This document shows, one piece after another, positions 1-15,352 of a stretch of DNA of 15,352 bases. The stretch lies in IMG/VR virus record IMGVR_UViG_2558860274_000010, positions 1-15,352 of that record; one strand, written 5' to 3'. The notes under the pieces are model-generated. The model made no database searches and had not been told where the DNA came from. It was given only the letters and a program-made list of their open reading frames with translations. A program made the translations under genes and the position numbers. This DNA comes from a virus. Taxonomy: Duplodnaviria > Heunggongvirae > Uroviricota > Caudoviricetes. Numbering within the stretch: position 1 is the stretch's first letter; every line of letters starts with the position of its first letter.

Positions 1-485
1 TTTGTTTTACCTCATTACAGATTTAAGGGTGAACAAATCCCTGCCATTGCTGGCATATAAGAATGAAACCGGATATTTATTACGGAACTGTTTTAAAGAC
101 CTGCCGGGATTTCGTTATTATCCTGGTGAATAACTTTATCGACCGGGTAACAGTTACCGGGAATTTTCTGTTCGGTTGCTGCAGTCACACACTCCTGCAT
201 TGTCCTGTGAACACTGACTGCAATATCAACTGGCTCTCCGGAAACAAGAAAAACTGTCAGAACAAGTGCAAATGCTGTATTCATTGCCAGCATCCTTTTT
301 GTATCGGACGTAAACGGGCCAGCATTGAAAGAATGCATATTTTATTTAATAACTCCCGTTCGTGTTTTCTCTTGTTAATGGCATCTTCAGTAAATACAGG
401 GTTACTGATAGTGACACCAATTTCAAAACAACCTTCAGACGTATTAACGTTTGGTAATAACGTTTCCATTATCGCGTCCTCAACA

Positions 486-794
486 ATGAATTTTGTGATG
501 CGATGCCTGGTGCCTCCAGGTGACGTTAACCAGTTAACAATTAACGCCGGATACAGAGAATGCATGACGTGTGGTAATCAGGCAGATGATCCGCATCACA
601 TCATTGGTCATGGACTGGGAGGGATGGGAACAAAGGCTGATGATTTGTTTGTTATTCCGCTGTGCCGTAAATGCCATAGCGAACTACACGCCGGGGTAAA
701 AGATTTTGAAGAAAAACACGGCAGCCAGCTGTTGTTGCTGATTCGTTTTTTAATGCACGCGAGAAATTCGGGTGTCCTGAAGTGGAAAGCATGA
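486..794 (+). CDS. nin-region Cys/His-rich zinc-binding protein (DUF1364/YbcO-like); start uncertain
   Basis: The C-terminal ~100 aa of the 63..794 frame carry a CxxC...HH...CxxCH pattern (CMTCGNQADDPHHIIGHG...CRKCHSELHAG) like small proteins found just upstream of rusA in lambdoid prophages. The stop codon abuts the rusA ATG (TGA 792-794, ATG 795). The frame is open back to 63, but the upstream part is Cys/Asn-rich and unprotein-like; ATG 486 or 495 are plausible starts. Confidence 0.45.
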   Translation: MNFVMRCLVPPGDVNQLTINAGYRECMTCGNQADDPHHIIGHGLGGMGTKADDLFVIPLCRKCHSELHAGVKDFEEKHGSQLLLLIRFLMHARNSGVLKWKA

Positions 795-1160
795 ATGACT
801 GAACGCATAGAATTTGTTTTGCCTTACCCGCCAACGGTGAACACTTACTGGCGACGTCGTGGCAGCACATATTTTGTATCAAAAGCCGGTGAGCGTTATC
901 GCCGTGATGTGGCGCTTATTGTTCGCCAGCAGCGGCTGAAATTAAACCTGTCCGGAAGGCTGGAGATAAAGATTATTGCAGAGCCACCGGATAAACGTCG
1001 TCGTGACCTGGACAATATCCTGAAAGCACCACTGGATGCGCTGACGCATGCCGGACTTCTCATAGACGACGAGCAGTTTGATGAAATCAATATTGTGCGC
1101 GGTCAGCGCGTTCCTGGGGGACGGCTGGGCGTGAAGATTTACAAAATTGAGAGTGAGTGA
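795..1160 (+). CDS. rusA: Holliday junction resolvase RusA
   Basis: 121-aa ORF with clear similarity to E. coli RusA as recalled, including the PDKRRRDLDN region, length ~120 aa and a C-terminal GGRL motif. Translationally coupled to the upstream ORF. Confidence 0.85.
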   Translation: MTERIEFVLPYPPTVNTYWRRRGSTYFVSKAGERYRRDVALIVRQQRLKLNLSGRLEIKIIAEPPDKRRRDLDNILKAPLDALTHAGLLIDDEQFDEINIVRGQRVPGGRLGVKIYKIESE

Positions 1161-1168
1161 TCGTAAAT

Positions 1169-1711
1169 ATGATATACCCGGAAATTACAGGCAAAAGCGG
1201 CGAGCATTTACGTCTAAAAACGCTGGAAGCCGTCTGGATCCAGGGGAAATTACGGATGTGGGGGCGTTGGTCGTATATAGGTGGTGGCAAACCAGGAAAT
1301 ATGTTCAATCAGTTGCTGGCATCCAAAAAACTGACAAAAACCGCAATCAATGAAGCCCTGCGTAGAATCAGGGAGTCAGGGATTGATAAACCAGAGCTGG
1401 AAGCATTCTTGCGAGAGATGATCGCTGGCAGACAGAAGAGCTGGTTGTCTCACTGTACTGATGCAGAGGCGTTACGCATTGATGGGGTGATAAGTAAAGC
1501 GCTTGCACGTTATCCTGGATTGATTGATATCCTGCGGCAAAGGTACGAAGGGCGGGGGATGAGTAAACGCAAAATGGCTGAATTGTTGAATGAGGTGCAC
1601 CCGGAATGGTGTTTTAGTACATGCGAAAAGCGAATTGCTAATTGGTTGGCTGTTGCTGAATATGCGCTATACATCCCTATGCGAGAATCGTTTGCTCAAA
1701 AAATGTCTTGA
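1169..1711 (+). CDS. putative late-gene antiterminator (Q-like)
   Basis: 180-aa ORF (ATG 1169; the track's 1157 start is GTG) placed between rusA and a strong intrinsic terminator, followed by late-region genes. This is the canonical lambdoid Q position; identity rests on synteny, not on a recognised motif. Confidence 0.5.
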   Translation: MIYPEITGKSGEHLRLKTLEAVWIQGKLRMWGRWSYIGGGKPGNMFNQLLASKKLTKTAINEALRRIRESGIDKPELEAFLREMIAGRQKSWLSHCTDAEALRIDGVISKALARYPGLIDILRQRYEGRGMSKRKMAELLNEVHPEWCFSTCEKRIANWLAVAEYALYIPMRESFAQKMS

Positions 1712-1736
1712 TTTTTTACGCATAAACTGTTTCAAT
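1708..1736 (+). promoter_or_regulatory. candidate pR'-like late promoter (TTGATT-N17-TTCAAT)
   Basis: Sigma70-like hexamers directly after the Q-like ORF and about 60-90 nt upstream of the tR'-like hairpin. Assigned by position only. Confidence 0.25.
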
Positions 1737-1795
1737 CCAGCTACGCTTCGCAAAGCTATACCGCGAGGCGAATAGCAGACATGGACACCTGAAAG

Positions 1796-1819
1796 AACCC
1801 GCTTTATGCGGGTTTTTTT
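1796..1819 (+). terminator. intrinsic terminator (tR'-like)
   Basis: Perfect 7-bp stem AACCCGC/GCGGGTT with loop TTTAT, followed by a T-run (TTTTTTT). Sits about 85 nt after the Q-like stop. Confidence 0.7.
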
Positions 1820-1942
1820 ATGTCTGAAAAACGGCACAGAACATTAAACGCGCTGGTAGTTGTGAATACTGGTCTTTCAGCTTGCTGGCTTTTTCGACAA
1901 GAGGTATTGGTATGTCACGTTAACCGGAAAAGGGAAAAAAGC

Positions 1943-2140
1943 ATGCTAAAACAGCAGGATATGACCGAAACCGCCAGAGTGGTGTTTAATGAATTAAGCG
2001 TCACCGAACCGGCGACCGTCGGGGAAATTGCGCAGAATACTTACCTTTCACGCGAACGCTGCCAGTTAATACTGACTCAGCTTGTTATGGCGGGTCTGGC
2101 AGATTATCAGTTCGGTTGTTACAGACGCCTTCCGCAGTGA
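1943..2140 (+). CDS. small HTH-like protein (65 aa), function unknown
   Basis: ATG 1943 preceded by AAGGGA at spacing ~8. The segment ATVGEIAQNTYLSRERCQLILTQLVMAGLA resembles a helix-turn-helix. The track's 1820 start overlaps the terminator and is unlikely. Confidence 0.4.
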   Translation: MLKQQDMTETARVVFNELSVTEPATVGEIAQNTYLSRERCQLILTQLVMAGLADYQFGCYRRLPQ

Positions 2141-2290
2141 AGGCTTTTTAATTTGTGGTAATGGGCGGCTGGTGGGTGTTAGCGGCACCTGCCAGCCATC
2201 TGCTCATGCGTTGGGGTCACAAGCAAACCTCAGGCCCATCTGCTTTGCGCAAAAGCGGTATGAGCCTATCAGAGAAGTGCTTATTGATCT

Positions 2291-3340
2291 ATGATTAATA
2301 CTGTAAAAATATCCAGTTGTGAGTTAATCAACGCTGATTGCCTGGAATTTATCCAGACCTTACCGGAAAACTCTGTCGATCTGATAGTCACAGACCCGCC
2401 ATACTTTAAAGTGAAGCCCGAGGGCTGGGATAACCAGTGGGAGGGCGACGATGATTACCTGAAATGGCTGGACCAGTGTCTGGCGCAGTTCTGGCGGGTA
2501 CTGAAGCCTGCCGGAAGTCTTTACCTGTTCTGTGGTCATCGCCTGGCATCTGACACCGAAATCATGATGCGTGAGCGCTTTAATGTGCTGAACCACATTA
2601 TCTGGGCGAAGCCGTCCGGACGCTGGAACGGGTGCAATAAGGAAAGTCTGCGGGCGTATTTTCCGGCAACAGAGCGCATTCTGTTTGCAGAACATTATCA
2701 GGGACCGTATCGCCCGAAAGATGATGGCTATGTGGCACAGGGGCGCGAGCTAAAACAGCACGTCATGGCCCCGCTGATTTCTTACTTTCGTGATGCGCGT
2801 AAATCACTGGGAATAACGTCAAAACAGATAGCGGAAGCCACCGGAAAGAAAAACATGGCTTCGCACTGGTTTGGTACCAGTCAGTGGCAGTTACCGAACG
2901 AGGGTAATTACAACAAATTGCAGGCGTTGTTTGCGCGTGTTGCGGCAGAAAAACATCAGCGCGGGGAACTGGAAAAGCCACACCACCAGCTGGTCAGCAC
3001 ATACAGTGAGCTGAACCGGCAGTATACGGAACTGCTGAGTGAATATAAAAATTTGCGGCGGTATTTCGGTGTGACGGCGCAGGTTCCGTACACCGATGTC
3101 TGGACGCATAAACCGGTGCAGTACTATCCAGGGAAACATCCGTGCGAAAAACCGGCAGAAATGCTGCAGCAGATAATCAACGCGAGCAGTCGTCCGGGAG
3201 ACCTGGTTGCAGATTTTTTTATGGGTTCAGGTTCAACGGTAAAAGCGGCGATGGCACTGGGGCGTTGTGCGATTGGTGTTGAGCTGGAGACAGGACGTTT
3301 TGAACAGACAGTCAGGGAAGTTCAGGATTTAATCGTTTGA
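2291..3340 (+). CDS. DNA methyltransferase (N6-adenine or N4-cytosine, beta-class), apparently orphan
   Basis: 349-aa ORF with catalytic DPPY motif near the N-terminus (IVTDPPYF) and an FxGxG AdoMet-binding motif near the C-terminus (FFMGSGST). No restriction endonuclease partner is evident nearby. Confidence 0.8.
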   Translation: MINTVKISSCELINADCLEFIQTLPENSVDLIVTDPPYFKVKPEGWDNQWEGDDDYLKWLDQCLAQFWRVLKPAGSLYLFCGHRLASDTEIMMRERFNVLNHIIWAKPSGRWNGCNKESLRAYFPATERILFAEHYQGPYRPKDDGYVAQGRELKQHVMAPLISYFRDARKSLGITSKQIAEATGKKNMASHWFGTSQWQLPNEGNYNKLQALFARVAAEKHQRGELEKPHHQLVSTYSELNRQYTELLSEYKNLRRYFGVTAQVPYTDVWTHKPVQYYPGKHPCEKPAEMLQQIINASSRPGDLVADFFMGSGSTVKAAMALGRCAIGVELETGRFEQTVREVQDLIV

Positions 3341-3389
3341 AACGGATGGGATTGCAGAATTAATTACGCACCATTATTATTCTGCTACC

Positions 3390-3465
3390 GGCCCTTTAGC
3401 TCAGTGGTGAGAGCGAGCGACTCATAATCGCCAGGTCGCTGGTTCAAATCCAGCAAGGGCCACCA
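3390..3465 (+). tRNA. ileZ: tRNA with anticodon CAT (Ile2/lysidine type or Met; ileZ-like)
   Basis: Manual cloverleaf: acceptor GGCCCTT/AAGGGCC, D-arm GCTC/GAGC, anticodon loop CTCATAA, T-arm GCTGG-TTCAAAT-CCAGC, encoded CCA at 3463-3465. Confidence 0.85.
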
Positions 3466-3472
3466 TCACATA

Positions 3473-3549
3473 CCGCCATTAGCTCATCGGCAGAGAGCGT
3501 CAGCTTTCGAAACTGGCTGTGTGGGGCCCGGGTCCCCGATGGCAATCCA
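3473..3549 (+). tRNA. argN: atypical tRNA-Arg-like, anticodon TCG (argN-like)
   Basis: Manual fold: D-arm GCTC/GAGC, anticodon loop TTTCGAA with U33 and A37, encoded CCA at 3547-3549. Irregularities: two C-A mismatches at the acceptor end, one mismatch closing the anticodon stem, and a non-canonical T-loop CCCGGGT. Confidence 0.5.
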
Positions 3550-3562
3550 TTATCTGCATTAT

Positions 3563-3639
3563 GCGTTGTTAGCTCAGCCGGACAGAGCAATTGCCTTCTA
3601 AGCAATCGGTCACTGGTTCGAATCCAGTACAACGCGCCA
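3563..3639 (+). tRNA. argO: tRNA-Arg, anticodon TCT (argO-like)
   Basis: Manual cloverleaf: perfect acceptor GCGTTGT/ACAACGC, anticodon stem ATTGC/GCAAT with loop CTTCTAA, T-arm with TTCGAAT loop, encoded CCA at 3637-3639. Confidence 0.85.
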
Positions 3640-3776
3640 TATTCATTCTTCCAGATTTCTTCCGGCAGAGCCTTATACTGGAATATACCTGGCTCAGGAT
3701 ATTGTTGAAAATATTATATGTTTGTCAAAAATAAAAGTTCTGTTAAGTATTGATTGAGTGTTTGTTATACGGTCTA

Positions 3777-4103
3777 ATGGTTTTTTCAGTATTAAATATT
3801 TATCATTCATATGGTGTGGGTAGAGTGAATATTGATGAGGCGTCGGGGTGTTTCATCCTTAGGCAGCGTATTGATATAGTCAATGCAGCACGAGCAAAGG
3901 CCTTCAGCCGTTTGACAGTTTTGTTCTGTACTCCTGATCGTCTTTTGGGAAGAGACGTTATTATTCTGAATAGTGATGCTATACAGAGGGTTTGCGATGA
4001 GTTCATGGTTGCTAATTCAGAATTATTTGCTCTTGTTCAGGAGTACAACAGAATAGCCAGGACCTGTGGTATGGATGAACTTCGGATTACTCATCTGGGG
4101 TAG
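3777..4103 (+). CDS. hypothetical protein (108 aa from first ATG), unknown function
   Basis: Open frame 3750..4103 (TTG at 3750, first ATG at 3777) in AT-rich DNA right after the tRNA cluster. A TTGTCA-N17-TAAGTAT promoter-like element lies at 3721-3749. No convincing Shine-Dalgarno and no recognisable family. Confidence 0.3.
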   Translation: MVFSVLNIYHSYGVGRVNIDEASGCFILRQRIDIVNAARAKAFSRLTVLFCTPDRLLGRDVIILNSDAIQRVCDEFMVANSELFALVQEYNRIARTCGMDELRITHLG

Positions 4104-4494
4104 ATACATATCTGGATTATCACCTGTTACGGTAAAAAGTGATTGCTTACTGTTTTTGTGAATGGCATTGCAGCAGCCGGATAATGTCAGTGCTGGCTGA
4201 CGGTGTGCTGGTGGCGGGTGTGGTGGTTGTTGCTTTCCCGTTGCTGAAAAAGAAAACGCCAGACTGTTAGCCGGGTATCAGTTAGCGGGAGAAATTTTTA
4301 AATACTTCACAATTCAGGCGGTTGACTGTTGTCTGGTTTGCGGGGAGTTTGTTAAAAGAAACTGGCATGGTGAATCCCCCTGTGCGGTGGGGCAATCAGC
4401 GAGTAGGTATATGGGATAATCGCGGATTCAGGTGCTGGTACTGAATTCACCGGGAGGCACCCGGCACCATGCAATGGCACATAGCGCCACTCTC

Positions 4495-4524
4495 CAGCCC
4501 CTCTCCGGAGGGGCTGTTTATATT
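4495..4524 (+). terminator. intrinsic terminator-like hairpin
   Basis: 9-bp stem CAGCCCCTC/GAGGGGCTG with loop TCCG, followed by a T-rich tract (TTTATATTGATTTT) on the + strand. Lies immediately 3' of the stop of the minus-strand ORF 4518..4886. Confidence 0.4.
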
Positions 4525-4886
4525 GATTTTGTCAGATGTGAGTAAACTCCTGATGGACTTTGTTGTTTTAGTCCATAAGGACATATTTGCAGAGTGCAAC
4601 GGTTATTAAAGCATTCATTCAATACGTTATCTGTATTTGTAGGGCATTCCTGGCTGTTTTTGATTAAATTCCAGAATGTTTTATTGAATGGTACTACGTT
4701 GTAAATGGTTACAGGTAGCACTTTGTTATTGAGCATGATGCCTGTGTGAGTCAGTGTAAATATACTTTCAGGAGGTAAGAAAGCATCCGATTGATACCAG
4801 ATTATTAATTTTATTTTACTCCATATGACTGAAAAAGATATTCCGCATGATGGCTGGATAACTGTATCAATCACAATCCACTTCAT
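4518..4886 (-). CDS. hypothetical protein (122 aa), AT-rich cargo gene
   Basis: Minus-strand ORF with a good ribosome-binding site (AAGGAAAGTAA then ATG). Low GC compared with the flanks; no recognisable family or signal peptide. Confidence 0.4.
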
Positions 4887-5186
4887 TTACTTTCCTTGTT
4901 TATGCCTTGCTGGTGATGTTCTGAAAAGTATAAATGATATTTTTGAATTAAACCATAGAGCAGAATTATTTTTCTGATGTTGTTTATTGTTTATTTAAAT
5001 ACAGGGTGGTTTATATCTCGTCTTGTAGTTTATCCATGCATATCTGCTTGATAATCAGGTTTTTATTTAAGGTATGGTTTTGTGTTTTTTCTGTATAGAC
5101 TGGCCCCCTGAATCTCCAGACAACCAATATCACTTAAATAAGTGATAGTCTTAATACTAGTTTTTAGACTAGTCATTGGAGAACAG

Positions 5187-5552
5187 ATGATTGATGTCTT
5201 AGGGCCGGAGAAACGCAGACGGCGTACCACACAGGAAAAGATCGCAATTATTCAGCAGAGCTTTGAACCGGGGATGACGGTCTCCCTCGTTGCCCGGCAA
5301 CATGGTGTAGCAGCCAGCCAGTTATTTCTCTGGCGTAAGCAATACCAGGAAGGAAGTCTTACTGCTGTCGCCGCCGGAGAACAGGTTGTTCCTGCCTCTG
5401 AACTTGCTGCCGCCATGAAGCAGATTAAAGAACTCCAGCGCCTGCTCGGCAAGAAAACGATGGAAAATGAACTCCTCAAAGAAGCCGTTGAATATGGACG
5501 GGCAAAAAAGTGGATAGCGCACGCGCCCTTATTGCCCGGGGATGGGGAGTAA
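5187..5552 (+). CDS. insC: IS2 transposase OrfA (InsC)
   Basis: 121 aa beginning [21 protein letters not shown]..., preceded by GGAGAACAG. Matches IS2 InsC as recalled. Confidence 0.85.
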
Positions 5553-5722
5553 GCTTAGTCAGCCGTTGTCTCCGGGTGTCGCGTGCGCAGTTGCACGTCA
5601 TTCTCAGACGAACCGATGACTGGATGGATGGCCGCCGCAGTCGTCACACTGATGATACGGATGTGCTTCTCCGTATACACCATGTTATCGGAGAGCTGCC
5701 CACGTATGGTTATCGTCGGGTA
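5510..5722 (+). pseudogene. insD: IS2 orfB (insD) 5' fragment, truncated after codon 71
   Basis: [30 protein letters not shown]...PTYGYRRV matches the InsD N-terminus. The expected continuation is replaced from 5723 by unrelated sequence in the same frame. Confidence 0.7.
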
Positions 5723-6919
5723 CAGAAGAACCCGAAAAATGTGTTGCTGGCGGTGTGCTGGATGCAGGGAGAGTTTGACATGAGCGCCGCCACCCACGCA
5801 CAGCAACCTGCGCTGTTTACAGCCATGCTGACACAGTTTCGTGCTGACCTCTCCGTGTTTAACGCGCAGTGCCATGGTGGCAGTGCTGCAGATGTGCCGT
5901 GGATTTGTGGTGACACGACGTATTACTGGAAAAATACATACGCTACCCAGTACGACACCGTGTACGGCGGGTATAAAAACAGGGAGAGTGAGGGCGTTTA
6001 TTTTGTGCCCTTCATGACAGACGGTAACGGCGTCAATACCGCCACTAACGCGCCGGCAGAAGATCCGGATATTCCGGCATCAGGATATTACGGTGCGGCA
6101 TCGAGAACGAATGGAAACCAGGTATCATCAAACCGCCCGACACATTTCAGTTCATGGGCGCGCAGGAGCATTATTCCGGATCGTCTGGCAACCGCTATTC
6201 TGAACGCAGCCGGGCGCACCTCAGCCTTCATCAGTGGTAAGGCACCGGAAATCAAACCCTCGCCCGGCGGCAACACGCCATCGGGTCCGTCTGCAGATAC
6301 GTCCGTTCGCACAATCTCCCTGCTGCCGGCAGCCGGAGAGGCTGCTGCGCAGGGCTGGAGCATTAAGGATGGCGGAATTCAGTTGTCAGATGGTGTATTT
6401 AAGATCACCAAGCAGAGCAATAAAACCTGGTCCCTGACGCATCCGGTGGATGACGCAATTACCCTGCTGACACAGGGCGGCAGACTGACCTGTAAGTTCC
6501 GCCTGTCAGGCGCACTGACCAACAATCAGTTCGGGCTGGGGATTTATCTGTATACGGATGCTCCCGTTCCTGATGGTGTGGCGATGACGGGTACCGGTAA
6601 TCCGTTCCTGATGTCGTACTTCACTCAGACCACTGACGGCAGAGTGAATCTGATGCATCACAGGAAAGCCGGAAACACGAAGCTGGGGGAGTTCGGCGAT
6701 TACGGTAACGACTGGCAGACGCTGGAGCTGGTGTTCACCGCCGGCAGTGCCACGGTTACTCCGAAACTGAATGGAGTGGCTGGCCCGGCATTCCAGGTTA
6801 TAAAAGACGGTCTGACACTGGGACTGAATGCGCTGACGCTGACGGATGTTACAAAAAATGCAGCGTATGGCGTTGAGATAGAAAGTCTGGTGCTGGAGAT
6901 AAATGCACCGGCAGCATAA
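5723..6919 (+). pseudogene. 3' portion of a prophage nanS-p/YjhS-family sialate O-acetylesterase gene, 5'-truncated and fused in frame to the IS2 orfB stub
   Basis: Translation from 5723 ([19 protein letters not shown]...[12 protein letters not shown]...YGGYKN...[20 protein letters not shown]...[14 protein letters not shown]) parallels the C-terminal half of E. coli NanS/YjhS as recalled, followed by a ~250-aa extension. The N-terminal part of the gene is absent. The position between the tRNAs and the holin matches where Stx phages carry nanS-p. Confidence 0.6.
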
Positions 6920-7285
6920 TAAAAAAGAGCCAGCGACTGACCTGAAAGAAGACGCTGGCTAAAAGGCCTTATATGTTTGTAGAGACTTATTTTTCACAGA
7001 CAGCAATGATGCCTGTCAATATATTATCAATATGCGGATTGTTTCAGTTACAGATGCTTTATTAAGGAAAAAAACAGCCAGCACTGACTTTCGGTGGAGA
7101 GGTGCTGGCTCAGAAGGATAGTTGGATTTCACATGATACTTATGCCTGGCGGTATATTTTCTGACAGACAGTGACGGGTGTTGTCAAGATATTGTGTCAT
7201 TTATAACCTGAATCAGGGGAGGCCGGAATGTTATCTGGCATTTTTAGCAGAGCCTGAATGCCATAATCACGGCTCCCGGAGTTGG

Positions 7286-7321
7286 CCGTCAGTGGGTGAC
7301 ACTGGCGGTTTTTTTGTTTTT
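7286..7321 (+). terminator. intrinsic terminator upstream of the holin
   Basis: 9-bp stem CCGTCAGTG/CACTGGCGG (one G-U pair) with loop GGTGA, followed by TTTTTTTGTTTTT. Lies 45 nt upstream of the holin start. Confidence 0.5.
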
Positions 7322-7365
7322 CTTTACTTTCATTTTCTGTCGGCGGTGACGGAGACATACATCAG

Positions 7366-7572
7366 ATGGAAAAAATCACAACGGGTGTGTCATACACCAC
7401 GTCAGCGGTGGGGACGGGATACTGGTTACTGCAGCTGCTGGACAAAGTCTCTCCGTCCCAGTGGGTGGCAATCGGTGTGCTGGGGAGTCTGCTGTTTGGC
7501 CTGCTGACGTATCTGACTAACCTTTATTTCAAGATTAAAGAAGATAAGCGTAAGGTGGCGCGGGGAGAGTAG
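7366..7572 (+). CDS. class II holin, phage-21 S21-type pinholin
   Basis: 68-aa ORF closely resembling the phage 21 pinholin as recalled (two TMDs, GYW and [14 protein letters not shown] motifs, C-terminal [13 protein letters not shown]). GGAGA ribosome-binding site upstream. Confidence 0.85.
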
Positions 7573-7827
7573 TCGATGAATAAACAATACGAACTGGTTG
7601 TAAAATGAATATTTCTAACTGAAAAAACGTTCCATGAGGTAAGAAAAGGTCACAGGCAATCAATAACAGGACGTGATGAAAGACCCTTGCATTTGTGCGC
7701 TTTCTCTTTAGATAGCAGCAGATACTGAAAATCTGAGTTGTCGGGGAGTCAGGGATACAGCTGTGCAAGAGTTGGTCATTGTGATTCCATTGAAATCCTG
7801 TATGCCATGAAGGGCAGGATTTTATGG

Positions 7828-15352: not shown

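Follow-up and report, generated by a model that had tools for sequence, protein, structure and literature searches.

The left edge of the window (the whole stretch of viral DNA analyzed here, 15,352 nucleotides) very likely represents, at positions 63-565, the distal end of a dicBF operon of the Qin prophage type, with dicB and ydfD on the minus strand, which abuts the scar of a ~5.3-kb deletion; the long forward open reading frame (ORF) that covers the same region is a by-product (Table 1). These are known genes beside a deletion scar, that is, an ordinary finding of a kind already known. The identities of the genes, the position of the breakpoint, the set of lost genes and the lack of support for the N-terminal part of the forward frame are all established in this analysis. 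The original prediction described the coding strand of this region as ambiguous. Its doubts about the forward frame and its suspicion of coding on the reverse strand were justified, but both mechanisms that it proposed are wrong in detail. The ORFs on which it was based are all found in the ORF list, namely, a 243-aa forward ORF (63..794) and two reverse ORFs, of 81 aa (93..338) and 94 aa (281..565), that overlap by 58 bp at 281-338 in different frames.

Table 1. Features at the left edge of the window (window coordinates)
Feature	Position	Strand	Remarks
ydfD (lysis protein YdfD, DUF1482)	93..284	-	63 aa, intact
dicB (cell-division inhibitor DicB)	281..469	-	62 aa, intact
dicB leader remnant, 92 nt	470..561	-	identical to intact loci up to T561
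Putative deletion junction, 3-bp microhomology AAT	559..561		within imperfect CAGA[G]AAT common to both parents
Chimeric 243-codon ORF	63..794	+	antisense of ydfD/dicB/leader (63-560) fused in frame to DUF968 tail
DUF968 / phrog_96 HNH-endonuclease 3' remnant	561..794	+	last 77 codons of 351-aa gene
rusA (Holliday-junction resolvase)	795..1160	+	Pfam RusA E = 3e-16; annotated RusA in matching genomes
DUF1133 / Q-like antiterminator gene	1169..1711	+	Pfam DUF1133 E = 6.4e-103; homologue L002 6615-7157

Reverse-strand genes dicB and ydfD

In a megablast search of 5,426 complete E. coli genomes, window positions 1-561/564 match the ydfD-dicB segment of Qin-like prophages with 99.8-100% identity, and 4,041 of these genomes contain a region that covers 80% or more of window 1-600. 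Each of the two reverse ORFs contains a complete protein of a separate, well defined family. Residues 33-94 of the 94-aa ORF match the Pfam DicB family (PF05358) over profile positions 1-62 of 62 (E = 5.5e-37, 125.7 bits with a cut-off of 27) and the NCBIfam family NF049927, also over positions 1-62 of 62 (3e-39, 132.7 bits, cut-off 100), and both the DNA of this gene and the encoded protein are identical to the annotated dicB WP_000449192.1. Residues 22-79 of the 81-aa ORF match DUF1482 (PF07358) over profile positions 1-57 of 57 (E = 7.8e-25, 87 bits, cut-off 25); the respective protein covers positions 1-63 of 63 of phrog_1092, and its DNA is 100% identical to a locus with the annotated ydfD WP_001090200.1. 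The hydrophobic, signal-like segment MNTAFALVLTVFLVSG that was pointed out in the original prediction is indeed present and is the N-terminus of YdfD.

The start codons of both genes are internal to the reverse ORFs. The dicB ATG is preceded, 7 nt upstream, by the Shine-Dalgarno (SD) sequence GAGGA and the ydfD ATG, 8 nt upstream, by AAGGA; no SD was found before the furthest-upstream reverse ATGs at 565 and 338. With these starts, the TGA stop codon of dicB overlaps the ATG of ydfD in the 4-bp sequence ATGA at 281-284, and the apparent 58-bp overlap is there only because each ORF had been extended to the furthest ATG. The same layout, with dicB directly upstream of ydfD and overlapping stop and start codons, is annotated in homologous loci. 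In particular, the annotated parent locus L001, in which the strand corresponds to the window minus strand, carries dicB at 6281-6469 and ydfD at 6093-6284. Thousands of E. coli genomes carry separate annotations for the two genes, as do all six divergent loci that were fetched, in one of which (L008) dicB is flagged as frameshifted. According to published work, dicB and ydfD share one operon and overlap partly, and YdfD of K-12 is a 63-aa lysis protein that targets IspG (PMC8835842).

The two reverse ORFs in different frames, with their 58-bp overlap, had been taken in the original prediction to suggest, as one of two alternatives, a single reverse gene broken by a frameshift near 281-338. 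This reading is extremely improbable given that both halves are complete and match separate families from end to end, that the true starts are the internal ATGs with good SD sequences, which reduces the overlap to the 4-bp ATGA, and that annotations of thousands of genomes and published work agree on the two-gene layout; the full-length family matches on their own can be regarded as already refuting it. Thus, the region consists of two complete genes rather than of one damaged gene.

The codon-usage comparison by frame that was suggested in the original prediction also favors the reverse strand: the minus frames score +0.23 bits per codon (over ydfD, where the forward frame scores -0.01) and +0.16 bits per codon, compared to about 0 for the forward frame over 96-469. 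The ratio of synonymous to non-synonymous differences for ydfD is 33:45 when read on the minus strand vs 14:64 in the forward frame. For dicB, the ratios on the two strands, 19:43 and 19:37, do not discriminate between them, and the minus-strand call over this gene rests on the family matches and on published experiments. DicB of K-12 is a 62-aa division inhibitor that depends on MinC and also blocks ManYZ-dependent phage entry (PMC10448788). By analogy with the K-12 proteins, inhibition of cell division by the window DicB and lysis activity of the window YdfD are putative functions.

The window begins exactly at a gene boundary (L001 6000-6001), its first base directly following the start codon of an upstream recE-like exonuclease gene (L001 CDS 3529-6000, minus strand). 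A terminator-like hairpin downstream of ydfD (55-42) was considered as well and rejected, its stability being no greater than that of shuffled sequence (z = -0.07).

The forward frame and the DUF968 remnant

The forward 243-codon ORF is judged to be no gene; it is an accidental antisense shadow frame. As stated in the original prediction, its beginning is rich in Cys and Asn (8.4% and 10.2%, respectively, in the first 167 codons) and bears no resemblance to the C-terminal domain: no Pfam, NCBIfam or PHROG family was matched by the N-terminal part, and the DUF968 match of the ORF is confined to residues 165-235. Over ydfD, the forward frame is codon-aligned antisense, such that the nine forward Cys codons are complements of the YdfD codons GCA (Ala, 6) and ACA (Thr, 3), and the nine Asn codons are complements of GTT (Val, 6) and ATT (Ile, 3). 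The Cys/Asn richness is thus there because the forward codons complement Ala, Thr, Val and Ile codons of YdfD, which fully accounts for the unusual composition.

The length of the open frame has a similarly simple explanation. None of 20,000 plain base shuffles keep the forward frame open, and 7.8% of the synonymous re-codings of DicB and YdfD do so; given these two proteins, a shadow ORF of this kind is unremarkable. In the intact parent, the forward frame is already open for 201 codons (L001 6063-6668), and in other homologues, including those of the K-12 type, it stops at codon 28, 71 or 104. The 243-codon ORF would have arisen because this stop-free antisense frame was placed in frame with the DUF968 tail by the deletion.

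The original prediction held that a full-length forward protein with conserved N-terminal residues would settle the matter in favor of the forward gene; the homology searches found no such protein. Among ~5.8 billion proteins, the 167 N-terminal residues have 14 matches (76-100% identity, 105-200 aa), and all those with a named source are E. coli "hypothetical proteins" antisense to dicB-ydfD. None of the seven N-terminal homologue sequences that were read continues into the DUF968 tail, and the exact-product look-up returned no record of the 243-aa product.

It is very improbable that the forward ORF is nevertheless a real, expressed chimeric gene for a protein with a Cys-rich N-terminus and an HNH zinc-finger tail. 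In favor of such a gene are the open frame with an ATG start, the in-frame fusion that retains the entire CxxC...HH...CxxCH motif and the ATG of rusA immediately 3' of the stop codon; if real, it would encode a new fusion protein, possibly passing ribosomes into rusA by translational coupling. However, ATG 63 is not preceded by an SD sequence, the opposite strand carries two experimentally characterized genes with positive codon scores, the look-alikes of the N-terminal part are variable in length and are antisense ORFs of E. coli only, and the frame is interrupted by stop codons in homologous loci; together with the composition explained by YdfD codons and a product that has no record, these observations argue for the shadow frame.

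The C-terminal part of the forward ORF derives from a different gene. Window positions 554-1200 are 99.8% identical, in the megablast search of complete E. coli genomes, to a segment that comprises the 3' end of a DUF968 gene and, downstream of it, rusA and the Q-like DUF1133 gene. Residues 167-243 of the forward ORF show 100% amino acid identity to residues 275-351 of the 351-aa protein WP_001369253.1, and nothing upstream of these residues aligns. Accordingly placed is the Pfam match, in which residues 165-235 align to DUF968 (PF06147; E = 1.1e-30) over profile positions 99-169 of 171 only; in the full-length protein, the domain occupies residues 160-343. The tail further aligns to positions 262-334 of 334 in phrog_96 (HNH endonuclease), other HNH families of PHROG are matched as well, and there is a weak match to HNHc_6 (E = 9.5e-07). 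The metal-finger motif CxxC...HH...CxxCH is retained in the form CMTCG...HHIIGH...CRKCHSELH. The annotated parent DUF968 gene, which encodes 351 aa, is located at 5185-6240 in locus L002, and no solved structures related to DUF968 by sequence were found. Compared to the DUF968/phrog_96 family of lambdoid nin regions (YdfU-like proteins), the window sequence shares the position directly upstream of rusA, which starts straight after the DUF968 stop codon, as well as the identical last 77 residues of WP_001369253.1, but lacks 274 of the 351 residues and 98 of the 171 Pfam profile positions. What is found in the window is therefore a part of the domain in place of a complete DUF968 domain in a ~350-aa protein, and the remnant was filed as truncated rather than as a member gene. 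It appears to be a pseudogene fragment.

A forward gene starting near 486, the other mechanism put forward in the original prediction, does not agree with these alignments: identity to DUF968 begins only at 559-564, the 5' part of the gene is deleted, and ATG 486 itself is located in DNA derived from the dicB leader. A related alternative is that the remnant yields a shortened forward protein, of 102 aa from ATG 486 or of 76 aa from ATG 564, which would be a small stand-alone HNH protein. The retained metal-finger motif is compatible with this, as are the calling of the 76-aa product as a gene in 86 collection blocks where DUF968 is split, the existence of a corresponding 71-aa PHROG family, and a weak promoter-like site at 534-561 on the plus strand that agrees with the consensus at 9 of 12 positions. 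We nevertheless consider such a protein unlikely. Only the aforementioned part of the Pfam profile remains of a domain that occupies residues 160-343 of the full protein, there is no convincing SD before either ATG, the 102-aa protein has no record in the exact-product look-up, the native rightward promoter is deleted, and promoter-like sites on the plus strand are no more frequent than in shuffled sequence, that is, at chance level in the consensus scan. Furthermore, the 76-aa "genes" elsewhere are gene-caller fragments of DUF968 genes that are frameshifted or split by an insertion sequence (IS). The reading of the tail as a fragment of a pseudogene thus remains the preferred one.

In public genomes, DUF968 is often split (loci L011-L018), by a frameshift or, in L013, by insertion of an IS21-family element, and such splits lead gene-calling programs to report the same 76-aa tail as a protein in its own right. 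The 71-aa phrog_23141 family appears to be built from such DUF968 tails. Among the places that were read, none has dicB beside the 76-aa product.

The probable deletion junction and its counterparts in other prophages

Three-way alignments delimit the boundary between the two blocks: identity to the dicB-side parent extends through T561, and identity to the DUF968-side parent starts at A559. There is no IS element at this junction. In the intact prophage of E. coli 10205, the two blocks are separated by ~5.3 kb and have the order and orientation seen in the window; the gene order is ydfD, dicB, ydfB/ydfA, repressor, cro, ydaT, replication genes, DUF977, hokD, DUF968, rusA and Q. The simplest reading of the junction appears to be an internal deletion by illegitimate recombination. 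Under this scenario, recombination across the 3-bp microhomology at 559-561 would have removed ~5.3 kb, bringing a point 92 bp upstream of dicB next to codon 275 of the DUF968/HNH-endonuclease gene, which is followed by rusA and Q. The lost segment would have carried dicF, ydfA/ydfB (ydfABC), the promoter dicBp, the dicA-type repressor, cro/dicC and ydaT as well as the replication genes, hokD and codons 1-274 of DUF968. The long forward ORF would then be a by-product of the same event, in which the stop-free antisense frame of ydfD/dicB became joined in frame to the DUF968 tail.

Among the known systems, the closest in organization is the dicBF operon of the cryptic prophage Qin of K-12, ydfABC-dicF-dicB-ydfDE, which is controlled by DicA/DicC. 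The window shares with it the dicB/ydfD order, the 4-bp overlap and the protein families, with ~96% DNA identity to a K-12 derivative. In contrast to the Qin operon, that of the window is beheaded, lacking dicBp, ydfABC, dicF, dicA and dicC, and only 92 nt of leader remain before the dicB start codon. Both window blocks are present, in the same order and orientation, in intact lambdoid prophages of enterohemorrhagic and enteropathogenic strains (EHEC/EPEC; for example, E. coli 10205, NZ_CP074987.1, 2655000-2666500) and in PPompW-type phages; the intact EHEC/EPEC-type prophages are ~96% identical to the window on the dicB side and 99.7% identical on the DUF968 side. Unlike the window, these prophages contain, between the two blocks, ~5.3 kb of DNA with the immunity region, the replication genes, hokD and a complete DUF968 gene of 351 aa.

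In the intact locus L001, the DicF RNA is located 83 bp beyond the breakpoint, and a search of the window for DicF (RF00039) yielded no match at the gathering score or at E <= 1. Upstream of position 561, the DUF968 tail, rusA and Q are found in place of dicBp, ydfABC and the DicA/DicC regulators. Transcription of the dicBF operon starts at dicBp, on the upstream side of ydfA, and a 2023 study detected no further promoter within the operon (PMC10448788). Given that dicBp is gone and no internal promoter has been reported, dicB and ydfD are probably promoterless and largely silent in the window. This assessment follows from the loss of the known promoter together with a consensus promoter scan that found no minus-strand site upstream of dicB, which is weak evidence. 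The joint loss of the promoter and the repressor is in keeping with the toxicity of DicB and DicF, both of which would be derepressed if DicA were lost on its own. Likewise, without the replication genes and the region of the early rightward promoter, both of which are deleted, the DUF968 tail, rusA and Q would have lost their normal transcription. We infer that the prophage is immobile and non-inducible. A minus-strand match to the small RNA STnc100 at 506-555 is attributable to chance (16.9 bits vs a gathering score of 47, E = 0.54).

The exact 559-561 junction rests on this one sequence. In the megablast searches, none of the 5,426 complete E. coli genomes reaches 80% coverage of window 1-1200 or of 440-680, such that no single genome contains both blocks joined in this manner, and the junction has no match in phages. 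A 28-mer spanning the junction is absent from the GTDB representative genomes, IMG/VR and the JGI metagenomes, and a 20-mer has no true match in the GTDB representatives or the metagenomes. Three 20-mer matches (L033-L035) were rejected as chance hits that have nothing else in common with the window. The absence of the junction from every other sequence searched, along with the fact that the second junction of the window (~13737) is likewise spanned by none of the 5,426 complete E. coli genomes, could be taken to indicate an assembly or chimera artefact instead of a biological deletion. We regard this as decidedly unlikely. A 3-bp exact overlap is far too short for an assembler to join; the order and orientation of the blocks are what a simple deletion within a single prophage would produce; the presence of whole IS elements in the window makes a short-read contig unlikely; and comparable natural deletions of the immunity region, with ends within ~20 bp, are found in other genomes, including a complete chromosome.

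The natural deletions comparable to that of the window were identified in two assemblies (GCA_964007095.1 and GCA_964206515.1; loci L031 and L032) and in E. coli Ec-042-T20-MAC (L036), the last of which is the complete chromosome. As in the window, dicB and ydfD have been retained and dicF, the repressor and cro lost, and the left breakpoint lies within ~20 bp of that of the window: in window-equivalent coordinates, the left ends are at 559-561 in the window, at ~573 in L031/L032 (L031 5060-5100) and at ~553 in L036 (L036 5260-5290). All these ends lie between dicF and dicB, in a cluster 84-104 bp upstream of the latter. Unlike in the window, where the right breakpoint is in DUF968, ~5.3 kb away, the right breakpoint in these genomes is inside ydaT, at an end shared by L031/L032 and L036 (CTA|TCCGG), so that the dicB leader is fused to a ydaT remnant, the replication genes are kept, and the deletion amounts to ~2.2 kb by coordinate arithmetic on L001.

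At least two, and possibly three, independent deletions therefore end in 553-573, namely, those of the window, of L031/L032 and of L036, although the last could derive from an L031-like scar through a 17-bp slippage between ATA repeats. The clustering could reflect a hotspot, selection or chance. That deletions which drop the immunity region and dicF while keeping a promoterless dicB-ydfD pair preferentially break in this 20-bp segment, or are selected for ending there, is a tentative idea that we consider improbable. If true, it would imply either a local recombination hotspot or selection that retains these two toxin/anti-phage genes in decaying prophages.

Decay of the prophage and implications for annotation

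The remainder of the window is a decayed lambdoid prophage. A second scar is located at ~13737 (context 12900-14400), where identity to YlcI/YnfO and a truncated small terminase subunit ends and is directly followed by the region downstream of tccP (13784-14374, minus strand, with EspF repeats) and then by espJ (14699-15352, minus strand). Elsewhere, tail-fibre and tail genes flank this TccP, so the whole morphogenesis module is missing here. Two other sites in the window involve IS elements. An IS2-like orfA (5142-5552) and the beginning of orfB lead into an ORF of 469 codons (5510-6919), and a DUF6645 domain makes up the C-terminal part of this ORF; the 5142-6919 region looks like an IS2 fragment fused to a truncated SASA/DUF6645 gene. 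In the late region, a complete IS66-family element (8261-10594), with tnpA (133 aa), tnpB (115 aa) and tnpC (512 aa), interrupts the homology with the closest prophages.

Several other recognizable genes are present in the window. These include a DNA methyltransferase gene with two tRNAs downstream of it (3390-3639), namely, tRNA-Met(CAT), annotated as tRNA-Ile in the homologous locus, and tRNA-Arg(TCT); a full-length STnc100 small RNA on the plus strand (4336-4525, 130.5 bits) that abuts a minus-strand iraM/PmrD-like ORF (4518-4886); the lysozyme and Rz genes; and, just past the lysis genes, a homologue of PerC/Pch-type transcriptional activators (12512-12826; Pfam PerC, E = 3.8e-44).

The present observations do not touch an open question and are of value mainly for annotation. 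A stop-free antisense frame, when fused to a real domain, can mimic a 243-aa gene, and ORF calling from the furthest ATG makes a 4-bp gene overlap look like a 58-bp frameshift. With respect to the biology of the element itself, the window represents a prophage without immunity, replication and morphogenesis modules that retains dicB, ydfD, rusA, Q, the lysis genes and the effector cargo (tccP and espJ), and such loss of modules with retention of cargo is a familiar pattern of prophage decay.

Follow-up and report, generated by a model that had tools for sequence, protein, structure and literature searches.

A winged-helix protein gene, a structured leader RNA and an M.EcoGII-type methyltransferase gene form a widespread prophage cassette

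Introduction

The adenine methyltransferase M.EcoGII is sold as a reagent and serves as a model for promiscuous m6A writing. Like M.EcoGI, it comes from Escherichia coli O104:H4 C227-11, and both are 349-aa beta-class proteins with a DPPY–TRD–FxGxG arrangement, encoded in prophages as orphans behind an antiterminator gene. According to passages of the paper describing these enzymes (Murray et al. 2018, PMC5778455), M.EcoGII methylates N6-adenine non-specifically, is toxic when unregulated and is silent in the lysogen, and its authors propose an anti-restriction role for the family. The word "upstream" is missing from its main text, which makes no mention of an upstream ORF, and a leader RNA is absent from these passages.

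Small regulators are encoded beside modification genes in other systems. In phage Mu, the zinc-finger protein Com binds and opens a translation-inhibition structure of mom, so that the start is exposed (PMC6483171), and Mu-like prophages have Com homologues encoded ahead of non-specific adenine methyltransferases (FluMu Hin1523, Pnm1 Nma1821, Hia5; PMC3299994). The C proteins of restriction-modification (R-M) systems, which have an Xre-type HTH (PF01381), recognize C-box palindromes and regulate the endonuclease gene. Among lambdoid phages, the late promoter pR' fires constitutively, with termination in lysogens (PMC7547250), and the reference list of the same paper includes a 1988 article whose title reports sites of RNase III processing in the late transcript of lambda. 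HK022 encodes put RNAs, which are ~70-nt, two-stem elements located just downstream of PL and PR (PMC9378689).

Here, we analyse a 15,352-nt stretch of a Caudoviricetes record (IMGVR_UViG_2558860274_000010), hereafter the window. An initial annotation had pointed to a 65-aa HTH-like ORF and a DPPY methyltransferase as the first genes behind a late terminator, and likened them to an R-M controller and methyltransferase without the endonuclease. We find that the two genes are real, and that small protein, leader RNA, and methyltransferase make up a widespread prophage cassette. The structured RNA between the genes, a hairpin (P0) over the small-ORF stop codon, and a conserved DNA block upstream are features that the initial annotation did not describe.

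Results

Genomic setting of the cassette

Both genes are located where they had been reported (Table 1), and they are the first behind a tR'-like terminator that lies 3' of a Q-like antiterminator ORF. This terminator is a 7-bp GC-rich hairpin (AACCCGC/GCGGGTT, 1796–1814) followed by T7 to 1819; it was read directly and found by a second scan, a first terminator scan having missed it. Almost all related loci have a hairpin and T-run at the corresponding position. The candidate pR'-type promoter was recognized by eye (TTGATT at 1708–1713, 17 nt, TTCAAT at 1731–1736), and a promoter scan of the window returned no call for it. A weak match to isrK (RF01394) covers 1745–1818, with 21.6 bits vs a gathering score of 50. 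The Q-like gene itself is context only and stands outside the mobile cassette, which is found behind at least 4 antiterminator types in other phages.

The neighbours of the cassette are RusA, the Q-like gene, and tRNAs, with no cognate or adjacent restriction endonuclease gene among them, as originally stated. The tRNA cluster (3390–3639, + strand) is the usual 3' neighbour of the cassette; ileZ/argO are annotated at the equivalent position by PGAP and in phiP27, and stx lies downstream in Stx phages. The prophage in the window is degraded by IS elements and, as such, the cassette may not be expressed there at all.

Table 1. Positions of the cassette and its flanking features in the window.
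Feature	Position	Strand	Evidence or remarks
Q-like late antiterminator ORF, DUF1133 type	1157–1711	+	Pfam DUF1133 E 6e-103, weak Phage_antitermQ; phrog_753 "anti-termination protein Q-like"
Candidate pR'-type promoter and short leader transcript, tR'-like terminator at its end	1708–1819	+	
Conserved DNA block CTTGCTG-N12-(C)AGAGTTAY-nTGTrTGTCAC	1881–1918	+	Alignments; upstream of the 65-aa ORF
65-aa winged-helix protein, phrog_331 (function unknown)	1943–2140	+	Codon pattern, AF2, Foldseek
P0, hairpin over the small-ORF stop codon, then U-rich tract	2127–2154	+	Scan
Structured leader RNA of the methyltransferase mRNA	2158–2299	+	Covariance model R1, covariation, MFE
Beta-class N6-adenine DNA methyltransferase, M.EcoGI/M.EcoGII family	2291–3340	+	349 aa; PF01555 E 2e-44
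tRNA-Ile2 (CAU)	3390–3465	+	ARAGORN; Rfam tRNA 72.5 bits
Degenerate tRNA-like stretch	3473–3546	+	Rfam tRNA 22.2 bits
tRNA-Arg (UCU)	3563–3639	+	ARAGORN; Rfam tRNA 70.1 bits

The methyltransferase belongs to the M.EcoGI/M.EcoGII family

The methyltransferase has its DPPY motif at residues 35–38 in the N-terminal part, a central TRD, and FMGSG (FxGxG) at 310–314 near the C-terminus. Both motifs are invariant across 11 diverged homologues, so that the catalytic residues whose loss had been considered are intact, and the best solved relatives are beta-class enzymes. The protein aligns without gaps to a 349-aa prophage methyltransferase of E. coli O104:H4 that belongs to the M.EcoGI/M.EcoGII family, with 315 of 349 residues identical (90%). 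It shares with M.EcoGII/M.EcoGI its length, motif order, orphan status, and position in a prophage behind an antiterminator, and differs by ~10% of the sequence, mostly in the central region. Identity to the enzyme of phage 1720a-02, which a passage of the M.EcoGII paper names as a homologue (PMC5778455), is 311/348 (89%). O111 homologues with 92–93% similarity are listed as "nonspecific", and PADLOC assigns the protein only to generic type II and orphan methyltransferase models.

By homology at the 90% level, we clearly infer that the enzyme would methylate adenine in any context. Target specificity had been thought unreadable from the sequence, and the identities to the O104:H4 and 1720a-02 enzymes now point to non-specific adenine methylation. 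An anti-restriction role during lytic growth, suggested at the outset, is likely, and it is what the M.EcoGII authors propose in the passages cited above.

A conserved winged-helix protein is encoded upstream

The small-ORF frame is open from 1820; the start common to all homologues is the ATG at 1943, which is preceded by AAGGGA at 1930–1935, and PGAP annotates the same 198-nt CDS on an identical E. coli record. Third codon positions are variable while amino acids are kept, and pN is 0.08–0.17 vs a pS of 0.62–0.85. The small ORF is a genuine gene under purifying selection, and the possibility raised initially that it might be non-conserved or untranslated is at odds with this conservation and coding pattern. 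Its signatures are an N-terminal MLKQQDMT and the helix 3 sequence RCQLILTQLVMAGL.

The AF2 model (pLDDT 90, pTM 0.76) shows 3 helices, H1-H2-H3, and a C-terminal beta-hairpin wing; the winged-helix fold uses up all 65 residues, with no extra tail. Foldseek places the model closest to IclR-type wHTH domains (best TM 0.82), all matches having E ≥ 1e-3 and viral matches being equally generic; SelB–SECIS complexes are among the fold matches. The best Pfam match is TrmB, with 18 bits, below the 25.6 cut-off, and only winged-helix families appear among the sub-threshold matches. Searches of NCBIfam, of PADLOC models, and, by sequence, of solved structures returned no match or relative, and the protein matches only 84 clusters among 1.84 billion representatives. 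The protein carries 2 conserved cysteines (C40 and C59) and is slightly acidic, with a net charge of about −1 to −2 by hand count. A role as m6A reader, as for the winged helix of DpnI-like domains (PMC11037411), was considered and set aside, the fold matches being generic and giving it no specific support.

The likeness to an R-M controller holds in part. As with C proteins, a small protein with a DNA-binding fold accompanies a methyltransferase, here an orphan, and could plausibly time or limit expression. Membership in the C-protein family does not hold: the fold is a winged helix and not an Xre-type HTH_3, the ORF has no match to PF01381, and the C-box palindromes and endonuclease gene typical of those systems are missing. 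Specifically, a search for the operator GACTNNNAGTC with 1 mismatch gives 4 matches in the window, which is chance level, and none within 1700–2300. As a controller that limits leak, the small protein would resemble an R-M C protein or Mu Com in function while being homologous to neither.

The two genes travel together across deep divergence

Cassette loci were reached in 3 independent ways, i.e. from the small protein, from the methyltransferase, and from the RNA pattern. Starting from the small protein, the methyltransferase lies 142–153 nt downstream in 32 of 33 assessable species-representative loci. Starting from the methyltransferase, the small ORF is present at the same distance in all 74 viral contigs with enough upstream sequence, and an RNA pattern that selects only the 5' arm of P2 recovers the same order and spacing. 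The small gene sits directly 5' of the methyltransferase in all intact loci that we examined, which range from Escherichia to Plesiomonas, and the module is present in 2203 of 5426 complete E. coli genomes (~40%). The pairing of the 2 genes is far beyond chance.

Intact orphan copies of the small gene also exist without the methyltransferase, and the small protein may therefore have a methyltransferase-independent function. The chromosomal orphans keep the same helix 3 (CQLILTQLVMAGL). This helix hardly varies and is unusually hydrophobic, whereas identity over the rest of the protein falls to 41%. An overlapping RNA or DNA element as the cause of the invariant RCQLILTQL was rejected, as third positions of its Leu and Thr codons vary freely. 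A hydrophobic, invariant helix of this kind would suit a protein–protein interface as well as DNA reading.

We considered an antitoxin-like partnership, in which the small acidic protein, as an inhibitor or chaperone bound to the methyltransferase, neutralizes leaky expression in the lysogen until it is outrun by late expression. The order of a small upstream gene and a toxic enzyme is that of type II toxin–antitoxin pairs, but typical pairs overlap or are tightly coupled, whereas a terminator-like hairpin and 150 nt separate the genes here. The acidic character of the protein and the contrast between helix 3 and the remaining sequence fit an interaction surface with the enzyme, and leaderless loci still pair the small gene with the methyltransferase; yet the fold leaves no toxin-binding tail, and the chromosomal orphans keep helix 3 in the absence of any methyltransferase. 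Passages of the M.EcoGII paper (PMC5778455) cut both ways, since the methyltransferase cloned alone is toxic and M.EcoGII is fully active alone in vitro. Overall, we find an antitoxin-like partner improbable.

A DNA block and a terminator-like hairpin flank the small gene

The block upstream of the small gene is kept in all phage-borne copies, including leaderless ones (L195 and L200). It may represent a weak sigma-70-like promoter (TTGCTG-17-TAYnTG) and/or a putative operator. The match to sigma-70 is poor, with G at the last −10 position, the promoter scan gave no call at the block, and clear dyad symmetry is absent. RNAalifold finds no consensus RNA structure in it, and a pairing seen by eye between UAUGUC of the block and GACAUG of the small ORF was discarded for want of covariation.

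At the other end of the gene, P0 (GCCTTC-CGCAGT-GAAGGC and TTTTTAATTT) looks like an intrinsic terminator and is included in the MFE fold. Its arms differ in sequence between genera of Enterobacteriaceae with pairing kept. A terminator-like hairpin is found 3' of the small gene in most loci scanned, and is absent in 6 of 24.

A structured leader RNA abuts the methyltransferase start codon

The ~150-nt spacer between the 2 genes holds a leader RNA of ~135 nt with 5 helices. Domain I consists of P1 and P2 (2161–2207) and Domain II of P3, P4, and P5 (2214–2290). The covariance model R1 scores 126.8 bits at the leader and finds one copy per locus; 94.1% of leader cells are paired vs 27–42% in slid controls, and 13 base pairs are changed on both sides. 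The MFE is −72.9 kcal/mol (z −3.5). The leader is more conserved than either gene, with an intergenic p-distance of 0.22–0.38 while synonymous sites are saturated, and because many of its pairs are G·U we read it as an RNA of the + strand. Rfam 15 gives no match to the spacer 2140–2290 at E ≤ 10. A coding spacer or upstream ORF was rejected, as neither the 47-codon ORF at 2155–2298 nor the ATG at 2260 is conserved, and the spacer has 1-nt indels between genera.

The 3' strand of P3, seen both in covariation and in the MFE fold, comprises nt −1 to −12 before the methyltransferase AUG, and a Shine-Dalgarno sequence is absent at −5 to −13. The leader would thus occlude translation from this start. 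One lineage (L193–195) keeps the small gene, the upstream block, and the methyltransferase and has no leader; in the leaderless lineage a canonical AAAGGA-N8-ATG stands in its place.

This arrangement recalls Mu com-mom and the Com-methyltransferase pairs (PMC3299994, PMC6483171), in which a small regulator ORF likewise lies directly 5' of a toxic, broad-specificity adenine-modifying anti-restriction gene, with an RNA structure at the start of the modification gene and late-only expression, the latter being probable for our locus. The likeness is one of layout and not of homology. Com, with about 40–62 aa, is a Cys4 zinc finger, whereas our protein is a winged helix with 2 cysteines; the Mu-like methyltransferases are of the alpha class and ours is of the beta class; the Com pairs are carried by transposable Mu-like phages and ours by lambdoid phages; and our leader, with its size, 5 helices, and kinship to lambda-type late leaders, differs from that of Mu.

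By analogy, the winged-helix protein could be a translational activator that binds the leader on the late transcript, opens P3, and exposes the methyltransferase start. The com-mom layout is matched down to a start codon held in a stable helix, winged-helix domains can bind RNA hairpins (as with SelB–SECIS), and a leader with a default "off" fold and no Shine-Dalgarno sequence invites an activator. Several observations speak against such a role. The L193–195 loci keep protein, block, and methyltransferase without the leader; lambda, HK022, and P22 keep Domain I without such a protein; and the protein is not basic. The switch that it would require might be an alternative helix of the P1 3' arm with the 5' arm of P3, but this is only 71% paired, with one covarying pair that is confounded by a split into 2 clades. 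We therefore regard a Com-like activator as unlikely.

Domain I is shared with lambda-type late leaders

R1 also matches the late leaders of lambda (28.6 bits), HK022 (26.2), and P22 (16.8), in the interval between tR' and the holin gene. Domain I and the 5' arm of P3 are homologous to this late-leader element. Lambda, HK97, Sf6, and CUS-3 share the lambda-type segment at 96–98% identity; the CUS-3 annotation for it is "bsq3; boundary sequence", and in lambda it folds into 2 long hairpins (−50 kcal/mol, z −5.5). The lambda, HK022, HK97, and P22 leaders resemble ours in lying downstream of the late terminator, folding strongly, and having no Rfam family; the lambda and P22 homologues give no Rfam match at E ≤ 1. 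They differ in that P4 and P5 are missing, in that their 3' end is ~50 nt short of the holin start and abuts no start codon, and in that neither the winged-helix gene nor the methyltransferase accompanies them. Since lambda and P22 have Domain I without the winged-helix gene, the protein is not needed for that part of the RNA.

A put-like antiterminator was rejected, as R1 has no match at the early-promoter regions of HK022, its sole match there being the late leader. The put RNAs also differ from the leader in size and position.

The same kinship raises the possibility that the leader is a generic lambdoid late-leader element, e.g. an RNase III processing or stabilizing structure or a "boundary sequence" for module exchange, and that the small ORF is an independent moron. 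The matches in 3 late leaders, the near-identity and annotation of the lambda-type segment, its strong fold, and the title of the 1988 article on RNase III sites (cited in PMC7547250) are all compatible with a generic element, and a small gene with its own upstream block and terminator-like end could be a moron. However, only the methyltransferase version has P4, P5, and a P3 that abuts exactly on the AUG, and a recombination linker accounts for nucleotide identity but not for compensatory changes or G·U pairs. Similarly, the synteny of small gene and methyltransferase across deep divergence is unexpected for an unrelated moron. We consider a purely generic leader beside an independent moron quite unlikely.

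Discussion

With moderate confidence, we propose that the module is a late anti-restriction cassette of lambdoid prophages, contained by terminators, a start-occluding leader, and a small DNA-binding controller. Its payload would be M.EcoGII-type methylation of adenines in any context, which would shield progeny phage DNA from many restriction systems. Because a living host suffers from the toxicity of such methylation, the cassette would be designed for silence in the lysogen, and because pR' is constitutive but terminated in lysogens (PMC7547250), leak would have to be controlled. Expression would start only once Q-modified RNA polymerase, coming from pR', reads through.

Containment would be layered. 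The first layer would be the tR'-like terminator (1796–1819), the second P0, and the third the leader, whose last helix pairs the 12 nt 5' of the methyltransferase AUG. The fourth would be the dedicated winged-helix protein. This protein would be a DNA-binding controller made from its own weak promoter/operator (1881–1918) within a promoter–gene–terminator unit, and it may autoregulate and hold back leak into the methyltransferase up to the point where late transcription overcomes it. Several observations favour a controller acting on DNA: the unstructured block accompanies the small gene even without the leader, a terminator-like hairpin follows the gene in most loci, and Domain I occurs in lambda and P22 without the winged-helix gene. 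The leader, in turn, would be an enlarged form of a late-leader RNA that is general among lambdoid phages, with the methyltransferase start codon at its 3' foot.

A further reading, which we offer only tentatively, is that the winged-helix protein and the expanded late leader form an unrecognized riboregulatory switch, a lambdoid and non-homologous counterpart of Mu Com and its translation-inhibition structure, and that the two-hairpin element is an uncatalogued functional RNA of lambdoid late operons, including that of lambda.

In the searchable literature, we found nothing on the control of the toxic M.EcoGII gene in native prophages, and no description of the small ORF or of the leader RNA. 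The question concerns many genomes, as prophages with the cassette occur in the ~40% of complete E. coli genomes noted above, and the cassette often lies immediately 5' of the tRNA-stx region in Shiga-toxin phages. The conserved partner protein and the covarying leader provide concrete handles for mutation. As the leader is homologous to a segment of the lambda late leader that is unannotated and folds strongly, RNase III processing of lambda late RNA also becomes testable in a comparative way. Finally, the cassette suggests that Mu-like and lambdoid phages may have converged on a small upstream regulator and a start-occluding RNA for the control of hypermodification genes.

Gene order and spread of the cassette

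The window is part of a lambdoid E. coli prophage, and its bases 1700–3400 are 100% identical to the FDAARGOS_1059 chromosome. The initial annotation placed a small open reading frame (ORF) and a DPPY methyltransferase behind a late terminator; both ORFs, and a hairpin with its T-run, are found at that site, and no endonuclease gene adjoins the cassette, i.e. the small ORF, a spacer and the methyltransferase. The small-ORF frame is open from 1820, with the conserved start at ATG 1943 and AAGGGA just 5' of it.

Features of the cassette and its surroundings in the window
Feature	Position	Remark
DUF968 gene		upstream of RusA
RusA	795–1160	
DUF1133/Q-like antiterminator	1157–1711	
tR'-like terminator	1796–1819	GC-rich hairpin + T7 run
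Upstream block	1881–1918	upstream of small gene
Small ORF	1943–2140	65 aa
Spacer		150 nt, small ORF to methyltransferase
Domain I	2161–2207	P1 + P2
Domain II	2214–2290	P3 + P4 + P5
Methyltransferase	2291–3340	349 aa
tRNA-Ile2 (CAU; called Met by ARAGORN), degenerate tRNA-like stretch (3473–3546), tRNA-Arg (UCU)	3390–3639	downstream of methyltransferase

A search through the small protein gave 34 species-representative loci; the methyltransferase is present in 32 of the 33 that could be assessed, with its ATG 142–153 nt past the small-ORF stop (134 nt in locus L026). A search through the methyltransferase returned 80 viral contigs, and all 74 with enough upstream sequence have the small ORF at that spacing. 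Distant homologues of the small protein (HMM E = 1e-14 to 1e-4) likewise have an N6_N4_Mtase gene after them and sit behind lambda-Q-type or phage-82-type antiterminators. The cassette thus moves as one unit, behind at least 4 kinds of antiterminator. Overall, it occurs in 2203 of 5426 complete E. coli genomes (median of two copies), and in Stx phages it sits just upstream of the tRNA-stx region.

Loci that break the pairing are mostly decay products. For example, one retains the small ORF and a partial leader with the methyltransferase deleted (L127), another a truncated small ORF and the leader (L020), and in a third the small ORF is joined straight to genes that normally follow the tRNAs (L205). 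A chromosomal orphan (L202/L203 2501–2713; e.g. GCA_000327265.1 BAHA01000021.1), for which the contig collection gives 31 blocks (24 contigs were read), encodes a 70-aa homologue with helix 3 RCQLILTQLELASL. Its neighbours are an Mla/Pqi-like transporter operon on one side and a DUF1398 gene on the other, and it has its own GGAGG ribosome-binding site and terminator, with neither methyltransferase nor leader.

The surroundings of the cassette vary. In phiP27 (L002 3689–4918), a 409-aa GIY-YIG nuclease-family gene, absent from the window, lies between the Q-like gene and the small ORF, directly upstream of the cassette. The tRNAs of the window match the ileZ-argN-argO arrangement ahead of stx in Stx phages. 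The stx genes are absent here, and the tRNA-like stretch scores 22.2 bits, under the gathering score of 29. Upstream, positions 1745–1818 (+ strand) show a weak Rfam match to isrK (21.6 bits against a gathering score of 50), a short pR'-derived RNA of Salmonella Gifsy-1. This match fits a 6S/StxS-like short transcript, which would run from a candidate promoter picked by eye (TTGATT 1708–1713/TTCAAT 1731–1736) to the tR'-like terminator.

Downstream of the cassette, the prophage has been degraded by IS elements. An IS3-family orfA remnant (5142–5552) runs into a chimeric 469-aa ORF (region 5142–6919) with DUF6645 in its C-terminal part, at a position that a SASA-family esterase occupies in related prophages, and a complete IS66 element (tnpA, tnpB, and transposase) lies at 8261–10594. 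A minus-strand ORF ending on the last base of the window (14699–15352) weakly matches the AvrPphF-ORF-2 domain (E = 6e-7), a Pfam family that takes its name from an avirulence (type III effector) locus of a plant pathogen, and may be prophage-borne effector cargo.

The methyltransferase

The methyltransferase carries an N6_N4_Mtase domain (E = 2e-44) with motifs in beta-class order, DPPY at residues 35–38 and FMGSG at 310–314. Both are invariant in homologues down to 58% identity, and the alignment thus removes the earlier concern that catalytic residues might be missing. The enzyme is identical, gap-free, at 315 of 349 positions to a 349-aa E. coli O104:H4 prophage methyltransferase, and at 311 of 348 to that of phage 1720a-02. 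As described by Murray et al. (PMC5778455), M.EcoGII acts on adenines whatever their sequence context, in dsDNA, in ssDNA and, with lower efficiency, in RNA; it could not be maintained under an unregulated promoter and is silent in the lysogen. The authors propose that entry of the prophage into lytic growth turns the enzyme on, to defeat restriction. Homologues from O111, with 92–93% similarity, are listed as "nonspecific" (PMC6602927). Given these identities, properties and listing, the initial statement that target specificity cannot be read from the sequence was too pessimistic, and non-specific m6A methylation is what homology clearly predicts for the window enzyme. The existence of this enzyme family, where it sits in prophages and that it is silent in lysogens were already known.

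A structured leader RNA

The 150-nt spacer is a structured RNA, which is the main new finding of our analysis. Even among genera whose copies of the two proteins are strongly divergent, its mean column identity is 78%, and its p-distance from the window copy is 0.22–0.38 where synonymous sites are saturated; because it has 1-nt indels, it is not coding. RNAalifold predicts a structure with covariation, which we refined to five helices (P1–P5). When 34 variants are aligned by MAFFT alone, paired cells make up 92%, compared with 29–42% in slid controls. R1, a covariance model built on this leader, finds exactly one copy per locus at 98–165 bits (126.8 bits for the window copy, 2158–2299). With 46 sequences aligned to the model, the paired share is 94.1% of cells (27–42% in slid controls), 13 pairs are changed on both sides, and 95 cells show such double changes against 29.8 ± 4.3 in shuffles, a value reached by 0 of 500. 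These figures are supportive rather than formal probabilities, since the structure guided the alignment and the sequences share ancestry.

A fairer test scanned viral contigs with a pattern fixing only non-consensus bases of the P2 5' arm. Every true hit had a compensating 3' arm (for example GGUAAG/UUUACC, UAAAAG/CUUUUA, GGAAAG/CUUUCC, and GGCUAG/UUGGCC), and in a Proteus copy P2 differs throughout yet keeps its pairing. G.U pairs are frequent, which assigns the structure to the + strand RNA. Folded alone, the window leader adopts the same architecture (−72.9 kcal/mol, z = −3.5). It has no match in Rfam 15 at E ≤ 10, and neither the literature searched nor Rfam describes this covarying leader.

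Counted from the methyltransferase AUG, nucleotides −1 to −6 and −9 to −12 form the 3' strand of P3. Upper P3 covaries (AAGC/GCUU, GGAC/GUUC, and GGGC/GCCC), and a purine-rich Shine–Dalgarno sequence at −5 to −13 is absent in leader-bearing loci. One diverged cassette lineage is leaderless (L193–L195 3001–3270; e.g. CP054157.1 584772–590966) and has a strong intrinsic terminator after the small gene, then AAAGGA-N8-ATG for the methyltransferase. We infer that the leader would hold initiation of methyltransferase translation down. A further hairpin, P0, covers the small-ORF stop and is followed by a U-rich tract; a scan calls it terminator-like, and its arm sequences differ among Enterobacteriaceae genera with pairing kept.

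A GATC (Dam site) lies at −5 to −2 before the methyltransferase ATG (2286–2289) in about 42 of 46 aligned copies, and in Proteus-type leaders its P3 pairing partner is also GATC. Dam methylation of the DNA may matter here, as at Mu Pmom.

Kinship with the lambdoid late leader

R1 has no match in the HK022 put regions, and a put-like antiterminator reading of the leader was rejected. In HK022, R1 matches the late leader, between tR' and the holin gene (37103–37216, 26.2 bits). This segment is 96–98% identical in lambda, HK97, Sf6, and CUS-3, annotated "bsq3; boundary sequence" in CUS-3, and 74–79% identical in P22-like phages; the total is 185 phage records. The R1 score is 28.6 bits for lambda (NC_001416 45022–45135, i.e. 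L207 1223–1336) and 16.8 bits for P22 (L208 916–1036). Inspection by eye shows Domain I and the 5' arm of P3 to be homologous to the lambda-type element (GUGAAAGCGGGUGGCAGG...CCUGCCGUUUUGCCCGUG...GGUCACGAACAAAUC, compared with the Proteus-type leader), and P2 is compensated between lambda (GGCAGGAGG/CCUCCUGCC) and P22 (GGCAAGAG/CUCUUGCC). The lambda segment forms two long hairpins (−50 kcal/mol, z = −5.5) and has no Rfam match; HK022 has no small-gene remnant. The methyltransferase leader is thus an expanded form of a general lambdoid late-leader RNA, adding P4–P5 and placing the AUG exactly at its 3' foot. That it is related to the lambda, P22, and HK97 late leaders is not described in the literature searched. 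By its title, Daniels et al. (1988; cited in PMC7547250) reports RNase III processing sites in lambda late RNA; that the lambda hairpins are those sites is only a lead.

The small winged-helix protein and its upstream block

The small ORF is a real gene, with homologues in Escherichia, Salmonella, Klebsiella, Citrobacter, Enterobacter, Proteus, Providencia, Mixta, Plesiomonas, and other genera. The possibility, raised initially, that it is non-conserved or untranslated is countered by a conserved start codon and N-terminal MLKQQDMT, by third codon positions that vary with residues kept (invariant Leu42, Leu44, and Leu47 use 5–6 codons each), and by a pN of 0.08–0.17 against a saturated pS of 0.62–0.85 in comparisons with other genera. 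AlphaFold2 (24-sequence alignment) predicts a minimal winged helix (pLDDT 90; H1 4–16, H2 26–33, H3 37–49, and wing 53–62). IclR-type wHTH domains are the best fold match class (TM 0.82); MarR, O-methyltransferase dimerisation domains, SelB RNA-binding winged helices, and Z-alpha-like viral proteins are also matched, all of them generic matches at E ≥ 1e-3. With 84 clusters among 1.84 billion representatives the family is narrow, and helix 3, (R)CQLILTQL(V/A)MAGL, is near-invariant even in homologues whose remaining sequence is down to 41% identical; in the leaderless lineage it reads CEFLLTQFEIAGF. Pfam gives only sub-threshold winged-helix hits, NCBIfam and PADLOC give no match, and PHROGs places the protein in phrog_331, "unknown function". 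An obligate small winged-helix partner of this methyltransferase is not described in the literature searched or in PHROGs, NCBIfam, or PADLOC.

Upstream of the small gene lies a conserved DNA block, CTTGCTG-N12-(C)AGAGTTAY-nTGTrTGTCAC, found in all phage-borne copies, including an AT-rich distant copy and the leaderless lineage (as CTTGCTG-N12-CAGAGTTAC); the chromosomal orphan lacks it. The block shows no consensus RNA structure. As a promoter it would be a weak one of sigma-70 type (TTGCTG-17-TAYnTG), its last base being atypical, and it was not among the calls of the promoter scan. With the tR'-like terminator on its upstream side and P0 at the far end, the small gene has a promoter–gene–terminator ("moron-like") layout.

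The initial annotation likened the small protein to the controller (C) proteins of restriction-modification systems. Membership in that family is rejected, as HTH_3 is missing and no C-box palindrome lies near the ORF, while a controller-like role is still plausible: the reading we favor is a DNA-binding controller that would use the block, because the block, not the leader, is the constant companion of the small protein, and lambda-type phages keep Domain I without that protein. The leaderless lineage and the lambda homologues weaken the second-ranked reading, a Com-like RNA-binding activator of the leader, which the analogous layout of phage Mu com-mom makes attractive (PMC6483171, PMC3299994). 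A protein-level inhibitor or partner of the enzyme, to which mild acidity and the hydrophobic, invariant helix 3 would point, ranks third, and an unrelated moron beside a generic late-leader RNA ranks fourth.

Proposed regulation of the cassette

It is well supported that the cassette is an M.EcoGII-type hypermethylation unit whose position would leave the enzyme within reach of Q-antiterminated late transcription only, with P0 and a probably start-occluding leader as extra insulation. Late transcription antiterminated by Q would read through the tR'-like terminator into the methyltransferase, and P0 and the leader would hold the enzyme down besides. The cassette belongs with the regulated phage anti-restriction modification cassettes, of which com-mom is an example. 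It is not a new principle; it is a regulatory module that is widespread and open to direct testing, for an enzyme in frequent use, and it brings with it an uncatalogued structured RNA in the best-studied phage.

Follow-up and report, generated by a model that had tools for sequence, protein, structure and literature searches.

The window, by which we mean the whole 15,352-nt stretch of viral DNA analyzed here, was recognized as part of a non-Stx lambdoid prophage with Qin-like cargo from the annotation of the matching locus in E. coli 97-3250 (L001; NZ_CP027599.1), read over window positions 1-3340 and 3640-15352. Its tRNA genes are preceded, in this order, by a flxA-like gene, ydfV, relBE, hokD and genes for a DUF968 protein, RusA, a DUF1133 protein and a DNA methyltransferase, and are followed by genes for a DUF3927 protein, iraM, a SASA esterase, a holin and a lysozyme. 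Unlike Stx2 phages, the prophage is devoid of stx, and the position that stx occupies in Stx phages, after the tRNA cluster, is taken here by DUF3927, STnc100 and iraM. The STnc100 sRNA (RF02076; Rfam 130.5 bits) lies at 4336-4525 on the plus strand, some 700 nt past the tRNA genes, with a terminator-like hairpin at 4495-4516. Members of this sRNA family also follow the cluster in related loci, where more than one copy is sometimes present, as in L018. Over a 361-nt tRNA-cluster query the window was 100% identical to E. coli 97-3250, in whose genome five places match the cluster. The cluster itself is composed of the following elements:

3390-3465, plus strand: ileZ-type tRNA, anticodon CAT, intact (ARAGORN; Rfam tRNA 72.5 bits; PGAP tRNA-Ile)
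3466-3472, plus strand: spacer 1, ATCACAT, then A, common to Stx2-phage clusters by alignment
3473-3549, plus strand: degenerate argN of 77 nt, very probably a tRNA-Arg(UCG) pseudogene (Rfam 22.2 bits; 64/77 to argN)
3550-3562, plus strand: spacer 2, TTATCTGCATTAT, identical to the Stx2a-phage spacer
3563-3639, plus strand: argO-type tRNA-Arg, anticodon TCT, intact (ARAGORN; Rfam 70.1 bits; PGAP tRNA-Arg)

The names ileZ, argN and argO reportedly come from the 933W genome paper by Plunkett et al. in 1999. The argO anticodon loop (3597-3603) reads CTTCTAA in the window and in most prophages and CTTCTGA, with G37, in the Stx2a-phage copies L002 and L003. A minus-strand open reading frame at 3444-3632 (62 aa, TTG start), which overlaps the slot and parts of both tRNAs and falls in a hypervariable segment, was treated as spurious.

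The slot between the two flanking tRNAs holds a 77-nt sequence, CCGCCATTAGCTCATCGGCAGAGAGCGTCAGCTTTCGAAACTGGCTGTGTGGGGCCCGGGTCCCCGATGGCAATCCA (3473-3549), that can be drawn as a cloverleaf-like structure with the following parts:

3473-3479, plus strand: acceptor stem, 5' strand CCGCCAT, with C1 and C2 opposite A72 and A71
3482-3498, plus strand: D arm, GCTC-ATCGGCAGA-GAGC, with GGC in the D-loop versus GGG or AGG in intact alleles
3500-3516, plus strand: anticodon arm, TCAGC-TTTCGAA-ACTGG, with a T27·G43 wobble and a C31·A39 mismatch
3505-3511, plus strand: anticodon loop, TTTCGAA, with the anticodon TCG at 3507-3509
3522-3538, plus strand: T arm, TGGGG-CCCGGGT-CCCCG, with the T-loop at 3527-3533
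3539-3549, plus strand: acceptor stem, 3' strand ATGGCAA, followed by the discriminator T and CCA (from the sequence and the argN alignment)

The original prediction, made by inspection of the letters, had named this element a structurally atypical tRNA-Arg on account of its anticodon loop TTTCGAA, anticodon TCG and encoded CCA, all of which are present. It had also described two C-A mismatches atop the acceptor stem and a third closing the anticodon stem, and the Rfam tRNA model agrees, since in a full-length alignment (model positions 1-71) non-standard pairs were flagged at exactly 1:72, 2:71 and 31:39. The acceptor stem is accordingly not fully paired over its 7 bp (C1·A72 and C2·A71), with A71 and A72, at 3544-3545, standing where intact alleles have GG, ahead of the discriminator T at 3546 and CCA at 3547-3549. 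The anticodon stem runs T·G, C-G, A-T, G-C, C·A, from the 27:43 T·G wobble to the closing 31:39 C·A mismatch, and the 7-nt loop that it holds has T33 and A37. The off-consensus T-loop CCCGGGT is likewise found where it had been placed: of the consensus T54-T55-C56-R57-A58 it fits C56 and R57 only, with C54, C55 and G58 replacing T54, T55 and A58. In the D-loop, ATCGGCAGA, the GG is present but shifted by one position relative to intact alleles, and its partner position 55 is mutated. The suspicion that this manual fold might be off can be dropped because the Rfam alignment and ARAGORN at 95% of its threshold draw the same cloverleaf. An initiator-type tRNA, considered because of C1·A72, was rejected, as the anticodon is TCG and not CAU and the anticodon stem is without three consecutive G-C pairs at its bottom.

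At default settings ARAGORN made no call at 3473-3549 and called only the two neighboring tRNAs, whereas at 95% of the default threshold (option -ps) it returned the same interval as a tRNA-Arg(tcg) of 77 bases. A scan of the window at Rfam gathering thresholds found only the two neighboring tRNAs and the STnc100 sRNA, with nothing at 3473-3549, and in a permissive scan with the Rfam tRNA model (RF00005) the element reached 22.2 bits, below the curated gathering score of 29 bits. The Rfam tRNA model and the PGAP annotations served as proxies for tRNAscan-SE. On NZ_CP027599.1, PGAP annotates a tRNA-Ile and a single tRNA-Arg and leaves the interval between the two empty; it also places nothing between ileZ and argO in E2348/69 and four other members of the lineage that carries the window-type allele, and no feature lies under the match in any carrier among the matches listed (87 carrier genomes). 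With no default ARAGORN call, an Rfam score below gathering and no PGAP feature in the listed carriers, a working tRNA-Arg at this position is refuted by the criterion set in the original prediction, namely that tRNA tools return no call or a pseudogene call. At the slot, exactly one number is missing from the run of RefSeq locus tags, which jump from RS15535 to RS15545 in 97-3250 and from RS06605 to RS06615 in E2348/69 (L131; NC_011601.1), newer genomes being without this gap, and this skip suggests that a feature formerly annotated there was later dropped.

The Rfam tRNA scores of slot alleles from other loci put this value in perspective and form a gradient of decay. Intact alleles scored 58.0 bits (L004) and 54.8 bits (L002, of the Stx2a type), and a partly damaged one with two mismatched pairs and A58G scored 43.4 bits (L018). 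Window-type lineage members spanned 19.8-26.4 bits or gave no hit, with 26.4 bits for L012 (T-loop CTCGGGT), 23.7 and 23.5 bits for L133 and L132, 22.2 bits for the window allele and for E2348/69, 19.8 bits for L134 and L135, and no Rfam tRNA hit for L092; the neighboring tRNAs scored 68-72.5 bits throughout. L012 equals the window allele except at T-loop position 55 and is still called by ARAGORN at default, and the window allele is therefore one substitution below the ARAGORN threshold. The pair makes a near-threshold test case for tRNA callers, as T55C alone is enough to reverse the verdict of ARAGORN.

Stx2a phages and O157:H7 genomes carry in the same slot, between ileZ and argO, an annotated 77-nt tRNA-Arg, argN, which ARAGORN calls as tRNA-Arg(tcg) in the Stx2a phage. 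Alignment with this middle gene of the Stx-phage ileZ-argN-argO cluster upheld the assignment to a tRNA-Arg(TCG)-type element: the window element and Stx2a_F403 argN are identical at 64 of 77 positions, with 13 differences and no gaps inside the genes, while ileZ and both spacers are identical between the two clusters and argO differs by one base. By position and sequence, 3473-3549 is thus the ortholog of argN. The argN of 933W-type Stx2 phages, located upstream of stx2 and named as such in AP012529.1, resembles the window element in its slot, its spacers, its length of 77 nt, the TCG anticodon, the discriminator and CCA. In contrast with Stx2a argN (54.8 bits), the window allele has 13 substitutions, broken pairs at 1:72, 2:71 and 31:39 and replaced T54, T55 and A58, and it obtains neither a default ARAGORN call nor a PGAP call.

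The folding energy of 3473-3549 was no better than that of shuffled sequence (z = 0.10), which, together with the sub-threshold Rfam score, could be taken to mean that the cloverleaf arose by chance or from a sequencing artefact and is not tRNA-derived. This reading, which we regard as extremely improbable, is refuted by the syntenic position, by the 83-86% identity that the element shares with annotated argN and by the recurrence of the identical sequence in 39 independent complete genomes; the element is tRNA-derived and not a chance cloverleaf because it is homologous to annotated argN in the same ileZ-argO position. The energy of its cloverleaf, in which 18 of 21 pairs remain, is -16.9 kcal/mol versus -28.3 to -31.3 kcal/mol in intact alleles (-28.3 kcal/mol in the 933W-type argN allele), a deficit of 11-14 kcal/mol.

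Relative to the nearest intact slot alleles, with which it shares 66 of 77 positions, the window allele has 11 substitutions (9 transitions and 2 transversions), all of which weaken or remove a conserved feature and none of which is compensatory. G72A and G71A remove the top two acceptor pairs and G39A the last anticodon-stem pair, T54, T55 and A58 are lost and two G-C pairs are turned into G·U. The element is argN-derived with disabling, uncompensated changes at conserved positions, and we consider it highly probable that it is a decaying pseudogene allele of argN, carried by an E. coli lambdoid prophage of the Qin-like, non-Stx type. We see in it a gene relic of an ordinary sort and a new allele, not a new kind of RNA. 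Among the three explanations that had been offered for the atypical structure, namely a decaying pseudogene, a specialised phage tRNA or a faulty fold, only the first has stood.

Like tRNA pseudogenes generally, the window element is homologous to a working tRNA gene, has lost stem pairs and invariant residues, has sub-threshold covariance scores and, within its lineage, is substituted at a rate like that of the spacers. Unlike them, it lies between two intact and presumably expressed tRNAs in one transcription unit. No promoter- or terminator-like site of its own was found between the three elements of the cluster, so the relic probably continues to be transcribed together with its neighbors, which would place it in a late-operon transcript shared with ileZ and argO. 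Nearly all tRNAs require the T54-A58 contact, that of position 55 with G18 and the pairs 1:72 and 2:71 for their folding, 5' processing and use by EF-Tu, so the product of the window allele should not decode. Its transcript would be unlikely to fold into the L-shape or to be processed by RNase P at the mispaired acceptor end, and equally unlikely to be charged or used by EF-Tu; it would make no contribution to decoding, and the allele is expected to yield no functional product. In E. coli, CGA and CGG are read by the ICG and CCG arginine tRNAs, and readers of AUA and of AGA/AGG are scarce. The host would presumably find argN dispensable and would gain scarce AUA and AGA/AGG readers from ileZ and argO, and the existing capacity to read CGA and CGG would plausibly explain why only the middle gene has decayed.

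Some features count against a pseudogene. The cloverleaf aligns over its full length, the 7-nt anticodon loop with T33, the anticodon TCG and the encoded CCA are kept, ARAGORN calls the element at 95% of its threshold and an allele one substitution away is called at default. We therefore weighed a functional, non-canonical phage tRNA-Arg(UCG), the anticodon stem and loop context of which would let it escape a host tRNA-targeting nuclease and still decode, in the light of known nuclease-resistant phage tRNAs, such as tRNA-Thr(UGU) versus P2-OLD and tRNA-Lys versus PARIS AriB (PMC12445682, PMC11464382, PMC10264068). Resistance of phage tRNAs to P2-OLD is reported to involve a shorter anticodon stem and an altered CNG motif (PMC12445682), and anticodon-nuclease evasion is reported to proceed through loop mutations (PMC10264068). 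The window allele is similarly phage-borne and has an anticodon stem shortened to 4 bp as well as C32T. However, those tRNAs decode and their acceptor stem and T-loop are canonical, whereas the window allele has lost both canonical elements and is not conserved within its lineage, and the loss of T54, T55, A58 and the pairs 1:72 and 2:71 is unrelated to escape from anticodon nucleases. The window-type allele was also absent from 50,697 deposited phage genomes. A specialised phage tRNA, which we hold to be very unlikely, finds no support, since the allele's own lineage does not conserve the deviant features, as described below.

The extent of that lineage was surveyed with a 97-nt query. Of 5,426 complete E. 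coli genomes, 87 carry the window-type allele, 39 of them in exact form, among them O26:H11, O111 and porcine ETEC strains; H10407 and E2348/69 have a single change elsewhere in the query, outside the slot allele. Seven relatives, chosen across identity bands, were compared over the 250-nt cluster, counting sites and not events on a tree, and 7 variable sites were found in the 77-nt slot versus none in the 153 nt of ileZ and argO (Fisher p = 4e-4). The spacers had 1 variable site in 20 positions, with no significant difference between them and the slot, and ileZ was identical in every relative compared. The changes in the slot were a G to A in the D-loop, a C to T in the D-stem, an A to T and a G to A in the anticodon stem, T/C at position 27, C/T at T-loop position 55 and CCA to CTA, the last of these occurring in L092 along with a lost D-loop G. 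In this small sample the slot bears the apparent signature of a sequence evolving like neutral flanks beside two constrained genes, with substitutions at a spacer-like rate that extend to the loss of CCA and leave members at 19.8-26.4 bits, which speaks against a specialised tRNA. The exact allele persists unchanged in 39 genomes of diverse pathotypes, which counts against a pseudogene, although the recent spread of one prophage module could explain this persistence equally well.

The concentration of differences in the slot is pronounced in the comparison with Stx2a, with 13 of 77 slot positions differing versus 1 of 153 in the two neighboring tRNAs (p = 3e-6). Local hypermutation was rejected as the cause, since the flanks reveal mosaicism. 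Four loci (L048, L033, L030 and L044) have an upstream methylase flank 98.5-99.5% identical to that of the window and an identical argO, yet they carry a canonical argN that is 80.6% identical to the window across the slot, and in two others (L037 and L112) the 600 nt downstream are 99% identical to the window but the slot is occupied by an 80-nt form. From these mosaic flanks it follows that old slot alleles have been swapped by recombination and that no targeted mutagenesis is needed, the exchange being likely anchored in the conserved ileZ and argO genes. A process of the diversity-generating-retroelement type was not indicated either, as the changes are not adenine-specific.

To place the window allele among its homologs, a viral-contig collection was scanned with the 3' end of ileZ and, with E. 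coli and phage records added, about 125 clusters were gathered, in which the middle slot has 54 distinct alleles. The ileZ-argO slot is hypervariable in lambdoid prophages and may hold Arg or Lys tRNAs, forms without an anticodon arm, fusions or deletions. Among the 66 Arg-type clusters, the slot has 33 alleles, the commonest of which accounts for 9 of 66 clusters, versus 35 of 66 for the commonest argO allele and 57 of 66 for that of ileZ; spacer 2 is more diverse than the slot. In each of the 25 other 77-nt alleles, the three pairs broken in the window (1:72, 2:71 and 31:39) are C-G without exception. Compensatory switches, mostly between Arg and Lys forms, occur across the slot family at four stem pairs (in slot numbering, 7:67 TA/CG, 28:44 CG/TA, 31:41 GC/AT and 4:70 CG/TA), and the slot gene is therefore a real tRNA, the cloverleaf of which is under structural selection that is violated in the window allele. 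The T-loops form a series, TTCGAGT, TTCGGGT, CTCGGGT and CCCGGGT, with an intermediate in L055 that has CTCGGGT on otherwise intact stems. No intermediates of the stem mutations were present among the surveyed alleles, and the gap of 11 substitutions to the nearest other allele counts against a pseudogene.

In several loci of other lambdoid prophages (L009 at 416-491, and also L011, L015, L052, L016 and L124) the slot is occupied by a tRNA-Lys(UUU) that has about 85% identity to argN. It shares the acceptor, D and T arms of argN, and its acceptor and anticodon stems show compensatory switches. It looks like an Arg to Lys identity switch, that is, alloacceptor remoulding, within one phage tRNA lineage. 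PARIS and PrrC are known to target tRNA-Lys(UUU).

The commonest single slot allele is an 80-nt form found in 18 of about 125 loci (including L005 at 434-513, L006, L007 and L010), in which the acceptor, D and T arms are kept and a 7-bp hairpin, CGAUAAC-AGG-GUUGUUG, replaces the anticodon arm; it is called by neither ARAGORN nor Rfam, and PGAP labels it 'tRNA-OTHER' when its T arm is canonical. L008 (433-513; ETEC1746, Stx2e prophage) belongs to the same group. A 66-nt deletion class is also without an anticodon arm (L022, L075 and L083), argN/argO chimeras are joined in the anticodon loop (GCCTTCTAAGC; L029, L056 and L102) and in L028 the slot is absent, with argO directly after ileZ. In these other prophages the slot appears to have been lost or to have decayed independently in several ways.

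The 80-81-nt and 66-nt forms, having acceptor, D and T arms without an anticodon arm, raise the question of a tRNA-like RNA that does not decode and acts instead as an RNase P/RNase E processing spacer for ileZ and argO or as a decoy for a defence protein. The window allele itself mostly retains its acceptor, D and T stems, with the bulk of its pairs in place, and the presence of the exact allele in 39 genomes would also fit such a role. On the other hand, the changes within its lineage hit stems, loops and CCA indiscriminately and leave no conserved novel motif, and the slot is not required because it is absent (L028) or fused to argO (L029, L056 and L102) in loci where ileZ is present. We accordingly see little chance that a non-decoding RNA of this kind accounts for the window allele.

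A broader proposal would make the window allele and the other odd slot occupants states of one fast-evolving, tRNA-shaped counter-defence module of lambdoid prophages, a notion to which we attach very little credence. That such a module would be a nuclease-resistant tRNA or a decoy for PARIS, PrrC, OLD or colicin D, shuffled by recombination between phage backgrounds and anchored in the flanking tRNAs, is speculative to the same high degree. Searches of the literature on argN, ileZ and argO, on Stx-phage tRNA genes and on prophage tRNA pseudogenes returned nothing specific to the window allele, and an eLife paper on phage tRNAs makes no mention of Stx or lambdoid phages or of tRNA-Arg.

With the slot read as a dead copy of argN, the unannotated 97-nt gap between two tRNA genes is explained, and the annotation pipelines were right to leave the window slot uncalled. 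The wider pattern could matter more: recombination has shuffled the middle slot of ileZ-X-argO clusters, the identity of the slot has alternated between Arg(UCG) and Lys(UUU), and decay has set in repeatedly. This pattern bears on current work that asks what phages gain from their tRNAs, be it codon supply or escape from tRNA-cleaving defences.

A milder form of damage is common in the same slot. A58G, giving the T-loop TTCGGGT, is found in about 30% of the Arg-type alleles (for example in L018, L032 and L043), in some of them on an otherwise perfect cloverleaf, and one common A58G group also has A6·A67 and A52·C62 mismatches and scores 43 bits. The argN gene may thus be impaired in many prophages in which it is still annotated as tRNA-Arg.

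Follow-up and report, generated by a model that had tools for sequence, protein, structure and literature searches.

Very probably, positions 3640-5095 form a mosaic: three modules, independent of one another and all catalogued before, lie in the region from Q to the lysis genes of a lambdoid Escherichia albertii prophage that is degraded. The window, by which we mean the whole stretch of 15,352 nucleotides that was analysed, is identical to E. albertii CP007025.1 over its positions 1-10886. An earlier note on this DNA had described a slot of AT-rich DNA carrying unrecognised cargo instead of stxAB on the backbone of a Shiga toxin (Stx) phage. The interval is indeed AT-rich, with 39.6% GC against 48% in the flanks, though unevenly so (55% at 4336-4525, 33% at 4526-5095), and the two ORFs that had been pointed out, 3777-4103 on the plus strand and 4518-4886 on the minus strand, are both there. 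The idea of unrecognised cargo was mostly wrong, however: the larger ORF encodes the RssB anti-adaptor IraL, and there are two cargo sites, not one slot. What the interval holds is already known, namely IraL, the STnc100 sRNA and a DUF3927 peptide, plus one conserved small protein without assigned function (ORF92), and the finding is thus real but ordinary, with no new biology. The analysis shows what each element is, where it lies and how it is conserved (Table 1), and that selection on the 92-aa gene is purifying.

Table 1. Features located in the window, with strand and the evidence for each.
Feature	Position	Strand	Evidence
Q-like late antiterminator gene (DUF1133 family)	1157..1711	+	Pfam, PHROG
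Strong intrinsic terminator, ~80 nt 3' of the Q-like gene	1793..1820	+	RNA fold
N6/N4 DNA methyltransferase, backbone gene	2291..3340	+	Pfam N6_N4_Mtase 2.1e-44
tRNA, anticodon CAT (ileZ-like)	3390..3465	+	ARAGORN; Rfam tRNA 72.5 bits
Degenerate tRNA-Arg(TCG)-like pseudogene (argN position)	3473..3546	+	Rfam tRNA 22.2 bits vs gathering score 29
tRNA-Arg (TCT), argO-like	3563..3639	+	ARAGORN; Rfam 70.1 bits
Module A, 642-bp insert relative to "empty" prophages	3653..4294	.	BLAST vs O55:H7-type prophages
ORF92, conserved small protein, phrog_2873; GTG start	3825..4103	+	Homologues, dN/dS, PHROG
DUF3927 small hydrophobic peptide, 43 aa, "TciB-like" in PHROGs	4139..4270	+	Pfam PF13064
STnc100-family sRNA gene, backbone element	4336..4525	+	Rfam RF02076
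Intrinsic terminator hairpin of STnc100	4495..4516	+	Terminator scan, Rfam structure, MFE fold
Module B carrying iraL	4516-5096	iraL on -	
iraL (IraM-family RssB anti-adaptor), 122-aa variant	4518..4886	-	NCBIfam, CFT073 identity
iraL 5' UTR and promoter region	4887..4960	-	Published 5'-RACE end
IS2 left-end fragment	5097..5720	+	Homology breaks, HTH_Tnp_1, NCBIfam
nanS-p remnant (3' part; DUF6645 C-terminal region), in-frame fusion with the IS2 fragment	5721..6919	+	Pfam DUF6645
Class II holin (phage 21 S type)	7366..7572	+	Pfam Phage_holin_2_1 1.9e-32; PGAP in empty-slot prophage

The order of Q-like gene, terminator, tRNAs, nanS-p and holin that had suggested a Stx-phage backbone is that of the real Stx2a phage Stx2_EH2201, but only two of the three tRNAs are intact and nanS-p is a remnant. 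The Q-like gene matches Pfam DUF1133 with 342 bits, Phage_antitermQ with 28.3 bits (cutoff 26) and phrog_753, "anti-termination protein Q-like", at 8.4e-78. The RNA that follows it (1740-1830) folds at -40 kcal/mol (z = -6.98), a stability reached by 0 of 200 shuffles. Judging from the letters, the terminator in this segment probably is tR', paired with a pR' whose -35 element could be TTGATT at 1708-1713; a Q antiterminator followed by pR'/tR', as in Stx-type late regions, is therefore found here, its promoter part being a prediction. The methylase occupies the same position in two identical loci, in an empty-slot prophage and in Stx2_EH2201, and 352-aa methylases have been described downstream of Q in Stx2a phages (PMC10462455). 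At the place of the ileZ-argN-argO cluster, 5' of the slot, PGAP labels the gene identical to the first tRNA as tRNA-Ile, and the middle tRNA-Arg(TCG) has decayed: ARAGORN makes no call at 3473-3546, and the decay is apparent when the segment is aligned with intact copies. The gene directly 5' of the tRNAs is the DNA methylase, not Q.

Downstream of the interval, homology with uninterrupted loci stops at 5096 and homology with nanS-p loci restarts at 5721. Between these points lies the IS2 fragment, which comprises InsC orfA (5142-5552) plus the start of the transposase gene, 72 codons long (IS2 TnpB residues 1-72). Its insertion point is 50 nt 5' of where nanS-p would start, and a deletion follows it. 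The remnant, with DUF6645 on the ORF 5510-6919, aligns from 652 nt into the gene for the 616-aa esterase of the empty-slot prophage. In place of an intact nanS-p followed by an S-R-Rz cassette, the window therefore has a nanS-p truncated by the IS2 fragment and a late operon in which an ISEc8 insertion splits holin and lysozyme. The immunity and replication region is missing as well, dicB abutting a truncated DUF968 gene. Because of this loss, and of the IS2 fragment and ISEc8, Q-driven late transcription may no longer occur in the present prophage.

The positional analogy with Stx phages was borne out for the first of the two cargo sites. Homology with empty-slot prophages ends at 3652 and restarts at 4295 (BLAST), one of these prophages having 23 nt in between, and in Stx2_EH2201 the interval homologous to this insert, module A, is filled by stx2A-stx2B. 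Module A is thus at the exact stx2AB position, and only its plus-strand pair, ORF92 and DUF3927, truly replaces stx2AB. No stxA-stxB operon is present between the tRNAs and STnc100/nanS-p, where ORF92 and DUF3927 stand instead; therefore the locus is a non-Stx relative and not a Stx phage. ORF92 is on record as phrog_2873 and as "hypothetical protein" in GenBank. The DUF3927 peptide matches PF13064 (95.6 bits with a cutoff of 25) and phrog_1470 (7.8e-13) and is annotated by PGAP in identical loci. Being downstream of Q and pR'-tR' and co-oriented with them, ORF92 and DUF3927 could ride the late transcript, in which case Q-modified RNA polymerase would transcribe both in the lytic phase. The AT-rich leader (3640-3824) may contain a further promoter for them. 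We infer the late co-transcription, and any function ascribed to the 92-aa protein or to DUF3927 is likewise putative.

The second cargo site lies 3' of STnc100 and carries iraL. Its product scores 161.6 bits against the NCBIfam IraM profile NF007393 (cutoff 121), residues 1-110 covering profile positions 1-113 of 114, which contradicts the earlier statement that neither ORF belongs to a recognisable family; 3777-4103, for its part, matches phrog_2873. IraL is identical in 111 of 111 amino acids to CFT073 WP_000871291.1 (C_RS06710, c1429), an experimentally characterised RssB anti-adaptor (PMC4045071). A SNP at 4552 (TAA to TCA) removes the normal stop at 4551-4553 and adds 11 C-terminal residues, and the exact 122-aa sequence is already on record from E. 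albertii. We assume that this longer copy would still bind RssB and stabilise RpoS against ClpXP, which its 111-aa core, identical in CFT073, is known to do there (PMC4045071). The published 5'-RACE end of iraL mRNA (PMC4045071) can be aligned with the minus strand from 4919 to 4888, where 30 of 32 positions agree, placing the equivalent of the transcription start at 4919, with a conserved TATACT -10 element at about 4927-4932. Compared with CFT073, the promoter has a 1-nt deletion in the -35/-10 spacer, and two changes lie near the Shine-Dalgarno sequence.

The earlier note had expected genes of this slot to be co-expressed with the late genes on induction. This does not hold for 4518-4886: iraL is on the opposite strand and therefore cannot belong to the late transcript; late read-through would run antisense to it. 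Nor is it an alternative to stx, because a homologue coexists with stx2AB in Stx2_EH2201. We propose that iraL would be expressed from its own sigma-70 promoter in the prophage state, as a lysogenic-conversion gene and not a late gene. [quoted passage not shown] K-12 IraM (b1160, beside prophage e14), which is induced by Mg starvation through PhoPQ, belongs to the same family NF007393 with 62% identity over 107 residues. The two differ in genomic context, in induction (log-phase sigma-70 expression for IraL, Mg limitation for IraM) and in their contacts with RssB, which involve the N-terminal domain only for IraL and both domains for IraM (PMC4045071).

Is the remaining ORF a gene at all? Were 3777/3825-4103 a frame left open by chance in a non-coding, AT-rich leader or regulatory region, this would account for a GC content of 0.38-0.42, for a weak terminator-like hairpin at 3939-3957 and for the fact that PGAP leaves it unannotated in two identical E. 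coli loci and in CFT073. Yet the same 279-nt frame, with the same GTG start and stop and no indels, is kept in three lineages that share 71-76% nucleotide identity. Differences by codon position are 19/20/40, a two-fold excess at third positions, and dN/dS is about 0.27. In two divergent loci the homologues are intact, 92 aa long and begin with GTG, with an in-frame stop at most 10 codons upstream, so the start is the GTG at 3825, the ATG at 3777 noted earlier being lineage-specific. More distant homologues of 91-95 aa exist, PGAP does annotate the ETEC4067 homologue (WP_001017777.1), and AF2 predicts a fold of helix, beta-hairpin and helix with confidence (pLDDT 86.9). The codon-level comparison has already largely refuted the chance frame, which we find barely credible: given its dN/dS and the intact divergent homologues, ORF92 is a real gene under purifying selection.

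As a real gene at the exact stx2AB position and on the late strand, ORF92 could be taken for novel toxin-like or virulence cargo that stands in for stxAB and is switched on together with the late genes when the prophage is induced. It has no match in Pfam, NCBIfam or PADLOC, no assigned function in any library searched, including PHROG (where it matches phrog_2873 at 5.7e-57 over residues 1-92), and structure comparison of its predicted fold gave no significant match. But IraL, the product of the larger ORF, is characterised, is encoded on the other strand and coexists with stx2, and the prophage is degraded. Module A is present in 1183 of 5426 complete E. coli genomes (22%) at 97-99% identity and in the K-12-infecting phage mEp460, and is therefore not pathotype-specific. 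ORF92 itself is predicted to be a cytoplasmic-looking helical hairpin, with no signal peptide and no enzyme-like fold. We thus consider toxin-like cargo very improbable. Of the two ORFs, then, one encodes a well-characterised protein and the other a conserved one without characterisation. The ORF92 family is narrow, with 20 members among 1.84 billion representatives, and a remote homologue lies 3' of another DUF1133 Q-like gene. One could speculate, with little probability, that ORF92 is an undescribed host-modulating moron confined to the region between Q and lysis genes of enterobacterial lambdoid prophages, for example a small protein-binding inhibitor in late phage development, and that together with the convergent STnc100/iraL it perhaps belongs to a set of prophage functions by which the host's stress regulation (RpoS) is rewired.

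Between the two modules lies STnc100. The earlier note had described here an untranslated stretch ending in a hairpin; the hairpin is strong (a 9-bp stem, 7 of its pairs being GC, followed by a T-tract), but the stretch before it holds the DUF3927 ORF and the sRNA gene. STnc100 matches RF02076 over its full length (130.5 bits, gathering score 47; model positions 1-206), and its conserved 5' flank begins at about 4295. It is found at the homologous place in empty-slot, Stx2a (Stx2_EH2201), CFT073 and mEp460 loci, and is thus backbone, with or without cargo, rather than part of the slot cargo. In Stx2 phages it lies 75 nt downstream of stx2 (PMC12370729), which agrees with the Stx2_EH2201 coordinates. 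As in the family description of STnc100/PasD, the copy has a terminal hairpin and stands beside the sialate esterase and holin genes of a lambdoid prophage; unlike in that description, it is convergent with iraL, whose extended ORF stops 2 nt from the terminator stem. We envision a structured sRNA with its own terminator, in the backbone between modules A and B.

The segment 4336-4525 might instead be mainly a place where transcription of the late operon stops or its RNA is processed, like a second tR' barrier or a fragment derived from a 3' UTR, and not a trans-acting sRNA transcribed on its own. The element is always co-oriented in the late unit, with stx2B or other cargo directly before it and a strong terminator at its end; no canonical -10/-35 pair can be placed upstream of its Rfam 5' end, despite a conserved block TCACAATTCAG..GTTGAC there; and its fold is moderately more stable than shuffles (z = -2.1). 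Published expression data speak against such a reading: multiple copies are abundant by RNA-seq in uninduced EDL933, one of them verified by Northern blot (PMC5331693), and Hfq binds the related PasD sRNAs, for which RIL-seq shows many partners (Zhu, Shabalina & Storz 2026, preprint 10.64898/2026.05.13.724894). Four tandem copies in one divergent ORF92-homologue locus also argue for a self-contained unit. We therefore regard a mere terminator or processing site as unlikely, and an sRNA gene as the preferred reading.

Known loci show the same parts in other combinations. The closest is the potB prophage of CFT073 (Hryckowian et al. 2014, PMC4045071), 97.8% identical in nucleotides over 3351-5096, with the same order of tRNAs, unannotated ORF92, DUF3927, STnc100 and iraL on the minus strand. 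It differs in having three intact tRNAs against two here, a different 273-aa antiterminator upstream with IS200C and no methylase, and a DUF1737 pseudogene downstream where the window has the IS2-truncated nanS-p. Stx2_EH2201 (LC567829.1) runs Q, a 65-aa ORF, methylase, three tRNAs, slot, STnc100 (149.5 bits in Rfam), an iraM-family gene on the minus strand, nanS-p (yjhS) and holin. Its slot holds stx2A-stx2B in place of ORF92 and DUF3927, its Q is of a different, 126-aa type and its nanS-p is intact; the STnc100-iraM segment is about 70% identical to the window, and the IraM-like protein is a different, 107-aa allele. The empty-slot prophage of E. coli O55:H7 RM12579 (and OkiPb01684) shares RusA, the DUF1133 Q-like gene, the 65-aa ORF, methylase, tRNAs, STnc100, nanS-p and holin, at 98.5% identity over the shared parts, but lacks modules A and B, so that the tRNA cluster is followed by 23 nt, the STnc100 block and nanS-p.

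Thus, the Stx-type "toxin slot" has at least one neighbouring cargo site, with a conserved sRNA gene between the two, and the cargo found there in non-Stx relatives is of a stress-regulation kind rather than toxins. This layout is useful context for interpreting prophage late regions. ORF92, small and conserved, usually goes unannotated in RefSeq. Module B occurs in 1431 of the 5426 complete E. coli genomes (26%), and IraL is not confined to uropathogenic E. coli, where it was originally described: E. albertii has it too, and some Stx phages carry it together with stx2.

The interval 3640-5095 had been read as the Shiga-toxin slot of a lambdoid late region, filled with unrecognised cargo instead of stxAB. 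The structural observation is real and its interpretation right in part. Both open reading frames lie where they were claimed (3777-4103, plus strand; 4518-4886, minus strand), the interval is moderately AT-rich (39.6% GC against 48% in the flanks), and a hairpin with a 9-bp GC-rich stem and a T-tract occupies 4495-4516. The analogy with the Stx-phage backbone is also correct: Stx2a phage Stx2_EH2201 (LC567829.1) carries Q, the same 65-aa ORF, a DNA methylase, three tRNAs, stx2A-stx2B and an STnc100 element, followed by an iraM-family gene (minus strand), nanS-p (yjhS) and a holin. The layout Q, methylase, tRNA, stx, nanS-p, S has been described independently for Stx2a phages (PMC10462455). 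The proposed three-tRNA cluster is reduced here to two called tRNAs (CAT and Arg-TCT) around a decayed tRNA-Arg(TCG).

In the "empty" prophages of E. coli O55:H7 RM12579 and OkiPb01684, the STnc100 block begins 23 nt past the tRNAs and precedes nanS-p. Thus, the flagged 1.4 kb consists of two separate inserts around a conserved backbone element: module A (3653-4294), encoding a 92-aa protein (ORF92) and a DUF3927 peptide, and module B (4516-5096), encoding iraL. Module A is the true counterpart of stx2AB. The interval is known biology. The segment 3351-5096 is 97.8% identical to CFT073 over its entire length and 3340-5096 shows 99.8% identity to many E. coli. Among 5426 complete E. coli genomes, 1183 contain module A and 1431 module B at a coverage of at least 80%; phage mEp460 has module A as well (97-99% identity).

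The Rfam STnc100 model matches the central element, 4336-4525, from end to end (130.5 bits; gathering score, 47), and the element is predicted to act as an sRNA. The hairpin, previously assigned to untranslated cargo, is the terminator of this known sRNA. STnc100 holds the same position in an empty-slot prophage, CFT073, phage mEp460 and the Stx2a phage, where it begins 75 nt 3' of stx2B, as reported in PMC12370729. Eleven copies are expressed in EDL933, one of them confirmed by Northern blot (PMC5331693), and a preprint from 2026 links STnc100 to the PasD sRNAs, which are bound by Hfq and adjoin esterase genes. A single prophage late region of E. coli UC4316 (NZ_CM168047.1; 1667-1879 and 3639-4618) contains five copies, four of which form a head-to-tail array bounded by an ORF92 homologue (3071-3349) and nanS-p, which suggests that tandem amplification of this sRNA unit can occur. 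PGAP places a partial "hypothetical protein" pseudogene wholly within the STnc100 gene in identical E. coli loci (4352-4480, minus strand), probably an annotation artefact.

The minus-strand ORF, said to belong to no recognisable family, is the characterised IraL, in a different slot and on the other strand. It matches NCBIfam IraM (161.6 bits, cutoff 121), is 62% identical to K-12 IraM, and is identical at 111/111 residues to WP_000871291.1 of the CFT073 potB prophage, which is c1429, that is, IraL. The published iraL mRNA 5' end is located at 4919 to 4888 (minus strand; 30/32 positions matching). Peculiar to the window allele is a T-to-G change at 4552, through which the stop codon becomes Ser and the protein gains 11 residues; compared with CFT073, one nucleotide is also deleted from the spacer separating the predicted -35 and -10 (within 4920-4960), and two positions close to the Shine-Dalgarno sequence are altered. 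This exact 122-aa form is on record in E. albertii and a few metagenomes. The stop-less end (4518-4553) comes to within 2 nt of the STnc100 terminator stem, leaving the convergent genes nearly in contact. A precomputed Pfam table assigns IraL (6001-6369 of L014, the locus containing this iraL) to PF11183 (PmrD, a response-regulator-binding connector protein), whereas a current Pfam scan gives no match for IraL, K-12 IraM or Stx2a-phage IraM even at E <= 10; a PmrD-like fold is possible for this RssB-binding family.

Late co-expression, as proposed for the slot, would not extend to iraL, which is encoded on the minus strand and beyond the STnc100 terminator; Q-modified read-through would run antisense to it. 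We envision IraL as a lysogenic-conversion function, expressed in lysogens from a promoter of its own. It would sequester RssB and let RpoS escape ClpXP, a mechanism taken from the literature for a protein whose identity is what we establish here.

In module A, the first gene is the plus-strand ORF placed at 3777-4103, but its conserved start is GTG at 3825, which gives a product of 92 aa. Divergent homologues in E. coli ETEC4067 (annotated, WP_001017777.1) and UC4316 share the 279-nt length, GTG start and stop, with in-frame stops just 5' of their start codons. Substitutions per codon position are 19/20/40 and dN/dS is 0.27 in all three pairs. Judged from this sequence conservation, ORF92 is a real gene, though PGAP leaves it out in identical E. 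coli loci. It has no match in Pfam, NCBIfam or PADLOC; it does match phrog_2873 (unknown function). This ORF is uncharacterised, but it is conserved, catalogued and widespread. A profile search found 20 relatives among 1.84 billion representative proteins, and a remote 95-aa relative is likewise preceded by a DUF1133 Q-like gene and a tRNA. The AlphaFold model is confident (pLDDT 86.9; helix, beta-hairpin, helix) and its structural neighbours are generic coiled-coil hairpins only; we tentatively favour a small protein-binding modulator. The supposedly untranslated stretch contains the missed DUF3927 ORF. Both genes have the orientation of the late operon, downstream of Q/pR'-tR', and in an intact phage would be transcribed late, like stx; in the present remnant this transcription may have ceased. 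The unannotated 92-aa family is of small residual interest.

Features of the prophage late region
Feature	Position	Strand	Remark
dicB	281-469	-	
Truncated DUF968 gene	to 794	+	nin-region
RusA	795-1160	+	
DUF1133/Q-like antiterminator	1157-1711	+	
Terminator	1793-1820	+	very stable, z = -7
65-aa ORF	1943-2140	+	
N6/N4 DNA methylase	2291-3340	+	
tRNA (CAT)	3390-3465	+	
tRNA-Arg(TCG)	3473-3546	+	decayed; 22 bits, gathering score 29
tRNA-Arg(TCT)	3563-3639	+	
DUF3927 peptide	4139-4270		43 aa, hydrophobic; second gene of module A
IS2 left-end fragment	5097-~5720		joined to nanS-p
nanS-p, 3' two-thirds	to 6919		
Class II holin	7366-7572		
ISEc8 (IS66 family)	8261-10594		between holin and lysozyme
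Lysozyme and Rz genes	beyond ISEc8		

The window represents the stretch from Q to the lysis genes in a lambdoid prophage, and 1-10886 is identical to CP007025.1, a chromosome of 4.70 Mb with proteins labelled Escherichia albertii. This prophage is a remnant, because dicB and the truncated nin-region gene lie side by side, without an intervening immunity or replication region, and two IS events break the late operon; the IS2 fragment and nanS-p are fused in frame into a chimeric 469-aa ORF (5510-6919). Immediately 3' of the Q-like gene, a promoter-like TTGATT precedes the exceptionally stable terminator by ~80 nt (1708-1820), an arrangement predicted to yield a short terminated leader RNA. StxS, the pR'-derived sRNA of Stx phages, is comparable to it in size. 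Type III secretion cargo is found at the right end of this prophage. It encodes a PerC-family regulator (12512-12826, plus strand; Pfam 3.8e-44), an EspF-repeat protein (13784-14374, minus strand) that is TccP/EspFU-like because it scores well under the EspF equivalog cutoff, and a full-length EspJ ADP-ribosyltransferase effector (14699-15352, minus strand; NF033643, 410 bits).

Follow-up and report, generated by a model that had tools for sequence, protein, structure and literature searches.

A small DUF3927 gene and an STnc100-family RNA with a predicted pseudoknotted core in the late region of an Escherichia coli lambdoid prophage

Results and discussion

Gene content of the late regulatory region

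The stretch of DNA analysed here (15,352 nucleotides of IMG/VR virus record IMGVR_UViG_2558860274_000010, hereafter the window) represents the late regulatory region of a lambdoid prophage of E. coli. Its + strand carries, in this order, genes for RusA (795-1160), a DUF1133/Q-like protein (1157-1711) and a DNA methyltransferase (2291-3340), the genes for tRNA-Ile2 (3390-3465) and tRNA-Arg-TCT (3563-3639), and a gene for an RNA of the STnc100 family. The tRNA at 3390-3465 has the anticodon CAT and is read as tRNA-Met by ARAGORN and as tRNA-Ile in RefSeq; the equivalent tRNA in Stx phages is of the ileZ type. An ORF of 108 amino acids (3777-4103, +) follows the tRNA genes and shows a full-length match (1-108 of 108, E = 8.5e-69) to the PHROG phage family phrog_2873. 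It has no annotation in the RefSeq record of a 99.8%-identical prophage (L003), and we regard it as a flanking gene separate from the RNA.

Genes for an esterase (nanS-p-like), a holin, a lysozyme and a terminase come next in L003. Given these esterase and lysis genes, the interval is the slot in which Stx phages carry stxAB, that is, the lambdoid 'moron' slot between the Q-like antiterminator and tRNA genes on one side and the esterase and lysis genes on the other. The STnc100 copy of the window thus lies in the late region of a lambdoid prophage, a context shared with the Rfam family.

The initial annotation described positions 4104-4524 as having no ORF with a canonical start. This has to be corrected, as an ORF with a GTG start at 4139-4270 (+) encodes a small hydrophobic protein of 43 amino acids (VIAYCFCEWHCSSRIMSVLADGVLVAGVVVVAFPLLKKKTPDC) that scores 95.6 bits against Pfam PF13064, DUF3927 (gathering cut-off 25, E = 1.7e-27), with residues 2-43 aligned to profile positions 7-53 of 53; RefSeq places WP_000562553.1 at the same position in L003. 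A match to PHROG 1470 ('TciB-like') covers residues 12-40 only. The C-terminal 32 residues of the peptide, a range that includes these positions, align with TciB of phage JLK-2012, and the N-terminus is unlike that of TciB. Half of the seemingly empty stretch is therefore a small annotated gene. An obligate operon of DUF3927 and the small RNA (sRNA) can be ruled out, as the ORF is located upstream in only 23 of 131 occurrences of the STnc100 family.

Beyond the RNA lies a convergent gene of 122 codons, iraM (4518-4886, - strand), which scores 161.6 bits against NCBIfam NF007393 (cut-off 121). This prophage-borne iraM encodes an anti-adapter protein, which stabilises RpoS. At 4552, L003 has T and the window has G; the difference removes a stop codon and lengthens IraM from 111 to 122 amino acids, and because of the lost stop codon the 3' end of iraM overlaps the terminator tail of the sRNA. 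Similarity to related prophages ends at 5096, just before the esterase gene. The sequence from 5097 begins with TAGACTGGCCCCCTGAATCTCCAGACAACC, which we take to be an IS2/IS3-family end, and contains an HTH_Tnp_1 transposase ORF (5142-5552) followed by a 469-aa ORF with a DUF6645 domain (5510-6919). This sequence is probably an insertion sequence located upstream of, or inside, the esterase region.

An STnc100-family sRNA gene

The window has a single strong match to Rfam, namely to RF02076 (STnc100) at 4336-4525 on the + strand, with 130.5 bits against a gathering score of 47. The match spans model positions 1-206 of 206 (E = 5.3e-29 for the whole window, 1.7e-30 for 4100-4600). Within 4100-4600 no further Rfam family appeared even at E<=5, and a search of the window for a second, diverged STnc100 copy found none. 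Both STnc_100 qPCR primers published in PMC12370729 match the window, and the core motifs UGGUGAAUCCCC and CACCGGGAGGCACCCGGCACCA are found at 4368-4380 and 4448-4469, joined by the closing helix. The small RNA is thus already catalogued, as a member of a known and widespread family. The predicted mature sRNA has about 160 nt (4365-4524, +), as delimited by the Rfam match, promoter geometry and the start of the related RNA PasD1, and its folding z-score is -3.29. A tRNA-like fold was rejected by eye on arm lengths and loops, and ARAGORN reports nothing there.

The initial annotation had noted a GC-rich 9-bp hairpin followed by a T-rich tract, and had considered it compatible with a small RNA. 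Both the hairpin (4495-4516, +; seven G-C pairs, a 4-nt loop, then TTTATATTGATTTTG) and the small-RNA option are borne out, the hairpin being the predicted terminator of a full-length STnc100-family gene. As a whole, the predicted intrinsic terminator (4495-4531, +) comprises this strong hairpin and an interrupted U-tract, with the tail UUUAUAUUGAUUUUG, and corresponds to Rfam model positions of about 166-206. In relatives, the same hairpin is directly followed by UUUUU or UUUCUU, and compared with these the U-tract of the window is poorer; two relatives (L020 and L113) share the hairpin and diverge directly after it. Terminator-like sites are by themselves not above chance here (three found against 2.2 +/- 1.5 expected from shuffles of 2.3 kb); what lends weight to this site is its position at the 3' end of a full-length Rfam match.

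A + strand frame open for about 75 codons (about 4197-4425) had also been reported and was recovered as 72 codons at 4201-4416, with a stop codon at 4417-4419 and GTG 4387 as the first in-frame start. The frame exists, but we consider it extremely unlikely to be the decayed protein-coding gene that had been proposed. No family evidence was found for it, and it overlaps the Pfam-supported DUF3927 ORF out of frame and also overlaps the Rfam-supported RNA. Moreover, the variation among relatives under this frame consists of compensatory changes in paired helix positions, and of indels that are not multiples of three, rather than of a codon pattern, and the sole RefSeq-annotated ORF under the RNA is an antisense pseudogene fragment. 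We therefore judge the open frame at 4201-4419 (+), which lacks an early start, to be a product of chance.

Predicted promoter and 5' end

A -35 hexamer, TTGTCT (4329-4334, +), and an extended -10 element, TGtTAAAAG (4350-4358, +; TG at 4350-4351, hexamer TAAAAG at 4353-4358), are predicted upstream of the RNA, together forming an element whose position is conserved among relatives. Of 73 distinct upstream regions, 52 have their best sigma-70 match at a place where the -10 hexamer ends 7-10 nt ahead of the T of TGGTG, the spacer being 18 nt in most cases; shuffled upstream sequences gave a flat distribution with no favoured position. An ungapped logo anchored on UGGUG has TAAatT at -13 to -8 and T at -36 (80%). 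The block TTTnTTAAAAnA is invariant in an alignment of the window with the copy of phage 933W, PasD1 and PasD2, and the published coordinates of PasD1 (NC_011601, 1060260-1060432) begin exactly at the G of GCAUGGUG. The 5' end of PasD1 corresponds to the first base of P0, the closing helix described below. From the position-conserved sigma-70 element and the PasD1 5' end we infer that the window sRNA has its own sigma-70-type promoter at TTGTCT/TAAAAG and starts near G4365, which would give an RNA of about 160 nt. The promoter would then occupy the first ~29 positions of the Rfam model. The position of the 5' end may be off by a few nucleotides, as the outer pairs of the closing helix, 4365:4472 and 4366:4471, form in only part of the family. 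Given that TAAAAG is without the usual final T and that the U-tract is interrupted, promoter and terminator may both be weaker than in relatives. A sigma-54 promoter in GGCACCCGGCACC or TGGCACATAGC was rejected, as the spacing does not fit by eye.

These observations bear on whether the RNA derives from a longer transcript. The initial annotation had offered the 3' UTR of the 3777-4103 ORF as an option, and we do not favour it as the main reading, as the DUF3927 gene separates the two and a promoter of conserved position is predicted for the RNA itself, although some read-through from upstream may occur. A related possibility is that most of the RNA arises from a 3' UTR or by processing, being cut from DUF3927 transcripts or from Q-antiterminated pR' transcripts, with the hairpin serving as operon terminator. 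The RNA and the late operon are on the same strand, a DUF3927 gene lies 40-65 nt upstream of the RNA in the window and at both PasD loci, and some outer pairs of the closing helix, as well as the Rfam model, reach upstream of the predicted start. Such an origin is nevertheless unlikely in our view: DUF3927 is upstream of only a minority of the 131 family occurrences, the promoter-like element keeps a similar distance to the core in most of the distinct upstream regions, and the estimated 5' end of PasD1 agrees with the start that the promoter predicts. Both routes could operate side by side.

A conserved 5' domain with five helices and a pseudoknot

The conserved 5' domain of 108 nt (4365-4472, +) is predicted to form a five-helix junction made up of P0, the closing helix (4365-4372 with 4465-4472), P1 (4376-4380 with 4386-4391, 4388 being bulged), P2a (4392-4394 with 4421-4423), P3 (4424-4431 with 4441-4448) and P4 (4450-4454 with 4460-4464), all on the + strand and with almost no unpaired junction nucleotides. 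We assessed this structure on a structure-blind MAFFT alignment of the core of 54 distinct relatives, and compared it with shuffles and with slid controls. The relatives were drawn from 120 viral contigs with the core motif, which reduce to 54 representatives below 93% identity. Pairing was found in 88.8% of cells for the proposed structure, against 78.1% for shuffles and 38-45% for slid controls; the covariation score was 0.338, against 0.150 for shuffles (none of 500 reached the observed value) and 0.06-0.09 for slid controls. Compensatory changes are found in all eight pairs of P3, and pair 4367:4470 of P0 covaries, being G-C in 24 sequences and A-U in 22. RNAalifold independently finds P0, P1, P2a and P4. 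The P4 helix and the inner half of P0 never vary, and this invariance needs to be interpreted cautiously, as it is partly forced by the search pattern through which most of the sequences were collected; both are, however, also unchanged in all seven members found with a different pattern that lacks P4.

A further interaction is predicted between AUCAGCG (4395-4401, right after P2a) and UGCUGGU (4433-4439, in the P3 loop), which together would form a pseudoknot (4395-4439, +). In an alignment-free test, the longest helix had a mean of 6.74 bp between cognate segments and of 4.76 bp between non-cognate segments, and none of 2000 permutations reached the observed value; the corresponding duplex energies are -9.7 and -5.4 kcal/mol. 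Complementarity is kept through 39 distinct sequence pairs (for example CCAGUC/GACUGG, CUGGUGU/ACACCGG, AAAUCUG/CAGAUUU and ACUGGAUA/UAUCCAGU), with changes on both sides in six of the seven pairs. By eye, the pairing is also found in 933W, in PasD1 (AAUGAUC with GAUCAUU) and in seven genomes from an unrelated search pattern. Neither the RF02076 structure line in the cmscan output nor preprint 10.64898/2026.05.13.724894 includes the pseudoknot. Covariation thus supports all of the variable helices together with the pseudoknot, as predicted from sequence comparison.

Across the 54 variants, invariant blocks are found in junctions, in loops and even in helices (GGUGAAUC, the GC of the P1 loop, the CGC before P3, and CCGGGAGGCACCCGGCACC); free variation is seen in the P2 region, in the terminator stem and in the linker that connects P0 to the terminator. 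Within the RNA, the window departs from L003 at a single position, 4388 (U in the window, A in L003). As 4388 is the bulged P1 nucleotide, which varies freely across the family, the change is probably neutral.

The linker (4473-4494, +; AAUGGCACAUAGCGCCACUCUCCA, 22 nt) is the least conserved part of the family, and the predicted fold leaves the CUCUC of its CUCUCC stretch unpaired. This makes it a candidate seed region, and a likely one by analogy with PasD1 and PasD2, whose RIL-seq-derived seed UGUGAG (PMC8550237) maps to the equivalent linker.

Relatives of the window RNA

RF02076 was first listed for Salmonella, with no function recorded in Rfam. The window copy agrees with this family in core motifs, terminator position and prophage late-region context, whereas its P2 region, linker and tail are its own. 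Our description departs from the Rfam model in that we read the first ~29 nt as promoter, include a pseudoknot that the printed consensus does not have, and place P1 in another register.

The copy in phage 933W lies 75 nt after stx2B, scores 207.7 bits against RF02076 and faces the convergent anti-sRNA AsxR. It is identical with EcOnc27/sRNA103, which is reported as documented by Hfq-CRAC and Northern blot (Tree 2014 and Gruber & Sperandio 2015, as cited in PMC7873438 and PMC12711010), and overexpression of which is reported to raise fimZ and espA transcript levels (PMC7873438; PMC12711010). These indirect effects of sRNA103 overexpression are the only pointers to targets known for STnc100-type copies. 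The window RNA shares with EcOnc27/sRNA103 of 933W and Sp5 the promoter layout, the core and a site between tRNA and esterase genes. However, stx2B precedes the 933W copy, which is paired with AsxR, whereas stx and AsxR are both missing from the window, where DUF3927 lies upstream and iraM is the convergent gene. As the P2 region, linker and terminator sequences are unlike those of the 933W copy, the targets probably differ. In strain EDL933, 11 Rfam STnc100 copies are transcribed, mostly with low ribosome coverage, and one of them, STnc100_4, was detected by Northern blot (PMC5331693).

Downstream of stx2B, a T/C SNP (+90) and a deletion of T (+103) have been reported as predictive of HUS (PMC12711010). 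On 933W (our contig L247, about 2292-2306; the coordinates may be off by 1-2 nt), +90 falls in the inferred extended -10 element (TTTGTTAAAAAA) and +103 in the TTT between the -10 element and the start of STnc100/EcOnc27. If so, these are variants of the predicted 933W promoter and not changes in the RNA.

PasD1 and PasD2 of EPEC E2348/69 are abundant, Hfq-dependent sRNAs identified by RIL-seq and Northern blot (PMC8550237), and a 2026 preprint links them with STnc100 (10.64898/2026.05.13.724894). They have in common with the predicted window RNA the promoter block, the 5' end at GCAUGGUG, P0, P1, P2a, P3, the pseudoknot and a DUF3927 gene just upstream. PasD differs in being without P4 and in having a linker of ~47 nt with UGUGAG, whereas the window copy has P4 and a shorter linker without UGUGAG. 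At the PasD loci, no match to RF02076 reaches the threshold. By sequence, the window copy is of the STnc100 type and not of the PasD type.

Two further kinds of phage sRNA resemble the window RNA in part. The AsxR/AgvB dyads of EHEC prophages are convergent pairs of Hfq-binding sRNAs located in the interval from the late promoter to the lysis genes (PMC7873438). These anti-sRNAs share the genomic niche of the window RNA, yet no Rfam match to AsxR (RF02703) or AgvB (RF02702) is found within the window, where the convergent partner is replaced by a protein gene, iraM. The counterpart of phage lambda 6S RNA in Stx phages is StxS. It is a short pR'-tR' transcript that doubles as an Hfq sRNA (PMC7873438) and resembles the window RNA in being a short, terminated + strand RNA of a lambdoid late region. 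StxS, however, arises at pR' directly after Q, whereas the window RNA has its own predicted promoter ~2.6 kb downstream of the Q-like gene, with the methyltransferase gene, two tRNA genes and two ORFs in between.

Proposed mode of action

We consider it probable that the interval holds two genes of the moron slot, one for a 43-aa DUF3927/TciB-like peptide and one for an STnc100 sRNA that acts in trans. Under this model, the sRNA would be made in the lysogen from its own sigma-70 promoter, starting near G4365 and ending at the 4495-4516 terminator. It would be bound by Hfq and act by base pairing, as its relatives do, with the conserved 5' domain as a stable scaffold and the single-stranded variable linker (4473-4494, with CUCUCC) as the seed, an arrangement of fixed scaffold and swappable seed. 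Upon induction, Q-modified late transcription would read through the sRNA gene.

The arrangement of a structured domain followed by an intrinsic terminator, upstream of esterase and holin genes in many phages, might also be taken for a cis-acting element, either an attenuator or a leader of the riboswitch type, by which read-through into the downstream esterase and lysis genes is controlled. We regard this as very improbable. The next gene in the window, iraM, is convergent, which leaves nothing to control in cis, and in 933W it is the convergent sRNA AsxR that comes next; in addition, the linker between domain and terminator varies in length (22 nt in the window, ~47 nt in PasD1) as well as in sequence, so that no conserved switch is visible.

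The trans-acting model assigns the 5' domain the role of a scaffold. The elaborate invariant core exceeds what a typical Hfq sRNA needs, however, and this hints at an additional function. One could go further and propose that the five-helix pseudoknotted domain is the functional part, binding a specific protein or ligand or resisting nucleases, and that base pairing is secondary. Invariant blocks persist across 54 variants that otherwise differ freely, including in all members found with the pattern without P4; the junction has hardly any unpaired nucleotides and is joined by a pseudoknot; and tandem arrays of the domain occur. On the other hand, the invariance of P4 owes something to sampling, and PasD, which is without P4, is still an abundant Hfq-dependent sRNA with a linker seed. 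On balance, we hold a primary role of the domain to be improbable. We put forward only tentatively, as a possibility, that the 108-nt domain is a distinct structured-RNA module with a function of its own, which lambdoid phages shuffle together with interchangeable seed linkers, sometimes in tandem arrays. If this were true, the HUS-associated variants downstream of stx2 would fall in the promoter, and not in the body, of such an RNA.

Tandem arrangements are seen in IMG/VR, where ten loci (L009, L013, L021, L022, L026, L041, L060, L070, L082 and L088) have two or three STnc100 cores on the same strand within 250-1000 nt, often ~485 nt apart. As P2, P3 and the linker are unlike in each copy of such a locus, we interpret these as tandem arrays of diverged sRNA genes.

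Distribution and annotation

The 203-nt stretch 4329-4531 is present in 2777 of 5426 complete E. coli genomes, at up to 11 places per genome. Among the records listed, it is nowhere annotated as RNA, the sole annotation beneath it being an antisense 'hypothetical protein'. In RefSeq this is a pseudogene fragment that lies over the sRNA, at 4355-4480 (- strand) in window coordinates and at equivalent loci; at PasD1, RefSeq has an antisense ORF of 132 amino acids. Both antisense ORFs are probably annotation artefacts that result from an unannotated RNA gene. A scan of genome contigs with the 14-mer TGGTGAATCCCCCT returned 120 loci, of which seven are true members and the rest mostly chance matches in unrelated phyla; it therefore says little on the taxonomic range beyond a few Enterobacteriaceae.

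STnc100 is among the most abundant Rfam sRNA families and adjoins stx2 in Shiga-toxin phages. What we add to it are modest and testable refinements: a refined 5' end together with its predicted promoter, a pseudoknot within a five-helix core, and a proposed layout of scaffold plus linker. The identification of the gene by itself closes an apparent annotation gap, in that an RNA gene of about half of complete E. coli genomes sits under nothing but an antisense pseudogene fragment in RefSeq. The placing of the 5' end near the closing helix, the conserved promoter and the pseudoknotted core with a swappable linker point to nucleotides for mutation, and clinical variants near stx2 may alter the expression of the RNA rather than its pairing.

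Follow-up and report, generated by a model that had tools for sequence, protein, structure and literature searches.

The reverse-strand open reading frame at positions 4518–4886 of the window, by which is meant the whole 15,352 nucleotide stretch of DNA analysed here, is very probably iraL, a prophage-borne gene of the IraM/IraL/RssC family of RssB anti-adaptors, carried here as a stop-loss allele. The frame recognised in the initial annotation is real; it starts with ATG, has 122 codons followed by TAA, and is a genuine gene under constraint, well beyond what chance would produce. Its product had been treated there, by implication, as one of unknown function, which is wrong, as it corresponds to the characterised anti-adaptor IraL (PMC4045071). 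The gene is already known, in that it has been named and experimentally characterised and that the exact allele is annotated by NCBI as IraM in Escherichia albertii.

Residues 1–111 of the window protein align with IraL of the uropathogenic E. coli strain CFT073 (WP_000871291.1) at 100% identity, and this 111 aa protein is annotated both in E. coli 2013C-3252 and in the potB-island prophage of CFT073. The profile homology search that had been suggested as a check placed the ORF in the IraM family, the NCBIfam IraM model (NF007393) scoring 161.6 bits against a cutoff of 121 and matching ORF residues 1–110 to profile positions 1–113 of 114. When the region was compared by megablast with 5,426 complete E. 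coli genomes, hundreds of matches at 99.7% identity were labelled 'anti-adapter protein IraM'. The iraL subtype was defined by Hryckowian et al. (2014) through a coding sequence with at least 95% nucleotide identity to full-length CFT073 iraL and no overlapping iraM match, and through a promoter, from –100 to the transcription start, that is at least 96% identical to that of CFT073. The aligned coding region of the window differs from that of CFT073 only at TAA/TCA, the transcription-start sequence is matched, and there are 3 differences between –100 and +33, which places the window copy within the iraL subtype by both its coding sequence and its promoter. The nucleotide identity of the ORF is approximately 70% to the K-12 type of iraM and 77% to the O157 paralogue.

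In CFT073 the gene was formerly YcgW, and was renamed and characterised by Hryckowian et al. (2014; PMC4045071), who found that IraL stabilises σS in exponential phase, doubling its log-phase half-life, and that σS is raised by IraL in unstressed log-phase CFT073 cultures. [quoted passage not shown] RssB binding and RpoS stabilisation were demonstrated for the identical 111 aa protein in CFT073 and S. sonnei (PMC4045071). From that protein and from K-12 IraM, a mechanism may be inferred for the window copy. IraL would be a small cytoplasmic protein folded as a PmrD-like β-barrel, through which it would bind RssB, an adaptor of the response-regulator type, chiefly at the N-terminal receiver domain. 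RssB held in this way would no longer deliver RpoS, the sigma factor of the stress response, to ClpXP for proteolysis, and RpoS would be expected to accumulate, exponential growth included, so that the general stress regulon is primed. The gene itself would be read antisense within a lambdoid late operon from a σ70 promoter of its own, ending at a hairpin held in common with an STnc100 sRNA. By analogy, the 122 aa allele would be expressed and active in E. albertii. As had been stated in the initial annotation, there is no signal-like segment at the N-terminus, which fits a cytoplasmic protein.

Neither a lack of conservation in other genomes nor a lack of codon-level constraint, either of which the initial annotation had held would count against the ORF, was found. 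Of the 5,426 complete E. coli genomes, 4,758 carry DNA of this family. A comparison of three colinear paralogues, from the window, from K-12 (iraM), and from the O157:H7 Stx2c phage, gives a dN/dS of 0.10–0.15, at synonymous sites that are close to saturated. Purifying selection on genes of the iraL/iraM family is strong. The best match has at least 95% identity, and is therefore of the iraL type, in 1,415 complete E. coli records, while 3,331 E. coli records fall in the 60–80% identity band, the bulk at approximately 70% (the K-12 iraM type) and the O157 prophage paralogue at approximately 77%. A family member is also carried by 46 deposited phage records, with the iraL type in four Escherichia phage records and approximately 71–73% identity in 41 others, mostly Stx2a- and Stx2c-converting phages, in which the gene has often been left without annotation. 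When 1.84 billion representative proteins were searched with a profile, approximately 50 full-length relatives were recovered, from Salmonella, Citrobacter, Enterobacter, Klebsiella, Cronobacter, Kosakonia, Intestinirhabdus, Dryocola, and Franconibacter.

In a sequence search, ORF residues 1–78 match IraM as crystallised in complex with RssB (8TWD; E 1.2e-31), a structure described with its interface clusters in PMC10844676. An AlphaFold model was built from an alignment of 46 family members, an earlier shallow alignment having left the tail with pLDDT <50. In this model pLDDT is 85–96 for the core (residues 1–80), 53–63 for residues 81–109, and <50 for residues 110–122, and the predicted secondary structure (strands E2-66, helix H69-77) is that of an antiparallel PmrD-like β-barrel with a C-terminal helix. 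The structure-based search that had been called for, with AlphaFold followed by Foldseek, returned the IraM chain 8TWD_A first (TM 0.89, rmsd 1.2 Å, 77 residues). After it came three PmrD structures, and there were no others below E 1. As modelled, residues 1–78 would form the PmrD-like β-barrel core that contacts RssB, followed at residues 79–107 by a tail with four cysteines, the Cys4 tail.

The fold raises the question of whether the protein might instead be a PmrD-type connector, with PmrA or some other response regulator, and not RssB, as its target. The matches to 2JSO, 4HN7, and 2RQX have TM scores of 0.71–0.73 (target-normalised), and the PF11183 (PmrD family) label is attached to the protein in precomputed Pfam annotation tables, although a Pfam scan of the ORF gave no match with E ≤ 0.01. 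With PmrD, however, the protein shares only 14–20% identity, as against 65% with the RssB-bound IraM core, and PmrD proteins are 81–88 aa long and do not have a Cys4 tail. The contact cluster for the receiver domain of RssB is fully kept, and the identical protein binds RssB experimentally (PMC4045071). A PmrD-type role is on this evidence scarcely credible; the ORF product shares the PmrD fold, but it is not a PmrD orthologue.

The contacts with RssB are consistent with an IraL-type anti-adaptor. In interface cluster I, which touches the N-terminal receiver domain of RssB (IraM I4, I6, W22, K26, I42), all five residues are identical in the window protein. [quoted passage not shown] That cluster I is kept while clusters II and III carry substitutions would fit the N-domain-only binding of RssB by IraL. 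As to the target, K-12 RssB and its counterpart in the E. albertii type strain agree at 322 of 337 residues and at all 23 positions checked, which included the hinge, the interface, the IraM-resistance residues, and the phosphorylation site D58.

Beyond the core the protein carries the motif CP-x9-10-C-x4-5-C-x4-CP[YF]G. The initial annotation had counted six cysteines, where there are five (C14, C81, C92, C97, C102), of which C81, C92, C97, and C102 make up the motif. Among the 46 aligned sequences, with identities down to 20%, invariance is confined to C81, C97, and C102; C92, P103, W72, and P12 are 98% conserved, and 45 of the 46 sequences have all four tail cysteines. Residues that contact RssB are much less conserved (top-residue frequency 24–93%), and C14, the sole cysteine of the crystallised core, is variable across the family. 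No block other than Cys4 is invariant or nearly so across the family members from Escherichia, Salmonella, Citrobacter, Enterobacter, Klebsiella, Cronobacter, Kosakonia, and Franconibacter. The tail bearing it was removed for IraM-RssB crystallography, where it is called less conserved and flexible (PMC10844676), and no mention of the tail cysteines was found in the IraM literature searched; their conservation may be a new point. Tentatively, the Cys4 tail might sense Zn or redox state and in this way control the stability or activity of the anti-adaptor, and the extension in the stop-loss allele could modulate it, although this is perhaps less likely than not. In any case the invariant Cys4 tail provides a testable hypothesis on post-translational regulation of the IraM/IraL anti-adaptors.

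What sets the window copy apart is codon 112 (4551–4553, reverse strand), which is TCA (Ser), whereas TAA stands there in CFT073, in 2013C-3252, and in all of the complete E. coli genomes that were searched. Translation therefore runs 11 codons further, through Ser112 and ten further sense codons to a new TAA stop at 4518–4520, with the former 3' UTR (4518–4550 with the new stop) now translated, giving 122 aa as against the 111 aa found elsewhere. The added residues are attached six residues past the CPYG motif, and AlphaFold predicts the extension to be disordered, with pLDDT <50. Past CPYG the C-termini of the family vary freely in length and sequence, and IraM truncated to residues 1–78 still binds RssB (PMC10844676). 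Full-length IraM is reported to be unstable and insoluble (PMC10844676). Given the predicted disorder, the variable C-termini, and the complex formed by IraM 1–78, the 11-residue extension is probably functionally neutral, but as it directly follows the Cys4 motif it could change folding or stability.

The exact 122 aa protein is public as 'anti-adapter protein IraM [Escherichia albertii]'. It is encoded by 13 contigs, as against more than 1,000 for the 111 aa form, and all of those named to species are E. albertii. One of these contigs is the chromosome of E. albertii KF1 (CP007025.1), which shows 100% identity to the window across the 10,886 nt that were compared. Among the 5,426 complete E. 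coli genomes there is no match to the ORF at 100%, the best being 99.7%, and the stop-loss allele is therefore absent from these genomes. Nor does any complete E. coli genome cover at least 80% of the whole window or of the junction with IS2, the insertion sequence upstream of iraL, which the E. albertii KF1 origin of the window explains. Ten stop-loss loci were retrieved, of which five have the same IS2 junction, four are on contigs that end within 3 nt of the junction, and one has no IS2. In this last locus (L008), from a chicken-gut metagenome, the stop-loss allele is followed by sequence that continues into a normal DUF1737/esterase gene, from which it follows that the stop-loss predates the IS2 insertion. 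The gene and at least 206 nt upstream of it are identical in all ten loci.

The low GC content noted in the initial annotation was borne out, being 34.4% for the ORF as against 47.2% for the window; AT-richness is much the same at all three codon positions of iraL, and GC is 28.6% in the 210 nt upstream. By homology, the transcription start is placed at 4919, where the window sequence ACATCACCAGCAAGGCATAAACAAGGAAA equates to the CFT073 5' RACE end of iraL, ACATCACCAGCAAGGCATAAACAAGGAAACCA (PMC4045071). This gives a 5' UTR of 33 nt (4887–4919, reverse strand), with the Shine-Dalgarno sequence AAGGA at 4893–4897, 6 nt before the ATG. The ribosome-binding site had been described as one of the best in the window, which was not borne out, as its anti-SD duplex of –5.4 kcal/mol ranks 5 of 12 real genes. 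Stronger energies are seen for the PerC-like gene (–10.2 kcal/mol), the holin (–6.6 kcal/mol), and insC (–6.4 kcal/mol), and the iraL site is decent, not outstanding.

A probable –10 hexamer, TATACT, lies at 4927–4932 on the reverse strand, at positions –13 to –8. In CFT073 a fragment from –100 to +33 was sufficient for complementation (PMC4045071), and over this interval the window differs from CFT073 by a 1 nt deletion in the –35/spacer region, a G to A change at –2, and CC to GT beside the Shine-Dalgarno sequence. The expression of copies with a change in the –35 was questioned in the IraL paper itself (PMC4045071). The promoter allele of the window is common to many E. coli genomes, at 99.7% identity over 797 nt. 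A simple σ70 scan did not flag the mapped promoter and found fewer sites than in shuffled sequences.

Further upstream, at –62 to –78 from the transcription start, there is a PhoP-box-like direct repeat, TGTTTA-TTGTT-TATTTA (4981–4997, forward strand). It departs by one mismatch from the consensus of the PhoP box, and no other such site occurs in the window. This would suggest that PhoP might act at this repeat and that the protein is an IraM-type anti-adaptor induced through PhoP by Mg2+ starvation, not the constitutive log-phase IraL. The paralogue of the Stx2c phages has a one-mismatch box at the same relative upstream position, and NCBI labels the protein IraM. In Shigella flexneri, loss of phoPQ lowered a gene annotated as ycgW, an old name of both iraM and iraL, 11-fold (PMC5775216). 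However, a single box is not significant in DNA this rich in AT, with at least one arising in 54 of 200 shuffles, and the region upstream of the window gene cannot be aligned with the K-12 iraM promoter. With σS raised by IraL in CFT073 cultures that are under no stress, control of the IraM type is rather unlikely, and a log-phase IraL is the preferred reading of the window gene.

The initial annotation had placed the left end of an IS2 at 5096, which is correct in that the left inverted repeat (TAGACTGGCCCCCTGAATC...) begins at 5096/5097, 210 nt upstream of the ATG, but the element is incomplete. A complete IS2 was considered and rejected, 627 of 1331 bp being present. The remnant (5096–5722, forward strand; IS2 1–627), which consists of the left inverted repeat, insC, and the start of insD, is 99.7% identical to K-12 IS2A over this interval. 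It is followed by a 3' remnant of a SASA-esterase/DUF6645 (nanS-p-like) gene (5723–6919, forward strand), which is fused in frame to the start of insD, so that the chimeric ORF 5510–6919 is made up of the insD start and the 3' part of the esterase/DUF6645 gene. This esterase/DUF6645 gene normally diverges from iraL.

It had been suggested that the insertion may have altered iraL expression. While this is possible, it is not indicated by the position of the element, the end of which lies at –177 from the iraL transcription start and outside the sufficient –100 to +33 fragment. Since IS2 starts at –177 and its genes are transcribed away from iraL, the core promoter is untouched. The IS2 more plausibly cripples the forward-strand late operon than alters the expression of iraL.

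The window comes from a decayed lambdoid prophage of E. albertii KF1 that carries effector genes. To the left the gene order is ydfD, dicB, a DUF968 fragment, RusA, DUF1133/Q-like, a DNA methylase, two tRNAs, the sRNA, and iraL, and to the right it continues with the IS2 and esterase remnants, holin, ISEc8, lysozyme, Rz, a PerC-like regulator, and two effectors, one with EspF repeats (TccP-like) and the other EspJ-like (AvrPphF-ORF2). That ydfD/dicB adjoin the DUF968 fragment indicates that the immunity and replication region has been deleted. The separate acquisition of the ORF proposed in the initial annotation agrees with its AT-richness and with its antisense position in a lambdoid late region, between Q/tRNAs and the esterase/lysis genes. 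With its own promoter, a 3' hairpin, a deviant GC content (34% vs 47%), and an orientation opposite to the surrounding phage genes, iraL is a classic phage moron, that is, a lysogenic-conversion gene. The same slot holds iraL in CFT073, E. coli 2013C-3252, and phage vB_EcoS-640R1. Lying between the tRNAs and the esterase, it is also the position of stx in the Stx2 phages, where a 75%-identical paralogue directly follows stx2B.

The tRNA pair of the late region (3390–3639, forward strand) consists of a tRNA with a CAT anticodon (3390–3465), annotated as tRNA-Ile in RefSeq relatives, and tRNA-Arg with anticodon TCT (3563–3639), and marks the context of the moron slot. Whether homologues always sit beside tRNA clusters had been raised as a question, and they do in the prophage copies examined, but not in the case of K-12 iraM.

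Convergent with iraL is a prophage sRNA gene of the STnc100 family (4336–4525, forward strand), which matches Rfam RF02076 over its full length with 130.5 bits against a gathering score of 47, and the final 8 nt of which overlap the extended ORF. A 9 bp GC-rich hairpin, CAGCCCCTC-TCCG-GAGGGGCTG, lies at 4495–4516 and can be read on both strands, with a T-run on the forward strand only. Read on the reverse strand, it is 3 nt past the new iraL stop. [quoted passage not shown] Strain 2013C-3252, the SS52 Stx2c prophage, and phage vB_EcoS-640R1 also have an IraM-family gene convergent with STnc100, while STnc100 is absent from the K-12 iraM locus. STnc100 has been described as a prophage sRNA related to PasD (bioRxiv 10.64898/2026.05.13.724894), in a preprint that makes no mention of iraM or iraL. 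The IraM-family gene, the convergent STnc100 sRNA, and the late tRNAs together make up a recurrent moron block in the lambdoid stx slot. In E. albertii, iraL is here documented in the same decayed prophage as TccP-like and EspJ-like effectors and a PerC-like regulator, and the virulence cargo is therefore coupled with a device that would raise RpoS.

Given how heavily this prophage has decayed, with its IS2 remnant, ISEc8, and deletions, iraL could be heading for loss, and the copy might already be a non-functional one, its product either not expressed or inactive. The gene has lost its stop codon and, set against the CFT073 promoter, which has been validated, lacks 1 nt in the –35/spacer; the allele is a rare one, on 13 contigs, and around it the immunity/replication region is gone, the esterase is truncated, and ISEc8 lies between holin and lysozyme. 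Against this, the frame of residues 1–111 is intact and identical to that of the functional protein, and the promoter allele is common to many E. coli genomes, so that it is not a private lesion. The identity of the gene and its upstream sequence in ten out of ten loci, including the one without IS2, does not suggest a copy that is falling apart, and, with C-termini after CPYG varying freely and IraM cut at residue 78 able to bind RssB, neither does the change at the stop codon. It is therefore improbable that the copy is a decaying, non-functional one, and a functional iraL remains the favoured reading.

Four known systems can be set beside the window gene. PmrD (4HN7, 2JSO, 2RQX), which binds phospho-PmrA, is alike in its unusual β-barrel and in being a small protein that acts on the receiver domain of a response regulator, but it differs in sequence (14–20% identity), has no Cys4 tail at its C-terminus, and has another target and outcome. 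K-12 IraM (b1160) is of the same family and fold, identical at 62% of positions across 107 aa and at 65% within the crystallised core, and shares cluster I and the four tail cysteines. It binds both domains of RssB, however, and its contacts with the C-terminal domain and the linker differ from those of the window protein, while its gene has an unalignable promoter, is PhoP/Mg2+-regulated, and lies next to the e14 remnant, where there are neither tRNAs nor an STnc100 sRNA.

The paralogue of the Stx2a/Stx2c phages (O157:H7 SS52, WP_001303568.1), for which no characterisation was found, has 75% aa identity, the same orientation and slot, a convergent STnc100 sRNA, a downstream esterase, and a PhoP-box-like repeat at the same relative position, but it is directly after stx2B and is 107 aa long. 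IraL of CFT073 differs in having TAA at codon 112, in three places of the promoter/UTR, in a host that is not E. albertii, and in a divergent esterase promoter region where the window has the IS2 remnant at –177. Otherwise the two are alike in residues 1–111, in the homologous 5' UTR and transcription-start sequence, and in a slot made up of Q/antiterminator, tRNAs, small ORFs and sRNA, antisense iraL, esterase or DUF1737, and holin, and the window protein would, from its sequence, be expected to share with CFT073 IraL both the binding of RssB and the stabilisation of RpoS in log phase.

The four cysteines in the C-terminal part of IraL (C81, C92, C97 and C102), encoded at 4581-4646 on the minus strand (residues 81-102), are the most conserved positions across the whole IraM/IraL family in an alignment of 46 diverse members, and all four are retained in 45 of these. 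The tail that carries them was cut off for the IraM-RssB crystal structure (PMC10844676). A role as a metal-binding or redox module is possible for this four-cysteine tail.

Convergent with iraL is a full-length gene for an STnc100-family prophage sRNA (4336-4525, plus strand; Rfam RF02076, 130.5 bits), and the hairpin at 4495-4516 is common to both genes. An IraM-family gene is likewise paired with STnc100 in three further prophage or phage loci but, in the same locus comparison, not at iraM of strain K-12. In RefSeq relatives, a partial "hypothetical protein" pseudogene is called over the sRNA gene.

Ahead of the sRNA, between it and tRNA-Arg(TCT), is a 117 aa ORF (3750-4103, plus strand), which has no Pfam match; several related contigs (L006-L008 and L010-L012) carry a gene call of 108-117 aa at the counterpart position. 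The tRNA with a CAT anticodon at 3390-3465 (plus strand) is called tRNA-Met by ARAGORN and tRNA-Ile in RefSeq relatives, the latter label denoting a lysidine-type, ileX/ileZ-like tRNA. Together with tRNA-Arg(TCT), it makes up the set of rare-codon tRNAs that is usual in Stx-type phages.

The plus-strand segment at 5096-6919 consists of a left-end remnant of IS2, 627 bp long, and the remnant of a nanS-p-like esterase/DUF6645 gene. The right half of IS2 and the SASA/DUF1737 N-terminal part of the esterase have been deleted, and the start of insD continues in frame into the ~400 3'-terminal codons that are left of the esterase gene, generating a chimeric ORF of 469 aa (5510-6919). The lysis cassette is interrupted by an ISEc8-like element of the IS66 family (8261-10594, plus strand; tnpA 8261-8662, tnpB 8659-9006, tnpC 9056-10594), which lies between the holin (7366-7572) and lysozyme (10710-11243) genes.

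At the left end, ydfD (93-284) and dicB (281-469), both on the minus strand, directly adjoin a plus-strand DUF968 C-terminal fragment, ending at 794, and RusA, and therefore the immunity and replication region has been lost from the prophage. For the most part, the 243 aa ORF at 63-794 is an artefact created by this junction. The right end (12512-15352) is virulence cargo, with a PerC-like regulator (12512-12826, plus strand) and, on the minus strand, a TccP/EspFU-like effector with EspF repeats (13784-14374) and an AvrPphF-ORF2/EspJ-like effector (14699-15352) that extends past the window end.

In many Stx2a and Stx2c phages an IraM-family paralogue is found directly downstream of stx2B, and it is without annotation in most of the records carrying the gene. 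The diverged copy in the Stx2c prophage of O157:H7 strain SS52 (locus L016, 4001-4324) is 75% identical to IraL. PhoP-box-like direct repeats, each with one mismatch, are present upstream of iraL (4981-4997, plus strand) and of this paralogue (L016 3889-3905, minus strand), in both cases on the strand opposite the gene and at the same relative position, ~95-111 nt before the ATG.

Follow-up and report, generated by a model that had tools for sequence, protein, structure and literature searches.

A truncated IS2 joined in frame to the 3' part of a nanS-p esterase gene in a prophage remnant of Escherichia albertii KF1

The fusion and its prophage setting

The window (the whole stretch of DNA that we analysed, 15,352 nt) covers the late-gene region of a lambdoid prophage that lacks stx. 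The 469-residue product of the open reading frame at 5510–6919 is matched, residue for residue, on the chromosome of Escherichia albertii KF1 (CP007025.1, protein AHE61873.1), and is also encoded on one 3.2-kb metagenome contig from ENA. The window begins with a 5'-truncated DUF968 gene and genes for RusA, a Q-like DUF1133 protein, and a DNA methyltransferase. These are followed by tRNA-Ile2, tRNA-Arg, the STnc100 sRNA, an iraM-like gene on the minus strand, and then the IS2::nanS-p fusion. Beyond the fusion are a P21-type holin gene, an ISEc8 insertion, and genes for lysozyme, Rz, and PerC. The window ends with a terS gene that is cut after about 57 codons and with two genes for type III secretion (T3SS) effectors, namely an EspF-repeat (TccP-like) protein and EspJ. 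The coordinates of the main features are in Table 1.

Table 1. Features of the fusion and its surroundings, with positions in the window
Feature	Position	Strand	Basis or status
tRNA-Ile2 (CAT) and tRNA-Arg(UCU)	3390–3639		
STnc100 sRNA	4336–4525	+	Rfam match, 130 bits, full length
iraM-like anti-adapter gene	4518–4886	-	
IS2 remnant, nt 1–627 of 1331	5096–5722	+	left inverted repeat, orfA, frameshift window, 5' end of orfB; gap-free alignment
orfA (InsC), 121 aa, intact, HTH DNA-binding protein	5187–5552	+	translation; Pfam HTH_Tnp_1, E = 3e-19
A6G (A AAA AAG) slippery site, intact	5504–5510	+	read directly from the sequence
Chimeric ORF, 469 codons: 71 of IS2 orfB, then esterase codons 219–616	5510–6919	+	deposited as AHE61873.1
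Deletion junction, dinucleotide TA common to IS2 nt 626–627 and esterase codon 218	5721–5722	+	four-way alignment, BLAST coordinates
3' remnant of prophage nanS-p (SASA family) esterase gene, residues 219–616 of 616	5723–6919	+	1 mismatch in 1199 nt
Block I, GQSNA (Ser nucleophile, Ser73), residues 71–75 of intact allele			deleted, absent from fusion ORF
Block II, RGGSAF (oxyanion region), residues 174–179 of intact allele			deleted, absent from fusion ORF
Block III, MQGEFD, residues 232–237 of intact allele, fusion residues 85–90	5762–5779	+	retained; motif mapping
Last block, RPTHFS, residues 356–361 of intact allele (THFS 358–361, His359)	6140–6151 (THFS)	+	retained
DUF6645, C-terminal lectin-like jelly-roll domain, complete	6467–6799	+	Pfam PF20350, E = 3.5e-18
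ISEc8, complete	8190–10631		IS66 family, 2442 bp
EspF-repeat (TccP-like) gene	13784–14374	-	
EspJ gene	14699–15352	-	NCBIfam equivalog, 410 bits

The window contains no morphogenesis genes, and between dicB and rusA the extended KF1 locus has genes neither for immunity nor for replication; therefore the prophage is a remnant. In the extended locus, dicB is only about 300 bp upstream of rusA, and the ORF at 63–794 of the window covers DUF968 only at profile positions 99–169, the C-terminal part. The early, immunity, and replication region of the KF1 prophage appears to have been deleted too. At the other end (13462–15352), homology of the terminase small-subunit gene to intact prophages stops near 13737, and the EspF-repeat gene lies directly after the cut gene. 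The whole morphogenesis region is deleted, and the effector cargo is retained. Besides the truncation of the DUF968 gene and of terS, the ISEc8 between the holin and lysozyme genes is a sign of degradation.

Several other features of this region are worth recording. The tRNA with anticodon CAT was called tRNA-Met by ARAGORN, and is tRNA-Ile in related E. coli records. The two tRNAs occupy the place of the tRNAs that Stx phages carry immediately upstream of stx; within the window they are not followed by stx genes. STnc100, which has a strong terminator-like hairpin at its end (4495–4516), converges on the iraM-like gene. (The Rfam scan matched only the tRNAs and STnc100, with nothing inside the fusion.) ISEc8 encodes TnpA, TnpB, and a 512-aa transposase, and is flanked by an 8-bp target duplication, GGATATGT, at 8182–8189 and 10632–10639. 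In E. coli OkiPb01684, ISEc8 has hit this small region independently: it lies in the same spacer, 75 bp further downstream.

What each partner has kept and lost

An earlier note on this DNA, made from the sequence alone, described the left end of IS2, orfA, and 71 codons of orfB, switching at 5722/5723 to the C-terminal half of a NanS-like esterase with a long extension, in one 469-codon frame. Alignments bear out each part of this description. As a reference for IS2, we used the complete 1331-bp copy in E. coli Ec-2844 (NZ_CM192136.1, locus L002, 6001–7331). The 627 nt at 5096–5722 differ from it at just two positions, 5127 and 5250 (99.7% identity). The left terminal inverted repeat is present: from 5096 on, the window reads TAGACTGGCCCCCTGAATCTCCAGACAACCAATATCACTT... 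and matches the Ec-2844 copy from its nt 1 onwards, except at 5127. (The left-end oligonucleotide of IS2 published in PMC3219604 is identical to the window here, including at 5127.) The left boundary of IS2 is ambiguous by 1 nt (5096 or 5097). OrfA has one conservative difference from the Ec-2844 copy (I22 vs. V). The A6G motif has been described as the site of the programmed -1 frameshift of IS2 (PMC3219604), and a slip at A6G enters the frame of 5510. There, starting from a GTG, 71 codons are identical to the beginning of orfB (InsD).

The rest of IS2 is gone. The orfB part covers only positions 1–72 of the 301 positions in the NCBIfam profile for IS2 TnpB, and scores 153 bits against a cut-off of 597; the catalytic DDE domain (integrase core) is absent. 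Searches of the whole 15.3-kb window with IS2 nt 628–1331 gave only chance-level matches, and there was no match to the right end of IS2 with three or fewer mismatches. So the earlier note was also correct that the right end is missing. The stub lacks the right inverted repeat and the second copy of the 5-bp target duplication as well. Because it has no DDE domain and no right end, the IS2 stub is predicted to be immobile. It should still be able to make OrfA.

The intact reference for the esterase is a 616-aa "SASA family carbohydrate esterase" from E. coli AUSMDU00014361 (locus L001, 6147–7997). The matched part of this gene is 6799–7997. Across the 1199 retained nucleotides, the sole difference is at 6809 of the window, and it gives S581G; the other 397 of 398 residues are identical. 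The two loci are collinear on both sides, as window 3351–5096 matches L001 4348–6097 and window 5721–8189 matches L001 6799–9268. Between these matches, 701 bp of the intact locus (L001 6098–6798) are replaced by the IS2 stub. The lost segment comprises 49 bp of leader, codons 1–217, and the first base of codon 218, and it encodes the DUF1737 domain and SGNH blocks I and II. Neither the 701 bp nor the 217 N-terminal residues have more than chance-level matches anywhere in the window, so the N-terminal part of the esterase, which the earlier note had also reported as missing, has not moved elsewhere within it.

In the intact protein, Pfam identifies three domains: DUF1737 (residues 3–50), SASA (PF03629, residues 66–262, E = 1e-12), and DUF6645 (residues 467–577). 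The intact allele is similar to the structure of NanS (PDB 3PT5) over residues 59–379 (E = 1.4e-121), and its C-terminal region is similar to PDB 6YP6, "NanS-p", over residues 421–613 (E = 8.8e-30). These matches identify the long extension as the known lectin-like DUF6645 domain. Of the three domains, the fusion ORF keeps only DUF6645; DUF1737 is absent, and the SASA family has no match in the fusion ORF at E ≤ 0.01. A role as a carbohydrate-binding module has been proposed for the lectin-like jelly-roll domain of NanS-p (PMC10462455). A 2026 preprint assigned DUF1737 to capsid decoration in phi24B (bioRxiv 10.64898/2026.04.10.717836).

The intact allele has the same domain order, DUF1737-SASA-DUF6645, as NanS (YjhS, 3PT5) and NanS-p of phage phi24B (vb_24B_21/gp84, 6YP6). 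In contrast, the copy in the window lacks DUF1737 and, together with Ser73, the first half of the catalytic domain. The SGNH blocks of 3PT5 are GQSNA at 17–21 (with Ser19 as the nucleophile), RGGSAF at 120–125, MQGEFD at 178–183, and R-x-SHFS with His301 (PMC10792757). All of these could be mapped onto the intact allele, whose last block has the RPTH variant that was noted in PMC10462455. The earlier note had left the catalytic residues to be located: the Ser nucleophile and block II were in the deleted part, while block III and the catalytic His (codon 6143–6145, residue 212 of the fusion) are kept. Mutagenesis has shown that catalysis by NanS needs both Ser and His (summarised in PMC10017367). 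The remnant is predicted not to be an active esterase: it has no Ser nucleophile, it lacks DUF1737 along with the N-terminal half of the SGNH fold, and block II is lost too, so we would not expect any hydrolysis of O-acetylated sialic acids. Judging from its motifs and domains, then, the feature should function neither as an IS2, for want of a DDE domain and a right end, nor as a NanS-family esterase, since blocks I and II and the SASA match are lacking.

Origin of the junction

Similarity to IS2 ends after 5722, and similarity to the esterase begins at 5721. The breakpoint is ambiguous because the two overlap by 2 nt (TA at 5721–5722). After 5722, IS2 would go on with TGGGCGCTG..., but the window has CAGAAGAAC... 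instead. The IS2 side ends with ...GTCGGGTA and the esterase resumes with TACAGAAG...; TA is the only homology there. The match to E. coli OkiPb01684 also began at 5721, so we considered that this strain might share the breakpoint. However, its esterase gene is intact, and the coordinate only reflects how the hit was split.

The junction is present in KF1 and in the independently assembled ENA contig, which extends about 600 nt beyond it into IS2 and 2.6 kb in the other direction; 1 of the 2973 aligned nucleotides differs. The contig ends inside IS2 and ISEc8, as expected for a short-read assembly of the same arrangement. We did not find the junction in 5,426 complete E. coli genomes, in the GTDB species representatives, or in JGI metagenome contigs, and the left IS2 boundary was not present in those E. 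coli genomes or in the GTDB representatives either. Since it is seen in two independent assemblies, the junction is real, and it is confined to a KF1-like lineage.

We think that this is very probably a dead junction, left behind when a defective lambdoid prophage of E. albertii KF1 decayed in two steps: the insertion of IS2 and then a deletion of about 1.4 kb. In the first step, IS2 would have inserted 49–50 bp upstream of the start codon of nanS-p, reading in the direction of the late genes. Collinearity with the intact locus extends through the upstream flank up to the left end of IS2, so the left boundary is an ordinary insertion site (with CTGTA as the presumed duplication). In the second step, a single deletion would have joined the ends at the 2-nt TA microhomology. 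This deletion would have taken 704 bp of IS2 (nt 628–1331), the second 5-bp copy of the target duplication, and 701 bp of flank (the leader and 217 codons). The presumed intermediate, a full-length IS2 at 5096 with the CTGTA duplication, was found in none of the 5,426 E. coli genomes or the GTDB representatives, so we only infer the order of events. Because the remnant differs from its intact relatives at 1 of 1199 nt and the IS2 stub at 2 of 627 nt, the event was recent.

The earlier note called this an IS-associated deletion junction, which our results support, with a refinement: it is a deletion at a TA microhomology and not a canonical adjacent deletion. A canonical adjacent deletion made by transposase would have kept the whole IS, but here the breakpoint in IS2 is internal. 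Recombination between two copies of IS2 can be rejected too, as the whole IS would remain. The TA at the junction points to illegitimate or template-switch joining (RecA-independent) rather than cleavage by transposase at the end of the IS, although an overlap of 2 nt is weak evidence for any particular joining mechanism.

We considered whether the join might instead be an artefact of assembly, with the two sequences chimerically joined at a repeated element. IS2 and nanS-p are multi-copy in Escherichia genomes (28,614 matching places), and repeats are prone to misassembly. But the collapse of repeats does not produce joins like this one, which falls within both repeats where they share just 2 nt; and the same junction, with one base different, is in both the finished chromosome CP007025.1 and the separately assembled ENA contig. 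An artefact is scarcely credible. A different question is how a genuine deletion came about. It might be a by-product of the copy-out chemistry of IS2 transposition instead of generic replication slippage: replication would be primed from the flank at the right end, followed by resection and template switching, possibly with help from the IS-excision enhancer. IS3-family elements, including IS2, transpose by copy-out-paste-in. For elements of this type, excision-linked deletions at microhomologies of 2–4 bp have been reported, some of which intrude into the IS, and a preprint connected them with strand switching during replication and with the IS-excision enhancer (bioRxiv 10.1101/2023.06.07.543989). 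The side that was lost from KF1, which is the right (donor) end of IS2 plus the flank, would fit with this. However, nothing in the sequence separates a by-product of copy-out from ordinary RecA-independent illegitimate recombination, and we view the copy-out origin as a possible but rather unlikely one. Either route would leave the same product.

Insertion of IS2 into this spacer is not limited to KF1. In Ec-2844, the full-length IS2 described above lies just after iraM, in the same orientation, with a GTTTC duplication, about 190 bp upstream of the IS2 site in the window. This is an independent insertion, so the spacer between iraM and nanS-p was struck by IS2 at least twice independently.

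The chimeric reading frame and other disrupted nanS-p genes

The codon phase does not change across the junction, and the frame thus continues from codon 71 of orfB (Val) to Gln219 of the esterase. The ORF is open, without secondary mutations, and the upstream signals for translation (the start of orfA and the frameshift site) are intact. We computed that a -1 frameshift of IS2 at A6G would give an alternative product of 577 aa (OrfA-OrfB'-'esterase). That the join is in frame is most likely accidental (a chance of one in three). Any product, whether of 469 or 577 aa, would have half of an SGNH fold attached to an intact lectin-like domain, and would most likely be non-functional.

Could the chimeric ORF nevertheless be expressed and put to use, for instance as a soluble or cell-associated protein that binds sialoglycans with its intact DUF6645? 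The 577-aa form would be an OrfA protein (HTH and coiled coil) with a carbohydrate-binding tail. The frame is open over all 469 codons, the start region of orfB is intact along with the orfA start and the A6G site, DUF6645 is complete, and the fusion was recovered from two independent assemblies. Also, as we read the alignment by the residue numbers in PMC10462455, three of the four aromatic positions that were proposed to bind carbohydrate in the phi24B protein are aromatic here. On the other hand, one in three such joins would be in frame by chance. The event is so recent (a divergence of 1 nt) that the open frame is uninformative about selection. With half of the SGNH fold missing, misfolding and degradation are likely. 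The fusion is limited to one lineage. And the promoter of IS2 is weak and its frameshifting occurs at low frequency (PMC3219604). We therefore consider it highly unlikely that the chimeric protein has been put to use. The more specific proposal, that translation from the orfB GTG or via the -1 frameshift gives a stable protein that uses DUF6645, such as a sialoglycan- or mucin-binding factor tied to the autoregulation of IS2 by OrfA, seems extremely unlikely. If it were true, this would be IS-driven domain shuffling, caught soon after it happened.

Instead, the feature is an ordinary pseudogene junction, and the decay is of the same kind as in the known IS-disrupted nanS-p genes. Pascal et al. 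(2023, PMC10462455) reported IS elements inside nanS-p or a short way upstream of it in Stx as well as non-Stx lambdoid prophages; in some of these cases the protein product is changed. The KF1 gene belongs to this gene family and, like those genes, sits between the Q/tRNA region and the holin gene. The elements in that study were IS629/IS1203 or ISEc8, and the single change to the protein that was described affects the C-terminal end. KF1 differs in that the element is IS2, which is itself truncated; the gene has lost its N-terminal 217 codons; and the prophage, which is without stx, resides in E. albertii. Compared with IS2 (IS3 family), the stub resembles the complete element in its left end, orfA, A6G window, and first 71 codons of orfB, but differs in lacking the DDE domain, the right inverted repeat, and the second copy of the 5-bp target duplication.

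AHE61873.1 is annotated as "putative 9-O-acetyl-N-acetylneuraminate esterase", yet its first 71 residues are from IS2 OrfB and the Ser nucleophile is absent. It should count as a pseudogene when copies of nanS-p are tallied in E. albertii or in STEC-like genomes. As an example of a microhomology deletion in which half of an IS3-family element was lost along with its flank, the junction is clean and recent, and it could be used to mark the lineage of KF1-like E. albertii strains. Beyond the correction of an annotation, its importance is small.

A scan of 4400–7600 for promoters and terminators gave counts near those of shuffled controls, with nothing that bears on the expression of the fusion. 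We did notice two similar GC-rich hairpins downstream of the stop codon of the esterase, at 6925–6960 and 7077–7115 (AGCCAGCG.../AGCCAGCAC...). An A-run precedes each of them, so each reads as a terminator-like site on the minus strand; one of the two was picked up by the scan (6942–6928).

Follow-up and report, generated by a model that had tools for sequence, protein, structure and literature searches.

Two minus-strand terminator hairpins in the nanS-p/holin interval of a decayed lambdoid prophage probably end tandem antisense sRNA genes

Results

Organization of the nanS-p/holin interval

The window (the whole 15,352-nt stretch of DNA that was analysed) is late-region DNA from a lambdoid prophage of E. 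coli that has decayed. It carries a DNA methylase ORF (2291-3340), genes for tRNA-Met(CAT) and tRNA-Arg(TCT) (3390-3639), the STnc100 sRNA (4336-4525) and an IS3-family OrfA fragment (5142-5552) that cuts off the upstream part of nanS-p. The C-terminal DUF6645 part of nanS-p alone remains (5510-6919, plus strand). An intergenic region of 446 nt separates this remnant from the gene for a class II, phage 21-type holin (7366-7572, plus strand; Pfam PF04971, E = 1.9e-32). The endolysin gene (10710-11243) is set apart from the holin gene by an IS66-family element (approximately 8261-10594) and is followed by Rz (11522-12046). Some 50 nt separate the holin start from a plus-strand intrinsic terminator upstream of it (7284-7317), which lies outside both of the sRNA units described below; the phage 434 GenBank record (OL657226.1) annotates the same hairpin as a plus-strand terminator.

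The intergenic region is shared at 96-99% identity with H-19B, 22 Stx1a-converting phages, YYZ-2008 and phage 434. It was found in 699 of 5,426 complete E. coli genomes (approximately 13%), and in 671 of these it is near full length and at least 95% conserved.

Two stable hairpins carry U-runs on the minus strand

A sequence-only reading of the window had singled out two terminator-like hairpins on the minus strand of this interval. Both stand: they form stable folds, they carry U-runs of six and seven residues on the minus strand and none on the plus strand, and they rank second and third in the window (see below). The first (intrinsic terminator 1, 6921-6960, minus strand) starts 2 nt past the stop codon of the nanS-p remnant and is made of a stem-loop at 6928-6960, whose arms (6928-6938 and 6950-6960) are complementary at 10 of 11 positions, and a U-run at 6926-6921. 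The second (intrinsic terminator 2, 7068-7110, minus strand) combines a stem-loop at 7076-7110, with a core formed by GCCAGCAC (7077-7084) and GTGCTGGC (7102-7109), and a U-run at 7074-7068. The limits originally proposed for hairpin 1 (6928-6960) were accurate, whereas the end proposed for hairpin 2 (7108) falls one or two bases short because the core arm ends at 7109 and the stem at 7110. The loops, put at 15-17 nt in the same reading, were overestimated, since in both hairpins further pairing inside the loop reduces it to an apical loop of 4 nt and internal loops.

As minus-strand RNA, hairpin 1 has a minimum free energy of -16.0 kcal/mol (z = -5.7, with 0 of 200 shuffles as good) and hairpin 2 one of -16.3 kcal/mol (z = -3.2). 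The sequence 3' of the stems is C-UUUUUU for hairpin 1 and G-UUUUUUU for hairpin 2 on this strand; on the plus strand it is AAAAGG and CAGAAGG, respectively, with no U-run. The plus-strand RNAs fold equally well or better (-15.6 kcal/mol for hairpin 1, -20.8 kcal/mol for hairpin 2).

Every T-run of at least 5 residues abutted by a hairpin was ranked on both strands of the whole 15.3-kb window. The plus-strand terminator at 7284-7317 came first, immediately ahead of the two minus-strand hairpins, and thus all three top-ranked sites fall within the nanS-p/holin intergenic region. Sites at -14 kcal/mol or better number 4 in the window, against 1.05 +/- 0.89 in 40 dinucleotide shuffles. A separate terminator scan accepts loops of no more than 8 nt and for this reason found just a sub-stem at hairpin 1 and nothing at hairpin 2. 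Both hairpins are annotated as minus-strand terminators in phage 434 (OL657226.1, 45305-45327 and 45456-45474). These are the same two hairpins on the same strand, as pipeline predictions linked to no RNA, and the phage 434 paper makes no comment on the annotated terminators.

By the stability of their stems and the strand specificity of their U-runs, both hairpins have the features of Rho-independent terminators on the minus strand. The U-runs, the RNA recovered from strain Sakai, the parallel with EcOnc32 and the compensatory changes in the stems (the last three presented in the following sections) together lead to the conclusion that the hairpins are intrinsic terminators.

The hairpins match Hfq-bound antisense RNAs of strain Sakai

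Crosslinking of Hfq to RNA in E. coli O157:H7 Sakai yielded a set of "orphan" peaks listed in Table S2 of Tree et al. 2014 (PMC4104026). Three of them, each with a predicted Rho-independent terminator in that table, are relevant here: EcOnc52 (Sp4, 1181998-1182075, '-', 3 datasets), EcOnc51 (Sp12, 2237479-2237555, '+', 3 datasets) and EcOnc35 (Sp4, 1186583-1186656, '+', 5/5 datasets, AUC 8.2 million). Since Table S2 refers to an older Sakai assembly, peak coordinates were calibrated, using Northern-probe sequences for Sp4 (offset 0) and Sp5 (offset +142) and individual read coordinates for Sp12 (offset +137). After calibration, EcOnc52 falls at 6909-6985 of the window, EcOnc51 at approximately 6912-6987 and EcOnc35 at 7085-7158, all on the minus strand. 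An assignment of EcOnc51 to hairpin 2, as would follow from a zero offset, was ruled out by the probe and read anchors, which place EcOnc51 at hairpin 1 and identify hairpin 2 with EcOnc35. From the gene orientations, all three RNAs run antisense to the late operon. The two units no longer adjoin each other in Sp4, where the insertion of IS629 and an inversion have moved them apart and reversed the lysis cassette.

By sequence match, then, the element ending at hairpin 1 (unit 1) is Sakai EcOnc51/52 and that ending at hairpin 2 (unit 2) is EcOnc35. Unit 2 is 100% and unit 1 99.3% identical to the Sp12 copy. These are the same elements, lying on the same strand relative to the late operon and with terminators predicted in Sakai as well. 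The window represents a different prophage, one that has decayed: nanS-p contains an IS3-family fragment, and an IS66-family element sits between the holin and endolysin genes. A further difference is the tail of unit 1, with six U residues rather than seven. In Sakai, CRAC peaks on the antisense strand over both units show binding to Hfq in vivo. The Hfq and RNase E evidence thus comes from repeated Sakai sequences and applies to the window through their match to it; being repeated among Sakai prophages, they yield reads that cannot be assigned to any one prophage.

Further RNA evidence came from Waters et al. 2017 (PMC5286369), whose supplementary file 9 tabulates RNase E-CLASH hybrids and prints their reads. 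Ten sRNA-half fragments are identical to the minus strand of the window and none matches the plus strand. Six lie in unit 1 (7014-6992, 7009-6984, 6965-6933, 6965-6940, 6953-6928 and 6948-6922) and four in unit 2 (7151-7120, 7123-7091, 7113-7086 and 7088-7069). No fragment in the hybrid table covers 6966-6983, and none derives from either strand of 7152-7365. The reads define minimal extents of approximately 93 nt for unit 1 (6921-7014, minus strand) and 83 nt for unit 2 (7068-7151, minus strand; it could reach approximately 7184). The 3'-most ends, 6922 and 7069, fall within the U-runs, these being trimmed CLASH ends rather than Term-seq 3' ends. The prediction that antisense RNAs would end near 6920 and 7068 is supported by Sakai-identical fragments, and the Hfq peaks cover both hairpins.

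Candidate promoters and the origin of the transcripts

One transcript or two could account for these RNAs. The sequence-only reading had favoured a single leftward transcript, starting near or within the holin gene and meeting two tandem stops ahead of nanS-p. The two terminators do lie in series in the same orientation, and the fragments 7014-6992 and 7009-6984 represent RNA upstream of the unit 1 Hfq peak, which could be read-through from unit 2. Moreover, hairpin 2 apparently lay in the "3'UTR" of a small antisense ORF, ECs5452-1, in an older annotation of Sakai. However, the Hfq peaks are short and discrete (approximately 6909-6987 and 7085-7158), the stretch from 7152 to 7365 is devoid of fragments in the CLASH hybrid table, and at their 5' ends the fragments reach no further than 7014 and 7151, which leaves 215 nt or more to the first codon of the holin gene. 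A consensus promoter scan of the minus strand found no site between 7048 and 11431. In related prophages the interval holds a single unit or another unit instead, and in 6 of 26 loci a frame shift breaks the 53-aa antisense ORF. Transcription of both units from one start in or near the holin gene is consequently unlikely. The same ORF, which is low in complexity as well as broken in frame, led us to reject the idea that hairpin 2 terminates a protein gene. Thus, the earlier observation was correct and its interpretation partly so.

The preferred reading is that of two genes, each unit having a separate promoter of its own inside the intergenic region. For unit 1, a candidate extended -10 element, TGATAATAT (7029-7021, minus strand), predicts a +1 at about A7014, which coincides with the start of the 5'-most unit 1 fragment (7014). 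The analogous TGTTATGAT upstream of EcOnc32 in Sp3 predicts an RNA of approximately 118 nt, compared with approximately 112 nt on the Northern blot. For unit 2, a putative promoter region can be placed at 7156-7199 (minus strand), in nearly invariant sequence. One option pairs TTGACA (7187-7182) with GAAAAT (7161-7156) across a 20-nt spacer and gives a +1 at about 7149-7151, matching the 5'-most fragment (7151); the other, TGACACAAT (7199-7191), would start transcription at about 7184. All these candidates are weak or ambiguous, having either -35/-10 spacers of 19-20 nt or an extended -10 with a poor -35, and consensus promoter prediction does not fix the 5' end of either unit. Transcription of unit 2 may in part continue into unit 1.

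The two units are paralogous and vary in a compensatory manner

The A-run plus hairpin "heads" of units 1 and 2 align with each other (z = 8.7, 0 of 1000 shuffles). The tails beyond the hairpins are weakly similar (z = 3.9, 4 of 1000 shuffles), and therefore the extent of the duplication is approximate. Judged by these alignments, the hairpins head two diverged, paralogous copies of a unit of about 150 nt, arranged in tandem.

An alignment of 18 distinct intergenic regions, out of 140 holin-anchored loci, revealed two architectures: a two-unit form of approximately 478 nt, as in the window, and a one-unit form of approximately 324 nt. In the latter ("class B"), a third hairpin variant found right after the nanS-p stop codon is joined to the unit 2 body. 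Variation is concentrated in the hairpin loops and inner stems and in the unit 2 body (7112-7155), where it is higher than anywhere else between nanS-p and the holin; the block from 7156 to 7365 is almost invariant. The plus-strand A-run is preserved in all 18 variants. The five outermost pairs, GCCAG/CUGGC, are constant among 11 distinct hairpin variants, while depths 6-10 of the stem vary and yet pair (C-G to U-A, G-C to A-U, and C-G/U-A/A-U). Stem pairs changed on both sides number 5, against 2.3 +/- 0.9 in shuffles (3 of 500), and 87% of cells in the hairpin alignment are paired, compared with 20-49% in slid registers. The covariation is supporting and short of decisive, because the sample of 11 variants is small and the sequences are related.

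These data bear on the idea that the hairpins are chance inverted repeats beside A-runs, devoid of function. The intergenic region is AT-rich, and terminator-like matches occur 24 times in the window against 15.4 in shuffles, as that idea would have it. Yet the strong z-scores, the paralogy, the compensatory changes, the RNA found in vivo and the conservation at 95% or more in 671 complete E. coli genomes already refute it, leaving its probability negligible.

It could also be argued that the hairpins matter on the plus strand or as DNA, being stabilizers of late-mRNA 3' ends, processing sites or recombination junctions, and that the RNAs of the minus strand are by-products. In favour of this, the plus strand folds at least as stably, hairpin 1 begins 9 nt past the nanS-p stop codon whatever the intergenic type, and types that are otherwise unrelated share an unchanged A-run and outer stem (GCCAG/CTGGC), as a module junction would predict. 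Against this, the polarity of the run never changes, with A residues on the plus strand and U residues on the minus strand, and Hfq and RNase E bind the minus-strand RNA. In several variants, positions that form G-U pairs in the minus-strand RNA would be mismatched as A-C in the plus-strand RNA; unit 2 shows the converse at one position, which is C-A on the minus strand and would be G-U on the plus strand. A role of this kind may exist as an additional function, compatible with that of the minus-strand RNAs. As a full account it is improbable, leaving unexplained both the strict polarity of the U-run and the minus-strand RNA itself.

Altogether, the 446-nt gap can be regarded with good confidence as two tandem, paralogous minus-strand sRNA genes, each with its hairpin and U-run as terminator.

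Relation to EcOnc32 and other prophage RNAs

EcOnc32 is a Sakai RNA from Sp3 (peak 901574-901662, '-', 5/5 Hfq datasets) detected at approximately 112 nt on a Northern blot (PMC4104026). In Sp3, and in a class of loci typified by L082, nanS-p is cut to its last 60 nt or so and is followed by TAATAAAAAAGAGCCAGCGCAGA...TCTGCGCTGGC; the EcOnc32 peak covers the hairpin after this remnant, the counterpart of those in the window, at which the RNA ends. The published probe lies on the late-operon strand, so that the RNA detected is antisense. EcOnc32 resembles the window units in its position directly past the nanS-p stop codon, its antisense orientation, its A-run, the GCCAGCG base of its stem and the occurrence of TTGACA on the minus strand about 100 nt upstream. 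In contrast, its body and inner stem are unrelated, the stretch in common by BLAST being 21 nt, and its intergenic type has a different plus-strand terminator ahead of the holin. Among EcOnc32, EcOnc35, EcOnc51 and EcOnc52, EcOnc32 alone has Northern support, and text searches of the literature found no paper discussing any of the other three.

Like the window units, AgvB (EcOnc01) and AsxR (EcOnc02) are short, Hfq-dependent prophage sRNAs that are antisense to the Q-dependent late operon, lie at a module junction and end at intrinsic terminators. They occupy the interval between the moron (stx) and nanS-p, however, rather than that between nanS-p and holin, and they are 51-60 nt long with a shared conserved 3' region of 42 nt, whereas the minimal window units measure 83-93 nt. 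Membership of the AgvB/AsxR/EcOnc03 anti-sRNA family was rejected, since the EcOnc01, 02 and 03 probes have no match in the window at up to 4 substitutions.

Lambda OOP and PaQ are short antisense transcripts within a lambdoid operon that end at intrinsic terminators; they overlap coding genes (cII and Q, respectively) and act in cis. The window RNAs, unlike them, lie in an intergenic region.

HnrS (EcOnc10-12) is a multicopy, Hfq-associated antisense sRNA of the prophage late region with an intrinsic terminator, and its CUUCU motif pairs with an RBS (Poudyal et al. 2026, PMC13502914). It shares with the window units a pyrimidine-rich pairing or loop sequence (CUUCU, compared with GUCUUCUUUC and CCUCUCC) and differs from them in sequence and in its locus, downstream of Rz (Sp12). 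Identity with HnrS was discarded on this location and on the absence from the window of its mazF-complementary 12-mer, the seed through which it pairs with mazF and hha.

Nor do the units belong to a known Rfam family: the intergenic region has no match at the gathering threshold, and in a permissive search the best E values were 1.3 or above, with 13-18 bits against gathering scores of 41-102. Copies of unit 1 on plasmids raised the possibility of an independent mobile element, which was rejected: the plasmid copy is a relic in which an 87-bp nanS-p pseudogene fragment and unit 1 lie between IS elements.

Both RNAs were known beforehand at catalogue level, and both hairpins as phage 434 terminators. 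Novelty is low, the elements being the known, uncharacterised EcOnc35 and EcOnc51/52 loci, and the finding is of modest interest, leaving current understanding unchanged by itself. What is added here is the view of the units as tandem paralogues with a shared scaffold, their exact coordinates and testable predictions; the Sakai catalogue contains neither the tandem paralogy of the two units nor their relation to EcOnc32. For genome annotation, the case indicates that "orphan" minus-strand terminators of lambdoid late regions mark sRNA genes.

Possible functions of the antisense RNAs

The prophage sRNAs AgvB, AsxR, StxS, HnrS and Esr41 of EHEC have repeatedly been found to rewire host iron uptake, virulence or silencing, and EcOnc35 is a reproducible Hfq ligand that occurs in about 13% of complete E. 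coli genomes, with an enrichment in Stx1 phages. In all likelihood each hairpin ends a short antisense sRNA of its own. As is typical of Hfq-dependent sRNAs, the hairpin and its tail of six or seven U residues probably also form a 3' Hfq-binding module; U-rich stretches, CCUUUUAG and CCUUCUGAG, lie immediately 5' of the stems. The RNAs would be made in the lysogen, as are other prophage "moron" sRNAs, and would act by base-pairing, with host mRNAs in trans, with the complementary late transcript in cis, or both.

The hairpin loops (GUCUUCUUUC and CCUCUCC) are pyrimidine-rich. One CLASH read joins the hairpin 1 loop to a perfect 12-nt complement located approximately 104-128 nt inside fhuA (GUCUUCUUUCAG/CUGAAAGAAGAC). 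The CLASH hybrids of these RNAs are of low count, and we take this pairing as a lead and not as a finding. When unit 1 was folded with fhuA as a duplex, the structures were of unrealistically long range, and the prediction was set aside.

A broader and more tentative possibility, which we hold to be rather doubtful, is that the nanS-p/holin junction is a slot for modular, diversifying Hfq-dependent antisense sRNAs that reprogram host mRNAs or tune lysis. Its members would be unit 1, unit 2, the one-unit "class B" form and EcOnc32. They would have in common a terminator scaffold, composed of the A-run and the GCCAG stem base, and differ in their pyrimidine-rich loops and 5' bodies. The tandem paralogy and the scaffold common to EcOnc32, at a fixed position beside the lysis genes, offer a concrete set of constructs for testing. 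If the junction is such a slot, pairing with the late transcript might tune holin expression and lysis timing, and FhuA, a phage and colicin receptor, might be repressed through the 12-nt loop match, with protection from superinfection or colicins as the outcome.

Persistence and relocation of the sRNA units

The prophage in the window is probably defective. An IS3-family OrfA fragment (5142-5552) truncates nanS-p, and the holin and endolysin genes are separated by an apparently complete IS66-family element of the ISEc8-like type with three ORFs (approximately 8261-10594). Despite interruption of the lysis cassette, the two minus-strand antisense sRNA units, unit 1 (6921-7014) and unit 2 (7068-7151), are both intact.

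Rearranged versions of the region were found elsewhere. In Sakai prophage Sp4 (loci L003, at 3131, and L006), an IS629 copy separates unit 1 from unit 2 at the equivalent of window position 7043. The part on the holin side, which includes the lysis genes, lies about 4 kb away in inverted orientation. Unit 1 also occurs on a plasmid, pRM10386-2 of E. coli O26 strain RM10386, where it accompanies an 87-bp pseudogene fragment of the nanS-p 3' end (L007, 2434-2672). The same combination is present on at least six other E. coli plasmids (82-98 kb) from other strains. The plasmid-borne unit 1 is 91-93% identical and carries a C-to-U change that produces a G-U pair in the stem; fragment and unit together are flanked by IS600 and other IS elements.

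At several loci (L089, L098, L110, L112 and others) nanS-p is replaced by a different ORF. Roughly 700 nt ahead of the holin gene, these loci carry a further minus-strand terminator-like element, AAAAAAA-GCCGCCAGC...GCTGGCGG, which occurs in several variants. The StxS tR' terminator has a GCCAGC/GCTGGC stem too.

CLASH partners of hairpin 1

The RNase E-CLASH data from Sakai (Waters et al. 2017) contain one hybrid in which the hairpin-1 loop GUCUUCUUUCAG (6942-6953) meets a perfect 12-nt complement inside fhuA (L151, 911-935), the gene for a phage and colicin receptor, and two further hybrids between the same sRNA region and ECs5124, all of these being single reads or low counts. Coordinates in the 2014-2020 papers on EHEC sRNAs refer to the older Sakai assembly, NC_002695.1, the current record being NC_002695.2. 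Offsets from the former to the latter are 0 at Sp3 and Sp4, +142 at Sp5 and +137 at Sp12; ignoring them causes peaks to be mis-assigned by one whole sRNA unit.

A plus-strand terminator in an invariant block preceding the holin gene

The block immediately upstream of the holin gene (7156-7365) is nearly invariant across variants of the intergenic region. It includes a strong plus-strand intrinsic terminator (7284-7317; -18 to -20 kcal/mol, T8 run) located about 50 nt before the holin start. The 3' arm and T-run of this hairpin repeat, in inverted orientation, the A-run/GCCAG found in the minus-strand terminators. This terminator might insulate the lysis genes from rightward transcription that is not antiterminated. 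Alternatively, it might form the 3' end of a convergent plus-strand sRNA. The CLASH table contains no reads for the terminator or the block. A 53-aa antisense ORF on the minus strand (7197-7358) overlaps the terminator. Its frame is not conserved; a similar ORF seems to have been called in an older Sakai annotation (ECs5452-1).

An EcOnc05-type sRNA and the upstream tRNA region

A plus-strand Rfam match to STnc100 (4336-4525; 130 bits) has a plus-strand terminator at its end (4495-4516). Positions 4394-4428 match the published EcOnc05 Northern probe exactly, which identifies the element as the EcOnc05-type Hfq-binding sRNA. Further upstream lie two tRNA genes (3390-3639), called as Met(CAT) and Arg(TCT), the former in the position of genes annotated in Sakai as ileZ tRNA-Ile(CAT). 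They are followed by a 117-aa ORF (3750-4103) with no Pfam match, an arrangement unlike that of Stx phages, where the order is Q-PR'-tRNA-stx.
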